Source: Escherichia coli
GTDB lineage: Bacteria > Pseudomonadota > Gammaproteobacteria > Enterobacterales > Enterobacteriaceae
Direction: 5' to 3' (one strand)
DNA: 64,000 nucleotides
NCBI RefSeq assembly: GCF_003334405.1
Contig: NZ_QOWM01000013.1
Shown here: piece by piece, positions 1-64,000 of the stretch
Layout of the letters: each line of letters begins with the position of its first letter
How positions within the stretch are numbered: the first letter of the stretch is position 1
Made by a program: the position numbers and the translations under genes
The notes under the pieces: model-generated
The model's database searches: none
The model's input: the letters and a program-made list of their open reading frames with translations, nothing else
What the model was told of the DNA's origin: nothing

Positions 1-158
1 AGCAGGGGATTGACCGGATGGCCGGACGTCACTCCGCCGGGGCACACCGAACAGGCCACGCCGGTGGGGGCACCAATGCGCACCCCGGCTGAACCCTGAA
101 CAATGCTACCGCCATACTGCGTCATGTCGCCCTGACGCGCTGCCGGTTTTCCGCTCAT
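1..158 (-). CDS. rhsA: Rhs core protein, N-terminal 52 codons only (gene runs off the window start)
   Basis: Reverse strand from ATG at 158..156 translates MSGKPAARQGDMTQYGGSIVQGSAGVRIGAPTGVACSVCPGG..., the PAAR-like N-terminus typical of E. coli Rhs proteins; divergent from yibF as expected from K-12 gene order (recalled). Confidence 0.6.
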   Translation of the reverse strand, partial: MSGKPAARQGDMTQYGGSIVQGSAGVRIGAPTGVACSVCPGGVTSGHPVNPL

Positions 159-385
159 TTCTCATCCTTGTTTTATCGGGTTATTTGTCTGCTGACAGGC
201 GAAACCCTACAGATTTATAAGAAAGCCTGAAGTGAGATATCCATCAGAGTGAAATAATTAGGAAAATATTTATATCACCATGATAAATATGTGATTTATT
301 TGGAAGTAACAAACCATCAACATTTTCTGCCCTTTTTCCCATCACCAGGCCATACTGATATTTTTCCTCGCACAAAGGACTCGGC

Positions 386-994
386 ATGAAACTCGTCGGT
401 AGCTACACCAGCCCGTTTGTACGCAAACTTTCTATTCTGTTGTTAGAAAAGGGCATAACTTTCGAATTTATTAATGAACTGCCCTATAACGCGGACAACG
501 GCGTGGCGCAATTTAACCCGTTAGGAAAAGTGCCGGTGCTGGTGACCGAAGAGGGCGAATGCTGGTTTGATTCGCCGATCATCGCTGAATATATTGAATT
601 AATGAATGTCGCTCCGGCGATGTTGCCGCGCGATCCGCTGGAGTCGTTGCGGGTGCGCAAAATTGAGGCACTGGCGGATGGCATTATGGATGCCGGGCTG
701 GTATCGGTGCGTGAACAGGCGCGTCCAGCGGCGCAGCAGTCTGAAGATGAATTGTTACGCCAGCGGGAGAAAATCAACCGCAGTCTGGATGTGCTGGAAG
801 GATATCTGGTCGATGGCACACTCAAAACCGATACGGTCAATCTGGCGACTATCGCCATTGCCTGTGCCGTCGGATATCTCAATTTCCGCCGCGTTGCGCC
901 AGGTTGGTGTGTCGACCGCCCACACTTAGTCAAACTGGTCGAAAACCTGTTTAGCCGCGAAAGTTTTGCTCGCACCGAACCGCCAAAGGCTTGA
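386..994 (+). CDS. yibF: Glutathione S-transferase-like protein YibF
   Basis: 202-aa [31 protein letters not shown]... thioredoxin-like GST N-domain; recognised as YibF. Confidence 0.9.
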
Positions 995-1091
995 TGCGCG
1001 ATATGTCCTCCTGACCCATCTCACGTTACAATCCGTGGTTATGTTAAACGCCCTTCTCCGTGTGAGAGGGCCTTGATCAGCCAGGTTTCCT

Positions 1092-2483
1092 ATGACAACC
1101 GAAACGCGTTCCCTCTATAGTCAACTTCCGGCTATTGATCGCTTATTGCGCGATAGCTCCTTCCTTTCTTTGCGTGATACTTATGGTCACACCCGCGTGG
1201 TGGAATTGTTGCGTCAGATGCTCGACGAAGCGCGAGAAGTGATTCGTGGCAGCCAGACGCTGCCTGCGTGGTGTGAAAACTGGGCGCAAGAAGTCGATGC
1301 CCGGTTGACGAAAGAAGCGCAGAGCGCGCTGCGTCCGGTGATCAACCTGACGGGAACCGTGCTGCATACCAACCTTGGGCGAGCTTTACAGGCGGAAGCC
1401 GCGGTGGAAGCCGTTGCGCAGGCTATGCGTTCGCCAGTGACCCTCGAGTATGATCTGGACGACGCCGGACGCGGACATCGCGATCGGGCGCTGGCGCAGC
1501 TGCTGTGCCGTATTACGGGGGCGGAAGATGCCTGTATCGTCAATAACAATGCGGCGGCGGTGTTATTGATGTTGGCGGCCACTGCCAGCGGAAAAGAGGT
1601 GGTGGTATCTCGCGGCGAACTGGTGGAGATTGGCGGCGCGTTTCGTATTCCCGATGTTATGCGTCAGGCAGGCTGCACCCTACACGAAGTAGGGACCACC
1701 AACCGCACGCACGCGAATGATTATCGTCAGGCGGTGAATGAAAATACCGCACTGTTGATGAAAGTACATACCAGTAACTACAGCATTCAGGGGTTCACCA
1801 AAGCGATAGATGAAGCGGAACTGGTGGCGCTCGGCAAAGAGCTGGATGTTCCCGTAGTGACTGATTTAGGCAGTGGCTCGCTGGTCGATCTTAGCCAGTA
1901 CGGTTTGCCGAAAGAGCCAATGCCGCAGGAGTTGATTGCGGCGGGCGTCAGTCTGGTGAGTTTCTCCGGCGACAAGTTGTTAGGCGGGCCGCAGGCAGGA
2001 ATTATTGTTGGTAAAAAAGAGATGATCGCCCGCCTGCAAAGCCACCCGCTGAAGCGTGCATTACGCGCGGATAAAATGACCCTCGCGGCGCTGGAAGCCA
2101 CGTTGCGTCTTTATTTACACCCTGAAGCTCTGAGTGAAAAATTACCGACCCTGCGCCTGCTTACCCGCAGCGCAGAGGTCATTCAAATCCAGGCACAACG
2201 TTTACAGGCCCCCCTTGCCGCACATTACGGCGCGGAGTTTGCGGTACAGGTTATGCCATGTCTTTCGCAGATTGGCAGTGGTTCGCTGCCGGTTGATCGC
2301 CTGCCGAGCGCGGCATTAACGTTTACACCCCATGATGGACGCGGTAGCCACCTTGAGTCATTAGCCGCCCGCTGGCGTGAATTGCCAGTGCCGGTGATTG
2401 GTCGTATTTATGACGGACGATTGTGGCTGGATTTACGCTGCCTTGAAGATGAGCAACGGTTTTTGGAGATGTTGTTGAAATGA
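1092..2483 (+). CDS. selA: L-seryl-tRNA(Sec) selenium transferase
   Basis: 463-aa ORF recognised as SelA; 4-bp ATGA overlap with selB start (2480..2483). Confidence 0.95.
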
Positions 2484-4324
2484 TTATTGCGACTGCCGGA
2501 CACGTTGACCACGGCAAAACAACCTTATTGCAGGCGATTACTGGCGTAAATGCTGACCGTCTGCCGGAAGAAAAAAAGCGCGGCATGACCATCGATCTCG
2601 GCTATGCCTACTGGCCGCAGCCGGATGGTCGCGTGCCTGGTTTTATCGACGTTCCCGGTCATGAAAAGTTTCTTTCCAACATGCTGGCGGGCGTTGGTGG
2701 TATCGATCACGCGCTGTTGGTGGTGGCGTGCGATGACGGCGTGATGGCACAGACCCGTGAGCATCTGGCGATTTTGCAGCTGACCGGTAACCCGATGCTG
2801 ACAGTGGCGCTGACCAAAGCCGATCGCGTGGACGAAGCGCGTGTTGATGAGGTTGAACGCCAGGTAAAGGAGGTTCTGCGGGAATACGGTTTTGCTGAGG
2901 CAAAACTGTTTATCACCGCAGCAACCGAAGGTCGGGGAATGGATGCCCTGCGCGAGCATCTGCTTCAGTTGCCGGAACGCGAGCACGCCAGCCAACATAG
3001 TTTCCGCCTCGCGATTGACCGCGCATTTACCGTAAAAGGTGCCGGGCTGGTCGTCACCGGTACGGCGTTAAGCGGGGAAGTGAAGGTAGGCGATTCACTC
3101 TGGCTGACTGGTGTAAATAAACCGATGCGTGTACGTGCGCTGCATGCGCAAAACCAGCCAACAGAAACCGCCAATGCCGGGCAGCGTATCGCGCTTAACA
3201 TCGCGGGTGATGCGGAAAAAGAGCAGATTAACCGTGGCGACTGGCTGCTTGCCGATGTGCCGCCAGAGCCGTTCACACGGGTGATTGTCGAGCTTCAAAC
3301 CCATACACCGCTGACCCAGTGGCAGCCGCTGCATATTCACCACGCCGCCAGCCACGTCACGGGACGCGTTTCACTGCTGGAAGATAACCTTGCTGAACTG
3401 GTCTTCGACACCCCGTTATGGCTGGCAGATAACGACCGCCTGGTATTGCGCGATATCTCTGCCCGCAACACGCTGGCCGGAGCGCGCGTCGTGATGCTTA
3501 ACCCGCCGCGTCGCGGTAAACGTAAGCCGGAATATCTGCAATGGCTGGCGTCTCTTGCACGGGCGCAGAGCGATGCCGATGCGTTATCTGTTCATCTGGA
3601 ACGCGGCGCGGTTAACCTTGCGGATTTCGCCTGGGCGCGCCAGCTCAACGGCGAAGGGATGCGCGAATTGCTGCAACAGCCTGGTTATATTCAGGCTGGT
3701 TATAGCTTGTTGAATGCGCCGGTTGCCGCCCGCTGGCAGCGGAAAATTCTCGACACATTAGCGACTTATCATGAGCAACATCGCGATGAACCTGGCCCTG
3801 GGCGCGAACGTCTGCGACGTATGGCGTTGCCAATGGAAGATGAAGCGCTGGTACTGTTGCTGATTGAAAAGATGCGCGAAAGCGGCGACATCCACAGCCA
3901 TCACGGCTGGCTGCATCTGCCAGATCACAAAGCGGGCTTCAGCGAAGAGCAGCAGGCCATCTGGCAAAAAGCAGAGCCACTGTTTGGTGACGAACCGTGG
4001 TGGGTGCGTGACCTGGCAAAAGAGACGGGAACCGACGAGCAGGCAATGCGCCTGACTCTACGCCAGGCGGCGCAGCAAGGAATAATTACCGCGATCGTTA
4101 AAGATCGTTATTACCGTAACGATCGGATTGTCGAGTTTGCCAATATGATCCGCGATCTCGATCAGGAGTGTGGTTCAACCTGCGCGGCGGATTTCCGCGA
4201 TCGCTTAGGCGTAGGCCGAAAGCTGGCAATTCAGATTCTGGAATATTTTGACCGCATTGGCTTTACGCGTCGTCGTGGAAATGATCATTTATTGCGCGAC
4301 GCATTATTATTTCCGGAAAAATAA
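2480..4324 (+). CDS. selB: Selenocysteine-specific translation elongation factor
   Basis: 614-aa ORF with N-terminal GTPase P-loop [11 protein letters not shown]; recognised as SelB. Confidence 0.95.
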
Positions 4325-4374
4325 GGAAATGATTAATTAAGTTTTAAAATAAATTAATACAAAATTCTTATGAA

Positions 4375-4419
4375 TTTAAAAAAAGCACATTGTTTAATGA
4401 ATACAATGTGCTTTTTATT
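4375..4419. terminator. Rho-independent terminator after selB (A-tract / hairpin / T-tract, potentially bidirectional)
   Basis: Stem agcacattg (4384..4392) pairs with caatgtgct (4405..4413), followed by TTTTT (4414..4418) and preceded by an A-run. Confidence 0.5.
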
Positions 4420-4513
4420 AGATTAATTTTGATAATCAATAATACTGATCATATTTTCGAATGAAAATCCTCAGTAAGCTGCCCGCCCTTTTTTACACTT
4501 TCAGGAGTGTGTT

Positions 4514-5665
4514 ATGGCAGCTTCAACGTTCTTTATTCCTTCTGTGAATGTCATCGGCGCTGATTCATTGACTGATGCAATGAATATGATGGCAGATTAT
4601 GGATTTACCCGTACCTTAATTGTCACTGACAATATGTTAACGAAATTAGGTATGGCGGGCGATGTGCAAAAAGCACTGGAAGAACGCAATATTTTTAGCG
4701 TTATTTATGATGGCACCCAACCTAACCCCACCACGGAAAACGTCGCCGCAGGTTTGAAATTACTTAAAGAGAATAATTGCGATAGCGTGATCTCCTTAGG
4801 CGGTGGTTCTCCACACGACTGCGCAAAAGGTATTGCGCTGGTGGCAGCCAATGGCGGCGATATTCGCGATTACGAAGGCGTTGACCGCTCTGCAAAACCG
4901 CAGCTGCCGATGATCGCCATCAATACCACGGCGGGTACGGCCTCTGAAATGACCCGTTTCTGCATCATCACTGACGAAGCGCGTCATATCAAAATGGCGA
5001 TTGTTGATAAACATGTCACTCCGCTGCTTTCTGTCAATGACTCCTCTCTGATGATTGGTATGCCGAAGTCACTGACCGCCGCAACGGGTATGGATGCCTT
5101 AACGCACGCTATCGAAGCATATGTTTCTATTGCCGCCACGCCGATCACTGACGCTTGTGCACTGAAAGCCGTGACCATGATTGCCGAAAACCTGCCGTTA
5201 GCCGTTGAAGATGGCAGTAATGCGAAAGCGCGTGAAGCAATGGCTTATGCCCAGTTCCTCGCCGGTATGGCGTTCAATAATGCTTCTCTGGGTTATGTTC
5301 ATGCGATGGCGCACCAGCTGGGCGGTTTCTACAACCTGCCACACGGTGTATGTAACGCCGTTTTGCTGCCGCACGTTCAGGTATTCAACAGCAAAGTCGC
5401 CGCTGCACGTCTGCGTGACTGTGCCGCTGCAATGGGCGTGAACGTGACAGGTAAAAACGACGCGGAAGGTGCTGAAGCCTGCATTAACGCCATCCGTGAA
5501 CTGGCGAAGAAAGTGGATATCCCGGCAGGCCTACGCGACCTGAACGTGAAAGAAGAAGATTTCGCGGTATTGGCGACTAATGCCCTGAAAGATGCCTGTG
5601 GCTTTACTAACCCGATCCAGGCAACTCACGAAGAAATTGTGGCGATTTATCGCGCAGCGATGTAA
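4514..5665 (+). CDS. yiaY: Iron-containing (group III) alcohol dehydrogenase YiaY
   Basis: 383-aa ORF recognised as YiaY, Fe-ADH family. Confidence 0.9.
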
Positions 5666-5829
5666 TCATCATTTCCACAACGGCTGGCAAATTGTCAGCC
5701 GCTTTTTCAACTATCTCTGTAACCCTTGCCCGTAAATTCGTGATAGCTGTCGTAAAGCTGTTACCGACTGGCGAAGATTTCGCCAGTCACGTCTACCCTT
5801 GTTATACCTCACACCGCAAGGAGACGATC

Positions 5830-7368
5830 ATGACCAATAATCCCCCTTCAGCACAGATTAAGCCCGGCGAGTATGGTTTCCCCCTCAAGTTAAAAGCCCG
5901 CTATGACAACTTTATTGGCGGCGAATGGGTAGCCCCTGCCGACGGCGAGTATTACCAGAATCTGACGCCGGTGACCGGGCAGCTGCTGTGCGAAGTGGCG
6001 TCTTCGGGCAAACGAGACATCGATCTGGCGCTGGATGCTGCGCACAAAGTGAAAGATAAATGGGCGCACACCTCGGTGCAGGATCGTGCGGCGATTCTGT
6101 TTAAGATTGCCGATCGAATGGAACAAAACCTCGAGCTGTTAGCGACAGCTGAAACCTGGGATAACGGCAAACCCATTCGCGAAACCAGTGCTGCGGATGT
6201 ACCGCTGGCGATTGACCATTTCCGCTATTTCGCCTCGTGTATTCGGGCGCAGGAAGGTGGGATCAGTGAAGTTGATAGCGAAACCGTGGCCTATCATTTC
6301 CATGAACCGTTAGGCGTGGTGGGGCAGATTATCCCGTGGAACTTCCCGCTGCTGATGGCGAGCTGGAAAATGGCTCCCGCGCTGGCGGCGGGCAACTGTG
6401 TGGTGCTGAAACCCGCACGTCTTACCCCGCTTTCTGTACTGCTGCTAATGGAAATTGTCGGTGATTTACTGCCGCCGGGCGTGGTGAACGTGGTCAATGG
6501 CGCAGGTGGGGTAATTGGCGAATATCTGGCGACCTCGAAACGCATCGCCAAAGTGGCGTTTACCGGCTCAACGGAAGTGGGCCAACAAATTATGCAATAC
6601 GCAACGCAAAACATTATTCCGGTGACGCTGGAGTTGGGCGGTAAGTCGCCAAATATCTTCTTTGCTGATGTGATGGATGAAGAAGATGCCTTTTTCGATA
6701 AAGCGCTGGAAGGCTTTGCACTGTTTGCCTTTAACCAGGGCGAAGTTTGCACCTGTCCGAGTCGTGCTTTAGTGCAGGAATCTATCTACGAACGCTTTAT
6801 GGAACGCGCCATCCGCCGTGTCGAAAGCATTCGTAGCGGTAACCCGCTCGACAGCGTGACGCAAATGGGCGCGCAGGTTTCTCACGGGCAACTGGAAACC
6901 ATCCTCAACTACATTGATATCGGTAAAAAAGAGGGCGCTGACGTGCTCACAGGCGGGCGGCGCAAGCTGCTGGAAGGTGAACTGAAAGACGGCTACTACC
7001 TCGAACCGACGATTCTGTTTGGTCAGAACAATATGCGGGTGTTCCAGGAGGAGATTTTTGGCCCGGTGCTGGCGGTGACCACCTTCAAAACGATGGAAGA
7101 AGCGCTGGAGCTGGCGAACGATACGCAATATGGCCTGGGCGCGGGCGTCTGGAGCCGCAACGGTAATCTGGCCTATAAGATGGGGCGCGGCATACAGGCT
7201 GGGCGCGTGTGGACCAACTGTTATCACGCTTACCCGGCACATGCGGCGTTTGGTGGCTACAAACAATCAGGTATCGGTCGCGAAACCCACAAGATGATGC
7301 TGGAGCATTACCAGCAAACCAAGTGCCTGCTGGTGAGCTACTCGGATAAACCGTTGGGGCTGTTCTGA
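5830..7368 (+). CDS. aldB: Aldehyde dehydrogenase B
   Basis: ORF track gives 558 aa from 5692; I place the start at ATG 5830 ([17 protein letters not shown]...), giving the 512 aa I recall for AldB. Confidence 0.93.
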
Positions 7369-7399
7369 TATAAGAAGCTGGTCGCATTGGGTATTCATT

Positions 7400-7483
7400 G
7401 CCTGATGCGACGCTTACGCGTCTTATCATGCCTACGGGAACCTGACCGTAGGCCGGATAAGGCGTACACGCCGCATCCGGCAT
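7400..7483. repeat. REP/BIME element (two inverted palindromic units) downstream of aldB
   Basis: gcctgatgcgacgcttacgcgtcttatcatgcctac ... gtaggccggataaggcgtacacgccgcatccggcat; near-identical to the copy at 56178..56212. Confidence 0.7.
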
Positions 7484-7912
7484 AAACAAAGCGCACGTTG
7501 TTACAATTTACGTTTTAAACCTACGTGCGCAATAACCCAGACTACGCCAACAGAAGTACGTTTCTGGGGCGTGTTTTGTCAGGAGTTTAATCTCGCGTTT
7601 CGATGGTGAGCGGGCGAACCAGGCCGTAAATCACCATTGGTGATCCGAGGCCAATCAGCAATAAACGGTAGATAATTGAAGGTTTAATACGCTTAATCTG
7701 TACTGTGGATGTTTTACTGGAGTTATTCATTAGTTTGGCCAATAGTTCCACTATTTCAATATGATAAACCTCGTCCTGTTGAAAAACCAGACAGCACATT
7801 TAAGAAAGTATATAAAAAACAATATGTCGTTATATAAATAAGGAAATTGCACTGCATCATGGCATTTCATAATATGCGTTAATTGTTCTTTTTTATATTC
7901 TTTGAGGGAAAT

Positions 7913-8236
7913 ATGTTCCTGGACTATTTTGCACTGGGAGTGCTTATTTTTGTATTTCTGGTGATCTTCTATGGGATCATTATTTTACATGATATTCCCT
8001 ACCTGATTGCCAAAAAACGTAATCATCCTCATGCCGACGCCATTCATGTTGCTGGTTGGGTGAGTCTTTTTACGTTACATGTTATCTGGCCGTTTTTGTG
8101 GATTTGGGCCACGCTTTACCGCCCGGAGCGGGGATGGGGAATGCAAAGCCATGATTCATCCGTTATGCAACTGCAACAGCGCATTGCCGGGCTGGAGAAA
8201 CAGCTCGCCGACATCAAATCCTCTTCTGCCGAGTAA
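7913..8236 (+). CDS. yiaW: Small inner-membrane protein YiaW (recalled as DUF3302 family)
   Basis: Start placed at ATG 7913 ([21 protein letters not shown]...), giving 107 aa with gaggga RBS upstream; two predicted TM segments. Confidence 0.8.
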
Positions 8237-8241
8237 TACTT

Positions 8242-9378
8242 ATGGATTTACTGATTATTTTGACCTATGTGGCTTTTGCATGGGCAATGTTTAAGATCTT
8301 CAAAATTCCCGTAAATAAATGGACCATTCCCACAGCGGCCCTGGGTGGAATATTTATTGTCAGCGGTCTAATTCTGTTAATGAACTATAACCATCCGTAT
8401 ACCTTTAAAGCGCAAAAAGCGGTTATTTCTATTCCTGTTGTCCCACAGGTGACTGGTGTGGTGATTGAAGTGACGGATAAGAAAAATACGCTGATTAAAA
8501 AAGGTGAGGTGCTATTTCGACTGGACCCGACGCGTTATCAGGCGCGGGTGGATCGGCTGATGGCGGATATCGTTACCGCAGAACATAAACAGCGGGCGTT
8601 GGGCGCAGAGTTAGATGAGATGGCGGCGAATACTCAGCAGGCAAAGGCCACGCGGGATAAATTCGCTAAAGAGTATCAGCGTTACGCACGTGGCAGCCAG
8701 GCGAAAGTAAACCCGTTTTCAGAACGCGATATCGATGTGGCGCGGCAAAATTATCTGGCGCAGGAAGCCTCCGTGAAGTCATCGGCGGCGGAACAAAAAC
8801 AGATCCAGAGCCAGCTGGATAGCCTGGTGTTGGGTGAACATTCTCAAATCGCCAGCCTGAAAGCACAGCTCGCGGAAGCAAAATATAACCTTGAGCAGAC
8901 GATAGTGCGTGCGCCGAGCGATGGTTATGTGACCCAGGTACTGATTCGTCCGGGTACCTATGCCGCGTCGCTGCCGCTACGTCCGGTGATGGTGTTTATA
9001 CCCGATCAGAAACGACAAATCGTGGCGCAGTTCCGTCAGAACTCCTTGCTGCGACTGGCTCCTGGCGACGATGCGGAAGTGGTGTTTAATGCTCTGCCAG
9101 GTAAGGTATTCAGCGGTAAGCTGGCAGCCATTAGTCCAGCCGTTCCCGGCGGAGCTTATCAGTCGACCGGCACCTTACAGACGTTAAACACAGCGCCGGG
9201 TTCAGATGGCGTTATCGCGACCATTGAACTGGATGAGCACACTGATTTGAGCGCTTTACCAGACGGTATTTACGCCCAGGTGGCGGTTTACTCTGATCAT
9301 TTCAGCCATGTCTCGGTGATGCGCAAAGTGCTATTACGCATGACCAGCTGGGTGCATTACCTTTATCTCGATCATTAA
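8242..9378 (+). CDS. yiaV: HlyD-family membrane-fusion (periplasmic adaptor) protein YiaV
   Basis: 378-aa ORF with N-terminal TM helix and long coiled-coil region; 6 bp downstream of yiaW. Confidence 0.85.
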
Positions 9379-10349
9379 TCTTCGCTTTCCGCCGCTTGTT
9401 CAGGCCGCAGTTGCTGCGACTGAGCAAGCTGGTGGCGAATTTCACGCAGCATTTCATCCAGCACATACTGGACCCGCCAGGGCTGGTATTCCCGTTTACG
9501 GAAGATAGCCACCAGATCCAGCCACCATTCATAGGGTTGCTGAAAGCAGGGCACCAGCGTGCCGTCTTGCAGGTCGCTCTGCACACTTTTGTCTGGCGCA
9601 AACACAATCCCCAGGTGATTTCGTGCCAGCTCCAGCGCAGATTGCGTGTTGTCGCAAACGTAATTTCCCTTCACGCGATAATCCCGCACCTCTTTACTCC
9701 CGGCGACGTTGAAGCGCCAGATATTCGCGTCGTCGATCATCATCGAGTCGATCAAAATACAGGAGTGATGTTCGAGTTCGTCAGGACGGCTAATGGGATG
9801 TTTCTCAAGATAGCGCTGGCTGGCATAAGCGGTTACGGCATATTGGGTAATAAAACTGGCAACCAGCGATTCATCTTTTGGTGGAGCGTAGCTGATTAAA
9901 ACATCACAATCATCAGGAAATTCGACGCCTTCATAAAAGGCATTACGCTCAAGATTGCAGGTTTTTAGCGATAAGGTGATATCACCGATATCTTTAATTT
10001 TATCGATTACATGTTTGGATAAATAGGTAATTATGCCGGTTGGGGCGTAGATGGTGACCCGACCACGTTTCTCATGCTTATAATCTGCAATAAAATTATT
10101 AAGTTGCTCGTTTCTGTCCAGCATGTCGTTGATGTACGGTAACAGCGCGGTGCCAAAAGGTGTGAGCATCAGCTGCCGGGTGGTTCGGTCAAAGACTTTT
10201 AAACCCACTTTTGATTCAAAATCAGCAAGATATTTGCTGACGTTGGCCTGTGCGATGCCAAGTACAGTCGCGGCATGGCTGATATTTTCACTGGCAGCGA
10301 TTACCGAGATAATTTTTAACTCCCGGTACTTAAGTTGTAATTTTGTCAT
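9375..10349 (-). CDS. yiaU: LysR-family transcriptional regulator YiaU
   Basis: 324-aa ORF with N-terminal HTH ([19 protein letters not shown]); 4-bp convergent overlap with yiaV. Confidence 0.85.
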
Positions 10350-10472
10350 CGCAACAGCCCAATTATATATAATTTTATATATTACTATATAAATATGAAT
10401 CTTGCACCGGAGAAATTGTAAGCATTATTATGCCGACTCTTTTTTATCTTATTTTAAAATGGAATACCGGAC

Positions 10473-11213
10473 ATGTTAATTAATCGCAATATTGTGGCGT
10501 TATTTGCGTTGCCTTTTATGGCAAGCGCAACTGCTTCTGAATTATCCATTGGTGCTGGTGCGGCTTATAATGAATCGCCTTATCGCGGTTATAATGAAAA
10601 TACGAAGGCAATTCCGCTGATTAGTTATGAAGGTGATACTTTTTATGTTCGTCAGACCACGTTAGGTTTTATTCTGTCGCAAAGTGAAAAAAATGAACTT
10701 AGCCTGACCGCATCCTGGATGCCGCTGGAATTTGACCCTACCGATAATGACGATTATGCCATGCAACAGCTTGATAAGCGTGATAGTACGGCTATGGCGG
10801 GGGTTGCCTGGTATCACCACGAGCGTTGGGGAACCGTGAAAGCCTCTGCAGCTGCGGACGTTCTGGATAACAGCAACGGCTGGGTGGGGGAGCTATCGGT
10901 ATTCCACAAAATGCAGATAGGTCGTCTGTCGCTGACACCTGCGCTGGGCGTTCTCTATTATGACGAGAATTTCAGTGACTATTACTATGGCATTTCAGAG
11001 AGTGAGTCCCGTCGTAGCGGTCTGGCAAGTTATTCCGCGCAGGATGCCTGGGTGCCCTATGTCAGCCTGACGGCAAAATACCCGATAGGAGAGCACGTCG
11101 TATTGATGGCGAGCGCAGGATACAGCGAGCTGCCGGAAGAGATTACCGACAGCCCGATGATTGATCGTAATGAGAGTTTTACCTTTGTCACCGGGGTGAG
11201 CTGGCGTTTTTAA
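10473..11213 (+). CDS. yiaT: MipA/OmpV-family outer-membrane protein YiaT
   Basis: 246-aa ORF with signal peptide and C-terminal ...GVSWRF beta-barrel terminus. Confidence 0.85.
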   Translation: MLINRNIVALFALPFMASATASELSIGAGAAYNESPYRGYNENTKAIPLISYEGDTFYVRQTTLGFILSQSEKNELSLTASWMPLEFDPTDNDDYAMQQLDKRDSTAMAGVAWYHHERWGTVKASAAADVLDNSNGWVGELSVFHKMQIGRLSLTPALGVLYYDENFSDYYYGISESESRRSGLASYSAQDAWVPYVSLTAKYPIGEHVVLMASAGYSELPEEITDSPMIDRNESFTFVTGVSWRF

Positions 11214-11468
11214 TTCACCGGTGGATGTCGGTGCGGCTGGTGCTCCGTCGTAATGCCACAAAGGTTGTTGCTCTGGATTGCTCTGTTCATACCGGGAACC
11301 TGGCGTCTGAATCAGGATCTTATGGCTGAACAATCCCTTGCCTTCAAATGTCGTAAATGGCGCATCGGCGGGCAGCAACAGGTTATGCAGTGACTCGACG
11401 TTGTCGGCCTGCTCCATGCAATACGGTTTAATGACGTTGGCTATTTCCGGCAGATTTTTCAGAAACAT
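11214..11468 (-). other. Possible gene remnant or small ORF downstream of sgbE (about 85 codons before the frame runs antisense into yiaT)
   Basis: ATG at 11468..11466 opens a frame (MFLKNLPEIANVIKPYCMEQADNVESLHNLLLPADAPFTTFEGKGLFSHKILIQTPGSRYEQ...) with protein-like composition; no recognisable full-length homologue from memory. Confidence 0.2.
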
Positions 11469-11559
11469 ACTGGTTTAACGCCAGCAGCGTGGAAGCGGCG
11501 TTACAGCAAGGAACATATCAATTCGTAGTGCCGGGGCGATGAAGCCCCGGCGTGAGGGA

Positions 11560-12255
11560 TTACTGCCCGTAATAGGCATTGGCCCCATGCTTACGCAGGT
11601 AGTGCTTATCCAGCAGTTCGTTTTGCATCGCAGGGAGCTGCGGCGCAAGCTGGCGCGAGAATAGACCCATATAGGCGCATTCTTCGAGTACTACGGCGTT
11701 ATGCACGGCATCGGCGGCGTTTTTACCCCATGCGAACGGGCCGTGAGAATGCACCAGCACCGCCGGGATTTGTGCCGGACTCCTGCCACGTTCTTCGAAG
11801 GTTTCAATGATCACTTCGCCGGTCTGATATTCATATTCGCCGTTAATCTCCTCTGCGGTCATCTGTCGCGTGCAGGGGATGGCACCGTAAAAATAATCGG
11901 CGTGGGTGGTGCCCCAGGCGGGGAGATCCAGCCCGGCCTGTGACCAGATGGTGGCGTGGCGCGAGTGGGTATGCACAATACCGCCAATTTCGGCATAGCG
12001 ACGGTAGAGCGCCAGATGCGTTGGTGTATCGGAAGAGGGTTTTTTGCTGCCTTCCACCACCTTACCGCTGGCTATCTCAACCACCACCATATCGTCGGCG
12101 GTCATCACGTCGTACTCGACGCCGGAAGGTTTGATTACCATCCATTGCCGCGTTTCGTCTACCGCGCTGACATTGCCCCAGGTGAACGTCACCAGATGGT
12201 GAGCGGGAAGCGCCAGATTCGCCGCCAGCACGTCGGCTTTCAGTTGCTCTAACAT
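11560..12255 (-). CDS. sgbE: L-ribulose-5-phosphate 4-epimerase
   Basis: 231-aa ORF recognised as SgbE (class II aldolase/epimerase). Confidence 0.93.
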
Positions 12256-13109
12256 ATAAATCCAGCCTCCTGCATACGCGCTTCAATCCAACGCCGCGCC
12301 TGAATAATCTCCAGCACCGGCTCTTTGGCTTTTTCGGTCCACATCTCAATCAGGAAAGAACCGCGATAGTTCAGTTTATGCAGCGTTTTGAAGATGCCAA
12401 CGAAATCGACGCAGCCTTCGCCAAACGGCACGTCGCGGAACTGTCCGGGACTTTGCCCGGTGACTGGCTGGGTGTCTTTCAGGTGGATCGCGGCGATACG
12501 GTCAATGCCCAGTTTCAGTTCGGCGGGAACATCATTGCCCCAGGCGCTGAGGTTGCCGACGTCCGGGTAGACGGTGAACCACGGTGAGGCGAGCATCTCG
12601 TCCCATTTTTTCCATTTGCTGATGGAGTTCATAAACGCGGTATCCATAATCTCCACCGCCAGCATTACTTGTGATGCCGCCGCCTGTTCGACTGCCCACG
12701 CCAGCCCTTCAGCAAAACGTTGCCGGGTGCCTTCGTCGTGGTCTTCGTAATAGACGTCATAACCTGCCAGCTGGATGGTGCGAATGCCGAGATCGCGCGC
12801 CAGGCGAATCGCTTTACTCATGATTTCCCGCGCCCGTTCGCGCACTGCCTCGTCACGGCTACCAAAGGGAAAGCGACGATGTGCGGACAGGCACATCGAC
12901 GGGATCCCAACACCTGTTTCGATCATCGCGGCAACCAGCGAAGTCCTTTGTGCGGCGCTCCAGTCAAGACGTGAGAGCCGTTCGTCGGTTTCATCCACCG
13001 ACATTTCGACAAAATCAAAACCGCAGCTTTTTGCCAGCACCAGCCGCTCCGGCCAGGAGAGATCTTTCGCCAGCGCTTTTTCATAAATCCCTAACGGATG
13101 ATTACGCAC
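12249..13109 (-). CDS. sgbU: L-xylulose-5-phosphate 3-epimerase
   Basis: ORF track gives 316 aa; I place the start at GTG 13109..13107 preceded by a ggaggtg RBS, giving the 286 aa I recall ([12 protein letters not shown]...). Confidence 0.88.
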
Positions 13110-13764
13110 GCGCACCTCCCCAGATAGCGTCGATTTGCGCATGGAAATCGCCAGCCACTTGCGCCGGATTTGCCGCGCCTGCCAGTGCCCGCCCGGCAAT
13201 AAACGCTTTCACGCGGATATCTTTAAACAGCGGCAGGTCAGCAGGGGTAATCCCGCCAGTAATGGAAAGCTCAAGGCCGATATCTGAAAGCGCCTTCATG
13301 CGTGCCAGATCGGCTTCGCCCCACTGTTGCCCGCTGGCCTGTGCATCACGACCGCGATGATAAATGGCCTGCCGCACGCCAATACGATGCCAGTCGCGGG
13401 CGTCGTCCAGCGTCCAGTTACCGAACAGCTCTATCTGAATTTCACCCCCGCAGCGTTGTGCCATTGCGTGGCCTTTTTCTACCGTCGCGAGCGGCGCGGC
13501 GCAGATGATGGTCATCCAGTTAGCGCCTGCGCCAAACGCCTGTTGCGCGAGCGTTTCACCAGCGTCGGCGACCTTCCAGTCAGCAACGATGATTTTGTCC
13601 GGGCACTGTTCGCGCAAGGCTTTCACCGCGCCAAGCCCTTCGTTTAAACAGAGAATGGTGCCCGCTTCGACGATATCGACGCTGTCTTTTAACAGCGTCA
13701 CGTCGCGCTGCGCGGCTTCAAGTGATGAGTGGTCGAGGGCCAGTTGCAGAAGTGGTCGGCTCAT
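13102..13764 (-). CDS. sgbH: 3-keto-L-gulonate-6-phosphate decarboxylase
   Basis: 220-aa ORF recognised as SgbH; overlaps the lyxK stop by 4 bp. Confidence 0.92.
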
Positions 13765-15257
13765 AATGTGTGCTCCTTAATGCGGGCGTGAAAGCCCTGA
13801 AGTGCGGCAATGAGATGCTGATAACGTTGATATTTTTTTTGGTAAAGCTGATGGGCGGTCATATCTGGCAGCAGGGTGCGCACCGGGTGTCGCAAGTCAC
13901 GTTGGGCTTCGCTGAAGTTGTGATAAACCCCGGTGCCGACGCGGGCGGCAAGGGCCGCACCAAAGCAGCCGGTTTCTTCCACCTGCGGCAGCTCGATACG
14001 CAGACCGCTGACGTCCGCCAGCATTTGCATCCAGACATCGGAGTGCGCCGGGCCGCCAGTGACGCGTAGGGTGTGAACATCAGTAAAACGTTCGCGCATT
14101 CGGTTGAGGTGGGTCATATGGCTGAACACCACCCCTTCATAGATGGCCTGCAACAGGTGCGCGCGGGTGTGAATGGCCTGCATCCCGTAGAAACCACTGG
14201 TCATCTCGAGTCCGGCGTTGCTGCCGTACAGGAACGGCAGGAAAAAGAGATCGCCCCCAGCCTTCGGCAAGCTGGCAACGGCCTGATTGATCTCATCAAA
14301 CGAGATTTCTCCCCACTGTGCGGTAAACCATTCGAGGTTGCCGGAAGAGGTAGGGCTGGCTTCGTGAACGATAAATTCACCATCGTTAACGTAGCGACCA
14401 TAGACATACGGATGCGCTTCACCGTCACGTAAACCGCGGGTTATGCCGCTGGTCACCGCCCAGGTCCCCATCACCGCATTGAGGGTAAATTCGTCTTCGA
14501 TCCCGGCGCAGAGTGCGGTGGAAACCACATCAAACAGGCCGCCAACAACGGGCGTACCCGCTTTCAGACCGGTCAGGGCGGCTGTCTGAGCGGTGATCTC
14601 CCCGCAGATTTCGGCAGATCCGACAACAGGCGGCAGGGCGTGATTGATTTCAGCGATCCCCAGCCAGTCGGTGAGGCACGGGTCATATTCCCCAAGACTC
14701 ATGTTGTAGAGGTTGGACTCGGAAATATTGCTCTCTTCACAGCCTTTGACGCCAGTTAAACACCAGCGCAGGTAGTCGTGCGTCATCATCACGCAGCCAA
14801 TTTGCGCGTAGCGTTCTGGTTCGTGCTCTTTCAGCCAGCGTAACAGCGACACCGGATGCCCGGTCCACAAGGTTTGTCGGGTCAGCGGGTAGAGTTTTTC
14901 CGGGATGCCATCTTCCTGCCAGCGACGAACGATTTCCATCGCCCGGCGGTCCGAGGACAAAATAGCATTCCCGAGCGGTTTGTCGTTTTTATCCAGCAAA
15001 AACAAGCCCTTTCCCTGTGCGGAGATGCCGATACCGACAATTTGTTCCCCGCTAACACCAGAATGAGTAAGCAGGGCGCGAATGACAGCCATGCAGCATT
15101 GCCACAGTTCTGCCATATCGCGCTCTGCCCAGCCTGGCTGCGGGCTTAATGCGCACAGCGGCAGGCGCTGCACGCCTGCCTCCCGGCCTTCGCGGTCATA
15201 CAGCCCGGCTTTCAGCCAGCTACCGCCACAATCTAACCCCAGCCAGTATTGCGTCAT
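13761..15257 (-). CDS. lyxK: L-xylulose / 3-keto-L-gulonate kinase
   Basis: 498-aa FGGY-family kinase recognised as LyxK. Confidence 0.93.
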   Translation of the reverse strand: MTQYWLGLDCGGSWLKAGLYDREGREAGVQRLPLCALSPQPGWAERDMAELWQCCMAVIRALLTHSGVSGEQIVGIGISAQGKGLFLLDKNDKPLGNAILSSDRRAMEIVRRWQEDGIPEKLYPLTRQTLWTGHPVSLLRWLKEHEPERYAQIGCVMMTHDYLRWCLTGVKGCEESNISESNLYNMSLGEYDPCLTDWLGIAEINHALPPVVGSAEICGEITAQTAALTGLKAGTPVVGGLFDVVSTALCAGIEDEFTLNAVMGTWAVTSGITRGLRDGEAHPYVYGRYVNDGEFIVHEASPTSSGNLEWFTAQWGEISFDEINQAVASLPKAGGDLFFLPFLYGSNAGLEMTSGFYGMQAIHTRAHLLQAIYEGVVFSHMTHLNRMRERFTDVHTLRVTGGPAHSDVWMQMLADVSGLRIELPQVEETGCFGAALAARVGTGVYHNFSEAQRDLRHPVRTLLPDMTAHQLYQKKYQRYQHLIAALQGFHARIKEHTL

Positions 15258-15260
15258 GGT

Positions 15261-16247
15261 TTATTGCACCTCATCCACGGCTTTCAGCAGATCAGCTCCC
15301 TGCGGCACATCTTTAACAAACATGTCGCGAACCTGATTCCCCAGTGCGTCGCTAAAGGCTTTGCGGTCGAGATCGGTGATGACTTCCACGCCCGCTTCTT
15401 TCATGCCGTCGATGATTTTTTGCTGATCTTCAGCAACCAGTTTGCGCTGATAGTTACCCGCTTCTTGTGCAGATGAAACTAGCGCCTGCTGGAACTCCGG
15501 ACTTAAGCCATCAAACTTCGCTTTGTTGATCACCACCAGAAGCGGGGAATAGGCGTGGTGCGTCAGAGAAAGGAACTTCTGCACTTCGAAAAATTTTGCT
15601 GACCAGACGACGTTGATCGGGTGTTCCTGAGCGTCGATAGTGCGGGTTTCCAGCCCGGTATAGACTTCGGCAAACGGCATCGGGATCGGGTTAGCGCCAA
15701 AGACTTTGAATGCGGCGATATTCATCGGGCTATTGTTGGTGCGGATTTTCAGCCCTTTCAGGTCGGCGGGGGTTTTAACCGGTGCGCGCGAGTTGGTGAC
15801 ATCGCGCCAGCCGTTTTCCCAGTAGGCCAGTACTTTCAGTCCTTTACCTTCAAGTGAGGCTTTCAGATCATCACCGACTTTGCCGTCGAGCGTTTTATGC
15901 GCGTGAGCGGTATCGCGGAACAGGAAAGGGACATCAAGCAAGTTCATCACTGGTGATAACCCGGCAAAGTTATTCGAGCCGGACATTTCCATATCGATGG
16001 TGCCGCCACGTACGCCGCTGATCATCGCCTGCGCGTTACCGAGAGTGCTGTCCGGGAACAGTTTTAATTTCAGCTCGCCTTTGGTTCTCTCCTGCAATAA
16101 ATCATTGAATTTTTTCGCCGCAATATATTGCGAGTCGGTTTGTGATGTTTCATAACCGAAACGTAAAGATTGTGCCGCCAGAGAAGATGTGCTGAATGCA
16201 GCCAGGCCAGCAATGAATAATGCGTAGGTTACAGAGCGTAATTTCAT
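15261..16247 (-). CDS. yiaO: TRAP transporter periplasmic solute-binding protein (2,3-diketo-L-gulonate)
   Basis: 328-aa ORF with signal peptide, DctP family. Confidence 0.92.
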   Translation of the reverse strand: MKLRSVTYALFIAGLAAFSTSSLAAQSLRFGYETSQTDSQYIAAKKFNDLLQERTKGELKLKLFPDSTLGNAQAMISGVRGGTIDMEMSGSNNFAGLSPVMNLLDVPFLFRDTAHAHKTLDGKVGDDLKASLEGKGLKVLAYWENGWRDVTNSRAPVKTPADLKGLKIRTNNSPMNIAAFKVFGANPIPMPFAEVYTGLETRTIDAQEHPINVVWSAKFFEVQKFLSLTHHAYSPLLVVINKAKFDGLSPEFQQALVSSAQEAGNYQRKLVAEDQQKIIDGMKEAGVEVITDLDRKAFSDALGNQVRDMFVKDVPQGADLLKAVDEVQ

Positions 16248-16259
16248 AATATTTTCCTT

Positions 16260-17537
16260 TTAATTAATCCATTTCAAAGGGAGGATGATGAGATCGGGAA
16301 TAAAAACAAATACGACTAATAATGAATATAAAACCAGGACGTAAGGGAAAACGCCTCTGACTGCATCATCGAATTTGAGTTTTGCCACCCCTGAAATAAC
16401 GTTAAGTACATTACCGATAGGCGGTGTAATTAAGCCGATTGAGCAGTTAATGATAAACATGACACCGAAATAAATCGGATCGATTCCTGCCTCTTTAACT
16501 AAAGGCATTAATACCGGGGTAAGAATTAATACCGTCGGCGTTAAATCCATGACCATGCCGACAATCAGGATAGCCACCATAATGACGATAAACAGCAGAC
16601 GCGGTGAATCGACCAACGGTTGCAGTAAATCAGAAACCATCATCGGCAGTTCAGCAATGGTAATCAGCCAGGCGGAAACTTGTGCCGAGGCCACCAGAAA
16701 CATAACCACTGAGGTGGTTTTCGCCGCGCCAATGAGTACATGCCAAAGTGTGGCGAAGGTCATTTCACGGTAAATAACTGTGGCGACAAACAGCGCATAG
16801 AAAGCAGCAACGGCCCCGGCTTCGGTAGGGGTAAACAGACCGGAGCGAAACCCGCCAATAATGATGACTGGAAGAAACAGCGCCCAGATACCGGAGACAA
16901 AAGAGTGCCAGATTTCCTGCATCGTTGCTTTTTGCTGGCGGGGTAAATTAAGGCGACTGGCCTGCCACCACCAGGTAAGCATCAGCGTTGCGCCCATCAT
17001 CATGCCAGGGGCAATGCCCGCCATAAACAGCTTACTGATGGATAATCCGCTGGAAACGCCGAAGATAATAAACGGAATGGAAGGGGGAATAATTGGCGCG
17101 ATAATGCCGCCAGAGGCAATCAGCCCCGCCGCCCGGTTGACCGGATAGTTGGCGCTGCGCATCATCGGCACCAGTAGAGCGGCAACGGCGGCGGTATCCG
17201 CAACGGCAGAACCAGAAAGGCTCGCCATAATCATAGCTGCCAGCACGCCGACGTAGCCCAGCCCGCCTGGTTTATGCCCCACCAGTTTCATCGGCAGGTC
17301 AACAATGCGTTTTGACAAGCCGCCCGCATTCATGATTTCACCCGCCAGCACAAAGAACGGAATCGCCAGCAGGGAGAAGCTATCGGCTCCGTTCACCAGC
17401 GTTTGTGCCATGATCTGGACATCAAACATGTCCAGCCAGAACATTAACGCCGCCCCGCACAACAACAGTGCCCAGGCAATAGGCAAACCGATAGCAATAC
17501 CACCCAACAGACAGCCCAGAAAAATCAGCACAGCCAT
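16260..17537 (-). CDS. yiaN: TRAP transporter large permease (DctM family)
   Basis: 425-aa polytopic membrane ORF. Confidence 0.92.
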   Translation of the reverse strand: MAVLIFLGCLLGGIAIGLPIAWALLLCGAALMFWLDMFDVQIMAQTLVNGADSFSLLAIPFFVLAGEIMNAGGLSKRIVDLPMKLVGHKPGGLGYVGVLAAMIMASLSGSAVADTAAVAALLVPMMRSANYPVNRAAGLIASGGIIAPIIPPSIPFIIFGVSSGLSISKLFMAGIAPGMMMGATLMLTWWWQASRLNLPRQQKATMQEIWHSFVSGIWALFLPVIIIGGFRSGLFTPTEAGAVAAFYALFVATVIYREMTFATLWHVLIGAAKTTSVVMFLVASAQVSAWLITIAELPMMVSDLLQPLVDSPRLLFIVIMVAILIVGMVMDLTPTVLILTPVLMPLVKEAGIDPIYFGVMFIINCSIGLITPPIGNVLNVISGVAKLKFDDAVRGVFPYVLVLYSLLVVFVFIPDLIILPLKWIN

Positions 17538-17539
17538 GA

Positions 17540-18014
17540 TTAAGCTCCTTGCGGTGGCGACGTTAGAGAATTGCTACGCGTGATGAGTTGATATAAATGA
17601 CGCAGTTCAAAGAATGCGATAACGAGGCTGGTGGGCAGACAAGCGGCATACATCAGGCCGATGGGTAAACCGAGGATCGGTGAATAATCGCTCCAGTCCT
17701 GAATTGTTTTTAGCGTTGCGCCCCAGGCCAGTGCGCCACAAATAAATAAGATTAAGGAATGGGTAACCAGAGCGACTCGTCGCTGCCATGCGGGGGAGAG
17801 TTTCTCCACCAGAAAGGTGACCTGAACGTGGGCGTTATCCATAAAAGCTACAATCGCGCCAATAAACGTTAACCAGACAAATAAATAACGTGACAATTCA
17901 TCAACAGATAAAATGCTTGTCTGAAAACCATATCTTAAAATAATGTTTATAAATACAATACAGGAAAGTACGGCGAGATTAATCGCCAGTATTGCTTCGA
18001 GTATTTTTTTTCAT
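17540..18014 (-). pseudogene. yiaM: TRAP transporter small permease (DctQ family), apparently frameshifted at the 5' end
   Basis: ATG at 18014..18012 is followed by an 8-A run (plus-strand T8 at 18004..18011) and terminates after 11 codons. The frame continuous with the rest of the gene begins with TGA at 18013..18011. With one A fewer, the gene reads [30 protein letters not shown]... for the 157 aa I recall. Confidence 0.6.
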
Positions 18015-18131
18015 AGCTATTCCTTGAGGCTATGTCTGTCATAATTCAAGTCGCATGTGCAGCAACCTGAATTATTAATATAGTTAGAGCAATAACATTA
18101 CCCAGGCGTTCTGGCGTAGACGATTATTCGA

Positions 18132-18602
<471 letters not shown>

Positions 18603-18610
18603 TTATCTCC

Positions 18611-19609
18611 TCATAACGCCTGGATTTTGGCCCACACGCTGTCATCAACAGTGATGCCGTTACGGCGGTTTTCGGCCAGCAGGGTAGTAAATTCATGGCC
18701 GGGTAAGCGAATGGCCTGATTTTCGTCAGCACGCTCGGCACTAGTAACGTAATCCATGATGCGTTGCAGCTTGGCATCGCGGGTGGGACCGTCGATAAGC
18801 TTGTCCACTTCAATGGCAATAAAAATTTGTGAAATGCCGTATTCGTCGCTGTTGTCCTGGGTGACTTCGGCAACGGATGCGCCGTCGGAAAGGAGAGTAG
18901 CGATCATATCCAGCACAATCGACATGCCAGAACCTTTCCAGTAGCCCATCGGCAAAATGCGGCGATTCTTCTCGATAACGCCAGGTTCTTTGGTCAAATT
19001 GCCCTCATCATCAAAGCCACCATCGACCGGGAGCTGACGACCTGCCAGACGGTTAACTTCTAACATGCCGTAAGAGAACATCGACATCGACATATCGACC
19101 ATGGTGATCGGCGTGGAAGGAATGGCGACGATCAGCGGGTTAGTGCCGATGCGACACTCTTTTGCGCCCCACGGCGGCATTACGGCGATGGAGTTGGTCC
19201 AGCAAATGCCAATATAGCCTTTTTCCGCCGCCTGCCAGCCGTAGCTGCCGCCGCGCATCCAGTGGTTGGCATTACGTAGTGCCACCAGACCAATACCGTG
19301 ATCGGCAGCCAGTTCAATGGCGCGATCCATCATCTTTTTCGCTGTCAGGTTACCGATCGAACGCTGGGCGTCCCACTGTTCAATTGCGCCGAGGCTGGTT
19401 ATACGTTTGGGTTGGGCATCAGGAATGATATCGCCGTTTTCCAGTTGTTGAATGAAACGAGGGAAACGATTAACGCCGTGAGAATAAACGCCGGATTCGG
19501 TGGTGCGGGCGAACATCTCTGCACAGGCGTCAGCCGTTTCGCTGTCAACGCCGCGTGAAATTAAGACCCGATTAAAGGCTGCTTTTAACTGCTCAAATGT
19601 CACTTTCAT
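18611..19609 (-). CDS. yiaK: 2,3-diketo-L-gulonate reductase
   Basis: 332-aa ORF recognised as YiaK; first gene of the yiaK-sgbE operon. Confidence 0.9.
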
Positions 19610-19809
19610 CCCAGGCTTCCTTGTTTTTTTGATCGCTTTTTTGGCTTAAAATTTCAATATGCGAAACTTGATTTCAAATATATCGATCACTTTTTAACAA
19701 AGCAATCTGATTGATGAATTTCAAAAGACATAAAAATCAATTGGTTATAAATTATCTGTCGAGATCGTGAACTACGGCACACTTTGCGCTACCATCAGGA
19801 CGCGACAAA
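19610..19809. promoter_or_regulatory. Divergent yiaK / yiaJ promoter-operator region
   Basis: AT-rich 200-bp intergenic region with three direct TTTCAA-containing repeats (19651, 19671, 19718); YiaJ is the recalled repressor of this operon. Confidence 0.5.
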
Positions 19810-20658
19810 ATGGGGAAAGAAGTGATGGGAAAAAAAGAGAACGAGATGGCGCAGGAAAAAGAGCGTCCAGCCGGAAGCCAGAGTCTGTTTCGCGGGTTGA
19901 TGCTGATTGAGATTTTGAGCAACTATCCAAACGGTTGTCCGTTGGCGCATCTTTCGGAGCTGGCTGGTTTAAATAAGAGTACCGTCCATCGCTTATTGCA
20001 GGGATTACAGTCCTGCGGCTATGTGACCACCGCGCCTGCCGCAGGGAGTTATCGCCTGACCACCAAATTTATTGCCGTCGGGCAGAAGGCGCTGTCTTCG
20101 CTGAATATCATTCATATCGCCGCTCCGCATCTTGAGGCACTGAACATCGCCACTGGTGAAACCATTAACTTCTCCAGCCGCGAAGACGATCACGCTATTT
20201 TGATTTATAAGCTGGAACCCACAACCGGGATGCTGCGAACCCGTGCCTATATTGGCCAGCATATGCCGCTCTACTGTTCCGCAATGGGCAAGATCTACAT
20301 GGCGTTTGGTCACCCGGACTACGTGAAGTCATACTGGGAAAGCCATCAGCATGAGATCCAGCCGTTAACCCGCAATACCATTACCGAGCTGCCCGCGATG
20401 TTCGACGAACTGGCGCACATTCGTGAAAGCGGAGCGGCGATGGACAGAGAAGAAAACGAACTCGGCGTCTCCTGTATTGCTGTTCCGGTGTTTGATATTC
20501 ATGGGCGGGTGCCGTACGCCGTGTCGATTTCGCTTTCGACATCACGTCTGAAACAGGTGGGAGAGAAAAATCTCCTGAAACCACTGCGTGAAACCGCGCA
20601 GGCTATTTCTAATGAACTGGGATTTACTGTCAGGGATGACCTGGGCGCGATCACATAA
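19810..20658 (+). CDS. yiaJ: IclR-family transcriptional repressor YiaJ
   Basis: 282-aa ORF with N-terminal HTH and C-terminal IclR effector domain. Confidence 0.9.
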   Translation: MGKEVMGKKENEMAQEKERPAGSQSLFRGLMLIEILSNYPNGCPLAHLSELAGLNKSTVHRLLQGLQSCGYVTTAPAAGSYRLTTKFIAVGQKALSSLNIIHIAAPHLEALNIATGETINFSSREDDHAILIYKLEPTTGMLRTRAYIGQHMPLYCSAMGKIYMAFGHPDYVKSYWESHQHEIQPLTRNTITELPAMFDELAHIRESGAAMDREENELGVSCIAVPVFDIHGRVPYAVSISLSTSRLKQVGEKNLLKPLRETAQAISNELGFTVRDDLGAIT

Positions 20659-20759
20659 CGCTTTGGACAAGTGCCAAAACTTTAACATTTCCTTCGTTGG
20701 ATCAAAGCAGTAGGGACGCGCTCTCTGGCACTCTGCTGTTTTAGTGCAAAGGAGTGATC

Positions 20760-21233
20760 ATGAACCGGTTTATTATTGCGGATGCGACGAAATGTATCGG
20801 TTGCCGTACCTGTGAAGTGGCTTGCGCAGTGTCGCATCATGAGAATCAGGATTGCGCTGCGTTGTCACCAGACGAGTTTATTTCCCGTATTCGTGTCATT
20901 AAAGACCACTGCTGGACCACGGCAGTAGCCTGTCATCAGTGTGAAGATGCACCGTGCGCGAATGTCTGCCCTGTTGACGCGATAAGCCGCGAACATGGGC
21001 ATATTTTCGTTGAACAAACACGTTGCATTGGCTGTAAAAGCTGTATGCTGGCTTGCCCGTTTGGTGCGATGGAGGTCGTTTCTTCGCGCAAAAAGGCGAG
21101 GGCGATTAAGTGCGATCTGTGCTGGCATCGGGAGACGGGACCGGCCTGTGTTGAAGCCTGCCCGACAAAGGCGTTGCAGTGCATGGATGTCGAGAAAGTG
21201 CAGCGGCATCGGCTACGGCAGCAGCCTGTTTGA
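20760..21233 (+). CDS. ysaA: Ferredoxin-like 4Fe-4S cluster protein YsaA
   Basis: Start placed at ATG 20760 with aaggag RBS (157 aa); multiple CxxCxxCxxxCP motifs. Confidence 0.85.
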   Translation: MNRFIIADATKCIGCRTCEVACAVSHHENQDCAALSPDEFISRIRVIKDHCWTTAVACHQCEDAPCANVCPVDAISREHGHIFVEQTRCIGCKSCMLACPFGAMEVVSSRKKARAIKCDLCWHRETGPACVEACPTKALQCMDVEKVQRHRLRQQPV

Positions 21234-21278
21234 AACGTTTTCCGGCGTTTCTCAACGCCGGAACAGTGCGCTTTGTTT

Positions 21279-21380
21279 ATGCCAGATGCGGCGTAAACGC
21301 CTTATCCGGCCTACAAATTCTTCCAAATTCAATATATTGCAGAAATCATGTAGGCCTGATAAGCGTAGCGCATCAGGCAA
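21279..21380. repeat. REP/BIME element between ysaA and avtA
   Basis: atgccagatgcggcgtaaacgccttatccggcctac ... gtaggcctgataagcgtagcgcatcaggca. Confidence 0.7.
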
Positions 21381-21383
21381 TTT

Positions 21384-22637
21384 TTAGTGACTTTCAGCCC
21401 AGGCTCTTTCTATCTCTTCCGCCAGAATCTTCACCCCCGCCTCAATTTTCTCCGGCTCTGGTACGTAGTTCATGCGCATACATTGATGCGTATGCGGCCA
21501 CGGTTTATCCAGCCCTGGGAAGAAGTTGTGCCCCGGCACCATCAGCACGCCGCGTGCTTTCAGGCGCTGATAGAGCTGCTCGGTCGTAATGGGCAAATCC
21601 TTAAACCATAGCCAGAGGAAAATGGCTCCTTCCGGTTTATGAATCAGGCAGCGATTTTCCGGTAAATAGCGGCGAATGATGGCGATAGTTTCCTGAACAC
21701 GCTGGTAGTAAAACGGTTTGATGACTGTTTCAGACAGGCGCAGCAGATCGTTACGCTTAATCATTTCACACATCATCGCCGGACCAATACCGCCAGGTGC
21801 CAGGCTGATAATGCCGTTCATATTGGTGATGGCGGTGATGATTTTTTCATTGGCGATGATAATGCCGCAGCGGGAGCCAGGTAGACCCAGCTTGGAAAGA
21901 CTCATGCACAGCACGATATTCGGATTCCATAGCGGGCGCGCTTCACTGAAGATGATACCCGGGAACGGGACGCCATAAGCGTTATCAATCACCAGCGGAA
22001 TGCCGTGTTGATTCGCCAGCGCGTCAAGCTTCAGCAACTCTTCGTCAGTAATCACATTGCCTGTTGGATTCGTCGGCCGGGAGACGCAAATCATCCCGGT
22101 TTCTTCGCCAATATGCAGATGCTCAAAATCGACGTGGTATTTAAACTGGCCTTCCGGCAGCAGTTCAATATTCGGACGCGCAGAGACAAACAGATCTTCT
22201 TCCAGTCCGGCGTCAGCATAGCCAATGTATTCCGGTGCAAGCGGGAACAGCACTTTTTTGACCCGACCATCGGCACGGCGTCCGGCAAACAGGTTAAATA
22301 AGTAGAAAAACGCGCTCTGGCTGCCGTTTGTTAGTGCAATATTCTGTGGTTCGATATCCCAACCCAACTTCTCGCGCAGCATTCCGGCAAGCAGTGTGAG
22401 TAGCTCCGTTTTCCCCTGTGGACCGTCGTAGTTACACAGTGCATCAGTCGCTTTGCCACTTTCCAGCATGTCGGTCAGTAGCGTCTGGAAGTAGTCCTGC
22501 ATTTCCGGGATCTGCGCCGGATTACCGCCGCCGAGCATAATCGCGCCAGGCGTGCGTAAACCGTCGTTCAGATCTTCCATCAACAGCGTAATGCCGGAGT
22601 GGCGGGTAAATTTGTCACCAAAAAGGGAGAATGTCAT
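21384..22637 (-). CDS. avtA: Valine-pyruvate aminotransferase
   Basis: ORF track gives 452 aa; start placed at ATG 22637 (MTFSLFGDKFTRHSGITLLMEDL...), giving 417 aa. Confidence 0.92.
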   Translation of the reverse strand: MTFSLFGDKFTRHSGITLLMEDLNDGLRTPGAIMLGGGNPAQIPEMQDYFQTLLTDMLESGKATDALCNYDGPQGKTELLTLLAGMLREKLGWDIEPQNIALTNGSQSAFFYLFNLFAGRRADGRVKKVLFPLAPEYIGYADAGLEEDLFVSARPNIELLPEGQFKYHVDFEHLHIGEETGMICVSRPTNPTGNVITDEELLKLDALANQHGIPLVIDNAYGVPFPGIIFSEARPLWNPNIVLCMSLSKLGLPGSRCGIIIANEKIITAITNMNGIISLAPGGIGPAMMCEMIKRNDLLRLSETVIKPFYYQRVQETIAIIRRYLPENRCLIHKPEGAIFLWLWFKDLPITTEQLYQRLKARGVLMVPGHNFFPGLDKPWPHTHQCMRMNYVPEPEKIEAGVKILAEEIERAWAESH

Positions 22638-22814
22638 AGCGGGATATCTGTCGAACTCTGTAGCAAGGAAGGTAACAATAACGCTACATTTGCTGGGGTG
22701 CAAATCGGTCTGTTGAAGAGTGAGCGGTGCTTTATCCTGCAACGCTGATTAGGGCTGACATTTTATCCTGGTTGGCGGCTTCCCGAGGTACTGACGAACG
22801 GGAAGCCGGAAAAG

Positions 22815-24845
22815 TTACTGTTGCCCTGCCCAGACGACCAGCACTTTATCGTCGCCATGCTCACGAACAAAGCCGTAGCCCTGCTTCAGCAAAAGTGTCG
22901 TTTGTTTGCCCGCGCCAATTGCGGGATGGCGGGCGCGGAACTGGCTGATTTTCTGCCAGTGCGCGACGCTGGCGGCAGATTTACCGCTAACATCCTGCCA
23001 GTTCATATCCGAACGTGTACCTTGCAGCGGATCAGAACCTGTAGGACCGAACGGACGCGAGGATTCATCACCATAAAAGATTTGTACCGCGCCTGGCGCT
23101 AATAGTAATAACTCTGCTGCTTTGTCGCCCCCTTCACGGAACAGGCGGGTATCATGCGACGAGAGGTAGCTCAACACGTTGAAACCCTGCAATTTCTCCG
23201 CCATTTGCTGCCAGGTCGTATCCATCTGCGCCAGACAGTCGACTGCTTTCGCCGCCTGCTCCTGATAATCGAAATTGATCATCGCATCGAAGCCGTGGCG
23301 ATAGTAGTCACTTTGCATCACGCCGTGGCCCCAGGCTTCACCGGTCATCCAGAAAGGTTTGTCATCTAATGCTTTGTCGGGGTTAGCTTTTTTCCATTCG
23401 CGAAGCGCGGCGCTGGCTTCGGTTTTCAGTTGCTGCCAGGCGGGCAACTCAACATGTTTGGCGGTATCGACCCGAAAACCATCAATCCCATAGTCGCGGA
23501 CCCACTGACTTAACCAGTGGGTTAAGTAATCGCGCGGCGTATAGCCGTCAATGGCTTTGGCGTGGGTATCCATTTTGTTTTTATAGAACACCGGCAGACC
23601 AGAAGCGGTAGTTGATTCGGTTTTGATATCCGGCAAAAAGGCTAGCGACATAGTGAGATCGTCGAATCCAGGATTGTCGTAATCGCCGATATCCGTTCTG
23701 ATCCAGTTTTTTCCCCACCATTTATCCCAGCCTGTTTTGTCGCTGAAATTAATGTAATCGTTAAAGCTATGCCAGGTTTGCCCGGCGGCAGGTTTCCAGT
23801 CGCTCCAGCGTTCACCCAGCGATTTTTTCACTTCGTCACCAGAAAGATATAACGCGCCAAACTGATACTCCTGCATATCCGCCAGCGTGGCATAGCCGGT
23901 GTGGTTCATCACGACATCAAAGAGAATACGAATACCGCGCTGATGTGCGCTATCAACCAGCGTCCGTAGATCGGCTTCGTTGCCCATATTGGCATCAAGA
24001 TTCGTCCAGTCCTGTGTGTAATAACCGTGGTAGGCATAATGCGGGAAATCGCCTTTTGTACCGCCGCCGACCCAGCCGTGAATTTGCTCAAATGGGGCGC
24101 TTATCCATAAAGCATTAACGCCCAACTGCTGGAGGTAATCCAGTTTGTTGGTCAGGCCGCGTAAATCGCCGCCGTGAAAAGTGCCAATTTCCGCCATACC
24201 GTCTTTATGACGTCCGTAACTCTGGTCATTACTGGGATCGCCGTTTTCGAAACGATCTGTCAGCACAAAGTAAACCGTGGCGTTATGCCAGTCGAAAGGG
24301 GCGGATGTGTCAGTTTCTGCCCGTTCCAGCAGGAGTAAACCGTTGCTGGTGGCAGCGGGTTGTAACATTATTTGACCGTTCTTCACTATCGCAATTTGCT
24401 GGCTGTAATAATCCCGTACGGCGGCTCCTTCCGGGAAAGTGGCGCTGACATCCACTGTGAGCGGTAATCCATCCCATTTCGGGCATTCACGGACCAGGCT
24501 TGCTACCGGTTCGGCGGCGTTCTGGATGGAAATCATCAATGTTGGCGTACCGGAGCGGGTGTCTATTTGCAGCGTATATTCGCCGTCCCTGAACAATCGC
24601 CATTGAGGCGGCGTGTTGCTACAAGGTTGCAGGGAAAGCATCTGATTGAGTTTTATCGCATCCGCAGGCTGCCAGCACTGTTGGTCAAAATTTAGCGTTA
24701 GTGGACGCGTACCTTTGGGCAACTGCGCGTGGCTGACAAATGTTCCTGTCCCCTGTTCGCTAAAGGCGGGAAACCCCGGAGAAGTCCAGCTGGCGGCAAC
24801 GGCGAAGCCAGGAAGGAGTGTCAGAAAACAGGCGGCGAGTTTCAT
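22815..24845 (-). CDS. malS: Periplasmic alpha-amylase
   Basis: 676-aa ORF with signal peptide; GH13 motifs. Confidence 0.95.
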   Translation of the reverse strand: MKLAACFLTLLPGFAVAASWTSPGFPAFSEQGTGTFVSHAQLPKGTRPLTLNFDQQCWQPADAIKLNQMLSLQPCSNTPPQWRLFRDGEYTLQIDTRSGTPTLMISIQNAAEPVASLVRECPKWDGLPLTVDVSATFPEGAAVRDYYSQQIAIVKNGQIMLQPAATSNGLLLLERAETDTSAPFDWHNATVYFVLTDRFENGDPSNDQSYGRHKDGMAEIGTFHGGDLRGLTNKLDYLQQLGVNALWISAPFEQIHGWVGGGTKGDFPHYAYHGYYTQDWTNLDANMGNEADLRTLVDSAHQRGIRILFDVVMNHTGYATLADMQEYQFGALYLSGDEVKKSLGERWSDWKPAAGQTWHSFNDYINFSDKTGWDKWWGKNWIRTDIGDYDNPGFDDLTMSLAFLPDIKTESTTASGLPVFYKNKMDTHAKAIDGYTPRDYLTHWLSQWVRDYGIDGFRVDTAKHVELPAWQQLKTEASAALREWKKANPDKALDDKPFWMTGEAWGHGVMQSDYYRHGFDAMINFDYQEQAAKAVDCLAQMDTTWQQMAEKLQGFNVLSYLSSHDTRLFREGGDKAAELLLLAPGAVQIFYGDESSRPFGPTGSDPLQGTRSDMNWQDVSGKSAASVAHWQKISQFRARHPAIGAGKQTTLLLKQGYGFVREHGDDKVLVVWAGQQ

Positions 24846-25164
24846 GGCGGATGAGTCCTTATTGCTGCGATTTCAGACAGTTTGCCAGCGATAAGCCAAA
24901 CAAAACTCATCCCTGAGCGGTAAGTCCACAGGATGAGAAGCAAGGGTGAGCGATCTCGCGCAAAAAACGGCTGAATTTTGCGATAACCCCCACATTTTCT
25001 GCGATTTAGCGCCAATCTGAATCGTTAACACGTGACATAGTTTCAGATTTGGACTATTCCTTGGGGTGCTCTTGACAGCTATTTTTGATATGATTTGAGA
25101 TTCAACTCTCAAATTTGTGAAAAATATAAGGTGTTGGAATGATTAAATCCGACCAGGAGACCTG

Positions 25165-25989
25165 ATGATTTTGACTCCCATACGACGATATGGGGCGATG
25201 ATTCTTATGTTACTCACTCTGGTGTTTTCGAGTGAGGTGTTAGCGAAGACGCACACAACAACAGCGAGTCAAAAGTCCCACTTAACTAAAGCTAGTAATA
25301 AACAGGTAAGCAGTAAACAAGAGTATTCTCGCAATAGTGCAAAGAGTAGTTCACTTCCTGATTTGCGAAAATACCCTTCCGGAACACCAAGGAAAAAGGC
25401 GTTTCTCCGGACCGTAATGCCTTACATTACCAGCCAAAATGCGGCCATTACTGCGGAACGTAACTGGCTCATTTCAAAACAGTATCAGGGCCAATGGTCA
25501 CCTGCTGAGCGTGCGCGTCTGAAAGACATCGCCAAACGCTACAAGGTGAAGTGGTCCGGTAATACGCGAAAAATCCCGTGGAATACCTTGCTTGAACGCG
25601 TAGACATTATCCCCACCAGTATGGTGGCGACGATGGCTGCAGCAGAAAGCGGTTGGGGAACGTCGAAGCTGGCGCGCAACAACAACAACCTGTTCGGCAT
25701 GAAATGCATGAAAGGACGTTGTACCAATGCGCCAGGTAAAGTGAAAGGGTACTCACAGTTTAGTTCTGTCAAAGAATCGGTGAGCGCCTATGTCACTAAC
25801 CTGAATACGCACCCGGCTTACTCTTCGTTCCGTAAATCGCGTGCGCAGCTGCGTAAAGCGGATCAGGAAGTGACTGCCACAGCGATGATTCACAAGCTGA
25901 AGGGCTACTCGACCAAAGGGAAGAGTTATAACAACTACCTGTTCGCAATGTACCAGGATAACCAACGGTTAATCGCGGCGCATATGTAA
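25165..25989 (+). CDS. bax: Bax protein (putative glucosaminidase)
   Basis: 274-aa ORF recognised as Bax. Confidence 0.85.
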   Translation: MILTPIRRYGAMILMLLTLVFSSEVLAKTHTTTASQKSHLTKASNKQVSSKQEYSRNSAKSSSLPDLRKYPSGTPRKKAFLRTVMPYITSQNAAITAERNWLISKQYQGQWSPAERARLKDIAKRYKVKWSGNTRKIPWNTLLERVDIIPTSMVATMAAAESGWGTSKLARNNNNLFGMKCMKGRCTNAPGKVKGYSQFSSVKESVSAYVTNLNTHPAYSSFRKSRAQLRKADQEVTATAMIHKLKGYSTKGKSYNNYLFAMYQDNQRLIAAHM

Positions 25990-26002
25990 TTGCATTTCCT
26001 TG

Positions 26003-26040
26003 AGCCTTATCCGACTTGTCAGTCGGATAAGGCTTTTTAC
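26003..26040 (+). terminator. Rho-independent terminator of bax
   Basis: Perfect hairpin agccttatccgact / agtcggataaggct followed by TTTTT. Confidence 0.65.
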
Positions 26041-26093
26041 TTTGTCTCAGGCAGTTGAGCTACGAGCCTGAAGCGTTGTTGGTGCGTTTTATC

Positions 26094-26140
<47 letters not shown>

Positions 26141-26184
26141 CCACGCAGCGTTACCTGATGTGACGCCGACAATTCTCATCATCG

Positions 26185-27363
26185 CTACAACATGACCTCG
26201 CTATTTACATCGCGATACTCTTTTGGCGTCGTGTCATATGCTTTTTTAAAAACAGAGTAGAAATATTGCAGCGATGGATAACCGCACATTTGCGATATCT
26301 CATTGATCGACAAGGTGGTTGAAATCAGCAGACTGCGCGCTTTCTCCAGCTTCTCGGCATGAATCATGGCATGGATGGTTTCACCCACCTCTTCTTTAAA
26401 ACGCTTCTCAAGATTGGAGCGCGAGATCCCGACCGCATCCAGTACCTGATCCACTTTAATCCCTTTACAGGCGTGATTACGAATGTAATGCATGGCCTGA
26501 ATAACGGCGGGATCGGTCAGCGAGCGATAATCTGTTGAGCGCCGTTCAATGACGCGAACTGGTGGGACCAAAATTCGCTGTAGCGGCATTTCTTCTTTAT
26601 CTAATAATCGATGCAACAGTTTTGCCGCCTGATAGCCCATTTGCCGCGCGCCCTGAGCGACCGAAGAAAGGGCGACACGCGACAGATAGCGGGTCAGTTC
26701 TTCGTTATCGATGCCAATCACGCATAATTTTTCCGGTACGGGAATATGTAGATGTTCACATACTTGCAGAATATGCCGCGCTCGGGCGTCAGTAACGGCA
26801 ATAATCCCGGTTTGCGGTGGTAGCGTTTGTAGCCAGTCTGCCAGCCGATTTTGCGCGTGTTGCCAGTTCTCTGGCGCGGTTTCTAACCCCTGATAAACCA
26901 CTCCGCGATACTTTTCTTCGGCGACAAGCTGACGAAATGCATATTCGCGCTCAGTGGCCCAACGTTTGCCGCTTGATTCCGGAAGACCATAAAAAGCAAA
27001 GCGGTTAACGCCTTTCTCTTTTAAATGCAAAAATGCGCTTTCAACCAGCGCATAGTTATCGGTGGCAATGTAATGAACGGGTGGGTAACTTTCTGCAAGG
27101 TGATACGAGCCGCCAACCCCAACAATGGGGACGTCGACATCAGCCAGCGCTTGCTCGATCTGTTTGTCGTCGAAGTCGGCAATGACGCCATCTCCTAACC
27201 AGTCCTTGATTTTATCAATGCGGGCGCGGAAATCTTCTTCAATGAAAATATCCCATTCCGATTGTGACGCCTGTAAATATTCCCCTACGCCTTCTACTAC
27301 CTGCCGGTCATAGGCTTTATTGGCATTGAACAGTAATGTGATGCGGTGACGTTTAGTAAACAT
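26185..27363 (-). CDS. xylR: Xylose operon transcriptional activator (AraC family)
   Basis: 392-aa ORF recognised as XylR. Confidence 0.95.
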   Translation of the reverse strand: MFTKRHRITLLFNANKAYDRQVVEGVGEYLQASQSEWDIFIEEDFRARIDKIKDWLGDGVIADFDDKQIEQALADVDVPIVGVGGSYHLAESYPPVHYIATDNYALVESAFLHLKEKGVNRFAFYGLPESSGKRWATEREYAFRQLVAEEKYRGVVYQGLETAPENWQHAQNRLADWLQTLPPQTGIIAVTDARARHILQVCEHLHIPVPEKLCVIGIDNEELTRYLSRVALSSVAQGARQMGYQAAKLLHRLLDKEEMPLQRILVPPVRVIERRSTDYRSLTDPAVIQAMHYIRNHACKGIKVDQVLDAVGISRSNLEKRFKEEVGETIHAMIHAEKLEKARSLLISTTLSINEISQMCGYPSLQYFYSVFKKAYDTTPKEYRDVNSEVML

Positions 27364-27440
27364 GGTTCTTTTCCTGCTGAATCATGCAAAAACTCAAAAC
27401 CGGTAATACGTAACCGGCTTTGAGAAAATTTTTATCAAAA

Positions 27441-28622
27441 TCAAGAACGGCGTTTGGTTGCGGAGTCCATCCATACTGCCAGCAACAGAATCGCACCTTT
27501 AACGATATACTGCCAGAAGGTCGGTACATCCATCATACTCATGCCGTTATCCAGTGAAGCCATGATAAATGCCCCCATTACTGCTCCGGCAACGCTTCCC
27601 ACACCGCCAGCCAGGCTGGTGCCGCCAATCACGCATGCTGCAATTGCGTCCAGTTCGGCGATATTTCCCGCAGAAGGTGAACCAGCGCCAAGTCGAGAAC
27701 TAAGGATTAATCCGGCGATGGCTACCATTAATCCGTTAATCGCGAACACGGCAAGTTTGGTGCGTTCAACGTTAATCCCGGAGAGACGTGCTGCTTCCAG
27801 ATTGCCGCCGATGGCATAAATGCGTCGTCCAAATGCCGTCCGCGTTGCCATAAACATTCCGCCGAGTAACAGCAACGTCAGCAGCAGAACAGGAGTGGGA
27901 ACGCCACGGTAATCATTCAACAGCCAGATTGCGCCTAATACGATGATAGCGGTTAAAGCCTGGCGACCGACTACTGCGGTAGAGGCCGGAGACTGTAAAC
28001 CCAAAGCCTGACGGCGCATTCTTCCGCGCCATTGCCAACCAACAAAAGCCATTAAGCCAAGCGCGCCAATGATGAAGCCGGTACTGGCGGGGAGATAGCT
28101 TTGCCCAATTTGTGACATCGCGGCGCTGGTGGGGGATACAGTCGTGCCGTTGGTGATGCCAATGAGTATGCCGCGAAATGCCAACATGCCCGCGAGGGTG
28201 ACAATAAATGAAGGGACTTTACGGTACGCGACCCACCATCCGTTCCAGGCACCGAGAAGCAGTCCCAGAACCAGCGTCACAATGATGGTAAGTGGCAAAG
28301 GCCAGCCTAACCAGACGTCACAAATCGCCGCGACGCCACCTAACAGCCCCATCATTGAGCCGACGGAAAGGTCGATTTCAGCAGAAATTATGACGAACAC
28401 CATTCCTACCGCGAGGATGCCGGTAATCGCGGTCTGGCGTAACAGGTTGGAGACGTTACGGGCGCTTAAGTAGGCACCATCGGTGGTCCAGGTAAAGAAC
28501 AGCATGATTGCGATGATAGCTGCAATCATCACGAAGACCTGCAAATTCAGTGATTTCAGCCCGGAGAAGCCACCGGATGTCGGTACGGCCAATTTCACTT
28601 CAGACGGATTGCTTTTCGACAT
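27441..28622 (-). CDS. xylH: Xylose ABC transporter permease
   Basis: 393-aa polytopic membrane ORF. Confidence 0.95.
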
Positions 28623-30141
28623 GATGTTCGCTCCTCAATGCGGCTTCCATCACCTGCTCCTGAGTCAGGTTATGATTTATCAGGTTGGCTTTTAGTTTCC
28701 CTTCATGCATCACCAGTACACGATCGCTAAGGCCGAGCACTTCAGGTAATTCGGAAGAGATGACAATAACGGCAATACCCTGCTGGACGAGTTGGTTAAT
28801 TAATTTGTAGATCTCGTATTTCGCGCCAATATCGATACCCCTGGTGGGTTCATCAAGAATGAGAATGCGCGGGTTAAGTAACAGACAGCGAGCGAGGATC
28901 GCTTTTTGCTGATTGCCGCCGCTCAAACGTCCAATAGCAAGGTCGGGGGACGACGTTTTAACTTTGAGTTGCTGGATTGATTCCAGAATACATTTTTGCT
29001 CTGCCGCGTCATCAAGCTGGCTAATGCCACCGGTAAATTTATTGAGTGCGGCGAGGGTAATATTTTTACCAACCGCCATTACCGGAACGATGCCGTCGCG
29101 CTTTCTGTCTTCGGGGACCATCGCAATCCCCTGGGCGATGGCTTGCTGACAGTTACGAATATCTACCTGTTTGCCATCAATATAAATTTTTCCTTCCCAT
29201 TGTCCGGGCCACACACCAAACAGGCACTGAATGGTCTCGGTACGTCCGGCACCAACGAGTCCGGCAATACCCAATATTTCGCCACGTTTCAGGGAAAACG
29301 AGACATCATTAACTCGTTTAATATGACGATTAACCGGATGCCATGCCGTCAGATGTTCAATACGTAATATTTCATCTCCGGTGGTATGTGGTTCATTAGG
29401 GTAAAGCGCGGTTAACTCTCGCCCGACCATCATGGTGATAATATCGTCTTCACTCATTCCGGCAGCATCACGCGTACCAATGTGCTGTCCGTCGCGAATA
29501 ACGCAAATCGTATCGGAAATCGCTTTGACTTCTTTGAGTTTGTGCGAAATATAAATACAGGCGATACCGTGCTGTTGTAGATCGCGAATAATATCCAGTA
29601 AAACCGACGTTTCCTGCTCAGTTAATGAGGCTGTCGGTTCATCGAGAATTAACAAGCGCACCTGTTTATTAAGTGCCTTGGCAATTTCAACCAGTTGTTG
29701 TTGCCCAAGCCCTAAATCGCCAACGCGGGTATCAGGTGAAATGGATAAACTGACCTGTGCGAGCAGCTTCTGACAGCGTAGCGTCATCAGGTCATAATCC
29801 ATAATGCCATTGTGGGTTATTTCGTTACCCAGGAAGATATTTTCCAGCACGGTCAATTCTTTCACCAGGGCCAATTCCTGATGAATGATGGCGATACCTT
29901 TGCGTTCGGTATCGCGGATGTGACTCGCCTGAATCTCTTCTCCCGCAAAAATAATTTCGCCTTCGTAGGAGCCATGGGGATAAATACCACACAGCACTTT
30001 CATCAGCGTTGATTTACCAGACCCATTTTCCCCACAAAGTGAGACGATTTCGCCAGCATTCAACCGCAAGCAGACGTTATCAATCGCCTTCACACTGCCG
30101 AAGGTTTTGGTAATGTTCTTCATTTCAAGTAGATAAGGCAT
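28600..30141 (-). CDS. xylG: Xylose ABC transporter ATP-binding protein
   Basis: 513-aa ORF with two ABC ATPase domains ([17 protein letters not shown]). Confidence 0.95.
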
Positions 30142-30218
30142 AACGACTCCACCTAAGCCAATTCATTCACGCGGCATGGAGAGAAATCACGCCCCCGCTC
30201 CGCGCTGGGGCGTAACGC

Positions 30219-31211
30219 TTACAGCTCGCTCTCTTTGTGGAATCCGTCTTTAATTACCGTATCTTTGATGTTGTTTTTATTCACATCGATCGGTGTCAGG
30301 AGGCGGGAGGGGACATCTTTCAGGCCATTATTCAGTGTGGTATCTGCTTTTGGTTCCTGACCATTGCCCAACTCAACGGCAATTTCTGCGGCAGTATTTG
30401 CCAACAACGTAATAGGTTTATACACCGTCATAGTTTGCGTACCGGCAGCAATACGTTTAATACCTGCGAGATCCGCATCCTGGCCGGAGATTGCTACTTT
30501 CCCTGATAAACCTTGCGCGCTTAATGCCTGAATTGCCCCACCTGCGGTGGCATCGTTTGAGGCAACTACAGCATCAATTTTGTTATTATTGGCGGTTAGC
30601 GCGTTTTCCATAATTTTCAATGCGTTTTCCGGTAACCAGCCATCAACCCATTGGTCACCAACGACTTTAATTTTTCCGGAATCAACGTAAGGTTTTAACA
30701 CTTTCATTTGTCCGGCGCGGAACAGCTTGGCGTTGTTATCTACCGGCGAGCCGCCCATCAGGAAGTAATTACCTTGCGGAACAATATCGACCAGGGCTTT
30801 TGCCTGCAGTTCACCGACTTTTTCGTTATCGAAAGAAATATAAAAATCGATATCCGCATCGTTAATCATACGGTCGTAAGCTAATACTTTAATGCCTTCT
30901 TGTTTGGCTTCTTTTACAACGTTACTTAATACCTGACCGTTATACGGAATAATGACAAGAACATCGACACCCCGGTTTATCATGTTTTCAATCTGCGACA
31001 TTTGTGTTTCTTCATTGCCATTTGCAGACTGTACAAATACTTTCGCGCCGAGAGATTCTGCCTTTTTCACAAAGATATCTCGATCTTTTTGCCAGCGTTC
31101 AAGACGGAGATCATCAATCGCCATACCTATTTTGACTTCTTTGGCGTGTGCAGCAACGTTGGTAAGCAGGAGTGAGGTGCAAAGGGTGAGTAGAATGTTC
31201 TTTATTTTCAT
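30219..31211 (-). CDS. xylF: Periplasmic D-xylose-binding protein
   Basis: Start placed at ATG 31211 (MKIKNILLTLCTSLLLTNVAAHA...), giving 330 aa. Confidence 0.95.
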   Translation of the reverse strand: MKIKNILLTLCTSLLLTNVAAHAKEVKIGMAIDDLRLERWQKDRDIFVKKAESLGAKVFVQSANGNEETQMSQIENMINRGVDVLVIIPYNGQVLSNVVKEAKQEGIKVLAYDRMINDADIDFYISFDNEKVGELQAKALVDIVPQGNYFLMGGSPVDNNAKLFRAGQMKVLKPYVDSGKIKVVGDQWVDGWLPENALKIMENALTANNNKIDAVVASNDATAGGAIQALSAQGLSGKVAISGQDADLAGIKRIAAGTQTMTVYKPITLLANTAAEIAVELGNGQEPKADTTLNNGLKDVPSRLLTPIDVNKNNIKDTVIKDGFHKESEL

Positions 31212-31576
31212 GGTGTAGGGCCTTCTGTAGTTAGAGGACAGTTTTAATAAGTAACAATCACCGCGATAAACGTAACCAATTTTTAGCAACTAAACAGGGG
31301 AAAACAATTACAGATTTTTATCTTTCGATTACGATTTTTGGTTTATTTCTTGATTTATGACCGAGATCTTACTTTTGTTGCGCAATTGTACTTATTGCAT
31401 TTTTCTCTTCGAGGAATTACCCAGTTTCATCATTCCATTTTATTTTGCGAGCGAGCGCACACTTGTGAATTATCTCAATAGCAGTGTGAAATAACATAAT
31501 TGAGCAACTGAAAGGGAGTGCCCAATATTACGACATCATCCATCACCCGCGGCATTACCTGATTATGGAGTTCAAT
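31212..31576. promoter_or_regulatory. Divergent xylF / xylA promoter region (XylR and CRP controlled)
   Basis: 365-bp AT-rich intergenic region between divergent xylFGHR and xylAB; position matches the known XylR/CRP control region, but individual sites were not mapped. Confidence 0.6.
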
Positions 31577-32899
31577 ATGCAAGCCTATTTTGACCAGCTC
31601 GATCGCGTTCGTTATGAAGGCTCAAAATCCTCAAACCCGTTAGCATTCCGTCACTACAATCCCGACGAACTGGTGTTGGGTAAGCGTATGGAAGAGCACT
31701 TGCGTTTTGCCGCCTGCTACTGGCACACCTTCTGCTGGAACGGGGCGGATATGTTTGGTGTGGGGGCGTTTAATCGTCCGTGGCAGCAGCCTGGTGAGGC
31801 ACTGGCGTTGGCGAAGCGTAAAGCAGATGTCGCATTTGAGTTTTTCCACAAGTTACATGTGCCATTTTATTGCTTCCACGATGTGGATGTTTCCCCTGAG
31901 GGCGCGTCGTTAAAAGAGTACATCAATAATTTTGCGCAAATGGTTGATGTCCTGGCAGGCAAGCAAGAAGAGAGCGGCGTGAAGCTGCTGTGGGGAACCG
32001 CCAACTGCTTTACAAACCCTCGCTACGGCGCGGGTGCGGCGACGAACCCAGATCCTGAAGTCTTCAGCTGGGCGGCAACGCAAGTTGTTACAGCGATGGA
32101 AGCAACCCATAAATTGGGCGGTGAAAACTATGTCCTGTGGGGCGGTCGTGAAGGTTACGAAACGCTGTTAAATACCGACTTGCGTCAGGAGCGTGAACAA
32201 CTGGGCCGCTTTATGCAGATGGTGGTTGAGCATAAACATAAAATCGGTTTCCAGGGCACGTTGCTTATCGAACCGAAACCGCAAGAACCGACCAAACATC
32301 AATATGATTACGATGCCGCGACGGTCTATGGCTTCCTGAAACAGTTTGGTCTGGAAAAAGAGATTAAACTGAACATTGAAGCTAACCACGCGACGCTGGC
32401 AGGTCACTCTTTCCATCATGAAATAGCCACCGCCATTGCGCTTGGCCTGTTCGGTTCTGTCGACGCCAACCGTGGCGATGCGCAACTGGGCTGGGACACC
32501 GACCAGTTCCCGAACAGTGTGGAAGAGAATGCGCTGGTGATGTATGAAATTCTCAAAGCAGGCGGTTTCACCACCGGTGGTCTGAACTTCGATGCCAAAG
32601 TACGTCGTCAAAGTACTGATAAATATGATCTGTTTTACGGTCATATCGGCGCGATGGATACGATGGCACTGGCGCTGAAAATTGCAGCGCGCATGATTGA
32701 AGATGGCGAGCTGGATAAACGCATCGCGCAGCGTTATTCCGGCTGGAATAGCGAATTGGGCCAGCAAATCCTGAAAGGCCAAATGTCACTGGCAGATTTA
32801 GCCAAATATGCTCAGGAACATCATTTGTCTCCGGTGCATCAGAGTGGTCGCCAGGAACAACTGGAAAATCTGGTAAACCATTATCTGTTCGACAAATAA
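31577..32899 (+). CDS. xylA: Xylose isomerase
   Basis: Start placed at ATG 31577 ([31 protein letters not shown]...), giving 440 aa. Confidence 0.97.
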
Positions 32900-32970
32900 C
32901 GGCTAACTGTGCAGTCCGTTGGCCCGGTTATCGGTAGCGATACCGGGCATTTTTTTAAGGAACGATCGAT

Positions 32971-34425
32971 ATGTATATCGGGATAGATCTTGGCACCTCG
33001 GGCGTAAAAGTTATTTTGCTCAACGAGCAGGGTGAGGTGGTTGCTGCGCAAACGGAAAAGCTGACCGTTTCGCGCCCGCATCCACTCTGGTCGGAACAAG
33101 ACCCGGAACAGTGGTGGCAGGCAACTGATCGCGCAATGAAAGCTCTGGGCGATCAGCATTCTCTGCAGGACGTTAAAGCATTGGGTATTGCCGGCCAGAT
33201 GCACGGAGCAACCTTGCTGGATGCTCAGCAACGGGTGTTACGCCCTGCCATTTTGTGGAACGACGGGCGCTGTGCGCAAGAGTGCACTTTGCTGGAAGCG
33301 CGAGTTCCGCAATCGCGGGTGATTACCGGCAACCTGATGATGCCCGGATTTACTGCGCCTAAATTGCTATGGGTTCAGCGGCATGAGCCGGAGATATTCC
33401 GTCAAATCGACAAAGTATTATTACCGAAAGATTACTTGCGTCTGCGTATGACGGGGGAGTTTGCCAGCGATATGTCTGACGCAGCTGGCACCATGTGGCT
33501 GGATGTCGCAAAGCGTGACTGGAGTGACGTCATGCTGCAGGCTTGCGACTTATCTCGTGACCAGATGCCCGCATTATACGAAGGCAGCGAAATTACTGGT
33601 GCTTTGTTACCTGAAGTTGCGAAAGCGTGGGGTATGGCGACGGTGCCAGTTGTCGCAGGCGGTGGCGACAATGCAGCTGGTGCAGTTGGTGTGGGAATGG
33701 TTGATGCTAATCAGGCAATGTTATCGCTGGGGACGTCGGGGGTCTATTTTGCTGTCAGCGAAGGGTTCTTAAGCAAGCCAGAAAGCGCCGTACATAGCTT
33801 TTGCCATGCGCTACCGCAACGTTGGCATTTAATGTCTGTGATGCTGAGTGCAGCGTCGTGTCTGGATTGGGCCGCGAAATTAACCGGCCTGAGCAATGTC
33901 CCAGCTTTAATCGCTGCAGCTCAACAGGCTGATGAAAGTGCCGAGCCAGTTTGGTTTCTGCCTTATCTTTCCGGCGAGCGTACGCCACACAATAATCCCC
34001 AGGCGAAGGGGGTTTTCTTTGGTTTGACTCATCAACATGGCCCCAATGAACTGGCGCGAGCAGTGCTGGAAGGCGTGGGTTATGCGCTGGCAGATGGCAT
34101 GGATGTCGTGCATGCCTGCGGTATTAAACCGCAAAGTGTTACGTTGATTGGGGGCGGGGCGCGTAGTGAGTACTGGCGTCAGATGCTGGCGGATATCAGC
34201 GGTCAGCAGCTCGATTACCGTACGGGGGGGGATGTGGGGCCAGCACTGGGCGCAGCAAGGCTGGCGCAGATCGCGGCGAATCCAGAGAAATCGCTCATTG
34301 AATTGTTGCCGCAACTACCGTTAGAACAGTCGCATCTACCAGATGCGCAGCGTTATGCCGCTTATCAGCCACGACGAGAAACGTTCCGTCGCCTCTATCA
34401 GCAACTTCTGCCATTAATGGCGTAA
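32971..34425 (+). CDS. xylB: Xylulokinase
   Basis: 484-aa FGGY kinase MYIGIDLGTSGVKVILLNEQGEV... Confidence 0.95.
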   Translation: MYIGIDLGTSGVKVILLNEQGEVVAAQTEKLTVSRPHPLWSEQDPEQWWQATDRAMKALGDQHSLQDVKALGIAGQMHGATLLDAQQRVLRPAILWNDGRCAQECTLLEARVPQSRVITGNLMMPGFTAPKLLWVQRHEPEIFRQIDKVLLPKDYLRLRMTGEFASDMSDAAGTMWLDVAKRDWSDVMLQACDLSRDQMPALYEGSEITGALLPEVAKAWGMATVPVVAGGGDNAAGAVGVGMVDANQAMLSLGTSGVYFAVSEGFLSKPESAVHSFCHALPQRWHLMSVMLSAASCLDWAAKLTGLSNVPALIAAAQQADESAEPVWFLPYLSGERTPHNNPQAKGVFFGLTHQHGPNELARAVLEGVGYALADGMDVVHACGIKPQSVTLIGGGARSEYWRQMLADISGQQLDYRTGGDVGPALGAARLAQIAANPEKSLIELLPQLPLEQSHLPDAQRYAAYQPRRETFRRLYQQLLPLMA

Positions 34426-34593
34426 ACGTTATCCCCTGCCTGACCGGGTGGGGGATAATTCACATCTATATATCTCAGTAATTAATTAATATTTAGTATG
34501 AATTTATTCTGAAAATCATTTGTTAATGGCATTTTTCAGTTTTGTCTTTCGTTGGTTACTCGTAATGTATCGCTGGTAGATATGGAGATCGTT

Positions 34594-34935
34594 ATGAAAA
34601 CCTCAAAGACTGTGGCAAAACTATTATTTGTTGTCGGGGCGCTGGTTTATCTGGTTGGGCTATGGATCTCATGCCCATTGTTAAGTGGAAAAGGCTATTT
34701 TCTTGGCGTGTTAATGACAGCAACTTTTGGCAACTATGCATATCTTCGCGCAGAAAAACTCGGGCAACTGGATGATTTTTTTACCCATATCTGCCAGTTA
34801 GTTGCGTTAATCACTATCGGTCTCTTGTTTATCGGTGTTTTAAACGCACCTATCAATACTTATGAAATGGTGATCTATCCCATCGCCTTTTTTGTCTGCT
34901 TGTTTGGTCAAATGCGTTTGTTTCGCTCGGCATGA
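34594..34935 (+). CDS. yiaB: Inner-membrane protein YiaB (YiaA/B two-helix domain)
   Basis: Start placed at ATG 34594 (MKTSKTVAKLLFVVGALVYLVGLW...), giving 113 aa. Confidence 0.8.
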   Translation: MKTSKTVAKLLFVVGALVYLVGLWISCPLLSGKGYFLGVLMTATFGNYAYLRAEKLGQLDDFFTHICQLVALITIGLLFIGVLNAPINTYEMVIYPIAFFVCLFGQMRLFRSA

Positions 34936-34980
34936 GCAACATAAAGCTCTTACATATTCAGGAATGAAAGGAATACTGTG

Positions 34981-45947: not shown

Positions 45948-48281
45948 TTGGCCAACTCATCCTCACGATATTCCGTTCTGACTGCCGCCCATTGGGGGCC
46001 CATGCTGGTTGAAACCGACGGCGAAACCGTGTTTAGCTCGCGTGGCGCGTTAGCCACAGGAATGGAAAACTCCTTGCAGAGCGCGGTTCGCGACCAGGTT
46101 CACAGCAATACGCGGGTACGATTTCCAATGGTGCGAAAAGGCTTTCTTGCGTCACCGGAAAACCCGCAAGGCATTCGTGGGCAGGATGAATTTGTTCGCG
46201 TGAGTTGGGATGAGGCGCTGGATCTTATTCACCAACAACATAAACGCATTCGTGAGGCTTATGGTCCGGCATCGATTTTTGCTGGTTCCTACGGCTGGCG
46301 TTCAAACGGCGTGCTGCATAAGGCCTCGACATTATTACAACGCTATATGGCGCTGGCAGGCGGTTATACCGGGCATCTGGGGGATTATTCGACCGGCGCG
46401 GCACAGGCGATCATGCCGTATGTCGTGGGTGGTAGTGAAGTTTATCAACAGCAGACCAGTTGGCCGCTGGTGCTGGAACATAGCGATGTCGTGGTGCTGT
46501 GGAGTGCTAACCCACTCAATACGCTGAAAATTGCGTGGAATGCATCCGATGAGCAGGGGCTTTCTTACTTTTCTGCACTGCGTGACAGCGGGAAAAAGCT
46601 GATCTGCATTGATCCAATGCGATCGGAAACCGTCGATTTCTTTGGCGATAAAATGGAGTGGGTGGCACCGCACATGGGCACCGATGTTGCGCTGATGCTG
46701 GGGATCGCCCATACGCTGGTGGAAAATGGTTGGCACGACGAAGCGTTTCTGGCGCGTTGCACCACAGGTTATGCCGTCTTCGCCTCTTATTTGCTGGGCG
46801 AGAGTGACGGAATAGCGAAAACCGCCGAATGGGCAGCAGAGATTTGTGGTGTTGGCGCAGCGAAAATCCGCGAGCTGGCGGCTATTTTCCACCAAAATAC
46901 CACCATGCTGATGGCAGGCTGGGGAATGCAGCGCCAACAGTTTGGTGAGCAAAAACACTGGATGATCGTCACGCTGGCAGCAATGTTGGGGCAAATCGGC
47001 ACACCCGGCGGCGGTTTTGGTCTTTCTTACCATTTTGCCAATGGTGGTAACCCCACGCGGCGTTCTGCGGTGCTCTCTTCCATGCAGGGCAGCTTGCCGG
47101 GTGGCTGCGATGCGGTGGATAAAATCCCTGTTGCCCGCATTGTTGAAGCACTGGAAAACCCTGGTGGCGCATATCAACACAACGGTATGAACCGACATTT
47201 CCCGGATATTCGTTTTATCTGGTGGGCGGGCGGTGCCAACTTTACTCATCATCAGGATACCAATCGCCTGATCCGTGCCTGGCAAAAACCGGAGCTGGTG
47301 GTGATCTCTGAATGCTTCTGGACGGCGGCGGCAAAACACGCGGATATCGTTCTGCCTGCGACTACCTCTTTTGAGCGTAATGATCTCACCATGACCGGTG
47401 ATTACAGTAATCAGCATCTGGTGCCGATGAAGCAAGTGGTGCCGCCACGCTATGAAGCGCGTAATGATTTTGATGTTTTTGCCGAGTTAAGTGAACGCTG
47501 GGAGAAGGGCGGTTATGCACGTTTTACGGAAGGAAAAAGTGAGCTGCAATGGCTGGAAACGTTTTATAACGTTGCCCGACAGCGCGGGGCAAGCCAGCAG
47601 GTTGAATTGCCGCCATTTGCTGAGTTCTGGCAAGCCAACCAGTTAATTGAGATGCCGGAAAACCCGGACAGCGAGCGGTTTATTCGCTTCGCTGATTTTT
47701 GCCGCGATCCGCTGGCGCATCCGTTAAAAACCGCCAGCGGCAAGATTGAAATCTTCTCACAGCGTATTGCCGATTACGGTTACCCGGATTGCCCTGGGCA
47801 TCCAATGTGGCTGGAGCCGGACGAATGGCAGGGCAATGCCGAACCAGAACAGTTGCAGGTACTTTCTGCCCATCCGGCGCACCGCCTGCACAGCCAGCTG
47901 AATTACAGTTCTCTGCGCGAATTGTACGCGGTGGCAAATCGTGAGCCTGTCACCATTCATCCTGACGATGCCCAGGAGCGCGGCATACAAGATGGCGATA
48001 CTGTTCGGTTGTGGAACGCACGCGGGCAAATTCTTGCCGGAGCGGTCATTAGCGAGGGAATTAAACCTGGCGTGATTTGCATTCACGAAGGGGCATGGCC
48101 GGATCTGGATTTAACCGCTGACGGTATTTGTAAAAACGGCGCAGTGAACGTGCTGACCAAAGATCTCCCCAGCTCGCGGCTGGGGAATGGCTGTGCGGGT
48201 AATACGGCGCTGGCATGGCTGGAAAAATACAACGGTCCGGAACTGACACTTACAGCGTTTGAACCACCGGCCAGCTCATAA
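45948..48281 (+). CDS. bisC: Biotin sulfoxide reductase (molybdopterin enzyme)
   Basis: 777-aa ORF recognised as BisC. Confidence 0.93.
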
Positions 48282-48690
48282 TCCATGTGGGTAGTTGGGT
48301 TTCATCCTGCCATGCGCAATCGACAATGTGAAAACCCTGTGCCTGGTAAAAATTTATCGCCGGTTGATTTTTTTGATAAACCTCCAGCATCAGGTGGGGA
48401 TGGCGCTGCTGCACATACTGCATCAGCGCCTTACCAATACCGCGCCTGACGGCCTTCGGTGCGACAAACATCGCTGCCAGAAATCGGCCTTCCATAATGC
48501 TGACAAAACCGAGAAGCTTACCGTCTTCTTCCCAGACCCAGTTTTGCGCGTTGGCAAGATAGGCATCCCGCACCAGCGGAATGCAGTCACGCCAGTAATT
48601 CGCTTTTATAAAGGGATGCCCCCAGGTTGTACTTTCCAGCCACAGTTCGAGGATCGCGGGGAGTTCTGAACGTTGCGCTTCCCGAATCAT
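48250..48690 (-). CDS. yiaC: GNAT-family N-acetyltransferase YiaC
   Basis: 146-aa ORF; 3' end overlaps the bisC 3' end by 32 bp on the opposite strand. Confidence 0.85.
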
Positions 48691-49250
48691 GGTTTATTTC
48701 CCGGATAGCAACAGCAGCCAACCACATGATCATTCACCAGCCCACATGCCTGCATAAAGGAGTAACAGATTGTGGTGCCGACAAACTTAAAACCACGTTT
48801 TTTCAGTGCCTTAGATAGGGCGTCGGAGGCGGACGTAGATGTGGGAATTTCGCTCAACGTTGTGGCTTGTGTCACCTGTGGCTGATGATTTACAAACGAC
48901 CAGACAAAGTCGACAAACGGTTCGCCGTTCTGTTCCATTTGCAGGTACGCCCGCGCATTACCAATAATTGCCTGAATTTTCCCTCGATGGCGGATAATCC
49001 CGGCGTCCTGTACCAGTCTTTCGACATCCTCTTCCTGCATTGCTGCGACCTTCACCGGATCGAACTGATGAAAGCAGGCGCGATAGTTTTCGCGTTTTTT
49101 GAGGACGGTGATCCACGATAATCCAGCCTGCTGCCCTTCAAGGCAGATCATTTCGAACAGTTTTTTACTGTCAGTTTCAGGCACGCCCCACTCATTATCA
49201 TGGTAGGCAATATAAAGCGGGTCCTGACTCACCCAGCCGCAACGTTCCAT
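48687..49250 (-). CDS. tag: 3-methyladenine DNA glycosylase I
   Basis: Start placed at ATG 49250 (MERCGWVSQDPLYIAYHDNEWGVP...), giving 187 aa; 4-bp overlap with the yiaC start. Confidence 0.93.
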   Translation of the reverse strand: MERCGWVSQDPLYIAYHDNEWGVPETDSKKLFEMICLEGQQAGLSWITVLKKRENYRACFHQFDPVKVAAMQEEDVERLVQDAGIIRHRGKIQAIIGNARAYLQMEQNGEPFVDFVWSFVNHQPQVTQATTLSEIPTSTSASDALSKALKKRGFKFVGTTICYSFMQACGLVNDHVVGCCCYPGNKP

Positions 49251-49407
49251 ACTTTCCCTCGCTATGTACCCGATCGTAAAAATTTCAGCCGCTTTTCTTG
49301 ACGCATCGGTGAAAAAGTCAATATTTAATACAGGGCTACTATGCCCGATATCCTTCATACAATGACAATAATATTGCCGAATTCGGCTCTTCTCTGGAGT
49401 CGTGTTA

Positions 49408-50106
49408 ATGATCATAAAAAAAAGCGGTGGTCGCTGGCAGCTAAGCCTGCTGGCGAGCGTGGTAATCAGTGCCTTTTTTCTCAACACAGCTTACGCCTGG
49501 CAACAAGAATATATCGTTGATACGCAACCCGGACTTTCCACAGAGCGTTACACCTGGGATAGTGATCATCAACCTGATTACAACGATATTTTGTCGCAAC
49601 GTATTCAAAGTAGCCAAAGGGCGCTGGGACTGGAAGTCAATCTGGCGGAAGAAACCCCTGTGGATGTGACCAGCAGTATGAGTATGGGCTGGAATTTTCC
49701 TTTATATGAACAGGTTACAACCGGCCCGGTCGCGGCATTACATTACGATGGCACAACCACCTCGATGTATAACGAGTTTGGCGACAGTACTACCACGCTG
49801 ACCGATCCGTTATGGCATGCCAGCGTGAGTACCTTAGGCTGGCGTGTTGACTCCCGGCTTGGCGATCTCCGACCCTGGGCGCAAATCAGCTATAACCAGC
49901 AATTTGGCGAGAATATCTGGAAGGCGCAATCAGGCCTGAGCCGGATGACGGCGACAAACCAGAACGGCAACTGGCTGGATGTCACCGTAGGCGCTGATAT
50001 GTTGCTCAATCAAAATATTGCCGCCTATGCCGCGCTAACTCAGGCAGAAAATACCACTAATAATAGCGACTATCTGTATACGATGGGGGTTAGCGCCAGA
50101 TTTTAA
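49408..50106 (+). CDS. yhjY: Uncharacterised signal-peptide protein YhjY (autotransporter beta-domain-like)
   Basis: Start placed at ATG 49408 (MIIKKSGGRWQLSLLASVVISAFFLNTAYA...); C-terminal ...MGVSARF beta-barrel-like terminus. Start position is uncertain. Confidence 0.75.
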   Translation: MIIKKSGGRWQLSLLASVVISAFFLNTAYAWQQEYIVDTQPGLSTERYTWDSDHQPDYNDILSQRIQSSQRALGLEVNLAEETPVDVTSSMSMGWNFPLYEQVTTGPVAALHYDGTTTSMYNEFGDSTTTLTDPLWHASVSTLGWRVDSRLGDLRPWAQISYNQQFGENIWKAQSGLSRMTATNQNGNWLDVTVGADMLLNQNIAAYAALTQAENTTNNSDYLYTMGVSARF

Positions 50107-50220
50107 CGTAACAGTCACAATTGAAACCATTAAATAACAATAGTTGTGGCGATAGTGGGTGCTAACTTACCAAATAATAAATTTGGTGAATAATTGTCGC
50201 GTCATTCATTCCTGAACTAA

Positions 50221-50251
50221 GGCATTTCATTCCGTTCTGATGGCATTTCAT
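50221..50251 (+). promoter_or_regulatory. YpdB (pyruvate-responsive response regulator) binding site in the yhjX promoter
   Basis: Two perfect direct repeats GGCATTTCAT (50221..50230 and 50242..50251) separated by 11 bp, about 85 bp upstream of the yhjX start. Confidence 0.6.
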
Positions 50252-50334
50252 GCCGTTTTTCCCCAGGCATAAAGTGCACTTCGTTATGGTTGTCGGCAGA
50301 GATTTTTCCTTTTTATTACTGCAGGAATACTGCC

Positions 50335-51543
50335 ATGACACCTTCAAATTATCAGCGTACCCGCTGGCTGACACTCATCGGTACTATCATTACCCAGTTT
50401 GCGCTGGGGTCGGTTTATACCTGGAGCCTGTTTAATGGCGCGCTTTCCGCCAAGCTGGATGCGCCGGTAAGCCAGGTCGCTTTCTCTTTCGGCTTGTTAA
50501 GTCTGGGGCTGGCAATTTCGTCTTCTGTTGCGGGCAAATTACAGGAACGTTTTGGCGTTAAACGCGTCACCATGGCTTCCGGCATTTTGCTGGGATTAGG
50601 CTTCTTCCTGACAGCGCATTCTGACAACCTGATGATGCTGTGGTTAAGCGCCGGTGTGCTGGTGGGACTGGCAGATGGCGCGGGTTATCTGCTGACGCTC
50701 TCTAACTGTGTGAAGTGGTTCCCGGAGCGTAAAGGTCTGATCTCCGCGTTCGCTATCGGTTCTTATGGTCTGGGTAGCCTGGGTTTCAAATTTATCGACA
50801 CGCAGCTGCTGGAAACGGTCGGTCTGGAAAAAACCTTTGTGATTTGGGGAGCGATTGCGCTGTTGATGATTGTTTTCGGCGCAACGTTAATGAAAGACGC
50901 ACCAAAACAGGAAGTGAAAACCAGCAATGGTGTGGTGGAGAAAGATTACACGCTGGCAGAGTCGATGCGTAAACCGCAGTACTGGATGTTAGCGGTAATG
51001 TTCCTGACCGCCTGCATGAGCGGCCTGTACGTGATTGGGGTAGCGAAAGATATCGCCCAAAGTCTGGCACACCTTGATGTGGTTTCCGCAGCCAATGCAG
51101 TCACTGTTATTTCCATCGCCAACCTTTCAGGTCGTCTGGTGCTGGGTATTCTGTCTGACAAAATCGCCCGTATCCGTGTTATTACCATTGGTCAGGTGAT
51201 ATCGCTGGTGGGTATGGCGGCCCTGCTGTTTGCACCATTGAATGCAGTGACGTTCTTTGCAGCGATTGCCTGCGTGGCATTTAACTTTGGCGGCACTATT
51301 ACCGTCTTTCCGTCACTGGTCAGTGAGTTCTTTGGCCTCAATAACCTGGCGAAAAACTACGGTGTGATTTATCTCGGTTTCGGTATCGGTAGCATTTGTG
51401 GTTCGATTATCGCCTCACTGTTTGGCGGCTTCTATGTGACCTTCTACGTGATTTTCGCCCTGCTGATTCTGTCATTGGCGCTTTCTACGACGATTCGTCA
51501 GCCAGAGCAGAAAATGTTGCGTGAGGCGCATGGCTCCCTTTAA
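50335..51543 (+). CDS. yhjX: MFS transporter YhjX
   Basis: Start placed at ATG 50335 (MTPSNYQRTRWLTLIGTIITQ...), giving 402 aa; 12-TM MFS protein. Confidence 0.9.
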   Translation: MTPSNYQRTRWLTLIGTIITQFALGSVYTWSLFNGALSAKLDAPVSQVAFSFGLLSLGLAISSSVAGKLQERFGVKRVTMASGILLGLGFFLTAHSDNLMMLWLSAGVLVGLADGAGYLLTLSNCVKWFPERKGLISAFAIGSYGLGSLGFKFIDTQLLETVGLEKTFVIWGAIALLMIVFGATLMKDAPKQEVKTSNGVVEKDYTLAESMRKPQYWMLAVMFLTACMSGLYVIGVAKDIAQSLAHLDVVSAANAVTVISIANLSGRLVLGILSDKIARIRVITIGQVISLVGMAALLFAPLNAVTFFAAIACVAFNFGGTITVFPSLVSEFFGLNNLAKNYGVIYLGFGIGSICGSIIASLFGGFYVTFYVIFALLILSLALSTTIRQPEQKMLREAHGSL

Positions 51544-51866
51544 TGCTCAGCCGCGAGCTACTGGGCTTCAGCTTCCGTGTGCATCAAACGCATCAACGAA
51601 ATGTATAAACAATGACTCGTAAAATTTGGGCCAATTAACTGGCCCTTTTTACTGCTTTTTGTAACGCTAAAGTCTCTTTTCAAACTTGCATTTTTGTAAA
51701 TTTGTGCTTCATGCACACTCTTTCCCCACACTTTTTCCCTTTGCTGTGGTCTACTTATTCGCGCGTGTAGATTTTACTTATCTGACTACCTCCGCACTTT
51801 TTCCCTGCCGGGCCTGAAAAGCCACTAAGCAGGGTGTTATCACCTGTTTGTCCAGGGTTTGTTTGC

Positions 51867-53558
51867 ATGAGATACATCAAATCGATTACACAGCAGAAGC
51901 TGAGCTTTTTGCTTGCAATCTATATTGGCCTTTTTATGAATGGCGCGGTTTTTTACCGCCGCTTCGGCAGCTATGCGCACGATTTTACCGTCTGGAAAGG
52001 CATTTCTGCTGTTGTTGAACTGGCCGCCACCGTACTGGTGACCTTCTTTTTACTACGTCTTCTTTCGCTGTTTGGCCGCCGCAGCTGGCGTATTCTGGCA
52101 TCGCTGGTGGTGCTCTTTTCCGCAGGTGCCAGCTATTACATGACCTTCCTTAATGTGGTCATTGGTTATGGCATCATCGCTTCCGTCATGACCACCGATA
52201 TCGACCTGTCAAAAGAAGTTGTTGGTCTGAACTTTATTCTCTGGTTAATCGCCGTTAGTGCATTGCCTCTTATCCTTATCTGGAATAACCGCTGTCGCTA
52301 CACCTTGCTCCGACAACTGCGAACCCCAGGGCAGCGTATTCGCAGCCTGGCGGTCGTCGTACTGGCGGGTATTATGGTTTGGGCACCGATTCGTTTGCTG
52401 GATATCCAGCAGAAGAAAGTGGAGAGGGCGACCGGCGTTGATTTGCCGAGTTATGGCGGTGTCGTAGCGAACTCTTATCTGCCATCAAACTGGCTTTCTG
52501 CGTTGGGGCTGTATGCCTGGGCGCGGGTCGATGAATCTTCCGATAATAATTCATTGCTTAATCCGGCGAAGAAATTCACTTATCAGGCACCGCAAAACGT
52601 TGATGACACTTATGTCGTGTTTATCATCGGTGAAACCACGCGTTGGGACCATATGGGTATTTTCGGCTATGAGCGTAATACCACGCCGAAACTGGCCCAG
52701 GAGAAAAATCTGGCGGCGTTCCGTGGTTACTCCTGTGATACCGCAACCAAACTCTCACTGCGTTGCATGTTTGTACGTCAGGGGGGCGCGGAAGATAATC
52801 CGCAGCGCACATTAAAAGAACAGAACATTTTCGCGGTTCTGAAGCAGTTAGGATTCAGTTCTGACCTCTACGCTATGCAGAGCGAAATGTGGTTCTACAG
52901 CAACACGATGGCGGACAACATTGCTTATCGTGAGCAGATTGGTGCGGAGCCACGTAATCGTGGCAAGCCGGTAGATGATATGTTGCTGGTAGACGAAATG
53001 CAGCAATCGCTAGGGCGCAACCCGGATGGTAAGCATCTGATCATTCTGCATACCAAAGGTTCGCATTTTAACTACACCCAGCGTTATCCGCGTAGCTTCG
53101 CGCAGTGGAAGCCGGAATGTATTGGTGTTGATAGCGGCTGTACCAAAGCGCAGATGATCAACTCCTATGACAACTCGGTGACCTATGTGGATCACTTTAT
53201 CTCCAGCGTGATTGATCAGGTTCGCGATAAGAAAGCGATTGTGTTCTACGCAGCTGACCACGGTGAGTCAATTAATGAACGCGAGCACCTGCACGGCACG
53301 CCGCGTGAACTGGCACCGCCGGAGCAGTTCCGCGTACCGATGATGGTCTGGATGTCAGATAAATATCTGGAAAATCCGGCCAATGCGCAGGCGTTTGCGC
53401 AGCTGAAAAAAGAAGCCGACATGAAAGTGCCACGCCGTCACGTAGAGCTGTACGATACCATCATGGGTTGTCTTGGCTATACTTCACCGGATGGTGGAAT
53501 TAACGAAAACAACAACTGGTGTCACATCCCGCAGGCAAAAGAGGCAGCGGCTAACTAA
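51867..53558 (+). CDS. eptB: Kdo2-lipid A phosphoethanolamine transferase
   Basis: Start placed at ATG 51867 ([21 protein letters not shown]...), giving 563 aa; N-terminal TM domain plus sulfatase-like domain. Confidence 0.9.
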
Positions 53559-53649
53559 GCGGCCTGCTGACTTTCTCGCCGATCAAAAGGCATTTTGCTA
53601 TTAAGGGATTGACGAGGGCGTATCTGCGCAGTAAGATGCGCCCCGCATT

Positions 53650-53726
<77 letters not shown>

Positions 53727-53735
53727 AATTCGAAA

Positions 53736-53762
53736 AGCCTGCTCAACGAGCAGGCTTTTTTG
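53736..53762 (+). terminator. Rho-independent terminator of proK
   Basis: agcctgctc / loop aacg / agcaggct followed by TTTTT. Confidence 0.7.
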
Positions 53763-53816
53763 CATCTGCAGCTCATGAGGATGAGAACCTCCGGGGGCAG
53801 GGAGGTTCGACTCGAC

Positions 53817-53902
53817 GTAGGCCTGATAAGACGCGTCAGCGTCGCATCAGGCAAATGTGCCGGCCATTGTCGGATGCGGCGCGACCGCCTTATTCGACCT
53901 AC
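53817..53902. repeat. REP/BIME element downstream of proK
   Basis: gtaggcctgataagacgcgtcagcgtcgcatcaggca ... cggatgcggcgcgaccgccttattcgacctac. Confidence 0.65.
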
Positions 53903-54419
53903 ACGACACACATTTCCCTGCCAAATTTGCGCCCCATATCTCACTATCCATTAACGGATTTGTGACAGAAACCATTGTCTTTTTTTATATTTGCTTAAAT
54001 CTTTTTTTGCGTTACTTATGGCTGGCCCTGGCATTTTCCGCTGTGCGTTTTAGCGTTCATGGTATTAATCGCTCAGATATCCACCTTTTCCTCAGATTTT
54101 TTTCATTAAATGCATAAAACTTAATCACCAAATGTTGCTAAATATTAAGCTGATTGTTCTGGTCATGTTGGAGTAGCACAAATTTCTCTGCTGCAAATAG
54201 CTGTTTGAAGTTTTTTTAATCTTTGTTTGTGGATTCTCACCGTTGGTGTAAATCCCGGTTGGCTGTATTGACGTTTTCACATTCTGTTGACAGATTGTAG
54301 GTCACGAGGGGCATTTTATGGAGGATCCGCACTGTTACACTGATGTTAATTAGTACGGCATCCCCACCTCATAACGTTGACCCGACCGGGCAAAAAACAA
54401 AAAAGGTCAGGCAGCGACA

Positions 54420-54468
54420 ACCCACTGCAAAGGGTTAAAACAACAAACATCACAATTGGAGCAGAATA
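54420..54468 (+). promoter_or_regulatory. dppA 5' leader CA-rich element (candidate GcvB sRNA pairing site) and RBS
   Basis: aaaacaacaaacatcacaatt immediately upstream of the ggag Shine-Dalgarno; dppA is a recalled GcvB target. Confidence 0.4.
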
Positions 54469-56076
54469 ATGCGTATTTCCTTGAAAAAGTCAGGGATGCT
54501 GAAGCTTGGTCTCAGCCTGGTGGCTATGACCGTCGCAGCAAGTGTTCAGGCTAAAACTCTGGTTTATTGCTCAGAAGGATCTCCGGAAGGGTTTAACCCG
54601 CAGCTGTTTACCTCCGGCACCACCTATGACGCCTCTTCCGTCCCGCTTTATAACCGTCTGGTTGAATTTAAAATCGGCACCACCGAAGTGATCCCGGGCC
54701 TCGCTGAAAAGTGGGAAGTCAGCGAAGACGGTAAAACCTATACCTTCCATCTGCGTAAAGGTGTGAAGTGGCACGACAATAAAGAATTCAAACCGACGCG
54801 TGAACTGAACGCCGATGATGTGGTGTTCTCGTTCGATCGTCAGAAAAACGCGCAAAACCCGTACCATAAAGTTTCTGGCGGCAGCTACGAATACTTCGAA
54901 GGCATGGGCTTGCCAGAGCTGATCAGTGAAGTGAAAAAGGTGGACGACAACACCGTTCAGTTTGTGCTGACTCGCCCGGAAGCGCCGTTCCTCGCTGACC
55001 TGGCAATGGACTTCGCCTCTATTCTGTCAAAAGAATATGCTGATGCGATGATGAAAGCCGGTACACCGGAAAAACTGGACCTCAACCCAATCGGAACCGG
55101 TCCGTTCCAGTTACAGCAGTATCAAAAAGATTCCCGTATCCGCTACAAAGCGTTTGATGGCTACTGGGGCACCAAACCGCAGATCGATACGCTGGTTTTC
55201 TCTATTACCCCTGACGCTTCCGTGCGTTACGCGAAATTGCAGAAGAATGAATGCCAGGTGATGCCGTACCCGAACCCGGCAGATATCGCTCGCATGAAGC
55301 AGGATAAATCCATCAATCTGATGGAAATGCCGGGGCTGAACGTCGGTTATCTCTCGTATAACGTGCAGAAAAAACCACTCGATGACGTGAAAGTTCGCCA
55401 GGCTCTGACCTACGCGGTGAACAAAGACGCGATCATCAAAGCGGTTTATCAGGGCGCGGGCGTATCAGCGAAAAACCTGATCCCGCCAACCATGTGGGGC
55501 TATAACGACGACGTTCAGGACTACACCTACGATCCTGAAAAAGCGAAAGCCTTGCTGAAAGAAGCGGGTCTGGAAAAAGGTTTCTCCATCGACCTGTGGG
55601 CGATGCCGGTACAACGTCCGTATAACCCGAACGCTCGCCGCATGGCGGAGATGATTCAGGCAGACTGGGCGAAAGTCGGCGTGCAGGCCAAAATTGTCAC
55701 CTACGAATGGGGTGAGTACCTCAAGCGTGCGAAAGATGGCGAGCACCAGACGGTAATGATGGGCTGGACTGGCGATAACGGGGATCCGGATAACTTCTTC
55801 GCCACCCTGTTCAGCTGCGCCGCCTCTGAACAAGGCTCCAACTACTCAAAATGGTGCTACAAACCGTTTGAAGATCTGATTCAACCGGCGCGTGCTACCG
55901 ACGACCACAATAAACGCGTTGAACTGTACAAACAAGCGCAGGTGGTGATGCACGATCAGGCTCCGGCACTGATCATCGCTCACTCCACCGTGTTTGAACC
56001 GGTACGTAAAGAAGTTAAAGGCTATGTGGTTGATCCATTAGGCAAACATCACTTCGAAAACGTCTCTATCGAATAA
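54469..56076 (+). CDS. dppA: Periplasmic dipeptide-binding protein
   Basis: 535-aa ORF with signal peptide; recognised as DppA. Confidence 0.97.
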   Translation: MRISLKKSGMLKLGLSLVAMTVAASVQAKTLVYCSEGSPEGFNPQLFTSGTTYDASSVPLYNRLVEFKIGTTEVIPGLAEKWEVSEDGKTYTFHLRKGVKWHDNKEFKPTRELNADDVVFSFDRQKNAQNPYHKVSGGSYEYFEGMGLPELISEVKKVDDNTVQFVLTRPEAPFLADLAMDFASILSKEYADAMMKAGTPEKLDLNPIGTGPFQLQQYQKDSRIRYKAFDGYWGTKPQIDTLVFSITPDASVRYAKLQKNECQVMPYPNPADIARMKQDKSINLMEMPGLNVGYLSYNVQKKPLDDVKVRQALTYAVNKDAIIKAVYQGAGVSAKNLIPPTMWGYNDDVQDYTYDPEKAKALLKEAGLEKGFSIDLWAMPVQRPYNPNARRMAEMIQADWAKVGVQAKIVTYEWGEYLKRAKDGEHQTVMMGWTGDNGDPDNFFATLFSCAASEQGSNYSKWCYKPFEDLIQPARATDDHNKRVELYKQAQVVMHDQAPALIIAHSTVFEPVRKEVKGYVVDPLGKHHFENVSIE

Positions 56077-56112
56077 TTAAAAGCCATACAAGACTGATGG
56101 CAAAGGCAAAAA

Positions 56113-56212
56113 TGCCTGATGCGCTCCGCTTATCAGGCCTACGAAAATTCTGCAATGTATTGAATTTGCACGATTTTGTAGGCCGGATAAGGCGTTAACG
56201 CCGCATCCGGCA
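56113..56212. repeat. REP/BIME element in the dppA-dppB intergenic region
   Basis: tgcctgatgcgctccgcttatcaggcctac ... gtaggccggataaggcgttaacgccgcatccggca. Confidence 0.7.
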
Positions 56213-56383
56213 TAAACAAAGCGCACTTTGTCAACAATCTGTATACCCGGTGGCGCTGTGCCTCTGCGTGCAGCGCCATCCGGCAGCAATACTTCATTCC
56301 CTGTCCGATAAGGGCGGGAATTGATTTGTGAGCAATACAGACACGCAGTTCCAGGCTGCGGGTCACTATAGAGAATCCGGGTT

Positions 56384-57403
56384 ATGTTGCAGTTTATTCT
56401 CCGACGTTTGGGACTCGTCATCCCCACGTTTATCGGTATTACCCTTCTCACATTTGCCTTTGTCCACATGATCCCGGGCGATCCGGTGATGATCATGGCG
56501 GGCGAACGTGGGATCTCCCCAGAGCGTCACGCGCAGCTGCTGGCTGAACTCGGCTTAGATAAACCGATGTGGCAGCAGTATCTCCATTACATTTGGGGCG
56601 TTATGCATGGCGATCTAGGCATTTCAATGAAAAGCCGCATCCCGGTTTGGGAAGAGTTCGTGCCGCGCTTCCAGGCCACGCTGGAACTTGGCGTCTGCGC
56701 GATGATTTTTGCTACGGCAGTCGGTATTCCGGTCGGCGTGCTGGCTGCGGTTAAACGCGGTTCCATTTTCGATCACACAGCGGTTGGCCTGGCGCTGACA
56801 GGTTATTCAATGCCTATCTTCTGGTGGGGCATGATGCTGATCATGCTGGTTTCGGTGCACTGGAACCTGACGCCCGTCTCCGGTCGCGTGAGCGATATGG
56901 TGTTCCTCGATGACTCCAATCCGTTAACCGGTTTTATGCTAATCGACACCGCCATCTGGGGTGAAGACGGCAACTTTATCGATGCCGTCGCCCATATGAT
57001 CTTGCCTGCCATTGTGCTGGGTACTATTCCGCTGGCGGTCATTGTGCGTATGACACGCTCCTCGATGCTGGAAGTGCTGGGCGAGGATTACATCCGCACC
57101 GCGCGCGCCAAAGGGCTAACCCGCATGCGGGTGATTATCGTCCATGCGCTGCGTAACGCGATGCTGCCGGTGGTGACCGTTATCGGCCTGCAGGTGGGAA
57201 CATTGCTGGCGGGGGCGATTCTGACCGAAACCATCTTCTCGTGGCCCGGTCTGGGACGCTGGTTGATTGACGCACTGCAACGCCGCGACTATCCGGTAGT
57301 GCAGGGCGGCGTATTGCTGGTGGCGACGATGATTATCCTCGTCAACTTGCTGGTCGATCTGCTGTACGGCGTGGTGAACCCGCGTATTCGTCATAAGAAG
57401 TAA
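56384..57403 (+). CDS. dppB: Dipeptide ABC transporter permease
   Basis: 339-aa ORF. Confidence 0.95.
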   Translation: MLQFILRRLGLVIPTFIGITLLTFAFVHMIPGDPVMIMAGERGISPERHAQLLAELGLDKPMWQQYLHYIWGVMHGDLGISMKSRIPVWEEFVPRFQATLELGVCAMIFATAVGIPVGVLAAVKRGSIFDHTAVGLALTGYSMPIFWWGMMLIMLVSVHWNLTPVSGRVSDMVFLDDSNPLTGFMLIDTAIWGEDGNFIDAVAHMILPAIVLGTIPLAVIVRMTRSSMLEVLGEDYIRTARAKGLTRMRVIIVHALRNAMLPVVTVIGLQVGTLLAGAILTETIFSWPGLGRWLIDALQRRDYPVVQGGVLLVATMIILVNLLVDLLYGVVNPRIRHKK

Positions 57404-57412
57404 GGGGACATC

Positions 57413-64000: not shown

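Follow-up and report, generated by a model that had tools for sequence, protein, structure and literature searches.

The start of rhsA and the edge of the RhsA island at one end of a 64-kb stretch of Escherichia coli DNA

Positions 158..1 on the minus strand of the window (that is, the whole stretch of 64,000 nucleotides analyzed here) are, with a high degree of confidence, best explained as a whole as the beginning of rhsA. This is the principal gene of the RhsA element, an accessory island of 8.2 kb that is inserted between yibH and yibF. Judging by its 99.97% identity to K-12 MG1655 over 64 kb (15 substitutions and two indels, of 1 bp and 168 bp), the window is part of the chromosome of a close K-12 relative. 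Many complete E. coli genomes, that of K-12 MG1655 among them, match positions 1-1000 with 100% identity, and in those genomes the same bases are annotated as rhsA or RHS element core protein and lie beside yibF. The 52 encoded residues match positions 1-52 of the NCBIfam profile RHS_core (NF041261) with E = 8.2e-28, so that the visible N-terminus coincides with the beginning of the profile. The profile match and the identity to annotated rhsA both support the claim of the initial annotation that the 5′ end of a gene for an Rhs core protein lies here. The first 275 bp of the window, which include the rhs 5′ end, are present approximately three times per genome, and it is therefore the neighbor yibF that identifies this copy as rhsA. 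The adjacency to yibF, the divergent transcription and an island boundary common with K-12 are those of the RhsA element (rhsA-yibA-orphan rhs-yibG, between yibH and yibF); positions 1-385 do not differ at all from K-12, down to neighbor, start codon and boundary, and they represent the K-12 locus as found in a sister strain. The start of rhsA at the window edge is an ordinary and already known feature, and rhsA is one of the earliest repeated elements to have been described in this species.

The visible part of rhsA is a partial coding sequence that runs off the window edge. Its start codon, read from the sequence, is the ATG at 158-156 on the minus strand, and the translation of 158..3 is MSGKPAARQGDMTQYGGSIVQGSAGVRIGAPTGVACSVCPGGVTSGHPVNPL. 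An in-frame TGA shuts the frame two codons 5′ of this ATG, and an AAGGA located 6 nt from it, also on the 5′ side, could plausibly serve as the ribosome-binding site. The coordinates first proposed for the gene, i.e., the first 158 bp, transcribed out of the window, are exact to the base. A divergent intergenic region of 227 bp (159-385) separates rhsA from yibF. The rhs coding part has a GC content of 0.70, which drops to 0.28-0.31 at 201-350. The features of this end of the window are listed in Table 1.

Table 1. Features at the rhsA end of the window, with their positions and the evidence for each
Feature	Position	Strand	Evidence
rhsA codons 1-52 plus 2 nt, partial CDS	1..158	-	Translation; RHS_core profile; 100% identity to annotated rhsA
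Residues 48-52 (PVNPL), where the DUF6531 plug at the N-terminal end of the Rhs cage starts	3..17	-	Pfam DUF6531; Tse5 shell alignment
Residues 1-47, predicted counterpart of Tse5-NT	18..158	-	Alignment of residue 48 to 8cp6_B residue 1
Single PAAR-type repeat, residues 2-29, SGKPAARQGDMTQYGGSIVQGSAGVRIG	72..155	-	Alignment to PAAR proteins; NCBIfam, Pfam
Translation start context	159..169	-	AAGGA at 169-165 and in-frame TGA at 164-162, read directly
Conserved rhs leader and presumed promoter region	159..275	-	Near-identical upstream of rhsC
AT-rich DNA specific to the RhsA locus, island edge	276..348		Absent from rhsC and from rhs-less strains; GC 0.28-0.31
Core-genome DNA just upstream of yibF	349..385	+	Sole matching part in rhs-less genomes
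yibF, glutathione S-transferase family, core gene	386..994	+	ORF; annotation in related genomes

The gene content beyond position 1 was read in the five nearest genomes (K-12, LR-33, VG48B2, TB06053 and CP8-3_Sichuan), with about 13-15 substitutions in 13-15 kb separating the closest relatives from K-12. In K-12, LR-33, VG48B2 and TB06053 an intact rhsA of 4134 bp continues upstream with identical organization, and rhsA is followed in order by yibA (HEAT repeat; 20 bp downstream of rhsA), a 957-bp orphan rhs tip, yibG (Sel1 repeat), a 219-bp orphan rhs tip, a frameshifted Imm57 gene (a pseudogene) and yibH. RhsA in the nearest genomes is a protein of 1377 residues composed of a PAAR-like N-terminus, a DUF6531 plug, a YD-repeat cage, an Rhs-associated core and an Ntox34 toxin tip, the last of which was detected in the relatives' proteins with E = 2e-43. 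Full-length RhsA of VG48B2 scores 2645 bits against RHS_core, for which the cut-off is 2000, and Pfam places in it DUF6531 at 46-123, many RHS repeats and an RHS domain; the protein also has seven YD-repeat stretches and Rhs_assc_core at 1170-1247. Vlazny and Hill (1995), whose work is reviewed in PMC3150448, reported that the C-terminus of RhsA is toxic and that YibA neutralizes it; the toxin/immunity nature of RhsA is thus already published, and its recovery here has little discovery value. The upstream Rhs ORF, the Rhs toxin domain and the immunity ORFs that the initial annotation had proposed to look for were sought in these nearest genomes; an intact rhsA was found in four of the five, and the Ntox34 tip and yibA in each of them. 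Its statement that toxin and immunity cassettes lie just outside the window is borne out in the nearest genomes, where they fall within 8 kb past position 1, and needs correction in one respect: the island reaches 348 bp into the window.

The fifth genome, CP8-3_Sichuan (NZ_CP053736.1), retains the first 203 nt of rhsA and lacks the next 2052 bp, and the remainder is classified by NCBI as a pseudogene. Since this genome is as close to the window as the others and yet carries the deletion, an intact rhsA upstream in the window's own genome is likely but not certain. That the 158 bp might be a mere remnant, with rhsA truncated, internally deleted or rearranged in the source genome and no functional Rhs toxin made, is accordingly an alternative to be weighed: CP8-3_Sichuan ranks among the three best matches over 25 kb, and rhs genes were first named for recombination between their copies (PMC3150448), but four equally close genomes all have the intact 4134-bp ORF, and we consider such a remnant unlikely. 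The missing segment in CP8-3_Sichuan is a multiple of three in length and lies between two identical 8-bp stretches, one of which, at NZ_CP053736.1 1038-1045, corresponds to rhsA nt 196-203; the loss could be either genuine or an artifact of repeats collapsed during assembly.

The N-terminus of RhsA had been described as PAAR-like. This holds for approximately 28 residues, which resemble the last of three PAAR repeats, whereas a full domain is absent and family thresholds are not reached. Residues 2-29, which include a literal P-A-A-R at residues 5-8, align with the last repeat of solved PAAR proteins, namely residues 71-98 of 99 in 9rce_c (E = 0.003), residues 67-93 of 93 in 4jiv_D and the last repeat of 8gra_J. 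They also match positions 68-94 of 94 in the NCBIfam profile T6SS_PAAR_dom (NF033420) with E = 0.003 and 17.6 bits against a cut-off of 124, and the Pfam family PAAR_motif (PF05488) gives E = 0.0084 and 0.6 for the N-terminal residues. Canonical PAAR spike-tip proteins (PF05488, NF033420; 4jiv_D) have three repeats in about 90 residues, of which RhsA has only the counterpart of the third, including the K-P-A-A-R-x-G-D motif, and it therefore scores far under the cut-offs for PF05488 and NF033420. The DUF6531 plug of RhsA begins after only about 45 residues, which leaves room for one PAAR repeat and not for a full domain. The label PAAR-like is nonetheless a fair one, in line with the literature on Tse5. 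The literature on the DUF4150 "PAAR-like" domain was set aside, as it concerns a different domain.

The best solved homologue of the RhsA N-terminal region is the shell of Pseudomonas aeruginosa Tse5 (chain 8cp6_B, E = 6e-18). Residue 48 of RhsA (PVNPLLGAK) aligns with residue 1 of this chain (PVNPMLGSK), which begins at P48 of Tse5. Tse5 is cleaved between K47 and P48 to give Tse5-NT, a fragment of 47 residues that has been described as PAAR-like and required for secretion, its residues 30-47 being anchored in the plug (PMC10684867). By analogy, E. coli RhsA may be cleaved between H47 and P48 (H47|P48), so that the residue before the cut would be histidine in RhsA and is lysine in Tse5. When the alignment of P48 with the start of the Tse5 shell is taken together with the K47/P48 cut, the window appears to encode the whole counterpart of Tse5-NT and five residues of the plug. 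The N-terminal fragment of RhsA would thus equal that of Tse5 (PA2684; cryo-EM structure 8cp6) in length, at 47 residues, in a comparison made via the shell chain only. The two proteins differ in their toxin tips, which are Ntox34 in RhsA of relatives and a pore-former in Tse5, and in that Tse5 adjoins its vgrG whereas RhsA has no vgrG nearby.

The solved homologues Tse5 and Photorhabdus Rhs1 suggest how such a protein might work. The YD repeats would form a closed shell around the toxin, a conserved aspartyl-protease motif would free the toxin inside this shell, and residues 1-47, cut at the predicted site, would stay anchored in the N-terminal plug. Again by comparison with homologues, the single PAAR-type repeat would attach RhsA to a VgrG spike, with which type VI secretion would deliver it to neighboring bacteria, and YibA would protect the producer cell. 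However, neither vgrG nor any tss gene is annotated in the part of K-12 that corresponds to the window or in the 12 kb upstream of it, and membership among type VI effectors is therefore not assigned. To our knowledge, the K-12 lineage is without a type VI system, and rhsA in this lineage is probably a stranded effector that is still a working toxin/immunity pair. A quite different view would be that full-length rhsA is kept for a role independent of type VI secretion, for example as an intracellular stationary-phase toxin/antitoxin or through another export route, with the 47-residue piece not serving as a spike adaptor; it draws on the fact that several K-12-like strains lacking type VI secretion keep a near-invariant 4.1-kb rhsA with one third of a PAAR domain, and we think it improbable. 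The reading of rhsA as a stranded effector is preferred here.

The junction represented by positions 1-385 was found in 3731 of 5426 complete E. coli genomes, and in genomes that lack rhs at this site (ST131 and others) the match is limited to 349-385. In the ST131 genome examined, yibH directly adjoins yibF with a spacer of 70 bp. When this empty site was compared with K-12 by blastn, the breakpoints fell just after the yibH stop and at window position 349; the RhsA island in K-12 therefore spans 8249 bp with its edge at 348/349, and its last 348 bp are in the window. For annotation, this means that the left 348 bp of the window belong to a variable island and not to the core genome, and that toxin and immunity cassettes start immediately past position 1, as in the nearest genomes. 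On the far side, just outside the window, the island is bordered by the pair yibI-yibH, a paralogue of which, yiaW-yiaV (DUF3302 and HlyD-family proteins; approximately 69% DNA identity), is located at 7913-9378.

The leader upstream of rhsA is common to another rhs locus. In the pairwise alignment, rhsA and rhsC are near-identical from about position 275 to the ATG and unrelated beyond about 275. Because of this conservation with rhsC, the promoter of rhsA is probably located in 159-275. A promoter and terminator consensus scan of 159-385 gave nothing above shuffled sequence, a permissive Rfam scan of 1-1200 detected no RNA family, the 126-nt conserved leader folds no better than its shuffles (z = 0.28), and a repeat search of 1-1100 returned only chance inverted pairs of 12-13 nt.

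Such sharing of 5′ ends raises the question of whether the fragment could belong to another rhs copy (rhsB, rhsC or other), or else carry a tip other than Ntox34 with yibA as a displaced orphan immunity gene. In favor of this, besides the approximately threefold presence of the first 275 bp, are the 94.6% identity between window positions 1-275 and the rhsC locus of strain SF10 and the fact that the NCBI name of the gene at the yibF site varies between rhsA and rhsB. Moreover, the segment made up of the K-12-type tip plus yibA was matched over at least 80% of its length in 1757 genomes, about half of the 3731 with the junction, and other genomes keep yibA behind a different tip, so that it matches alone; the 158 bp by themselves do not fix the toxin. 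Nevertheless, it is the position beside yibF that makes the locus RhsA, near-identity to K-12 extends throughout the window, and an Ntox34 tip with yibA occurs in every near-identical genome examined; a different copy or tip is thus very improbable. For the RhsA copy itself, Ntox34 together with YibA would be expected in the source genome, owing to its close relationship to K-12. As to a chance open frame in GC-rich DNA, for which only the shortness of the 52 visible codons could speak, it is refuted by the RHS_core match and by the thousands of genomes in which exactly the same sequence is annotated as part of a gene.

Several minor observations were made elsewhere in the window in the comparison with K-12. 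At 18004-18011, right after the yiaM start codon, the window has eight consecutive T (A8 on the yiaM strand) where K-12 has T7; in the T8 allele the yiaM frame shifts at codon 4 from the K-12 start, and the longest remaining ORF is 118 residues from a TTG. This allele is a natural variant common to ATCC 8739 and many other genomes, in which yiaM is still annotated. A 108-bp segment at 53708-53815, just downstream of tRNA-Pro(CGG) (53650-53726), is present in a single copy, whereas K-12 has the same segment twice, 168 bp apart, in a stretch annotated as RtT-like sRNA, which leaves the window one repeat unit (168 bp) short of K-12. An IS150 transposase gene at approximately 40293-41662 adjoins hokA in the same place as in K-12, with the alignment unbroken across it, and the type I toxin gene ldrD is located at approximately 62087-62194, between yhjV and bcsG, according to the K-12 annotation shifted by a 167-bp offset.

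Follow-up and report, generated by a model that had tools for sequence, protein, structure and literature searches.

REP/BIME elements downstream of aldB, between dppA and dppB and between ysaA and avtA in a 64-kb segment of an Escherichia coli chromosome

Two near-identical 49-nt stretches, one downstream of aldB and the other between dppA and dppB, are almost certainly copies of a Y-type palindromic unit of the REP/BIME family, in which GTAG precedes an imperfect hairpin of 31 nt, together with a 14-nt BIME flank. As copies of a known REP repeat at gene ends, they make a real but ordinary finding. REP/BIME elements have been known since the 1980s, and the present ones are already catalogued in K-12 as REP266 at dppA and REP268 at bax (the former listed as REPv266b in PMC10100675). 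We use the Y, Z1 and Z2 units, BIME-1, BIME-2, and atypical BIMEs as defined in PMC3333891, which counts 584 palindromic units in K-12.

A preliminary description of this DNA had read the two stretches as ordinary REP/BIME elements, and that reading is supported by their GTAG/palindrome sequence, their extragenic 3' position, and their inverted pairing with Z1 or Z2 units. Three refinements apply. The family was named correctly, but the shared 49 nt comprise a Y unit plus its 14-nt flank and not a bare REP unit. The two sites do share the 49-mer, but they belong to different kinds of BIME: the dpp element is a canonical BIME-1, whereas the aldB element is a chimera of Z2, short linker, Y, and flank. 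The third is that the aldB and ysaA/avtA elements vary between E. coli lineages.

Genomic context of the window

The window, meaning the whole 64-kb stretch of DNA that was analyzed, aligned over its full length with MG1655 positions 3,698,175-3,762,341, reverse-complemented (99.97% identity). It is a segment of an E. coli K-12-like chromosome, running from rhsA/yibF to bcsG and reverse-complemented. Alignment to MG1655 and its annotation confirmed the gene names assigned earlier. The genes next to the repeats are as follows.

aldB: stop codon 7366-7368; the first 49-mer copy lies downstream
ysaA: end 21233; converges with avtA
avtA: from 21384, stop codon 21384-21386 (TTA on the plus strand); converges on ysaA
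bax: end near 25989; xylR converging
proK: 53650-53726
dppA: stop codon 56074-56076; dppB starts at 56384, and the second 49-mer copy lies between them

The current RefSeq record of MG1655 lists no repeat features over the REP sites. IS150 at hokA/sokA is common to the window and MG1655. MG1655 and many other strains have a 168-bp segment between proK and the adjacent Z2 unit that is missing from the window (at 53815/53816), which shows that the window comes from a strain other than MG1655. In MG1655, this segment consists of a duplicated proK 3' end, a terminator, and a 60-nt filler and carries the RefSeq label 'RtT sRNA'.

A 49-nt repeat occurs three times in the window

Comparison of the window with itself bore out the near-identity of the aldB and dpp sites. 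The repeat search gave 94% over 54 nt for the pair, positions 7448-7500 and 56178-56230 agreed at 50 of 53 bases, and the 49-mers proper (7448-7496 and 56178-56226) were identical at 47 of 49. The consensus given earlier, GT[A/T]A[C/A]CGCC, put the variable bases in the wrong order; they are adjacent, and the actual form is GT[A/T][C/A]ACGCC (aldB, GT-AC-ACGCC; dpp, GT-TA-ACGCC). A pattern search allowing up to three mismatches found three copies in the window, at 7448-7496 and 56178-56226 on the plus strand and at 21266-21314 on the minus strand. The third copy, next to ysaA, is inverted, has two mismatches, and had been under-described. The 49-mer pattern had no match in 100 dinucleotide-preserving shuffles of the window, which rules out chance similarity.

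A hidden Markov model (HMM) built from the units and run over the whole 64-kb window identified exactly nine clear palindromic units in five clusters (aldB, ysaA, bax, proK, and dppA), and beyond these nine nothing rose above noise. Related units had been reported after ysaA, bax, and proK, and we located them at 21266-21379, 26105-26139, and 53817-53902, respectively.

The first 35 nt form a Y-type REP unit

The first 35 nt of the 49-mer consist of GTAG (7448-7451 at aldB and 56178-56181 at dpp) followed by an imperfect palindrome with a 2x2 internal mismatch (AA/GC). The Y unit folds as (((((((..((((....))))..))))))) at -20.9 kcal/mol, and none of 200 shuffles folded as well. The hairpins reached energies between -18.7 and -21.9 kcal/mol and, compared with shuffled sequence, z-scores between -2.9 and -6.3. 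Both copies match the E. coli Y consensus GTAGGacgGATAAGgCGttCACGcCGCATCcGGCA (PMC2817692, Table 1) at every upper-case position and differ from it at lower-case positions only. The GTAG tetranucleotide and the stem mismatch are needed by TnpA-REP for binding and cleavage (PMC3333891). The last 14 nt of the 49-mer, TAAACAAAGCGCAC, lie outside the hairpin and are identical in all three copies.

The location is strictly extragenic: the Y unit begins 79 nt past the aldB stop codon and 101 nt past the dppA stop codon, and the third copy lies between the convergent genes ysaA and avtA. Rarity in E. coli, location in conserved coding frames, and a missing GTAG or hairpin were each checked and each excluded for the unit.

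Open reading frames (ORFs) do run through the repeats, exactly as described before, at 21179-21589 (+) and 56077-56496 (-), and the aldB copy is covered by an ORF of 33 codons with the same MRFVYAGCGV... start. With lengths of 136-139 codons and 31 of 48 residues in common, the two longer ORFs might be thought to encode real small proteins (VRFVYA.CGVNALSGLQ...), a reading to which we give practically no credence. The likeness is confined to the 48 codons that read through BIME-1, outside which the ORFs are unrelated, and the earlier designation of the peptides as spurious was apt. One ORF overlaps ysaA and is antisense to avtA, the other is antisense to dppB, and neither is among the annotated MG1655 features of the region. 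The repeat is, moreover, conserved as DNA in both orientations, with indels in the linker. Where ORFs read through REPs, pseudo-peptides that resemble one another result, and such ORFs should not be annotated as genes.

The dpp and ysaA/avtA copies belong to BIME-1 elements

At dppA/dppB and ysaA/avtA, the 49-mer is part of a larger element, with the following components.

56094-56112 (+): left flank CTGATGGCAAAGGCAAAAA of the dpp BIME-1; consensus GCTGATGGCAAACGCAAAAT, which the search pattern left free
56113-56142 (-): Z1-type palindromic unit, dppA/dppB; HMM E value 3.6e-08
56143-56177 (no strand): long linker of the dpp BIME-1; Rfam ES036 (RF02751), 56.7 bits (gathering score 37.6)
56178-56212 (+): Y-type palindromic unit of the second 49-mer copy, dpp; HMM E value 4.3e-13
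56213-56242 (+): right flank, dpp; TAAACAAAGCGCAC with the extension TTTGTCAACAATCTGT
21266-21379 (-): inverted BIME-1, ysaA/avtA; flank 21266-21279, Y 21280-21314, long linker 21315-21349, Z1 21350-21379

Both elements (56094-56242 and 21266-21379) are single copies in which inverted Z1 and Y units are joined by a long linker, the arrangement of BIME-1 (also called RIB or RIP). They share the order Z1, long linker, Y and are 90% identical over 120 nt, a likeness that the preliminary description had brought out only in part. Both match the consensus drawn from 18 other Escherichia copies, and the 49-mer forms the right-hand third of the element. The names 'A' and 'B' for the BIME flank motifs are said to come from Gilson et al. 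in 1991. When the dpp copy is folded as RNA, its left flank pairs with the distal right flank, so that the whole BIME-1 constitutes one long imperfect palindrome.

The ysaA/avtA linker also matched ES036 above threshold (46.1 bits). On its minus strand, the dpp linker reads ATTCAATACATTG, which agrees with eight of the nine specified positions of the IHF core WATCAANNNNTTR. The exact core consensus is absent from both long linkers, each of which contains a one-mismatch version. Long linkers of this class bind IHF (PMC3333891; PMC2817692 and its ref. 18). On the basis of sequence, the dpp and ysaA/avtA linkers are expected to do so and the aldB copy is not.

Only 4 nt separate the avtA stop codon (21384-21386) from the Z1 unit, which ends at 21379. 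Liang, Rudd, and Deutscher reportedly found in 2015 that a REP located no more than ~15 nt from a stop codon can hold up ribosomes at termination and reduce expression. Between the dpp BIME-1 and dppB, a further GC-rich inverted repeat (GGCGCTG...CAGCGCC, 56247-56288) is not of REP type.

The aldB copy lies in a chimeric BIME

The element downstream of aldB has a different left side, as listed here.

7399-7435 (-): Z2-type palindromic unit; GTAG head on the minus strand (the plus strand reads ...GCCTAC); HMM E value 1.7e-10
7436-7447 (no strand): tail-to-tail linker of 12 nt, GGGAACCTGACC; short, without the IHF-type motif of the long linker
7448-7482 (+): Y-type palindromic unit (GTAG plus imperfect hairpin); -20.9 kcal/mol, z -4.1; HMM E value 2.1e-12
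7483-7496 (+): flank motif TAAACAAAGCGCAC
7491-7530 (+): extra hairpin GCGCACGT...ACGTGCGC, specific to aldB; reuses the end of the flank motif, without a T-run

The Z2 unit folds at -14.8 kcal/mol (z -4.6) and is 95% complementary to the Z2 unit at proK. Past the flank motif, a weaker continuation reaches to about 7512, reading GTTGTTACAATTT against the family consensus TTTGTCAACAATCTGA.

This element is neither a BIME-1 nor a BIME-2. Where BIME-1 has inverted Z1 and Y units and a long linker, the aldB copy has Z2 and a 12-nt linker; it shares only the Y-plus-flank part and lacks the IHF-type motif. Its Z2 unit is joined to Y by a short linker, as in BIME-2, and the Rfam naRNA4 model (RF02564) gave full-length matches of 39.5, 37.4, and 33.4 bits, all below the gathering score of 59.5. 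BIME-2, however, consists of multiple Z2/Y copies in tandem, whereas at aldB there is a single pair, with no tandem array, followed by a flank motif that otherwise accompanies BIME-1. Since a single Z2/Y pair with a BIME-1-type flank counts as 'atypical' in the scheme of PMC3333891, the aldB element is best filed as a chimeric 'atypical' BIME (Z2, 12-nt linker, Y, and BIME-1-type flank). O157:H7 shares this arrangement, as does E. whittamii with a linker of only 3 nt; the arrangement therefore predates E. coli.

Units at bax and proK

The two remaining clusters lack the flank motif.

26105-26139 (+): Y-type unit between bax and xylR, found by HMM and repeat search; REP268 (PMC10100675)
53817-53902 (-): proK Z2-Y pair; Z2 53817-53853, 14-nt head-to-head linker, Y 53868-53902

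The bax Y unit has degenerate Z2-like neighbors at 26066-26099 and 26153-26188. The final CTAC of the latter overlaps the stop codon of xylR. The proK pair is of BIME-2 type, and its positions 53820-53899 are a member of Rfam naRNA4 (RF02564; 69 bits against a gathering score of 59.5).

A terminator-like hairpin at 26002-26035, after bax, has 15 pairs and a T-run and is made up of sequence identical to a Y-unit arm (GTCGGATAAGGC). This identity suggests a REP-derived intrinsic terminator.

Proposed function of the units

By analogy with REPs in the literature, the units most likely serve as exonuclease blocks in 3' untranslated regions (UTRs), as attenuators of readthrough, and as protein sites at the DNA level. 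When the upstream gene is transcribed, they would fold into stable 3'-UTR hairpins, which, from the literature, would halt 3'-to-5' exonucleases and bring about partial termination assisted by Rho. The 3' end of the aldB mRNA would thereby be protected, the dppA part of the dppABCDF transcript would accumulate over the parts for the downstream membrane and ATPase genes, and the convergent ysaA and avtA transcripts would be insulated from each other. The dppA transcript reportedly ends at the REP. In double-stranded DNA, the long linkers of both BIME-1 copies may act as IHF sites, which the aldB copy would lack.

Several roles have been ascribed to REPs in the literature. IHF, gyrase, Pol I, and Rho-dependent attenuation have been linked to them (PMC2817692), and REPs have been described as dual terminators and stabilizers (bioRxiv 10.64898/2026.03.23.713779). 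In tandem gene pairs, the ratio of upstream to downstream expression is higher across REPs (bioRxiv 10.64898/2026.03.23.713779), and convergent pairs with REPs show higher expression (bioRxiv 10.64898/2026.03.23.713779; PMC2817692 and its references). ATP depletion stabilizes REP-bearing transcripts, with dppA and bax in the list (PMC10100675). As a counterpoint, terminal REPs are on average not tied to longer mRNA half-lives, and their effects depend on context (bioRxiv 10.64898/2026.03.23.713779). The same 49-mer occurs here in differing contexts, two with an IHF-type linker and one without, and equal behavior should not be assumed.

Stable GC-rich hairpins at gene 3' ends could also be plain Rho-independent terminators that resemble one another by coincidence, a reading we consider highly improbable for these units. 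No T-run follows any aldB or dpp unit and a terminator scan called none of them, so these units are not intrinsic terminators. Separate terminator hairpins stand beside the REPs of ysaA (21240-21263) and bax (26002-26035), and the dpp element sits inside an operon.

The Rfam matches raise another alternative, namely that the units are primarily genes for trans-acting small RNAs (naRNA-like and HU-binding, or ES036 RNA) and not cis-acting 3'-UTR elements. The proK pair exceeds the naRNA4 threshold, both long linkers exceed that of ES036, many REPs are transcribed, and nucleoid condensation by naRNA4 and HU has been proposed (PMC4550694). The naRNA4 model was built on the BIME-2 units of REP325, and BIME-2 is a gyrase target. 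Against this alternative, which seems to us improbable, the best score of the aldB pair (39.5 bits) falls short of the gathering score of 59.5, and no promoter of their own was found next to the units. REP325/naRNA4 also produced no measurable chromosome compaction, and the RNAs were explained as 3'-UTR products (bioRxiv 10.64898/2026.03.23.713779). We retain a cis-acting 3'-UTR role as the most likely one.

The repeat belongs to a dispersed Escherichia family

We scanned 100,044 genomes, one per species, for an exact 24-mer covering the Y stem and tail. All but one of the genomes with a match belonged to Escherichia (E. coli, E. albertii, E. whittamii, and unnamed Escherichia species), and each of these had 2-6 exact copies. 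The sole match outside the genus was a 262-bp contig of 'Desulfosporosinus sp. OT' (NZ_AGAF01000060.1) that consists of an Escherichia-type BIME-1 and is probably E. coli contamination of the assembly. A megablast search with the 53-mer gave 13,653 places in 4,360 genomes, with a median of three and up to eight per genome in E. coli.

Full BIME-1 elements of ~150 bp accounted for 20 of 23 independent Escherichia copies. Their consensus runs GCTGATGGCAAACGCAAAAT, Z1, a 35-nt linker (..CTGCAATATATTGAATTTGCA..), Y, and TAAACAAAGCGCAC-TTTGTCAACAATCTGA. Conservation includes the left flank and the final 16 nt of the right flank, neither of which the search pattern had fixed, and this indicates that the repeat really reaches that far. 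In Escherichia sp. MOD1-EC7003 (locus 9388-9686), two to three BIME-1 copies stand in tandem with a 130-nt period; BIME-1 is otherwise described as single-copy.

These counts bear on whether the aldB/dpp pair could be a private duplication, or the product of gene conversion between two loci, with no dispersed family behind it. The identity of the pair is very high (47/49), as such an event would leave it. There is, however, a third copy in the window, each Escherichia genome with the 24-mer has 2-6 exact copies at unrelated loci, and E. coli genomes have a median of three and up to eight megablast places. The likeness also stops at the family boundaries, with different left sides (Z2 and short linker versus Z1 and long linker). 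The many independent copies refute a private duplication, and we assign it a negligible probability. A dispersed REP/BIME family remains our reading of the pair.

RNAalifold applied to 20 copies predicted a long helix between the Z and Y units, with compensatory changes in 1 of 27 pairs; in these copies, the search pattern itself dictated the right arm of Y. Given almost no compensatory changes, the Y/Z structure is supported by sequence conservation and thermodynamics and not by covariation. Their near-absence is what would be expected of young, sequence-conserved repeats and is neutral with regard to structure.

BIME sites differ between lineages

Directly past aldB, similarity to the window breaks off in about 30% of 5,411 E. 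coli genomes. In the K-12-like lineage, the aldB Z2 unit is followed by the short linker, Y, flank, and then yiaW-yiaT. ST131 has the same Z2 unit, followed by a linker of the long type, two Y units, and a GH127/MFS/AraC cassette. In cS51a, the Z2 unit is truncated and is followed by hicAB and GH127. In Seattle 1946, there is neither REP nor cassette, and aldB abuts sgbE. Homology between lineages past aldB ends at or inside the Z2 unit, and the region of replaced gene content is window position 7436 onward. Strain-to-strain variation in the number and type of BIMEs is well documented (PMC3333891; PMC2817692, citing Bachellier et al. 1997).

The ysaA/avtA BIME-1 (window 21264-21383) is likewise polymorphic. 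It is absent in ST131, where the empty site reads GGAA-TAGCGTA-TTAATGG (ST131 locus 16819-16858). E. whittamii and Escherichia sp. E1V33 have the element at the avtA end. From this one filled/empty pair, ysaA/avtA versus ST131, no target-site duplication can be defined.

The elements resemble REPINs, non-autonomous MITE-like elements mobilized by RAYTs, in that a pair of inverted REPs builds a longer palindrome whose flanks pair, the units have the GTAG head and a mismatch in the stem, and lineages differ in presence or absence. They differ in that the window contains no transposase gene: tnpA-REP (yafM) lies outside it, and the MG1655 annotation shows no such gene in the matching region. The association of yafM with REPs is known for K-12 (PMC2817692, PMC3333891). 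The family may have been spread and reshuffled by this Y1 transposase (TnpA-REP/RAYT), which needs the GTAG and stem mismatch that are both present here.

As the Z2 unit is common to lineages whereas the downstream content and the right-hand partner differ, the Z2-Y-flank chimera at aldB could be the scar of a cassette exchange mediated by REP/TnpA-REP. We advance this tentatively and think it rather unlikely. If it were true, BIMEs would be swap points for accessory genes. The position of the aldB BIME exactly at the boundary of cassette replacement is the only mildly interesting lead from the window. The polymorphism at aldB and ysaA/avtA fits the view that REPs tune expression at 3' ends and mark intergenic sites prone to recombination.

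Two other features near aldB are irrelevant to the repeat. The first is an ORF at 7587-7730 (-), between the aldB REP and yiaW and outside the REP, that PGAP annotates in many E. coli genomes as a 47-aa 'hypothetical protein' (WP_001066080.1); MG1655 has no gene at this site. The second is a set of IS1 insertions in four strains, whose sites lie near yiaW and leave the REP untouched.

Follow-up and report, generated by a model that had tools for sequence, protein, structure and literature searches.

A translationally coupled gene pair of Escherichia coli, yiaW-yiaV, with an HlyD-type adaptor and no adjoining pump gene

Introduction

The defining part of a tripartite efflux system is its energised inner-membrane pump. 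In the yiaW-yiaV locus of Escherichia coli, the gene of a small membrane protein is followed by that of an HlyD-type adaptor, and the gene of a pump, which is expected next, is not there. Has this pump been lost from the locus, is it encoded elsewhere, or is it not needed? An initial annotation of 64,000 nucleotides of E. coli DNA (contig NZ_QOWM01000013.1, hereafter the window) had raised this question by comparing the locus with aaeXAB-aaeR. If the pump were indeed replaced by a two-helix protein of 100 residues, in a family of several phyla that retains the adaptor and often the outer-membrane channel, this would mean either a new minimal export mechanism or adaptors that borrow their pumps in trans. 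The answer proposed here offers a testable role for four y-genes of E. coli (yiaW, yiaV, yibI and yibH) and for DUF3302, a domain of unknown function that spans at least 881 sequence clusters. The view that the function is not established was upheld: in the literature searched, DUF3302 is named in two papers only, and there is no characterisation of yiaWV or of the related pair yibIH.

Results

Over bases 7500-11400, the window shows 100% identity to E. coli K-12 MG1655; the genes there are annotated in RefSeq as yiaW, yiaV, yiaU and yiaT (Table 1). Open reading frames and Pfam matches confirmed the anatomy first proposed, i.e. a two-TM protein and an HlyD-type adaptor, no pump, and adjoining LysR and MipA genes. 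yiaV starts 5 nt past the yiaW stop, and the 3' ends of yiaU and yiaV overlap by 4 bp, tail to tail. The locus is flanked by aldB upstream and sgbE downstream. Neither the list of open reading frames nor the K-12 annotation contains a transporter gene between or beside the four genes; up to 20 kb on either side, the only transport genes are those of the PTS mtlA, the TRAP importer yiaMNO and the ABC importer xylFGH.

Table 1. Features of the locus (positions in the window) and of the YiaV protein (residues)
Feature	Position	Strand	Description
AT-rich spacer 5' of yiaW	7700-7912	+	GC 0.305; likely promoter region
yiaW	7913-8236	+	107 aa; Pfam DUF3302
yiaV	8242-9378	+	378 aa; HlyD-type adaptor
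yiaU (CsuR/LpsR)	9375-10349	-	324 aa; LysR-type regulator
Divergent control region yiaU-yiaT	10350-10472	.	GC 0.285
yiaT	10473-11213	+	246 aa; MipA/OmpV-family outer-membrane protein
YiaV N-terminal TM helices	2-19, 28-50		AF2 model
YiaV NYNHPY motif, then lipoyl domain	next in order		
YiaV alpha-hairpin arms	97-152, 161-218		about 56 residues each
YiaV beta-barrel, then C-terminal helix	355-374 (helix)		helix conserved; near-invariant terminal His378

The AT-richness noticed around these genes is real, both spacers lying well below the whole-window GC of 0.509; the low GC of 7500-8400 is partly that of the hydrophobic, TM-coding 5' ends of yiaW (overall GC 0.466) and yiaV. A weak sigma-70-like match upstream of yiaW (7736-7765) was no better than the shuffled expectation, and promoter-like matches were seen on the minus strand of the yiaU-yiaT region (10479-10451 and 10399-10372). 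Since the promoter and terminator counts were not clearly above those of shuffled sequence, no promoter is claimed. The Rfam scan of 7000-11600 gave only sub-threshold, REP-like naRNA4 matches downstream of aldB and left the yiaW leader empty. The four proteins had no match in PADLOC and thus no tie to a known defence system.

YiaW matches Pfam DUF3302 (PF11742) over its full length (E 2.7e-43, model positions 1-76 of 77), a family for which 881 representative clusters were found at E <= 1e-3. In the model of this inner-membrane protein, helices 2-35 and 41-68, the second of them Trp-rich, form a hairpin whose tip, KKRNHPHxDAIH, is conserved, and a variable C-terminal helix (82-106) follows; its topology is predicted from charge bias, which is ambiguous for the loop. 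The sequence found no match in the PDB. Foldseek returned nothing significant for the model, the top matches being the GldL/PorL motor hairpins (best E 2.8), and at such E values they were not used as evidence. No relation to the AaeX-type small protein (DUF1656) was seen with hhalign, which gave a probability of 0.4% against a DUF1656 protein.

For YiaV, Pfam (CusB_dom_1, E 5.4e-15; HlyD_D23, E 1.8e-9), NCBIfam, the AF2 model (pLDDT 85.9) and Foldseek all point to a membrane fusion protein of the HlyD type, with a lipoyl domain split by an alpha-hairpin and followed by a beta-barrel. Seventeen adaptor models of NCBIfam were matched, the best being MdtN and the EmrA/EmrK subfamily, both at 112 bits and below cut-off. 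The closest structural match of the model was EmrA in EmrAB-TolC (8zal/8zar, Foldseek E 1e-20, TM 0.64-0.70), and no membrane-proximal domain is present in the model. At the tip of the hairpin we observed the pattern R...(S/T/A)xx(D/E)(I/L/V)(D/E), with the canonical spacing R-x3-L-x6-(S/A) in some lineages. This pattern can be reconciled with the R-L-S docking motif, although the enteric lineage deviates from that motif.

Conservation was expressed as the mean frequency of the commonest residue. In YiaW, the loop and TM2 reached 0.88-0.90. In YiaV, the values were 0.71-0.84 for TM1, the loop, TM2 and NYNHPY and 0.71 for the C-terminal helix, against 0.56 for the beta-barrel and 0.34 for the hairpin. 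The membrane-embedded parts are therefore the best conserved of both proteins, which argues that they are more than anchors. Compared with the Citrobacter orthologues, dN/dS was about 0.04 for yiaW and 0.02 for yiaV.

In order to establish what accompanies such pairs elsewhere, about 160 DUF3302 loci were surveyed in Enterobacterales, Aeromonas, Bacteroidota, Campylobacterota and metagenomes, with 53 non-redundant DUF3302/adaptor pairs. Informative loci numbered 93: 65 enteric/Aeromonas pairs, each with flanks of 1.5 kb or more, and 28 distant ones. A YiaV-type adaptor gene lay directly 3' of the DUF3302 gene, on the same strand, in 159 of the approximately 160 loci. Among 130 full pairs, 128 had a gap no longer than 15 nt (median 2 nt, 29 overlaps). 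Enterobacterial pairs were seen in at least eight different surroundings, and their neighbours (MtlA, YibF, MocR, GGDEF, DkgA, Dak, PqiB, PTS and RadD) are unrelated. An efflux transporter gene (FUSC, MFS, ABC or RND) recurred near none of the 65 enteric/Aeromonas pairs and near none of the distant loci. The loss of a pump gene, for which a synteny comparison had been suggested, was thus contradicted: with about 160 related loci lacking a recurrent transporter gene, the "missing pump" was probably never present at the locus. The only recurrent co-oriented neighbour with at least six TM helices was a cation/proton antiporter of the CPA1 type (about 400 aa), confined to one marine clade. Other clusters of neighbours seemed recurrent at first but consisted of unrelated housekeeping genes (PurT, AAA ATPase, RadD, PPK2 and glutamate dehydrogenase).

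The situation was different for the outer-membrane factor. A TolC-like OEP gene (PF02321) was adjacent and co-oriented in 8 of the 28 informative non-enteric loci (6 when duplicate contigs are counted once), and likewise in Nitratifractor and in a cluster of short contigs (L075-L078). Both gene orders, OEP-DUF3302-MFP and DUF3302-MFP-OEP, were seen. This linkage occurred only in the class with short hairpins (adaptors of 316-321 aa), where roughly every second informative locus has the TolC-like gene as its third operon member. No OEP gene adjoined any of the 65 enteric/Aeromonas pairs or any of the long-hairpin pairs examined, that of E. coli included. The use of TolC in E. coli would therefore be an extrapolation from the short-hairpin class. 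The same pump-less gene set was thus found elsewhere, one of two observations (the other being a YiaV without a pump-interaction domain) that the initial annotation would together have taken as a sign of a non-efflux role. Such a role cannot be concluded from it, since distant members of the family have genes of TolC-like outer-membrane factors in the operon.

In K-12, yiaWV fills a strain-variable slot between aldB and yiaU-yiaT. At least 80% of the segment is covered in 3723 of 5426 complete genomes; it is absent from part of the species, some strains carry other cargo in its place, and in some it holds IS insertions. Only Escherichia, Citrobacter and Pseudocitrobacter have yiaWV in this slot. 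A paralogous K-12 pair, yibI-yibH, has the same lengths and conserved termini (YibI is 75% identical to YiaW, YibH 77% to YiaV) and likewise no adjoining pump gene; it sits, in contrast, at mtlA-yibF, a site widespread in Enterobacteriaceae. The adaptors that are not of the yiaV type are all 73-79% identical to YiaV, values that agree equally with an origin of yiaWV by duplication of yibIH and with one by transfer.

YiaU carries the two domains of a LysR-type regulator (HTH_1, E 1.1e-12; LysR_substrate, E 4.2e-15), and YiaT matches MipA (PF06629) over its full length (E 4.9e-52, model positions 1-221 of 221). The natural assumption is that yiaU controls yiaWV as AaeR controls aaeXAB, and it has to be corrected. 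The gene converges on yiaV and diverges from yiaT, and in Enterobacter, Lelliottia and Leclercia the two genes yiaU and yiaT adjoin aldB with no yiaWV there; no linkage of yiaT to DUF3302 was found outside Escherichia, Citrobacter and Pseudocitrobacter. The knockout of yiaU derepresses yiaT, and yiaWV is not mentioned in the main text of that report (PMC9068703). The partner of yiaU is yiaT, and not the yiaWV module.

Discussion

We consider that yiaW and yiaV form a translationally coupled module, whose family is old and widespread. YiaW would be the cognate inner-membrane partner of the adaptor, and the module would be self-contained once joined by an outer-membrane factor. We put the probability of this reading at about one half. 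Since the DUF3302/YiaV family has no transporter gene of its own, none would be missing here, and yiaWV may be a minimal export system. YiaV would oligomerise in the manner of EmrA into a periplasmic tube, anchored by its two N-terminal TM helices and its conserved, amphipathic C-terminal helix, and the helical hairpins of YiaW would pack onto these membrane elements. The alpha-hairpin of YiaV would dock an outer-membrane factor, putatively TolC in E. coli, which is encoded elsewhere, and in the short-hairpin relatives a dedicated factor from the same operon. It counts against this reading that Pfam recognises no energy-coupling domain in YiaW or YiaV, and that the phenotypes reported for yiaW are weak or indirect: its deletion raised transformation efficiency, and its insertion mutant left phagosome maturation unaffected. 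A proton- or cation-linked step would be the most likely mechanism, because conserved His, Asp, Asn and Trp residues cluster in the membrane or at its edges.

It is possible, if still a tentative idea, that DUF3302, the YiaV-type adaptor and the outer-membrane factor make up a separate class of tripartite exporter without a conventional pump. Here the translocation unit would consist only of the DUF3302 hairpins with the two TM helices and the C-terminal helix of the adaptor. An ion path might then be lined by H26, D27, H38, D42, H45 and H56 of YiaW and, on the YiaV side, by N48-P52, H356 and the C-terminal H378. The antiporter neighbours of the marine clade would fit such an ion-related role.

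Alternatively, with YiaW in an accessory role like that of AaeX, YiaV could bridge TolC to an inner-membrane pump encoded at another locus, for which the orphan FUSC/PET paralogues YccS and YhfK of E. coli, or an MFS or ABC pump, are candidates. The closest families (MdtN, EmrA/EmrK, AaeA and MacA) are all pump-associated. Moreover, intrinsic transport by adaptors is not known, and to our knowledge no member of the MFP family transports without an energised inner-membrane transporter. Genes of outer-membrane factors are often unlinked from their tripartite systems in E. coli, so that unlinked partners are not unusual, and the recurrence of the antiporter gene near the operon in one clade makes some partner in cis conceivable. 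However, the tightest linkage within a tripartite system is normally that between the adaptor gene and the pump gene, and the 93 informative loci, drawn from several phyla, show no recurrent adjacent FUSC, MFS, ABC or RND gene. What is linked here is the outer-membrane factor, the operon member that can usually be spared most easily. Finally, the TM parts are the best conserved regions, and YiaW is conserved even more, which agrees with YiaW itself being the membrane partner. A pump borrowed in trans thus appears rather doubtful.

That the pair does not transport at all seems unlikely to us; it would then span the envelope as a structural element, a tether or a sensor (for instance an inner-outer membrane link, or a PMF-dependent transducer acting on an outer-membrane protein). 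Besides the energy-coupling domain, a substrate-binding domain is also absent according to Pfam, and the top Foldseek matches of YiaW, non-significant as they are, belong to GldL/PorL. Deletion of yiaW, according to a secondary citation in PMC12844161, raises the efficiency of Ca2+-mediated transformation, an envelope-barrier phenotype. A yibI deletion makes cells less fit in urine and less adherent to bladder cells (PMC5404293). Against this stand the hallmarks of an export duct, namely the fold, the hairpin and an operon linkage with TolC-like channels. The likeness to known tether or motor families was never significant. It is more improbable by far that yiaWV in K-12 is a silent, dispensable remnant of horizontal acquisition without present function. 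The AT-rich upstream region, the patchy distribution of the segment, the IS insertions and the existence of yibIH could be read in this way, but the reading frames are intact, the pair is kept at the same site across Citrobacter and Pseudocitrobacter, and the dN/dS values of 0.02-0.04 indicate strong purifying selection.

EmrAB-TolC is among the known systems closest to yiaWV. EmrA is the best match of YiaV both by structure and among solved sequences (phmmer E 7.5e-12), and it has the same plan of N-terminal anchor, lipoyl domain, long alpha-hairpin and beta-barrel, without a membrane-proximal domain. YiaV differs from it by its two N-terminal TM helices and its extra C-terminal helix, and scores far below the cut-offs of the EmrA model (52.5 against 563 bits) and of the EmrA/EmrK subfamily (112 against 390.8); in addition, yiaWV has no EmrB-like MFS gene, and a DUF3302 gene always precedes that of YiaV. 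MacA, AcrA and MexA have the lipoyl, hairpin and beta-barrel core in common with YiaV, whose hairpin resembles a TolC-docking type. Their match is weaker (TM 0.40-0.50), and they contact the pump through a membrane-proximal domain, which YiaV does not have.

The proposed likeness to aaeXAB-aaeR holds in part. As in AaeXAB and MdtNOP, a small two-TM gene precedes the adaptor gene and a LysR gene lies near, and the adaptors nearest to YiaV (MdtN, its top NCBIfam match, EmrA and AaeA) serve FUSC or MFS pumps. YiaW, in contrast, belongs to DUF3302 and not to DUF1656, being unrelated to AaeX, and the gene after yiaV is the convergent yiaU instead of a FUSC gene. The AaeA model gives YiaV 63 bits (cut-off 400) and the AaeR model gives YiaU 33.7 bits (cut-off 425), and yiaU is not divergent from yiaWV. 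No FUSC gene was found beside a DUF3302 pair in the survey; the only one that turned up lies on contig L082, in a DUF1656 operon apart from the DUF3302 locus, and the classical order FUSC-OEP-DUF1656-AaeA of this operon illustrates the make-up of a relative that does contain a pump.

Gene organization of the yiaWVUT locus

Over positions 7500-11400, the window was found to be 100% identical to the E. coli K-12 MG1655 chromosome, where RefSeq names yiaW, yiaV, yiaU and yiaT; these are already known y-genes. YiaW is a DUF3302 protein over its full length (Pfam, E 2.7e-43), and YiaV was recognized as a periplasmic adaptor by its matches to CusB_dom_1 and HlyD_D23. Its top NCBIfam matches, MdtN and the EmrA/EmrK subfamily (112 bits each), as well as AaeA (63 bits), all scored far under the curated cut-offs. 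YiaU carries HTH_1 and LysR_substrate domains, and YiaT matches the MipA family along its entire length (E 4.9e-52). The initial annotation had placed a pump-less yiaWV pair next to LysR and MipA-family genes; ORF calls, Pfam and the MG1655 annotation agreed with this description, and no transporter gene was found within or adjoining the locus in the ORF table or in MG1655. The AT-rich surroundings were also confirmed, the GC content being 0.305 (7700-7912) and 0.285 (10350-10472) vs 0.509 for the window.

Positions of the yiaWVUT genes (ORF table) and of cation/proton antiporter genes near distant DUF3302 operons
Gene	Sequence	Position	Strand	Product
yiaW	window	7913-8236	+	107 aa
yiaV	window	8242-9378	+	378 aa
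yiaU	window	9375-10349	-	324 aa
yiaT	window	10473-11213	+	246 aa
antiporter	contig L082	9716-10933		
antiporter	contig L115	9451-10674		
antiporter	contig L132	3-1193		
antiporter	contig L137	9974-11185		
antiporter	contig L139	1851-3134		
antiporter	contig L150	5882-7078		
antiporter	contig L157	1436-2632		
antiporter	contig L074	9451-10707		

The convergent yiaV and yiaU genes share their last 4 bp (9375-9378), and PMC12288877 lists them as a convergent "excludon" candidate from RNA-seq, so that their expression may be mutually interfering. Just downstream of aldB, three overlapping sub-threshold matches to the REP-derived naRNA4, on both strands (7358-7531), are probably a REP/BIME cluster. 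Within the AT-rich aldB-yiaW spacer, RefSeq annotates a 47-aa hypothetical protein (7587-7730, minus strand). Beyond yiaT, a K-12 deletion is marked by two pseudogene stubs (about 11235-11528), one from a hypothetical protein and one from an AraC-family regulator, both partial; between yiaT and sgbE, other E. coli retain a GH127 glycosidase, an MFS transporter and an AraC regulator.

As the initial annotation had stated, the function of the pair is not established: no characterization of yiaWV was found in the searchable literature, where DUF3302 itself is named in only two papers. In PMC10971958, YiaV appears under the MFP family (TCDB 8.A.1.1.4) as "uncharacterized". Insertion of IS1 or aph in yiaW left phagosome maturation unaffected (PMC5495878), yiaW deletion is cited in PMC12844161 as increasing transformation efficiency, and yibI deletion reduced fitness in urine (PMC5404293). 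YiaU, also named LpsR/CsuR, has already been studied: its knockout raised yiaT expression by 2.8 log2-fold and lowered that of the waa operon, and the main text of that paper does not mention yiaWV (PMC9068703).

Synteny of the pair in Enterobacterales

About 17 kb away, K-12 carries a second pair, yibI (DUF3302) and yibH (HlyD), whose products share 75% and 77% identity with YiaW and YiaV, respectively; there too, no transporter gene adjoins the pair. Genes were called and neighbours clustered at 72 Enterobacterales loci (one genome per species), and the adaptor gene directly followed the DUF3302 gene wherever the contig extended beyond it. The widespread site is mtlA-yibIH-yibF-selAB, and the aldB-yiaWV-yiaU-yiaT order is confined to Escherichia, Citrobacter and Pseudocitrobacter. 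In Serratia, Rahnella, Yersinia, Buttiauxella, Budvicia, Pantoea and Aeromonas, the pair lies in other, mutually different contexts with unrelated neighbours (MocR regulator, GGDEF protein, DkgA, dihydroxyacetone kinase, PqiB, PTS, RadD). For 65 enterobacterial or Aeromonas pairs, the contig extended 1.5 kb or more to either side; none of them adjoined an outer-membrane factor gene, and no polytopic transporter gene recurred beside them.

In Enterobacter, Lelliottia and Leclercia, yiaU-yiaT directly follows aldB without yiaWV. This synteny makes yiaU-yiaT a divergent pair in its own right, with yiaWV inserted next to it, and so takes away the analogy with aaeR. The wider likeness to aaeXAB-aaeR held for the small membrane protein, the HlyD-type adaptor and the proximity of a LysR gene, but YiaW is not AaeX-like and the regulator belongs with yiaT.

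At least 80% of the segment was covered in only 3723 of 5426 complete E. coli genomes, which makes it variable within the species. In E. coli 1517k (L166, 1938-7084), yiaWVUT is missing, a type I restriction endonuclease gene and hicAB fill the slot after aldB, and a Fic-family gene lies between yiaY and aldB; the aldB-adjacent region is a strain-variable hotspot. Two contigs look like contamination or mislabelling: L017, labelled Chryseobacterium sp. 18061, with the enterobacterial mtlA-yibIH-yibF-selAB synteny, and L047, a 433-bp contig labelled Myxococcus, with an enterobacterial-type DUF3302 gene.

Distant relatives lack a pump gene and may carry an outer-membrane factor gene

DUF3302 comprised 881 representative clusters at E <= 1e-3, with a very conserved core motif ([42 protein letters not shown]). 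Distant contexts were obtained from encoded-contig look-ups and from metagenomes scanned with a family consensus as seed. Over all loci, a YiaV-type adaptor gene came next on the same strand after 159 DUF3302 genes. In 128 of the 130 full pairs, the two genes were separated by 15 nt or less (median gap 2 nt, 29 overlaps), a spacing indicative of translational coupling.

Of 28 informative non-enteric loci, 8 (6 when duplicate contigs were counted once) had a TolC-like outer-membrane factor gene (OEP) next to the pair and in the same orientation. Two orders were observed, OEP-DUF3302-adaptor (Reichenbachiella L080, L084, L075) and DUF3302-adaptor-OEP (L082, L085, L137, L150, L157 and Nitratifractor L167). 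All OEP-linked adaptors were of the short-hairpin class (316-321 aa); in the loci examined, a linked OEP gene was never seen with the long-hairpin class (345-387 aa), to which the E. coli protein belongs and for which an unlinked factor would fit the use of housekeeping TolC.

The initial annotation had also envisaged a pump gene lost from the locus. The synteny comparison spoke against this: besides the 65 pairs, no FUSC, MFS, ABC or RND gene recurred near DUF3302 pairs across the distant loci. On contig L082, a complete FUSC-OEP-DUF1656-AaeA-like operon (1-4851) precedes the DUF3302-adaptor-OEP operon by 3 kb; therefore, both types of system coexist in one genome. This classical operon provides an internal contrast, having a pump gene whereas the DUF3302 pair has none, and no relation between DUF3302 and the L082 DUF1656 protein was detectable.

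Conservation and predicted structure of YiaW and YiaV

When measured as the mean frequency of the commonest residue, conservation peaked in the membrane parts (0.88-0.90 for the YiaW loop and TM2; 0.71-0.84 for YiaV TM1, loop, TM2 and NYNHPY; 0.71 for the YiaV C-terminal helix) and was lowest in the periplasmic domains (beta-barrel, 0.56; hairpin, 0.34). YiaV-type adaptors have in common a near-invariant N-terminus ([28 protein letters not shown]) followed by a second hydrophobic helix, the NYNHPY motif, and a conserved C-terminal helix, HHVAIMRKxLLRMxSWMNYLFxxH, of which the final His is near-invariant. The hairpin tip retains an Arg and a (S/T/A)xx(D/E)(I/L/V)(D/E) pattern, and in some lineages R-x3-L-x6-(S/A), the canonical spacing of TolC-docking adaptors, was found.

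AlphaFold2 confidently modelled YiaW (pLDDT 86.6) as a helical hairpin (2-35 / 41-68) with an RNHPH turn at its tip and a separate C-terminal helix. The YiaV model (pLDDT 85.9, also confident) comprises two N-terminal helices (2-19, 28-50), a lipoyl domain, a hairpin (97-152 / 161-218), a beta-barrel and a C-terminal helix (355-374), and is devoid of a membrane-proximal domain; its closest structural match was EmrA in the EmrAB-TolC complex (8zal/8zar; E 1e-20, TM 0.64-0.70). Charge statistics predict both N-termini outside and the Lys-rich loop of YiaV inside; for YiaW, the loop is ambiguous.

Proposed role of YiaWV

The tight coupling of yiaW and yiaV, the lack of pump genes across the family, the presence of outer-membrane factor genes in the operons of several lineages, in two different orders, and the preferential conservation of the membrane-embedded segments lead us to propose, with a probability of about 0.5, that YiaW would be the cognate inner-membrane partner of YiaV and that the pair, together with an outer-membrane factor, would form an envelope-spanning assembly of its own. 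To our knowledge, every characterized adaptor works with a pump, and this behaviour is what favours the main alternative, in which YiaWV would serve a pump encoded elsewhere; we regard it as rather unlikely. A role other than transport appears more doubtful still. That yiaWV is a silent remnant is very improbable; dN/dS values versus Citrobacter amalonaticus (about 0.04 for yiaW and 0.02 for yiaV) denote strong purifying selection on both genes. As far as the literature searched shows, the absence of a pump across the whole family, combined with outer-membrane factor linkage, is an undescribed architecture.

For the proposed YiaWV assembly, a proton- or cation-linked function is suggested by numerous conserved His, Asp and Asn residues in and at the membrane and by the recurrence of a CPA1-type antiporter gene nearby in one clade, as a lead rather than a result. 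Eight contigs have a cation/proton antiporter gene (about 400 aa) no more than four genes away from the DUF3302-adaptor(-OEP) operon. The antiporter is of CPA1 type in the marine clade and CPA2 in L074, and its gene is placed ahead of the operon, behind it, or with a PPK2 gene in between. This neighbourhood may reflect either a functional link or mere synteny.

In a soil clade (L097, 1855-3001; L118, 726-1853; L094, 511-2791), the DUF3302 protein is longer (about 185 aa), and its gene precedes those for a 150-aa protein and for a large protein resembling alpha/beta-hydrolases. L094 has the adaptor gene; L097 and L118 do not, and carry the only DUF3302 genes without an adaptor on contigs with space for one.

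Follow-up and report, generated by a model that had tools for sequence, protein, structure and literature searches.

The yiaT-sgbE gap of Escherichia coli K-12: a probable deletion scar with relics of two cassette genes

The genes yiaT and sgbE of Escherichia coli K-12 are separated by a short gap whose sequence has a coding-like look. Does this gap hold an overlooked gene, and if not, where does its resemblance to coding sequence come from? The first-pass annotation, made on a window of 64,000 nt (the whole stretch of DNA analyzed here), had described a gap of 346 bp, a minus-strand frame that starts at ATG 11468 and runs on antisense through the 3' end of yiaT, and a GC-rich hairpin between this frame and sgbE. 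It considered the frame a possible relic of a gene that once followed sgbE. The size of the gap holds, as yiaT ends at 11213 and the stop codon of sgbE occupies 11560-11562. The K-12 identity of the locus is given by a stretch of 3,471 nt around the gap, which shows one mismatch, at 13096, against the MG1655 record NZ_LR881938.1; the gap itself is identical to this record. The lone G/T difference at 13096 lies inside sgbU and represents trivial strain or record variation.

In our analysis, the 346 bp are very probably a deletion scar without coding function. Read in this way, the yiaT-sgbE gap of K-12 holds no overlooked gene, and its coding-like look is explained. The importance of this result beyond housekeeping is small. 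We will refer to the following features of the window throughout:

10473..11213, plus strand: yiaT, encoding a MipA/OmpV-family outer membrane protein; intact left flank, with the minus-strand ORF antisense over its last 219 nt
10995..11468, minus strand: ORF of 157 aa with ATG at 11468, named 'Ybl149' or hypothetical protein in some records
11214..11240, no strand: retained start of the spacer after yiaT, ending in GGCTGG (11235..11240)
11232..11423, minus strand: ysaD (b4649), internal fragment of a GH127 beta-L-arabinofuranosidase-family gene, with DNA homology over 11235..11424
11427..11528, plus strand: ysaC (b4648), last 33 codons and stop (11526-11528) of an AraC-family regulator gene
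11461..11471, no strand: five clustered substitutions within 11 nt; K-12 reads CAGAAACATACT, the cassette-bearing locus L002 CGCAAGCACACC
11530..11551, no strand: hairpin of 8 bp composed of G and C only, arms GCCGGGGC / GCCCCGGC with the 6-nt loop gatgaa, as read in the sequence
11560..12255, minus strand: sgbE, encoding L-ribulose-5-phosphate 4-epimerase; intact right flank and last gene of the yiaK-sgbE operon

The two relics in this list are not new. The MG1655 record NC_000913.3 already lists them as pseudogenes ysaC and ysaD, at 3750813..3750914 and 3750918..3751109, which map exactly to 11427..11528 and 11232..11423 of the window; sequences and coordinates agree, and nothing differs between the annotated pseudogenes and the relics described here. 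PGAP marks both pieces as incomplete CDS. The finding is therefore real but ordinary. A literature search for ysaC and ysaD yielded a single E. coli paper of relevance; in its strain table, the genotype of a published K-12 reporter strain places a construct between ysaC and ysaD (PMC12361893). What we did not find in the literature searched is the anatomy of the scar, namely its two junctions and its parent cassette, which BL21-type strains and many wild ones carry in intact form.

The parent cassette and the deletion junctions

A protein search with the 63-aa product of the GH127 scrap returned only 10 short proteins, all of them ORF calls on scars or broken genes, and no full-length parents. 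The parent was therefore found via DNA comparison. When the gap was compared by megablast against 5,426 complete E. coli genomes, the query split between 11424 and 11425 in about half of them. The two halves lie approximately 4 kb apart, with three annotated genes in between, as exemplified by locus L002 (NZ_AP022036):

minus strand: GH127 protein, 659 aa
minus strand: MFS transporter, 466 aa
plus strand: AraC-family regulator, 271 aa

Thus, a full-length parent as sought by the homology check proposed in the first-pass annotation does exist, in the form of the 659-aa GH127 protein. It does not directly follow sgbE, as had been supposed, since in cassette strains the convergent AraC-family gene and the MFS transporter gene intervene. 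Direct alignment of the window to L002 gives three collinear blocks, which enclose the larger of two deletion junctions:

10473..11240 = L002 8324..9091: yiaT and 27 nt
11235..11424 = L002 9302..9491: inside the GH127 gene, 89.5% identity
11424..11425: junction of the 4,021-bp deletion, with L002 9492..13512 lost; blunt, without microhomology
11425..12255 = L002 13513..14343: AraC-family 3' end, hairpin and sgbE

The junction sequences of both deletions were read directly. The 4,021-bp deletion took codons 1-558 of the GH127 gene, the whole GPH/MFS symporter gene and codons 1-238 of the AraC-family gene. The second deletion, of 216 bp, is bounded by the 6-bp microhomology GGCTGG and took the last 39 GH127 codons together with the spacer between the GH127 gene and yiaT. 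In L002 this spacer (9092..9184) carries two REP-like palindromes (GCCTGATAAGACG...CGCATCAGGC and GGATGCGGCGCGAGCGCCTTATCC) and a third hairpin; the 216-bp deletion of K-12 spared only the left arm of the first spacer hairpin, at about 11229..11236 of the window.

The intact GH127 protein is composed of the domains PF07944 (aa 12-427), PF20736 (438-532) and PF20737 (534-649). Its best relatives of solved structure are 4qjy (E = 3e-232), a GH127 beta-L-arabinofuranosidase, and 3wkw (E = 1e-149), titled 'non-reducing end beta-L-arabinofuranosidase', which we take to be HypBA1 of Bifidobacterium longum. The E. coli parent shares the full three-domain architecture of these enzymes. The transporter of the cassette matches TIGR00792, the GPH:cation symporter model, above cutoff, while the regulator, annotated as AraC family, matches AraC-family models below their curated cutoffs. 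Judging from these family assignments, the cassette presumably serves, under AraC control, to import and cleave a plant-derived beta-L-arabinofuranoside. K-12 lacks this putative cassette, which about 43% of the sequenced E. coli genomes carry.

The following course of events would account for the locus. The ancestor would have carried the three-gene accessory cassette between yiaT and sgbE, with the AraC-family regulator gene on the plus strand divergent from a minus-strand unit of the GPH-family MFS sugar symporter and then the GH127 glycosidase. Two illegitimate deletions, the blunt one of 4,021 bp and the one of 216 bp at GGCTGG, would have taken nearly all of it. Left over would be today's ysaD, with 63 internal codons of the GH127 gene, and today's ysaC, with the final 33 codons of the regulator gene. 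The antisense of ysaC would have been joined by chance in frame to ysaD, and a K-12-type substitution would then have supplied an ATG, so that a long chance ORF arose. The scrap would afterwards have decayed as a pseudogene. Nothing was found that contradicts the deletion-scar reading. It leaves two observations unexplained, the openness of the frame over 157 codons and the invariance of the GH127 scrap in scar alleles; both can be read as constraint, or be explained equally well by a scar haplotype of recent common origin.

Relics of two genes and the GC-rich hairpin

The gap contains relics of two lost genes on opposite strands. The supposition of a lost gene in the first-pass annotation was right in kind, but one relic does not suffice. 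Its view that the frame from 11468 is no intact gene was likewise correct.

Within the 659-aa protein, ysaD covers aa 559-621 and lies wholly inside the C-terminal domain PF20737. Its homology to the GH127 family is clear, and fragments over the same region carry PF20737. The catalytic domain is absent, since PF07944 covers aa 12-427 of the parent and the scrap begins at aa 559; nor is the frame complete, as both ends are missing and the last 39 codons fell to the smaller deletion. PF07944 carries the Cys nucleophile and the Zn site, as known from HypBA1. With this domain wholly deleted, the scrap can therefore have no activity. Unlike 4qjy and 3wkw, K-12 thus retains 63 residues of the C-terminal domain and nothing of the catalytic one.

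ysaC is identical to aa 239-271 of the 271-aa regulator at 32 of 33 positions. It matches positions 253-282 of 290 of the RhaR model and 260-289 of 292 of the AraC model. Like AraC and RhaR, it aligns to the extreme C-terminus of the models, the end of the second helix-turn-helix. Members of the AraC/XylS family combine an N-terminal sensing or dimerisation domain with a C-terminal domain of some 100 aa that contains two helix-turn-helix motifs; unlike them, the relic, with its 33 aa, lacks the first 238 residues, and with these the sensing domain and the larger part of the DNA-binding domain, and has no start codon.

The GC-rich hairpin is real and does lie between sgbE and the start of the frame, although at 11530..11551 and not at 11526..11548, where it had been placed. 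Its folding energy is -19.9 and -20.8 kcal/mol on the two strands, with z about -5.4 to -5.5 against shuffled sequences, and its pattern has no second match in the 64-kb window. It begins one base after the stop of the AraC relic and ends eight bases before the stop codon of sgbE. Both arms are identical in all five sampled cassette-bearing alleles that retain sgbE (L002, L004, L006, L007 and L008), where the only change concerns one base of the loop.

Along with Rho-independent terminators between convergent genes, the hairpin is short, very stable, built of G and C only and located between convergent stops. Unlike them, it is followed by no U tract on either strand, the tails being ACUACGAAUUGA (minus) and GUGAGGGAUUAC (plus). 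Therefore it falls outside the canonical definition of an intrinsic terminator and was missed by a consensus terminator scan. A search of 10400..12400 against Rfam at a permissive threshold gave only a sub-threshold match of CRISPR-DR16 on the hairpin; with 19 bits against a gathering score of 35 and E = 0.45, we regard it as chance and rejected the assignment to this RNA family.

In the ancestral arrangement, the hairpin would have been a stem-loop that separated sgbE from the regulator gene convergent with it. We infer that it formed a 3'-end structure common to both convergent units and now serves yiaK-sgbE only. It survives because it lies outside the deletion. Most likely, it still functions in the yiaK-sgbE transcript as a 3'-end structure or as a stabilising element.

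The minus-strand reading frame

The frame from ATG 11468 reaches 10995 and therefore runs antisense through the yiaT 3' end, over the last 219 nt, just as the first-pass annotation had read it. The frame is chimeric: its first 15 codons read the opposite strand of ysaC, ysaD (11423..11235) supplies codons 16-78, and the remainder consists of spacer and antisense yiaT; the non-relic part amounts to the first 15 and the last approximately 79 codons. The frame is in register with the GH127 scrap because 11468 - 11423 = 45. Codons 16-78 are identical to residues 559-621 of the GH127 protein WP_001026898 at 56 of 63 positions (BLASTP, E = 4e-38). The protein-like composition noticed earlier over about 85 codons was hence not a matter of chance, but only 63 of these codons are true coding relic: the first 15 are antisense to the AraC-family relic, and the last seven or so belong to the spacer after yiaT. 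Compared to the ysaD annotation, the ORF merely prolongs ysaD at both ends into non-homologous sequence.

The start codon had been taken as part of the relic. It falls instead into the antisense of the AraC-family C-terminus, within the cluster of five substitutions at 11461..11471. Four of these five changes are at third codon positions of the AraC frame and are spaced exactly 3 nt; all five lie within the first 48 nt of K-12 ysaC. The change at 11468 creates CAT, the minus-strand ATG of the ORF. Both other scar alleles examined, L011 and L012, have C at 11468, hence GTG instead of ATG, and are without four or all five of the K-12 changes. The cluster may be a remnant of a divergent parent allele or a small conversion patch. 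An intermediate form of it exists, as the variant P0002 begins MFAK...

Could the frame nevertheless encode an expressed protein, so that the scar gave rise to a new chimeric gene, the 'Ybl149' of some records? It is open over 157 codons in K-12 and in the two diverged scar alleles, i.e., in all three scar alleles examined; gene callers predicted it in several records (P0001, P0002); about 2,459 genomes share the GH127 scrap without variation; and the position downstream of sgbE on the same strand would allow read-through transcription. Against this stands, first, the lack of signals for expression. Upstream of the ORF there is no Shine-Dalgarno sequence (the sequence read is GCGTTAAACCAGTATG), the promoter scan detected no promoter-like site between sgbE and the ORF, and the stable hairpin of about -20 kcal/mol separates the two. 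Apart from this, the promoter and terminator scans gave two weak terminator-like sites, at 11486..11468 on the minus and at 11436..11451 on the plus strand, a number not above that obtained with shuffled sequences.

Second, the start of the frame is ATG in K-12 but GTG in L011 and L012, and variants from other strains end differently: P0001 comprises 93 aa with another C-terminal tail, and the tails of P0005-P0007 are frameshifted. About 73 codons are antisense to yiaT, so that openness over this part is not independent evidence. The fragment amounts to just a portion of a single beta-sandwich domain and has no match among NCBIfam families. Changes on the branch of the scrap are mostly radical and nonsynonymous (see below), and the region is classed as pseudogenic both in the curated record NC_000913.3 and by PGAP. 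In the literature search, no paper on translation of the ORF was found. Altogether, we consider an expressed protein very unlikely; as far as the sequence can tell, the minus-strand ORF is probably not a gene.

That the frame is a chance ORF without homologues, i.e., random sequence that happens to look protein-like, the outcome under which the first-pass annotation would have withdrawn its relic, is hardly credible in view of the GH127 match (E = 4e-38), of the alignment of both scraps to intact GH127 and AraC genes, and of DNA that is collinear with an intact cassette in thousands of genomes.

Divergence and distribution of scar and cassette

The deletion-scar reading makes the cassette the older state. 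The reverse order, with the K-12 arrangement as the ancestral one and a later insertion of the cassette into other strains, may be suggested by the variability of the region: at least six architectures make the locus a rearrangement hot spot, and the cassette is accessory in E. coli, where GH127 is treated as a variably present gene (PMC11879602). The K-12 pieces themselves contradict it. The GH127 piece lacks both ends, the regulator 3' piece has no start, and the two are joined blunt at sites that lie 4,021 bp apart in the intact cassette. Internal and 3' fragments joined in this way can be created only by deletion, not by insertion. In addition, related GH127 genes with about 89% identity to L002 occur in Escherichia whittamii and Escherichia sp. 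E1V33. A later insertion is thus extremely improbable.

On the level of the population, the K-12-type scar was found in 2,461 of the 5,426 complete E. coli genomes (about 45%), and at least 80% of the cassette in 2,314 (about 43%). The cassette is intact in Nico21(DE3), a derivative of BL21(DE3), and is also present in O157:H7. Its GH127 gene was reported to correlate with invasiveness in IBD isolates (PMC11879602).

Scar and intact gene are separated by a marked gap in identity. In 2,459 genomes, the GH127 scrap of 190 nt matches K-12 with an identity of 99% or more; the same 190 nt are 80-95% identical to the K-12 scrap in 2,167 genomes with an intact gene; a single genome falls into the band of 95-99%. 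The scrap is 9.5-12% diverged from every intact E. coli allele (about 2,170). Sampled intact alleles are 0-8 nt apart mutually and 18-23 nt from the scrap; they differ by 22-26 nt from E. whittamii and Escherichia sp. E1V33, and the scrap differs from these outgroups by 25 nt. In L011 and L012, the scrap shows zero differences from K-12, while yiaT differs by 2% and sgbE by up to 5.7%. No closer parent allele was found among the sampled intact alleles (L002, L004-L008), none of which exceeds 90.5% identity to the scrap. A scan of the genome collection with the back-translated pattern PFTTFEGKGLF gave only Escherichia sp. E1V33 and E. whittamii, 87-89% identical, and did not reveal a donor lineage.

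When changes are polarised by the outgroups, the scrap branch carries 6 nonsynonymous and 2 synonymous changes; for the stem leading to the intact alleles, the respective counts are 1 and 7 (Fisher p = 0.04). The nonsynonymous changes of the scrap include W->L, G->V and Y->S. A mostly nonsynonymous branch indicates decay, as the pseudogene reading predicts. The idea that the scrap stems from a still-selected divergent allele, for which a pN/pS of about 0.16 could be taken, was rejected: polarisation places the synonymous changes on the intact-allele stem.

The scar haplotype is far removed from all intact E. coli alleles but has hardly any variation of its own, as would fit an old or introgressed haplotype that spread only recently. 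It is conceivable, though rather doubtful, that the scar haplotype came from another Escherichia lineage, or split off as deep as one, and recently spread across diverse backgrounds; the numbers that suggest such a history are small, as they derive from 190 nt in all. Should this hold, strains with and without the cassette would represent a polymorphism that was introgressed or has been maintained for long, and on which selection may act.

The interval between aldB and sgbE is a rearrangement hot spot, and the following six architectures were seen:

1: yiaT-cassette-sgbE
2: yiaT-scar-sgbE
3: aldB-cassette-sgbE
4: aldB-hicAB-cassette-sgbE
5: aldB-sgbE
6: yiaT-cassette, then the whole yiaK-sgbE operon deleted (O157:H7)

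Three of the loci inspected (L003, L007 and L008) are without yiaW-yiaV-yiaU-yiaT. In L003, aldB directly adjoins sgbE, and a Fic-family gene is located between yiaY and aldB. In L007, aldB adjoins the cassette, whose GH127 gene is frameshifted. In L008, aldB is followed by the hicAB toxin-antitoxin pair and then by the cassette. The deletion junction of O157:H7 strain 7409 (L005 7541..7700) is located in the loop of the GC-rich hairpin and continues into a C-terminal remnant of the IclR-family gene beside ysaA. Finally, in strain WP3-S18-ESBL-09, yiaN (TRAP transporter large permease; L002 18348..18491) carries an internal stop and is annotated as a pseudogene; therefore, the neighbouring operon is also decaying in some cassette-bearing strains.

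Follow-up and report, generated by a model that had tools for sequence, protein, structure and literature searches.

An Extra Adenine in the Poly(A) Tract of yiaM Is Probably a Real, Heritable Frameshift Allele of Escherichia coli

In the YiaMNO TRAP transporter, which takes up 2,3-diketo-L-gulonate, YiaM is the small membrane subunit of the DctQ type, and a small subunit of this type (DctQ, SiaQ) is required for TRAP transporter function. The closest described counterpart of the gene analyzed here is yiaM of K-12 MG1655 (b3577), which is the same gene in the same operon (yiaJ / yiaKLMNO-lyxK-sgbHUE) and has an identical coding body. In MG1655, seven A follow the ATG and the product has 157 residues, whereas in the DNA studied here eight A follow the ATG, which is out of frame. 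Two groups of described systems resemble this arrangement. In the contingency genes of Campylobacter, Haemophilus, and Neisseria, the length of a homopolymer near the 5' end of the gene switches the reading frame, as it does in yiaM. Baranov et al. 2005 (PMC1088944) collected cases in which, as here, a poly(A) run has gained one base and an otherwise intact gene is broken as a result.

The window, i.e. the whole stretch of 64,000 nucleotides of E. coli DNA that was analyzed, carries yiaM on the minus strand. The positions of the relevant features are listed in Table 1. The ATG is followed directly by the eight A, which read as T8 on the plus strand, and the minus-strand letters after the tract are TACTCGAAG / TACTCGAAGCAATACTGGCG. 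The original prediction had proposed a one-base insertion at this site, with translation from the only ATG ending after 11 codons and the frame of the gene body opening with a TGA. Sequence and translation bore out both reading frames, the second of which continued to the normal stop. Alignment with MG1655 established the insertion itself: the reference has seven A and is the same as the window at all other positions over 256 aligned nt. MG1655 yiaM comprises 474 nt, and the 157 residues that it encodes agree with the length given in the original prediction. In the body frame, the first codon of the ATG/GTG/TTG set is the TTG at 17896, from which 118 residues would be read. The original prediction had named this codon as the fallback start, at the expense of the first transmembrane helix, and the open reading frame and the hydropathy profile are in agreement with that. 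The extra A is a direct sequence difference and not a statistical pattern, so chance is not an issue.

Table 1. Positions of yiaM start-region features and of neighboring operon genes in the window
Feature	Position	Strand	Basis or remark
yiaO, periplasmic binding protein, intact, with an apparently private H41Y at 16127	15261..16247	-	ORF, alignments
yiaN, large TRAP permease (DctM type), intact	16260..17537	-	ORF
yiaM body frame: opening TGA at 18013-18011, residues 2-157, normal stop at 17542-17540	17540..18013	-	Intact save for the lost start
TTG, first canonical in-frame start, without Shine-Dalgarno; 118-aa product without transmembrane helix 1	17894..17896	-	
Short ORF read from the ATG, 11 codons, stop TAA 17981-17979	17979..18014	-	Translation
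ATA codon, Ile4 of the normal protein; RefSeq/PGAP start of the 154-aa YiaM in A8 genomes	18002..18004	-	
Poly(A) tract A8	18004..18011	-	Lesion by one extra A; A7 in MG1655 and in ~97% of E. coli genomes
Normal yiaM start codon ATG, out of frame with the gene body	18012..18014	-	Sequence, MG1655 alignment
Shine-Dalgarno AAGGA	18021..18025	-	5-6 nt 5' of ATG 18014; sole usable ribosome-binding site of the region
Upstream ATG, third frame, 31-aa ORF in the window; in frame with yiaM only in A9 alleles	18040..18042	-	
yiaL and yiaK, upstream genes of the same operon, intact	18132..19609	-	ORFs

The protein restored by removal of one A was compared with family models and solved structures. It matched the NCBIfam equivalog NF007374 over positions 1-157 of 157 with 329.6 bits (cut-off 260), and Pfam DctQ (PF04290) over residues 17-145 with an E value of 3e-30. 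In an alignment with the solved structures of the small subunit SiaQ (7qha and 8b01), the restored N-terminal helix was covered from residue 6 onward. Four hydrophobic segments were seen in a hydropathy scan, the first of them within residues 1-31. The longest canonical ORF of the unedited sequence, i.e. the 118-residue ORF from the TTG, reached 244.8 bits and stayed below the NF007374 cut-off of 260; its product lacks residues 1-39, helix 1 among them. An ORF with a canonical start that encodes the whole of YiaM including helix 1 was not found in the yiaM locus of the window. The neighbors of yiaM are as in K-12 (yiaK, yiaL, yiaN, yiaO, lyxK, and the divergent yiaJ). The adjoining DctM-type and DctP-type genes, yiaN (425 aa) and yiaO (328 aa), have the order and names found in ATCC 8739 and MG1655.

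Run lengths at the tract were counted in 5,426 complete RefSeq E. coli genomes with queries of 87-89 nt that included 40-nt flanks. A difference in length appears as a gap in the alignment, so that the band of at least 99% identity holds genomes with the same run length only. Because ~2-3 alignments per query in this band are end-trimmed or partial and break off at the tract (e.g. NCTC9064), the counts are given as ranges; they are counts of genomes, not of independent mutational events, and clonal sets (ATCC 8739, the CM1805xx series) are included. Eight A were found in at least 74 and up to ~106 of the 3,869 complete genomes carrying the locus (~2-3%). With K-12-like flanks, in which CTC follows the tract, seven A were counted in 1,361 genomes and eight A in 74 genomes of the 99% band, 44 of which matched all 88 nt. 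With the second common flank type (CTT), the corresponding numbers were 1,894 for seven A and 32 for eight A (29 listed with the 88-nt span). Comparison with MG1655 and other E. coli genomes had been put forward in the original prediction as a check. Seven A proved to be the state of the reference and of ~97% of genomes; eight A is not shared by the reference and the other strains at large.

The genomes with eight A include three records of ATCC 8739 (NC_010468, CP022959, and CP033020). KCTC 2571 and B-3008 also carry eight A at coordinates matching ATCC 8739 and are probably the same strain. ECCWS199 combines the eight-A tract with a further upstream SNP, and strain 1409 carries it on yet another variant. 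Nine A were present in two of the 3,869 genomes, E110019 and F8704-2. The rest of yiaM together with yiaN and yiaO is intact in the eight-A genomes ATCC 8739, YJ6, and C10. Further decay is evident in some other eight-A genomes, namely a second frameshift in 2013C-3342 and an IS1 element in STEC388, PI24, and strain 167. At least nine complete E. coli genomes, with seven-A as well as eight-A backgrounds, have yiaM or yiaN broken by independent IS1 insertions, which points to a general decay of the transporter genes.

Homopolymers are a classic site of indel errors, and the extra A could in principle be an assembly or sequencing error in this genome only, the strain truly having seven A and an intact yiaM. 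Two runs in the same assemblies served as controls. At the selB run (window 2571-2577), seven A were counted in 3,342 genomes and eight A in one; at the lyxK run of the same operon (13833-13840), eight A were counted in 1,349 genomes and nine A in one. Variants with one additional base thus amount to 1/~3,343 genomes at selB and 1/~1,350 at lyxK (about 0.03-0.07%) as against the 2-3% at yiaM, and length variants are 30-100 times commoner per genome at the yiaM tract than at these comparable runs. Because the selB and lyxK variants are so much rarer, a generic assembly error is unlikely as the cause of the eight-A tract. Given that eight A are observed, a real allele is roughly 50-100 times likelier than an error.

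The same question was addressed by comparing the window with its nearest relatives, which are CP8-3_Sichuan and at least eight other genomes. Within 22 kb, the differences between these genomes and the window are limited to 16127, 29533, and the tract. Inspection of CP8-3_Sichuan showed seven A at the tract, and the other closest 22-kb matches are also one base shorter than the window over the 22,000-nt match. This speaks for an error, as does the result that an exact match to the window was not found among complete RefSeq E. coli genomes, the best 22-kb matches differing at three positions. Over 61 kb, however, the window was separated from its nearest relative by five SNPs, the single-base indel of the tract, and one 21-nt indel. 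The assembly is evidently not littered with homopolymer errors, because the tract is the sole single-base indel in these 61 kb. Among the 21 runs of seven or eight identical bases in the window, it alone differs in length within the compared stretch (1-61016). We consider an error confined to this genome unlikely.

The genomes with eight A are more distant from the window, the numbers of differing sites in 22 kb being 29 for YJ6, 68 for C10, and 40 for ATCC 8739. Identity of the window with ATCC 8739 was ruled out by these 40 SNPs. YJ6 is identical to the window over 8000-18337 save for 16127, and the seven-A genome CP8-3 is also identical over this block. Because YJ6 with eight A and CP8-3 with seven A match the block equally, this strain may have inherited the eight-A tract with the block or gained it independently.

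The remaining differences are recorded here as separate observations. The yiaMNO region spans 2.7 kb and contains two of the six small differences counted over 61 kb. Codon 41 of yiaO (16127) is TAT (Tyr) in the window and CAT (His) in MG1655, ATCC 8739, CP8-3_Sichuan, YJ6, and C10. A match to 16090-18060 without a mismatch at 16127 was not found in any complete E. coli genome, and the best 2-kb matches differ there; the H41Y exchange looks private to the window and adds a further small lesion to the transporter. At 29533 (xylG), the window encodes Lys, and an Asn codon is present in CP8-3, ATCC 8739, YJ6, and C10, i.e. in all compared genomes that cover the site. The other differences from the nearest relative are Gly in the window versus Glu at 38327 (glyS), a synonymous difference at 31666 (xylA), and a difference at 49393, 15 nt upstream of the yhjY start. 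At 50252, between yhjX and yhjY, the window lacks 21 nt (TCCGTTCTGATGGCATTTCAT) that are present in CP8-3_Sichuan; the difference has the look of an intergenic indel at a short direct repeat. Collinearity with CP8-3_Sichuan stops at 61016, where that genome has an IS1 element and a truncated transporter gene beside dppF. Other long in-gene runs in the window lie at 49416-49423 (yhjY codons 3-6), 34224-34231 (xylB, G8), and 19830-19836 (yiaJ, A7).

The flanks of the tract indicate how often the extra base may have arisen. The CTT type combines the eight A with a C/T SNP that lies 12 nt from the first A and 5 nt downstream of the tract. In ECCWS199, they are accompanied by a C/T SNP 17 nt upstream of the tract. 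On the K-12-like type, they occur in 22-kb backgrounds that are tens of SNPs apart. Because at least three flanking haplotypes are involved and the K-12-like backgrounds differ by tens of SNPs, the eight-A allele arose at least three times, unless very short recombination tracts moved it. Its most likely source is replication slippage, by which one A is added to the seven-A tract in codons 2-4 (AAA AAA A). The original prediction had left a choice between a true strain allele, a homopolymer sequencing error, and a site partly rescued by slippage. The first of these is by far the best, the same eight A being present in dozens of complete genomes and on several haplotypes.

A tract that recurs in several lengths might also be a phase-variable (contingency) switch, with selection toggling YiaMNO on and off. 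In keeping with this, alleles with seven, eight, and nine A form a series in nature, eight A occur on several haplotypes and have seemingly arisen repeatedly, and they exceed the additional-base variants of selB and lyxK 30-100-fold per genome. The distribution of lengths is nevertheless lopsided, with ~97% of genomes at seven A and nine A in only two of 3,869. A tract of seven to eight bases is short for high-rate switching in a mismatch-repair-proficient species. The excess of eight A is explained without selection by clonal inheritance, given that the operon is dispensable. Because the counts are of genomes, including clonal sets, and not of events, no claim of selection for the eight-A allele is made. 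The IS1 insertions elsewhere in yiaM and yiaN speak for a general decay of the locus. A switch under selection is therefore regarded as very improbable. The eight-A tract represents a frameshift polymorphism of the ordinary homopolymer kind, and the operon concerned is dispensable and normally repressed.

In our preferred explanation, the yiaM of the window is a true and heritable +1 frameshift allele from which little or no YiaM is made, so that uptake is lost or greatly reduced; we hold this to be probable. Its expected effect follows from the translation signals. The duplex of the region upstream of the ATG at 18014 with the 3' end of 16S rRNA has a predicted energy of -5.4 kcal/mol at a spacing of 5 nt. 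At the alternative starts, either the pairing energy is no better than 0 to -1.5 kcal/mol or the spacing is 15 nt. The ATA at 18004 shares the AAGGA element from 15 nt away and in competition with the ATG, and the TTG at 17896 and other near-cognate in-frame codons have essentially no Shine-Dalgarno pairing. Ribosomes would therefore load at the sole good Shine-Dalgarno/ATG pair (18025-18012), and synthesis would end at 17981-17979 with a peptide of 11 residues. The YiaM-coding frame has no start codon with a ribosome-binding site, and YiaM is most likely absent or present at a very low level in a strain with eight A.

Because the small subunit is needed and YiaM would be absent or very scarce, YiaMNO-dependent uptake of 2,3-diketo-L-gulonate is probably lost or greatly reduced. 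In addition, ~440 nt of untranslated mRNA 5' of yiaN may lower downstream expression by polarity. The Shine-Dalgarno sequence of yiaN itself is strong, with -7.7 kcal/mol, and is located within the last part of yiaM. No RNA family was found in 17300-18700 with Rfam, and a scan of 17800-18300 for promoters and terminators gave nothing above the shuffled expectation. The allele may persist since the yiaK-S operon is repressed by YiaJ and dispensable; it is a low-frequency polymorphism that has arisen more than once.

It was also considered whether the allele is real but leaky, with enough functional YiaM formed by initiation at the ATA at 18004, by a +1 slip of tRNA-Lys, or by RNA polymerase dropping an A. 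The intact state of the downstream frame and of yiaN and yiaO in ATCC 8739, YJ6, and C10 fits that case, and it fits a recent allele as well. RefSeq takes the 154-residue form from the ATA as a normal protein, and this form is present on at least 1,000 contigs; however, the ATA start is a pipeline call without experimental support. Initiation at AUA amounts to 0.1-3% of that at AUG even in an optimal context with an ideal site (bioRxiv 10.1101/063800), and the Shine-Dalgarno sequence is here 15 nt off and serves the competing ATG.

Rescue by transcriptional slippage ("pseudo pseudogenes") has been proposed for runs of nine A/T in bacterial genomes (PMC1088944). In the same work, nine A were treated as slippery and eight A as non-slippery. 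The run in yiaM has eight A and thus falls short of the threshold of at least nine A/T on the sense strand that is used there. A further criterion for such slippage is an out-of-frame run length that is conserved in homologues, and at yiaM the in-frame seven A prevail in ~97% of genomes. In reporter assays with E. coli RNA polymerase, no detectable activity was obtained on A runs shorter than eight, and deletion rescue was not seen on any poly(A) run tested (PMC6260861).

With respect to a slip of the ribosome, the tract is slippery, and re-pairing of tRNA-Lys on AAA in the +1 frame would be perfect, judging from the sequence; it would restore the wild-type MKKILEA N terminus. Of the hallmarks of prfB-type +1 frameshifting, however, the AAA-A is present and the others are missing. 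The next codon in the A site is AAU, which is neither a stop nor rare, so that a stimulus for a +1 shift is lacking. In the prfB type, a Shine-Dalgarno-like stimulator lies about 3 nt upstream; in yiaM, the sole element of this kind (18025-18021) is used for initiation and is located at least 10 nt upstream of the possible shift site. We judge it unlikely, on balance, that the allele is leaky enough to supply functional YiaM. The more specific idea that the allele is not dead, a tRNA-Lys +1 slip on AUG-AAA-AAA-A early in elongation or an A lost now and then by RNA polymerase restoring the MKKILEA... protein at a few percent, appears improbable. If it were true, YiaMNO would operate at a fixed low level in a sizeable minority of E. 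coli, the reference strain ATCC 8739 among them, and the ATA model of RefSeq would be wrong on the mechanism and right that a product exists.

Under the preferred reading of a real frameshift allele, the treatment of the gene in databases becomes relevant. The eight-A genomes are annotated in RefSeq/PGAP with a 154-residue YiaM that starts at the ATA (WP_042185990.1 and WP_032148054.1) and bears no frameshift flag. The 154-residue product found on at least 1,000 contigs of a large protein collection is identical to the ATA-start product of the window. We infer that the latter corresponds to WP_032148054.1, the accession of eight-A genomes with the K-12 body sequence. The 118-residue form from the TTG, as called by other annotators, was present on 68 contigs. 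For the nine-A genome E110019, RefSeq gives a 167-residue protein from the upstream ATG (window 18042), again without a frameshift flag. A pseudogene flag is set only when there is further damage, e.g. in 2013C-3342 (second frameshift) and STEC388 (IS1). In our reading, the eight-A yiaM genes that are intact according to RefSeq are frameshift alleles hidden by annotation; the allele is already in public data and is shown there as an intact gene. Pseudogene counts and pan-genome tables miss the frameshift because the gene models from the ATA (154 aa) and the upstream ATG (167 aa) hide it. Among the matches listed by a full-text search for yiaM, no paper on the tract was found.

A defect in YiaMNO uptake is probable in strains with eight A, among them ATCC 8739, which is widely used. 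This likely defect matters for metabolic models and for work on L-ascorbate, L-lyxose, and 2,3-diketo-L-gulonate. The general importance is small. As a homopolymer indel in a dispensable operon, the extra A of yiaM is a clean case of recurrence with persistence, the comparable runs in selB and lyxK staying fixed.

As outlined above, the locus can be set beside several known systems. ATCC 8739 and ~70-100 other complete genomes have the eight-A tract and its 231-nt surroundings as in the window, and yet the 22-kb haplotype of ATCC 8739 is a different one, 40 SNPs apart. In comparison with contingency genes, the yiaM tract is short and one length accounts for ~97% of genomes, with no sign of reversible switching in the consensus assemblies compared and no sign of a function that would profit from it. 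The cases of Baranov et al. 2005 (PMC1088944) go from eight A to nine A, where slippage is appreciable, whereas yiaM goes from seven to eight. Moreover, for yiaM to be rescued, one A would have to be dropped during transcription of a poly(A) sense run, and such deletion was not detected for E. coli RNA polymerase (PMC6260861).

Follow-up and report, generated by a model that had tools for sequence, protein, structure and literature searches.

Two of three ATTTCAA repeats between yiaK and yiaJ of Escherichia coli very probably belong to a three-box YiaJ/PlaR operator

The spacer between the divergent genes yiaK and yiaJ of Escherichia coli carries three copies of a TTTCAA-containing word, and we consider it very likely that the repressor YiaJ (PlaR) has a three-box operator at 19651-19676 to which the first two copies contribute boxes 1 and 3, and that the third copy lies outside this unit. 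Our own analysis contributes sequence, fixed spacing, conservation and linkage to yiaJ; the work of others has established that YiaJ binds the spacer in vitro and in vivo and that it represses yiaK (Shimada 2019, PMC6958661; Gao 2018). The element is already known, being the known operator of a known repressor, and sites predicted earlier cover all three copies. What we offer is a way of reading it, to which the inverted middle box is the key: the direct repeat that catches the eye makes up half of a repressor site already known. The conserved boxes 1 to 3 can thereby be told apart from an E. coli-specific third copy, and no new kind of element is involved.

The window analyzed here, a stretch of 64,000 nucleotides (64 kb), is from E. 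coli, and the 601-bp stretch around the operator matches 4992 of 5426 complete E. coli genomes. The yiaK-yiaJ spacer (19610-19809) is 200 bp long with 34.5% G+C and is flanked by two genes:

18611-19609, minus strand: yiaK, an open reading frame with RefSeq annotation, matching NCBIfam NF009750 at 670 bits.
19810-20658, plus strand: yiaJ (plaR), an open reading frame with RefSeq annotation, Pfam HTH_IclR and IclR_C domains and PDB entry 1YSQ.

The product of yiaK is 3-dehydro-L-gulonate 2-dehydrogenase, and the gene heads the repressed operon. YiaJ/PlaR, encoded beside the operator, is an IclR-family repressor that RefSeq labels IclR family regulator YiaJ; its Pfam matches are HTH_IclR (2.5e-14) and IclR_C (2e-66), the structure of its effector domain is PDB 1YSQ, and a tetrameric relative, TtgV, is available on DNA (2XRO). 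The initial annotation had placed the repeats between yiaK and yiaJ and had called YiaJ an IclR-type protein, and both annotation and Pfam domains agree with it.

A good deal is known about this repressor at this locus. Targets of PlaR have been collected by genomic SELEX, in which one of the strongest peaks was that of the plaR-yiaK spacer, also the probe most strongly shifted in gels; 10 targets yielded a palindromic PlaR box of 21 bp, ATnTGAAACnnnGTTCAnTT, which is said to overlap the yiaK promoter; and yiaK is derepressed when plaR is deleted, with ascorbate and galacturonate releasing PlaR from DNA (Shimada 2019, Sci Rep 9:20415, PMC6958661). As printed, this consensus has 20 letters, a T having probably been dropped from GTTTCA. 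Two YiaJ ChIP-exo peaks fall in the yiaK-yiaJ spacer, one of them at the position of RNA polymerase (Gao 2018), and deletion of yiaJ alone strongly derepresses yiaK (Gao 2018; Shimada 2019, PMC6958661). The resolution of the published gel-shift and SELEX data falls short of single boxes, and the literature that we searched, which left out Ibanez 2000 and Campos 2008, yielded no base-resolution footprint of YiaJ on the spacer. For the IclR family at large, motifs have been divided into group 1 (e.g. WTTYCRYW3RYGRAAW) and group 2 (TGRAACAN1-2TGTTYCA), 32 orthologous groups have three-box sites that match both, and tandem IclR sites 19-21 bp apart fit tetramer binding (Suvorova and Gelfand 2021, Front Microbiol 12:675815, PMC8222616). 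As E. coli sites appear in the lists of both groups, we infer that the YiaJ group is one of these 32.

How unusual are the repeats themselves? The TTTCAA motifs first noticed at 19651, 19671 and 19718 are all exact matches on the plus strand, and each extends to the 7-mer ATTTCAA (19651-19657, 19671-19677 and 19718-19724), with start-to-start distances of 20, 47 and 67 bp; an 8-mer, AATTTCAA, is common to copies 1 and 3, and another, ATTTCAAA, to copies 2 and 3. A simple explanation would be that AT-rich intergenic DNA has produced all of these repeats, or at any rate the third, by chance and that they have no sequence-specific role. The 64-kb window as a whole is not enriched for ATTTCAA (16 matches against 14.6 expected), and when the 200-bp intergenic region was shuffled 5000 times with its dinucleotides preserved, a 7-mer of one kind or another was present three or more times in 11% of the shuffles and a 6-mer in 50%; three copies of ATTTCAA in particular came up in just 0.02%. 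The clustering of TTTCAA is real, yet only mildly unusual, and it is because of conservation, not because of counting statistics, that we assign a function to copies 1 and 2 and not to copy 3.

The operator that we favor is made of the following parts, the last three of which have no strand of their own:

19651-19656, plus strand: box 1, ATTTCA (copy 1), at about +14 to +19 of the yiaK transcript and in the same direction as box 3.
19662-19667, plus strand: box 2, CGAAAC (CGAAAT in most genera), the inverted half-site common to both overlapping palindromes, at about +3 to +8.
19671-19676, plus strand: box 3, ATTTCA (copy 2), the right arm of the PlaR box, adjoining the yiaK -10 hexamer, at about -2 to -7.
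19659-19679: the PlaR/YiaJ box ATGCGAAACTTGATTTCAAAT, 21 bp, a GAAA-N5-TTTC palindrome that contains boxes 2 and 3 and falls, as the KdgR box does, into IclR 'group 2'.
19650-19668: the palindrome of boxes 1 and 2, AATTTCAATATGCGAAACT, of IclR 'group 1' (WTTYCRYW3RYGRAAW), listed for b3575 at -60 with a score of 5.86.
19637-19661: a weak tandem group 2 site, TTTTTTGGCTTAAAATTTCAATATG, whose right half is box 1 and whose left half is degenerate, listed for b3574 at -172 with a score of 4.39, 20 bp from the main site.

Taken together, the boxes form an element ATTTCA-N5-CGAAAC-N3-ATTTCA at 19651-19676, in which the E. coli spacers are ATATG and TTG. Box 2 is the reverse complement of boxes 1 and 3 save for one base; boxes 2 and 3 make a GAAA-N5-TTTC palindrome centered at 19669, boxes 1 and 2 make a TTTC-N7-GAAA palindrome centered at 19659, and boxes 1 and 3 repeat each other directly at a distance of 20 bp, which places them on the same face of the DNA because 20 bp is about two helical turns. 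The repeats had been described as three direct repeats, and boxes 1 and 3 do point in the same direction; what that description overlooked is the inverted middle box, CGAAAC at 19662-19667, and that copy 3 is not part of the unit.

Both overlapping palindromes resemble published consensus sequences. The interval 19659-19679 (ATGCGAAACTTGATTTCAAAT) fits the 21-bp palindrome ATnTGAAACnnnGTT(T)CAnTT, and the core of this PlaR box, CGAAACTTGATTTCA, is one mismatch away from TGAAAYNNNRTTTCA, the sole such match in the 64-kb window; a search of the same 64 kb for further YiaJ sites gave none better than two mismatches, which is the chance level. Boxes 1 and 2 fit the group 1 consensus at 17 of 17 positions in their enterobacterial consensus form (ATTTCACTATGCGAAAT) and at 15 of 17 in E. 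coli (ATTTCAATATGCGAAAC). When CGAAAC-TTG-ATTTCA is set against the group 2 pattern TGRAAC...GTTYCA, the spacing is right and the GRAA/TTYCA cores match, but the inner and outer bases differ. The supplementary table of PMC8222616 gives four sites for b3574/b3575, namely ataTgcGAAActtgATTTCAaAtaT (score 5.23 / 5.90), which is boxes 2 and 3; TtTTTTGgctTaAaATTTCAatATg (4.39), which is box 1 with a degenerate left half, 20 bp from ataTgcGAAActtgATTTCAaAtaT; AgTTTCgcATATTGAAATT (5.86), which is boxes 1 and 2; and TtTTatgTcTtTTGAAATT (4.02), a weak group 1 site that corresponds to the third copy. The same table gives orthologous sites in Salmonella, Klebsiella, Citrobacter, Serratia and Pectobacterium (PMC8222616). 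We also considered, and rejected, an arrangement of two full palindromes with centers 19 to 21 bp apart, i.e. four half-sites: at 19642-19647, where the fourth half-site would be expected (20 bp left of box 2), the sequence is unconserved, with five of the six positions below 1 bit, and the tandem partners score only 4.39/4.40.

Conservation carries most of the argument for copies 1 and 2. A search with the YiaJ protein, restricted to one genome per species, gave 80 loci ranging from Escherichia to Serratia, Pectobacterium, Yersinia, Hafnia and Edwardsiella, and ATTTCA-N5-YGAAAY-N3-RTTTCA with at most one mismatch is present upstream of yiaJ in 78 of these 80 Enterobacterales species, a count to be read with the relatedness of the genomes in mind, as related genomes are not independent events. 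The two exceptions are a Klebsiella metagenome-assembled genome, in which a deletion takes out both the operator and the -10 hexamer, and Intestinirhabdus alba, which is without yiaK and without the operator. When the gap between boxes 1 and 2 was allowed to vary from 3 to 8 nt, it was 5 nt in 76 of 76 matches, and the 20-bp distance between copies 1 and 2, remarked on from the E. coli sequence, is confirmed and is kept at every locus that has the element. Box 1 reads ATTTCA at 74 of 78 loci and is followed by C in 57, A in 14 and T in 7 (ATTTCAC 53, ATTTCAA 14, ATTTCAT 7, ATTCCAC 4). The word to look for is thus ATTTCA and not the TTTCAA that was originally singled out, since box 1 reads ATTTCAC in 53 of 78 species. 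Box 2 is CGAAAT at 65 of the 78 loci and YGRAAY at nearly all, and box 3 is ATTTCAA at 73, with copy 2 conserved at 77. With copies 1 and 2 retained at 74 and 77 of the 78 loci, always at the same spacing, chance is ruled out for these two, and we judge it to be a very improbable account of the repeats.

The pattern of conservation within the spacer is equally informative. When 46 distinct intergenic regions of similar length are aligned, the majority-base frequency comes to 0.97-0.99 in the boxes (0.99 in boxes 1 and 3), compared with 0.52 at 19706-19717 and 0.69 in the ribosome-proximal leader. The boxes are rich in information and the N3 spacer is poor in it, a profile such as would be expected for a protein-binding site. 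Additionally, about 20 species have, in place of yiaK, a divergent gene for a sugar ABC-transporter ATPase of about 510 residues (best NCBIfam matches YtfR, RbsA and XylG, all under their cut-offs), and these loci keep the same three-box element amid flanks that are otherwise unalignable. The operator persists before a different gene and therefore goes with yiaJ, not with the yiaK leader.

Might the paralogue KdgR bind this site as well, or instead? The layout GAAA-N5-TTTC recurs in the KdgR box, RWWGAAACGNCGTTTCAKKA, KdgR is the NCBIfam model that YiaJ matches best (under that model's cut-off), and the likeness of the PlaR and KdgR boxes has been pointed out, with common targets proposed (Shimada 2019, PMC6958661). 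Against these similarities stand the association of the element with yiaJ in 78 of 80 genomes, the strong derepression of yiaK on deletion of yiaJ alone and the inner bases, which are GAAAT/ATTTC here and GAAAC/GTTTC for KdgR. We think a role for KdgR at this operator very unlikely.

The operator sits on the yiaK promoter, whose hexamers we placed by hand. We take the 5' end of yiaK to be 60 bp upstream of the ATG, i.e. at 19669, which is 8 nt beyond a TATATT hexamer:

19677-19682, minus strand: probable yiaK -10 hexamer TATATT, read from the sequence, with a majority-base frequency of 0.99 and a placement that leans on the assumed start at 19669.
19700-19705, minus strand: probable weak yiaK -35 hexamer TTGCTT (TTGATC in most genera), read from the sequence, with a 17-nt spacer and a conservation of 0.91.

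A consensus promoter scan of the region gave no sigma-70-like promoter above threshold, and it missed the yiaK promoter because the -35 hexamer TTGCTT matches at just three of six positions; so weak a -35 fits an activator-dependent (CRP-dependent) yiaK promoter. The PlaR box of the plaR-yiaK spacer overlaps TATATT by 3 bp and spans the presumed start at 19669. A YiaJ-binding fragment reportedly extends from -50 to +121, Crp site 1 is said to lie at -106, IHF reportedly modulates yiaK, and the yiaJ promoter is said to overlap that of yiaK.

Such close packing raises the question of whether the conserved words are simply promoter and leader elements of the divergent operon (an extended -10/discriminator and the initial transcribed sequence) whose likeness to one another is incidental. 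In favor of this, box 3 is immediately next to the conserved -10 hexamer, box 1 falls at about +14 to +19, and the promoter hexamers are conserved as strongly as the boxes. Yet three boxes have one word in common, in palindromic order and at fixed spacing; boxes 2 and 3 fit a consensus that comes from 10 unlinked PlaR targets; the element persists before a different first gene while the flanks of the element have diverged; and the leader RNA folds worse than its shuffles. We find this explanation improbable as a whole, while allowing that, with box 3 adjoining the -10 and box 1 in the transcribed leader, promoter or leader constraint could account for part of the conservation.

A related suggestion, that the element acts as RNA through a hairpin or a protein site that the box 1/box 2 inverted repeat forms in the yiaK 5' UTR, is in our estimate extremely unlikely. 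Boxes 1 and 2 are within the 60-nt leader, and a 5-bp stem with a 7-nt loop is possible in the centroid structure, but the minimum free energy of a 63-nt leader is -3.6 kcal/mol, weaker than that of its shuffles (z = +1.67; 195 of 200 fold at least as well), and a search of Rfam gave no match. Box 3 lies upstream of the start site, and the boxes are near-invariant, so that there are no compensatory changes to support pairing.

Turning to the rest of the spacer, we located the following features:

19735-19747, plus strand: IHF core match AATCAATTGGTTA (consensus WATCAANNNNTTR), one of four exact matches in the window and the sole one in the intergenic region.
19766-19781, plus strand: CRP site CGTGAACTACGGCACA, with two mismatches to TGTGAN6TCACA.
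19718-19724, plus strand: the third ATTTCAA (about -49 to -55 relative to the yiaK start), which is embedded in a conserved T-run/A-run, TTTTYAAAA, and has the -35 hexamer on one side and the IHF core on the other.

At the 60 yiaK-linked loci, the IHF core is present at the same place as an exact match in 43 and with at most one mismatch in 52, and the CRP site is kept with at most two mismatches in 57 (conservation 0.93). The center of the CRP match is at about -104.5 relative to 19669, near the -106 mentioned above and not identical to it, and a second CRP-like match (at most two mismatches) is found at 19598-19613. The initial annotation had also entertained the idea that the repeats are IHF- or CRP-associated elements. 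We dropped both identities: none of the three TTTCAA copies matches WATCAANNNNTTR, and no match to TGTGA-N6-TCACA with two or fewer mismatches overlaps any copy. The consensus matches are elsewhere, and only copy 3 is near the IHF core.

What, then, is the third copy? As ATTTCAA, it is found at the equivalent of 19718 only in E. coli, where it is retained in five of five alleles aligned, and TTTCAA is present at that place in 20 of 78 loci. Other lineages have other words there, namely TTTTTAAAA in E. albertii, TTTTCAA in E. whittamii, TTTTTTAAAA in Citrobacter and Klebsiella and TTTTTGAAAT in Phytobacter and Raoultella; conservation extends to the succession of T-run and A-run (TTTT-Y-AAAA, 0.83) and not to the C of the third copy. 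At 47 and 67 bp from copies 2 and 1, the third copy is out of helical phase with them, and the IHF core is 11 to 17 bp downstream of it. Chance is a reasonable explanation for its exact wording, given its restriction to E. coli and its distance and phase, although the conserved TTTT-Y-AAAA, its presence in all five E. coli alleles and the published score of 4.02 speak for something more than chance.

One proposal with a distinct though minority claim on our belief is that the third copy belongs to the region bound by IHF, as an AT-rich arm, or to the yiaJ promoter, as a -35-like TTCAAA/AAGACA, and is not a YiaJ site. IHF sites commonly have an AT-rich tract on this side, and the footprint of IHF is about 35 bp. 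An exact and conserved IHF core at 19735-19747 and the conservation of the T-run/A-run, though not of the C, are in keeping with this proposal; for the yiaJ promoter in particular, the consensus scan gave no sigma-70-like promoter here, and the candidate yiaJ -10 (TATAAA/TAAATT) is unconserved outside Escherichia. The AT tract around the third copy may serve IHF, the yiaJ promoter or weak binding of YiaJ. Most likely, the third copy is outside the conserved unit, a lineage-specific occurrence in the AT-rich tract that separates the IHF core from the -35 hexamer.

The suggestion that the repeats are operator half-sites accordingly holds for copies 1 and 2, which are conserved at fixed spacing, and does not extend to the unconserved copy 3. 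Published data could also have placed the operator elsewhere, with the repeats unconserved in other enterobacteria; we find that copies 1 and 2 are both conserved and that the PlaR box covers copy 2, and that copy 3 is the one for which conservation and placement both fall away.

How might YiaJ act at the three-box operator? The yiaK promoter would be occupied from about -12 to +20 (possibly +33) by YiaJ, either as a tetramer (a dimer of dimers) or as two dimers that cooperate, and YiaJ so bound would cover the -10 hexamer and the start and thereby keep RNA polymerase off, a steric repression that would end when L-ascorbate or galacturonate releases YiaJ. The primary dimer site would be boxes 2 and 3, because they match the consensus obtained from unlinked targets. 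Two turns further along the same face, box 1 would probably hold the second dimer of the tetramer through one specific half-site, by analogy with the third box of PcaU. An alternative pairing would be boxes 1 and 2 together with box 3 and a degenerate GCGATC at its right. From the sequence we infer that box 1 is probably contacted, and sequence is likewise what guides our suggestions on stoichiometry and on the pairing used; the stoichiometry in particular is a tentative suggestion, given that the fourth box of the two-palindrome tetramer model is unconserved. Since the PlaR box from 10 targets does not contain it, box 1 may be a peculiarity of this operator, or it may not be contacted at all. 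Box 1 is in this sense a concrete prediction, and the operator is a convenient E. coli case for the study of IclR tetramers on three-box sites.

A variant of this mechanism, to which we would give a small but not negligible chance, is that YiaJ binds in either of two registers, boxes 1 and 2 (group 1) or boxes 2 and 3 (group 2), with boxes 1 and 3 anchoring the tetramer and the third copy serving as a weak auxiliary site for yiaJ autoregulation. If it were true, the E. coli operator would be a practical test of the 'alternative dimerization' of IclR proteins, which has so far been proposed from sequence alone.

Where does the three-box operator stand among characterized and predicted systems? 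The PlaR box of Shimada 2019 is at the same locus and belongs to the same protein; it fits 19659-19679, includes copy 2, and goes with a repression that ascorbate or galacturonate relieves, but it consists of two half-sites in 21 bp and leaves box 1 (copy 1) outside. The three-box operators of Suvorova and Gelfand resemble the present one in the alternating direction of their boxes, in having one pair of group 1 and the other of group 2 and in their 20-bp tandem; they differ in being computational predictions, in an article whose main text does not name YiaJ. To these predictions our comparison of 80 genomes adds that the fourth box is unconserved, that the third TTTCAA is specific to Escherichia and that the operator also precedes an ABC-transporter operon. 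The KdgR box of gamma-proteobacteria is, as far as it is described where it is cited, another AT-rich GAAA-N5-TTTC palindrome, and KdgR is the closest characterized paralogue (Rodionov 2004, cited in PMC8222616 and PMC6958661); its inner bases and flanks differ, and the present element is linked to yiaJ and not to kdgR. Finally, the PcaU/PobR operators of Acinetobacter baylyi are, in the account given by PMC8222616, bound by regulators of the IclR family and combine a palindrome with an extra half-site in direct repeat (Popp 2002, cited in PMC8222616). According to the same account, their half-site word is of the GTTCGA type and of group 1 only, and PcaU is both an activator and a repressor; the parallel with box 1 is that PcaU needs its third box for binding (Popp 2002, cited in PMC8222616).

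The operator recognized by YiaJ (PlaR) is not tied to a single target gene. In about 20 species, the gene divergent from yiaJ is not yiaK; its place is taken by a gene for a sugar ABC-transporter ATPase of ~510 residues, whose top NCBIfam matches are YtfR, RbsA and XylG, all of them under the cut-off (yiaJ loci L024, L026, L029, L038, L045, L047, L050, L067-L072, L074, L075 and L077-L080). The same three-box operator is also found at these ATPase loci, and therefore the first gene of the regulon varies by lineage.

The intergenic region around the operator also varies. For example, in an uncultured Klebsiella genome (L027, 1270-1430), a natural deletion takes the entire three-box operator together with the -10 hexamer and leaves the -35-like, IHF and CRP blocks in place, such that the intergenic region measures 152 bp versus ~217 bp in related genomes. 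In Pluralibacter and Phytobacter massiliensis (L048 and L049), the yiaJ intergenic regions are longer, and each has, ~130-140 bp upstream of its main three-box operator, a second element of similar layout (e.g. GTTTCGCATAGTGAAATTGAATTTCA; L048 2688-2713; L049 2704-2729). Additionally, a derivative of E. coli K-12 MG1655 (L081, NZ_CP025268.1) carries galK inside the yiaJ-yiaK intergenic region, at a point equivalent to window position ~19709, with the -35 hexamer of yiaK on one side and TTTCAA copy 3 on the other; this insertion looks engineered.

Several further elements surround the operator:

19598-19613, second CRP-like match, TGTCACTTTCATCCCA, 2 mismatches, overlapping the yiaK start codon
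19631-19641 and 19685-19695, 11-nt direct repeat, GATCGCTTTTT and GATCACTTTTT, 54 bp apart, one copy on either side of the operator
19782-19799, block CTTTGCGCTACCATCAGG, directly downstream of the CRP site, near-invariant between genera

In most genera, the outer portions of the flanking repeats form an inverted pair, TGATCGC...GCGATCA. The GCGATC on the right is a candidate for a degenerate fourth box, the extra half-site expected if a YiaJ tetramer binds two palindromes. Three GATC (Dam) sites fall within 200 bp, one of which touches the CRP site (19763-19766).

Toward yiaJ, the CTTTGCGCTACCATCAGG block has a majority-base frequency of 0.95 in the cross-genus comparison and is retained in Intestinirhabdus (L055), a locus without the three-box operator; possible roles for the block are as promoter or leader of yiaJ or as a binding site for another factor. 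The yiaJ gene itself may start at the second ATG, at 19825 (MGKKENEM...), because annotated codons 1-5 are unconserved, with matches from other genera starting at residues 2 to 9 (19810-19830), and because a conserved GGAG (19812-19815) lies ~9 nt ahead of that ATG. At the yiaK end, the abstract of Ibanez 2000 reportedly mentions a second Crp site, which might correspond to the CRP-like match over the yiaK start codon.

Follow-up and report, generated by a model that had tools for sequence, protein, structure and literature searches.

Convergent overlaps, excludons and bidirectional terminators

Gene pairs on opposite strands whose coding ends run into one another have been catalogued in E. 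coli, where 58 convergent overlaps were counted, with phase (123:132) the commonest among those longer than 4 bp (Lillo & Krakauer 2007, PMC2174442). The pair described here, bisC and yiaC, resembles these catalogued pairs in being made of bona fide opposite-strand genes that overlap by less than 50 bp in phase (123:132), and here as there any terminator must sit within the coding sequence of the partner (PMC2174442). At 32 bp the bisC-yiaC overlap exceeds the 4-bp stop/stop overlaps that are so common, but nothing essential otherwise sets it apart from the convergent pairs; both proteins are of a length typical for their families, and neither shows an obvious 3' extension through loss of a stop codon.

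Convergent excludons, exemplified in E. coli by mscL-arfA (PMC10070815; PMC12288877), are likewise adjacent convergent genes whose transcripts overlap at their 3' ends. The yiaC-bisC pair is itself one of the 165 convergent excludons that ExcludonFinder detects in half or more of 58 MG1655 RNA-seq samples (PMC12288877). For validated excludons reciprocal regulation has been shown, whereas yiaC-bisC is on record by transcript overlap only, and that overlap is forced by the coding sequences, not by long 3' UTRs. A further relative is the bidirectional intrinsic terminator, known from SEnd-seq (Ju et al. 2019, as cited in PMC7815308), in which two converging units also have to end within a tiny space; the same problem is treated, in terms of RNA polymerase collisions and bidirectional termination, in a preprint (10.1101/2022.10.23.513370).

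A 32-bp overlap of two coding ends

The window, by which we mean the whole 64,000-nucleotide stretch of E. coli DNA that was analysed, contains the following genes and shared segment:

45948..48281, plus strand: bisC, biotin sulfoxide reductase, 777 aa, TTG start (open reading frame list; same ends in RefSeq)
48250..48690, minus strand: yiaC, GNAT peptidyl-lysine N-acetyltransferase, 146 aa (open reading frame list; RefSeq)
48250..48281, both strands: dual-coding overlap, 32 bp, phase bisC 1,2,3 : yiaC 1,3,2
48687..49250, minus strand: tag, DNA-3-methyladenine glycosylase I (RefSeq annotation transferred, including that of MG1655)

The two genes lie on opposite strands, bisC ending at 48281 (+) and yiaC at 48250 (-), and the open reading frame list and direct translation agree that they have the 32 bp from 48250 to 48281 in common (TTACAGCGTTTGAACCACCGGCCAGCTCATAA). 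This DNA encodes (L)TAFEPPASS-stop of BisC on the plus strand and (I)MSWPVVQTL-stop of YiaC on the minus strand, and for each gene it takes in nine complete sense codons, two of the three bases of another and the stop codon. An earlier note on this DNA had held that the two coding ends overlap in their last 10 codons; the wording is right provided that the stop codon is counted, and the overlap itself is borne out by the open reading frames, by translation and by RefSeq in four strains. In three of these, S17-1, MFDS1019527 and Rb-23, RefSeq/PGAP annotates the identical 32-bp overlap, and the fourth, K-12 MG1655, carries the same overlap in its RefSeq entry (yiaC 3713652..3714092 +, bisC 3714061..3716394 -). 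The 1001-bp stretch round the overlap matches several complete E. coli genomes at 100% identity and occurs in 5423 of the 5426.

That each partner is a genuine protein-coding gene is attested by homology, a structural model, published YiaC activity and RefSeq. Two papers (PMC6199490, PMC9636275) describe YiaC as a lysine acetyltransferase and lactylase, and BisC is the biotin sulfoxide reductase of the MG1655 annotation. Of the two ends of bisC the 5' one is the less certain, because gene-caller lengths differ between genera: the call is 777 aa with a TTG start here and in RefSeq, against 759 aa for Enterobacter ludwigii and 804 aa for Kosakonia. At its own 5' end yiaC is preceded by tag, the upstream gene of a tag-yiaC pair, with the tag stop and the yiaC start overlapping by 4 bp (ATGA) at 48687-48690.

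Conservation of both stops

The comparison of C-termini with orthologues that the earlier note had proposed covered 11 lineages in 8 genera. Three are Escherichia (the E. coli window, E. albertii and E. whittamii); the others are Salmonella, Citrobacter amalonaticus, C. rodentium, Enterobacter ludwigii, Pseudescherichia, Lelliottia, Metakosakonia and Kosakonia. A contig scan with a single YiaC protein yielded five Escherichia loci, and the other genera were reached by protein search and exact-protein look-ups. Every locus collected runs yhjY, tag, yiaC, bisC. In all but those of Kosakonia and Metakosakonia the next gene is yiaD; in these two, nothing resembling yiaD is called at that place.

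Neither gene was found to end earlier than called, and the overlap stands. The bisC stop occupies the same position relative to yiaC in all 11 lineages. The yiaC stop does so in 8 of 11 and falls 6 nt (two codons) later in Lelliottia, Kosakonia and Metakosakonia, giving an overlap of 32 bp in 8/11 lineages and of 38 bp in 3/11, with no indels in the overlap region across the 11 lineages. Both protein tails are kept as well, that of BisC as LTLTAF(E/D)PPA(S/N)(S/P) and that of YiaC as HPTWIMSW(Q/P/R)(A/V)(D/V/G)QT(P/L/R/Q), each followed directly by the stop.

Comparison with more distant homologues gives the same picture. The C-terminal 159 aa of BisC reach the end of the solved DMSO and TMAO reductases in alignment; against R. 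sphaeroides DMSO reductase 1EU1, whose chain closes with VTVTVFDTPK, the BisC tail is aligned to residue 778 of 780, and it aligns similarly with TMAO reductases. For YiaC, 22 orthologues align end to end, and the 146-aa protein is matched in length by its 147-aa paralogue YjaB (2KCW), with PTWIMSW of YiaC aligned to PYPLLNL of YjaB. The AlphaFold model of YiaC has a mean pLDDT of 94.6 and places the last beta-strand at residues 133-140, with residues 141-146 as coil and a mean pLDDT of 61 for the last residue block. Because the stops are conserved and the tails match the ends of homologues, neither bisC nor yiaC is, on the evidence of these alignments, over-called, and both proteins keep family-typical ends. 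By the same comparison the overlap dates back at least to the divergence of the eight sampled enterobacterial genera, from Escherichia to Kosakonia.

Possible overlap-free outgroups were sought with the C-terminal 300 aa of Kosakonia BisC as query. The matches were mostly gene fragments, and the three that were followed (L018, L019 and L020), at 65-75% identity, proved to be frameshift-ridden assemblies of the same syntenic locus and not true outgroups. In these the yiaD-bisC-yiaC-tag locus is split into many short frameshifted open reading frames, with one fused tag-yiaC call of 324 aa; the breakage looks like uncorrected long-read indel error and not biology. The resulting pieces are present in protein databases as 'BisC' fragments of 65-75% identity.

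The other end of yiaC behaves differently between genera. In E. coli, tag is 187 aa long and overlaps yiaC by 4 bp; it is called at 193 aa with a 23-bp overlap in Salmonella, C. amalonaticus, Enterobacter, Lelliottia, Pseudescherichia and Metakosakonia, and at 192 aa with a 20-bp overlap in Kosakonia, while at the C. rodentium locus no tag gene is called at the tag position. From these calls it follows that yiaC overlaps a neighbour at both ends and that the length of the tag-side overlap changed on the Escherichia lineage.

Dual-coding constraint

Because the phase is bisC 1,2,3 : yiaC 1,3,2, the wobble base of each gene lies opposite the second codon base of its partner. The consequences can be read from the third codon positions of the 11 lineages. 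For yiaC, the mean pairwise difference at third positions is 0.036 inside the overlap vs 0.511 outside it, a value as low as that observed occurring in 0 of 100,000 resamples; for bisC the corresponding figures are 0.242 inside and 0.515 outside (resampling p ~1.5e-4). Within the species the contrast is also visible: 5404 of 5422 complete E. coli genomes (99.7%) carry the overlap 32-mer unchanged, as against 4525/5421 (83%) for the adjacent 32-mer on the bisC side and 1302/5422 (24%) for that on the yiaC side.

The bisC wobble bases that do vary alter the YiaC tail, which shows L/P/R/Q at residue 146, V/D/G at 143, V/A at 142 and P/Q/R at 141, and those that are invariant are the ones opposite YiaC W140, M138, Q144 and T145. 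From these variable and invariant sites it follows that both proteins constrain the shared DNA. The two ends are also apposed in a particular way: the flexible six-residue tail of YiaC faces the conserved TAF(E/D)PP of BisC, and the last three residues and stop of BisC face the end of the final YiaC beta-strand (IMSW). The substitution pattern shows a slow-evolving segment held by double purifying selection, with most of the amino-acid change taken up by the YiaC tail. With this pattern and with both stops kept in 11 lineages, the overlap is more than chance.

On the E. coli lineage, four substitutions fall within 16 nt (48254-48269), all at bisC third positions (ACG to ACA, GAT to GAA, CCG to CCA and CCT to CCG). 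Their effect was to turn the genus-wide YiaC tail QADQTP into PVVQTL, BisC changing only from D to E; E. albertii has the intermediate YiaC tail PADQTP. Just outside the overlap, the window has T at 48286, a synonymous yiaC site (Thr135, ACA). Over the 32-mer 48282-48313 most E. coli genomes differ somewhere, with 1302/5422 exact; nearly the same number, 1309, reach 99% identity or more across the 1001-bp stretch.

Transcription and termination

Since intergenic DNA is absent, there is no terminator between bisC and yiaC. The claim that such a terminator would have no room, and the claim that read-through of either gene would be antisense to its partner, both follow directly from the geometry; the excludon list agrees with the second, as does a Rho termination region that lies antisense within bisC. 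Two minus-strand features bear on where transcripts of the yiaC strand might end:

48165..48187, minus strand: candidate terminator-like hairpin from the consensus scan, 9 pairs followed by the tail ATCTTTGGTC
about 47998, minus strand: Rho termination region of the yiaC-strand transcript (PMC7815308; coordinate converted from MG1655)

The Rho region is listed on the + strand of MG1655 at 3714344, where it is classed as antisense to bisC with a Rho score of 7.3 and a significance of 5.5e-14 (Adams et al. 2021, PMC7815308 Supplementary file 2). It comes from a single bicyclomycin experiment and lies some 250 nt past the yiaC stop, inside bisC, a position that is approximate because the scoring windows span 800 nt. 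The stretch leading up to it is richer in C than in G with a modest skew, the C/G ratios on the minus strand being 1.17, 1.36, 1.40, 1.89 and 1.42 in five 50-nt bins from 48249 down to 48000. No Term-seq 3' ends are listed in MG1655 3713500-3714399; for 3714000-3714299 the listing covers three growth conditions (PMC7815308). For the yiaC strand, then, antisense read-through is on record, and Rho is the most likely agent of its termination.

Searches for other regulatory elements were negative within their scope. Rfam gave no match in 47000..49600 at an E-value of 1 or less. A promoter scan of 47600..49000 found no sigma-70-like sites and hence no sign of an internal antisense promoter. Consensus scanning combined with folding found no strong intrinsic terminator; the consensus scan returned 4 terminator-like sites vs 2.1 expected by chance, and together with a repeat search it placed neither a terminator-like site nor an inverted repeat in the overlap itself.

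The hairpin at 48165..48187 lies 63 nt downstream of the yiaC stop, within the bisC codons for LPSSRLGN. It matches the terminator consensus, with 6 of its 9 pairs G-C and a 5-nt loop, and folds at -20.3 kcal/mol (z = -2.9 vs shuffled); its tail has 5 T in 10 bases without a long run, which makes a weak U tract. Three of its pairs join two wobble positions, and in C. rodentium, Metakosakonia and Kosakonia one of these wobble-wobble pairs has switched from C-G to G-C. Of the nine pairs, four fail to form in 2-4 of the 11 taxa, leaving 88.9% of cells paired overall, and covariation is weak, with a single pair showing double changes and a score reached by 12 of 500 shuffles.

On the other strand, the segment just past the bisC stop (48282..48345, +) was rejected as a terminator, since shuffled sequence folds just as well (z = 0.13). 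A plus-strand hairpin at 48390..48450 was rejected as an intrinsic terminator: it folds well (z = -4.8) but is without a U tract. This segment lies within yiaC and folds at -31.9 kcal/mol as plus RNA and -27.3 kcal/mol as minus RNA, with core arms at 48402-48408 and 48424-48430; the arms GCGCTG / CAGCGC recur in most genera. The hairpin could simply follow from the conserved A-L and Q-R codons, or it could form as a structure in yiaC mRNA or in bisC read-through RNA.

The locus thus differs from bidirectional intrinsic terminators. No hairpin flanked by A and U tracts lies between the stops, there being no intergenic DNA to hold one; the sole candidate hairpin sits inside bisC, its U tract is weak and confined to one strand, no 3' end is mapped to it, and the published evidence for bisC-yiaC points to Rho.

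Weighing the explanations

We conclude, with a probability of roughly 85%, that bisC and yiaC are two functional genes whose tail-to-tail overlap is genuine and old in evolution, and not an annotation error. On this reading neither transcript would be able to end between the genes. The tag-yiaC transcript would run antisense into bisC and be halted mainly by Rho within a few hundred nucleotides, and the bisC transcript would end somewhere inside antisense yiaC or tag. Because neither would end between the genes, the bisC and tag-yiaC mRNAs would have complementary 3' ends, the architecture of a convergent excludon. This complementarity is likeliest to be a tolerated by-product of compact gene packing.

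That one of the genes really ends earlier, or uses another frame, so that the DNA is not dual-coding, would sit well with the predicted disorder of the last six YiaC residues and their variability between genera. Against it stand the conservation of both stop positions over 11 lineages, the lack of any earlier in-frame stop in bisC or yiaC, the fit of the BisC end to solved homologues and of the YiaC length to YjaB, and the invariance of precisely those bisC wobble sites opposite YiaC W140, M138, Q144 and T145, which would be free to change were the DNA single-coding. Conserved stops, homologue ends and invariant wobble sites effectively refute an annotation artefact, and we regard it as scarcely credible. 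A different question is whether the hairpin at 48165..48187 is a selected intrinsic terminator of tag-yiaC, embedded in the bisC coding sequence. Its consensus match with 9 pairs and a 5-nt loop, its better-than-shuffled folding and the C-G to G-C switch at a wobble-wobble pair in three taxa all speak for this, as does the report that a minority of the genes in convergent overlaps of E. coli have predicted intrinsic terminators (Lillo & Krakauer, PMC2174442). However, its tail is poor in T, several taxa have a weaker helix (Pseudescherichia and Kosakonia above all), overall covariation is slight, no Term-seq 3' end is listed there (PMC7815308), the scan that found it returned 4 sites against a chance expectation of 2.1, and most of its conservation is explained by the highly conserved BisC motif LPSSRLGNG that it encodes. 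A selected terminator at this site is thus unlikely, if still worth bearing in mind, and the hairpin could add some intrinsic termination.

The remaining alternatives give the complementary 3' ends a regulatory role. The pair may be a working convergent excludon, in which high expression of one unit (tag-yiaC or bisC) lowers the other via the complementary 3' ends, by transcriptional interference and/or RNase III cleavage, and in which this coupling explains the conservation of the overlap. The listing of yiaC-bisC among MG1655 excludons (PMC12288877), the lower frequency with which such pairs as a class are co-expressed than other neighbouring pairs in a published single-cell analysis, the retention of the arrangement across 8 genera and the extension of the yiaC-strand transcript antisense into bisC before Rho stops it are all consistent with such a role. 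The ExcludonFinder criterion, however, is satisfied automatically by any overlapping coding pair once both genes are expressed; what has been published on co-expression consists of class-level statistics, and we found no report specific to yiaC-bisC of reciprocal expression or RNase III cleavage. Conservation, for its part, is fully explained by dual-coding constraint, since every indel or altered stop harms a protein end that is conserved, and there is no apparent functional link between biotin/methionine sulfoxide reduction and Tag or YiaC. We accordingly consider a working excludon rather improbable. Still more doubtful is the related proposal that the 32-38 bp overlap has been kept beyond the needs of the protein ends for the sake of antisense coupling of tag-yiaC and bisC, which may set alkylation repair and lysine acylation on one side against biotin/methionine sulfoxide repair on the other. 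Were it true, inducing one unit would lower the other via polymerase collision or RNase III cleavage, and the hairpin at 48165..48187 together with Rho would set the reach of the antisense transcript.

Significance

The overlap is already known, both from the reference annotation and from the excludon list, and it is an ordinary one. With the overlap in the K-12 reference annotation and the pair already listed as a transcriptional overlap, the significance of a genuine dual-coding end beyond book-keeping is small. What the present analysis adds is modest: a minimum age, family-typical ends for both proteins, and a clean dual-coding signature in which a disordered YiaC tail absorbs the changes made at bisC wobble positions. 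The pair could be used as a small textbook example of such constraint. It also carries a caution for engineering, in that a deletion of yiaC or a C-terminal tag on it changes the last residues of BisC, and vice versa.

Follow-up and report, generated by a model that had tools for sequence, protein, structure and literature searches.

LytTR regulators, among them virulence regulators like AgrA, bind DNA in an unusual mode. For one member of this family, YpdB, a binding site was reportedly described in the promoter of Escherichia coli yhjX by Fried, Behr and Jung in 2013. LytTR operators generally have two repeats, each 9-11 nt long, with a spacer of 11-13 nt in between, and the family members share no common consensus sequence (PMC4847170). 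As would probably hold for the yhjX operator, those of AgrA, VirR, PlnC/D and others place their repeats upstream of an activator-dependent promoter.

Expression of yhjX is induced by pyruvate via YpdA/YpdB (PMC5552118, PMC7660256), and conserved motifs in yhjX promoters have been reported too (PMC5552118). The operator was dissected by surface plasmon resonance (SPR) with a 58-nt probe that, according to the authors, covers all nucleotides protected from DNase I in earlier footprints (Behr et al. 2016, PMC4847170). The two GGCATTTCAT copies in this probe were named sites A and B. For the phosphomimetic variant YpdB-D53E the KD was about 1.2 nM at site A, with slow on and off rates, and about 21 nM at site B, where both rates were fast. 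Destruction of site A abolished all YpdB binding; when site B was destroyed, one binding event remained, its on-rate reduced ten-fold. Site A is described as having high affinity and needing to be occupied first, and site B as a lower-affinity, site A-dependent one; the authors put the difference in affinity down to the flanking nucleotides, which also influence expression (PMC4847170). In the resulting 'AB-BA' model, site A is filled, then site B, RNA polymerase is recruited and rapid clearance follows, beginning at site B (PMC4847170).

The paralogous LytTR regulator BtsR (YehT), which is likewise pyruvate-responsive, has its site in the btsT/yjiY promoter. As in the YpdB operator, direct repeats with a 21-bp period are found there, made up in the BtsR case of an 8-nt repeat and a 13-nt spacer (control oligo in PMC4847170), but the BtsR motif ACC[G/A]CT[C/T]A is unrelated to that of YpdB.

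The direct repeat upstream of yhjX

The window analyzed here is a 64-kb stretch of E. coli DNA. Direct reading and a pattern search bore out the claim of the initial annotation that a motif occurs twice with an 11-bp spacer: two perfect GGCATTTCAT copies lie on the plus strand with TCCGTTCTGAT between them (Table 1), which fits the geometry of LytTR operators. The repeat unit can be extended to 15/16 matches, GGCATTTCAT[T/G]CCGTT. Site B ends 84 nt before the ATG of yhjX, which places the repeat in the promoter region of this gene. The annotation had named the motif, its spacer, YpdA/YpdB as the regulatory system and yhjX as the target, and all of these agree with PMC4847170. The comparison extends to the full length of the published probe (CGCGTCATTC...TTTCATGCCG, Table 1 of PMC4847170), which is identical to the window over the entire 58 nt with 0 mismatches, so that neither motif nor position deviates from the described site. 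On these sequence grounds the repeat at 50221-50251 is almost certainly the YpdB operator that would switch on yhjX, and nothing found contradicts this identification. The operator is an already published element, with the same motif, 11-nt spacer and downstream gene; the finding is correct but ordinary and in itself differs in nothing from the description of the YpdB (PyrR) site. What is added below is a 12-mer unit shifted by one base, a third element in phase with the two sites, and a copy in inverted orientation.

Taken alone, sequence statistics lend weak support to the repeat. The window has 10 perfect 10-mer pairs 10-40 nt apart, spread over 8 places, where dinucleotide shuffles yield 2.4 +/- 2.0; because shuffles already give 2.4 per window, a close perfect 10-mer repeat is not rare by itself. 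An automated repeat search did not list the operator repeat and gave instead an overlapping 14-nt family with 25-nt spacing, and Tandem Repeats Finder reported no array at this place. The pair in the yhjX promoter is the sole in-phase motif pair within the window. This unique pair, the identity with the probe and the conservation of the core, both within E. coli and across 80 species, argue together that the repeat is a real element.

Single copies of the motif occur elsewhere in the window. The pattern search found three perfect GGCATTTCAT copies, two in the operator and a lone one at 7861, which has no partner 21 bp away and was rejected as a second site and attributed to chance. An exact copy of the 13-mer TGCATTTCATGCC, the form that site B often takes in other genera, is found at 25695-25707 on the minus strand, antisense within an open reading frame (25165..25989) and with no regulatory context; about 0.01 matches of this kind would arise by chance. 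It was treated as a chance match and not as an operator, as it too is without a partner 21 bp away. Two further perfect short direct repeats of 10-11 nt were observed, TGCTGGCGCTG at 57834-57866 (21 bp apart) and TGGCGCTGGTG at 58939-58977 (27 bp apart).

Table 1. Features of the yhjX promoter region. Information content refers to 80 species; matched genomes are complete E. coli genomes.
Feature	Position	Strand	Details
Upstream 58-mer	50140-50197		Matched in 3986/5426 genomes
Upstream flank	50167-50200		0.27 bits per position
YpdB-probe-identical stretch	50198..50255	+	58/58 to the Table 1 oligo of PMC4847170
Footprint 58-mer	50198-50255		Matched in 5396/5426 genomes; 3600 at 99% identity or more
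Site 0, variant repeat GTCATTCATTCC	50201..50212	+	21 bp upstream of site A; 1.77 bits per position
Spacer site 0/A	50213-50221		0.53 bits per position
Site A, GGCATTTCAT	50221..50230	+	Direct reading, PMC4847170
Site A core, GCATTTCATTCC	50222-50233		1.94 bits per position
Spacer TCCGTTCTGAT	50231..50241	+	First bases TCC conserved with extended site A; rest drifts, length constant
Spacer A/B (between cores)	50234-50242		0.66 bits per position
Site B, GGCATTTCAT	50242..50251	+	Direct reading, PMC4847170
Site B core, GCAYYTCATGCC	50243-50254		1.80 bits per position
Downstream 58-mer	50256-50313		Matched in 4194/5426 genomes
Degenerate inverted 12-mer, GCACTTTATGCC	50267..50278	-	10/12; PWM and sequence comparison
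Probable -10, TATGGT	50285..50290	+	TAnnnT kept in 80 species
Conserved CAG, putative transcription start region	50297..50299	+	99-100% conserved; 7-9 nt after -10
Shine-Dalgarno, GCAGGA	50321..50326	+	GGA (50324-50326) conserved; 8 nt before ATG
yhjX coding sequence	50335..51543	+	402 aa, MFS transporter; annotated as yhjX in a strain with identical intergenic region

Conservation across Enterobacteriaceae

The comparison set comprised 80 YhjX-encoding loci, one genome per species, sampled from Escherichia, Citrobacter, Enterobacter, Buttiauxella, Kluyvera, Kosakonia, Lelliottia, Klebsiella, Cedecea and other genera. The loci were anchored on site B and read at fixed offsets. Since the columns come out clean at these offsets, there is no indel between the elements in any of the 80 species, and the 21-bp period of sites A and B is kept throughout. 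The unit conserved across the 80 loci is the 12-mer GCAYTTCAT[T/G]CC and not the 'perfect' 10-mer. The first base of the 10-mer varies between G and T, with G in 65% of the species at site A and 36% at site B; both C's that follow the 10-mer are invariant, and the 11th base is T in 79/80 site A copies and G in 80/80 site B copies. The perfect repeat thereby hides a conserved asymmetry, which may be related to the published difference in affinity between the two sites. Downstream of the site B core comes a conserved TTTT (50256-50259).

One member of the comparison, CACSKA010000004.1, is titled Chryseobacterium sp. 18061 and carries a Citrobacter-like yhjX locus nearly identical to that of Citrobacter sp. 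18056; this assembly is probably mislabelled or contaminated.

Conservation within E. coli

Of 5426 complete E. coli genomes, 5387 gave a match to the 34-bp core (50221-50254), and in 5386 of them identity over the aligned stretch was 100%. As to further copies elsewhere in the genome, which the initial annotation had proposed to look for, nearly all of these genomes have the core at a single place; no second near-exact copy was found, a result that holds for copies with the same spacer, the search being blind to other spacer lengths. The core and its flanks stand in sharp contrast, the flanks being variable in E. coli (58-mers in Table 1). The 228-bp yhjX intergenic region as a whole is present in 5423/5426 genomes and is only 90-95% identical in about one quarter of them, and up to 27 SNPs have been described among natural variants of this region (preprint, bioRxiv 10.1101/2021.07.18.452581). 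In the divergent intergenic allele of E. coli strain 5-1, site A reads TGCATTTCAT, with its first G (50221) changed to T. Some of the matches to the 34-bp core likewise begin at query base 2, and from these two observations it follows that the first G of site A is polymorphic in E. coli. The perfect 10-mer repeat is not universal in this species; the 12-mer core is.

In E. coli strain DX6, an IS1 element is inserted in site B (about positions 1644-2412 of the locus, L083) and is flanked by a 9-bp target duplication, TGGCATTTC. The insertion puts nearly 800 bp between site A and site B with the promoter, and from the sequence it is predicted to uncouple yhjX from YpdB.

Function of the repeat

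Applied to this locus, the published steps would run as follows. External pyruvate would activate the kinase YpdA, which in turn would lead to activation of YpdB. Activated YpdB would occupy site A first (KD of D53E about 1 nM), a second YpdB molecule would join cooperatively at site B (KD about 21 nM, fast on and off), and RNA polymerase would be recruited for transcription of yhjX; pulse-like expression would arise from the fast release of YpdB at site B. To these steps our comparison would add that the recognition unit is really about 12 nt long, GCAYTTCAT[T/G]CC, and that the 21-bp period, equal to two helical turns, would present the sites on one face of the DNA.

Two other origins of the repeat are conceivable and carry very different weight from the YpdB operator. 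A chance or neutral 21-bp duplication without function would agree with the frequency of close perfect 10-mer repeats (2.4 expected per window against 10 seen) and with the result of Tandem Repeats Finder, but under this explanation cores that are invariant over 80 species would not be expected beside divergent spacers, nor would a core that is fixed in E. coli despite an otherwise unusually variable intergenic region (bioRxiv 10.1101/2021.07.18.452581). This conservation pattern, together with the published binding and mutational data (PMC4847170), already refutes neutral duplication, whose probability is practically nil. It is also very improbable, if slightly less so, that a regulator other than YpdB, such as the paralogous BtsR, is the main binder of the repeats. 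A lowering of yhjX expression by BtsS/BtsR activity has been reported for some conditions (PMC5552118); however, the BtsR site that served as SPR control has another motif, ACCGCTTA / ACCACTCA (PMC4847170), and the literature describes yhjX as a YpdB target whose induction is YpdAB-dependent (PMC4847170, PMC5552118).

Promoter and start of yhjX

The genes around this region are annotated bisC, yiaC, tag, yhjY / yhjX, eptB in a strain whose intergenic sequence is identical. The initial annotation had used the repeat as a positional check on the start of yhjX, and the start call holds: ATG 50335 is invariant in the 80 species, and this invariance together with the conserved GGA of the preceding Shine-Dalgarno sequence sets the start of yhjX at this codon. 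A longer mechanical open reading frame begins at TTG 50290; this start was rejected, as it lies inside the probable -10 element. The annotation is confirmed in that the yhjX start is fixed and the pyruvate-responsive promoter is placed, and no new biology follows from it.

The stretch 50280-50299 is strongly conserved across the species set. It contains TATGGT, a likely -10 element, of which T1 and A2 are conserved in 100% and T6 in 97% of the 80 species (variants such as TATCGT, TACTCT and TATTGT); in those species that were counted by eye, TAnnnT begins 29-30 nt past the last base of the site B core. Judged by this conservation, transcription likely starts near 50297/50298. Counted from such a start, site B would span about -55 to -44, immediately ahead of a poor -35, and site A about -76 to -65; site 0 would fall at -97 to -86, and the inverted copy would cover -31 to -20. 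This geometry offers no hexamer resembling a -35, as would fit an activator-dependent promoter. TAAAGT at 50270-50275 is a possible alternative -10, but it is poorly conserved. Neither -10 candidate was matched in a scan with the sigma-70 consensus, whose single hit (50167-50194) lies in little-conserved sequence upstream of the operator, and no measured transcription start of yhjX was found in the literature searched. Rfam gave no match in 49800-50600, so that the conservation of the leader is not due to a known RNA element.

Additional elements around sites A and B

A position weight matrix (PWM) was built from sites A and B and run over both strands of 81 sequences from -260 to +30. Recurrent matches occur at four places only: site 0, site A, site B and a position on the minus strand, 22-23 nt past the start of the site B core.

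Site 0 and site A have TTCATTCC in common, in register and exactly 21 bp apart. Site 0 is as conserved across the 80 species as sites A and B, and its departures from them are themselves conserved, with G[T/C]C[A/G] instead of GCAT. It falls inside the published probe, for which two sites only are named (PMC4847170). A single binding event was recorded there on the probe with site 0 and site A and none without site A, which argues against site 0 as an independent strong YpdB site in vitro. Site 0 may serve YpdB as a third, weak contact, act as an element for bending or positioning, or be the site of another factor. By our own count, the BtsR oligo also has a possible upstream third copy, GCCGCTCA, at 20 bp and not 21; a three-site architecture common to BtsR and YpdB was rejected, as this copy is out of register.

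The minus-strand match is an inverted copy 11-12 bp downstream of site B, outside the published probe, and it would lie between -35 and -10 if the proposed start is right. At the +22/+23 offset the PWM reaches >=10 bits in 24/81 sequences. An exact GCATTTCATGCC stands at this offset in Yokenella, Pseudescherichia, Kosakonia, Phytobacter and others; in E. coli the otherwise invariant C of TTCAT is changed, and sequence comparison of the yhjX loci showed the copy to be absent from the Enterobacter/Lelliottia group.

These elements suggest that the operator may be larger than described, with three in-phase repeats (0, A and B) for YpdB, or for YpdB and a partner, and, in many genera, an inverted copy within the core promoter that could limit expression when YpdB is plentiful. 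This reading would extend the identification as YpdB operator and not replace it, and we consider it tentative, its chance lying somewhat below even. In its favor, site 0 reaches 1.77 bits per position (1.94 at A and 1.80 at B, against 0.27 in the flank), always lies 21 bp from site A, conserves its own differences (GTCA instead of GCAT) and is within the region that the authors describe as DNase I-protected (PMC4847170), and the inverted copy is the only other recurrent PWM place between -260 and +30 and an exact 12-mer in several genera. Against it, SPR binding was lost without site A though sites 0 and B were intact, and the probe with sites 0 and A and without B gave a single binding event (PMC4847170); moreover, in E. 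coli the inverted copy departs from the motif at the invariant C of TTCAT and falls beyond the DNase I-protected probe, and it is missing in the Enterobacter/Lelliottia group. The upstream flank may also already be treated in Fried et al. 2013. Neither site 0 nor the inverted copy is called a site in PMC4847170. The fullest form of this proposal, a three-repeat in-phase array with a fourth, inverted copy between the -35 and -10 regions in many genera, in which site 0 would help to load or stabilize YpdB and the inverted copy would shut the promoter, is rather unlikely; if true, abundant YpdB would close the promoter through the inverted copy and would thereby contribute to pulse-like expression.

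A model system for LytTR regulators could gain in detail from the 12-nt unit with its fixed 11th base (T in site A, G in site B), the third in-phase repeat and the inverted copy in the core promoter. Along with the likely -10 and a palindrome-like block further upstream, they are modest leads.

This conserved block, GATAGTGGGTGCTAAC (50151-50166, plus strand), reads GATAGT-N4-ACTAAC in most species and is roughly palindromic. The block is situated upstream of site 0, about 35 bp away here and at a distance that varies between species, and by its sequence it looks like a separate dimeric regulator site.
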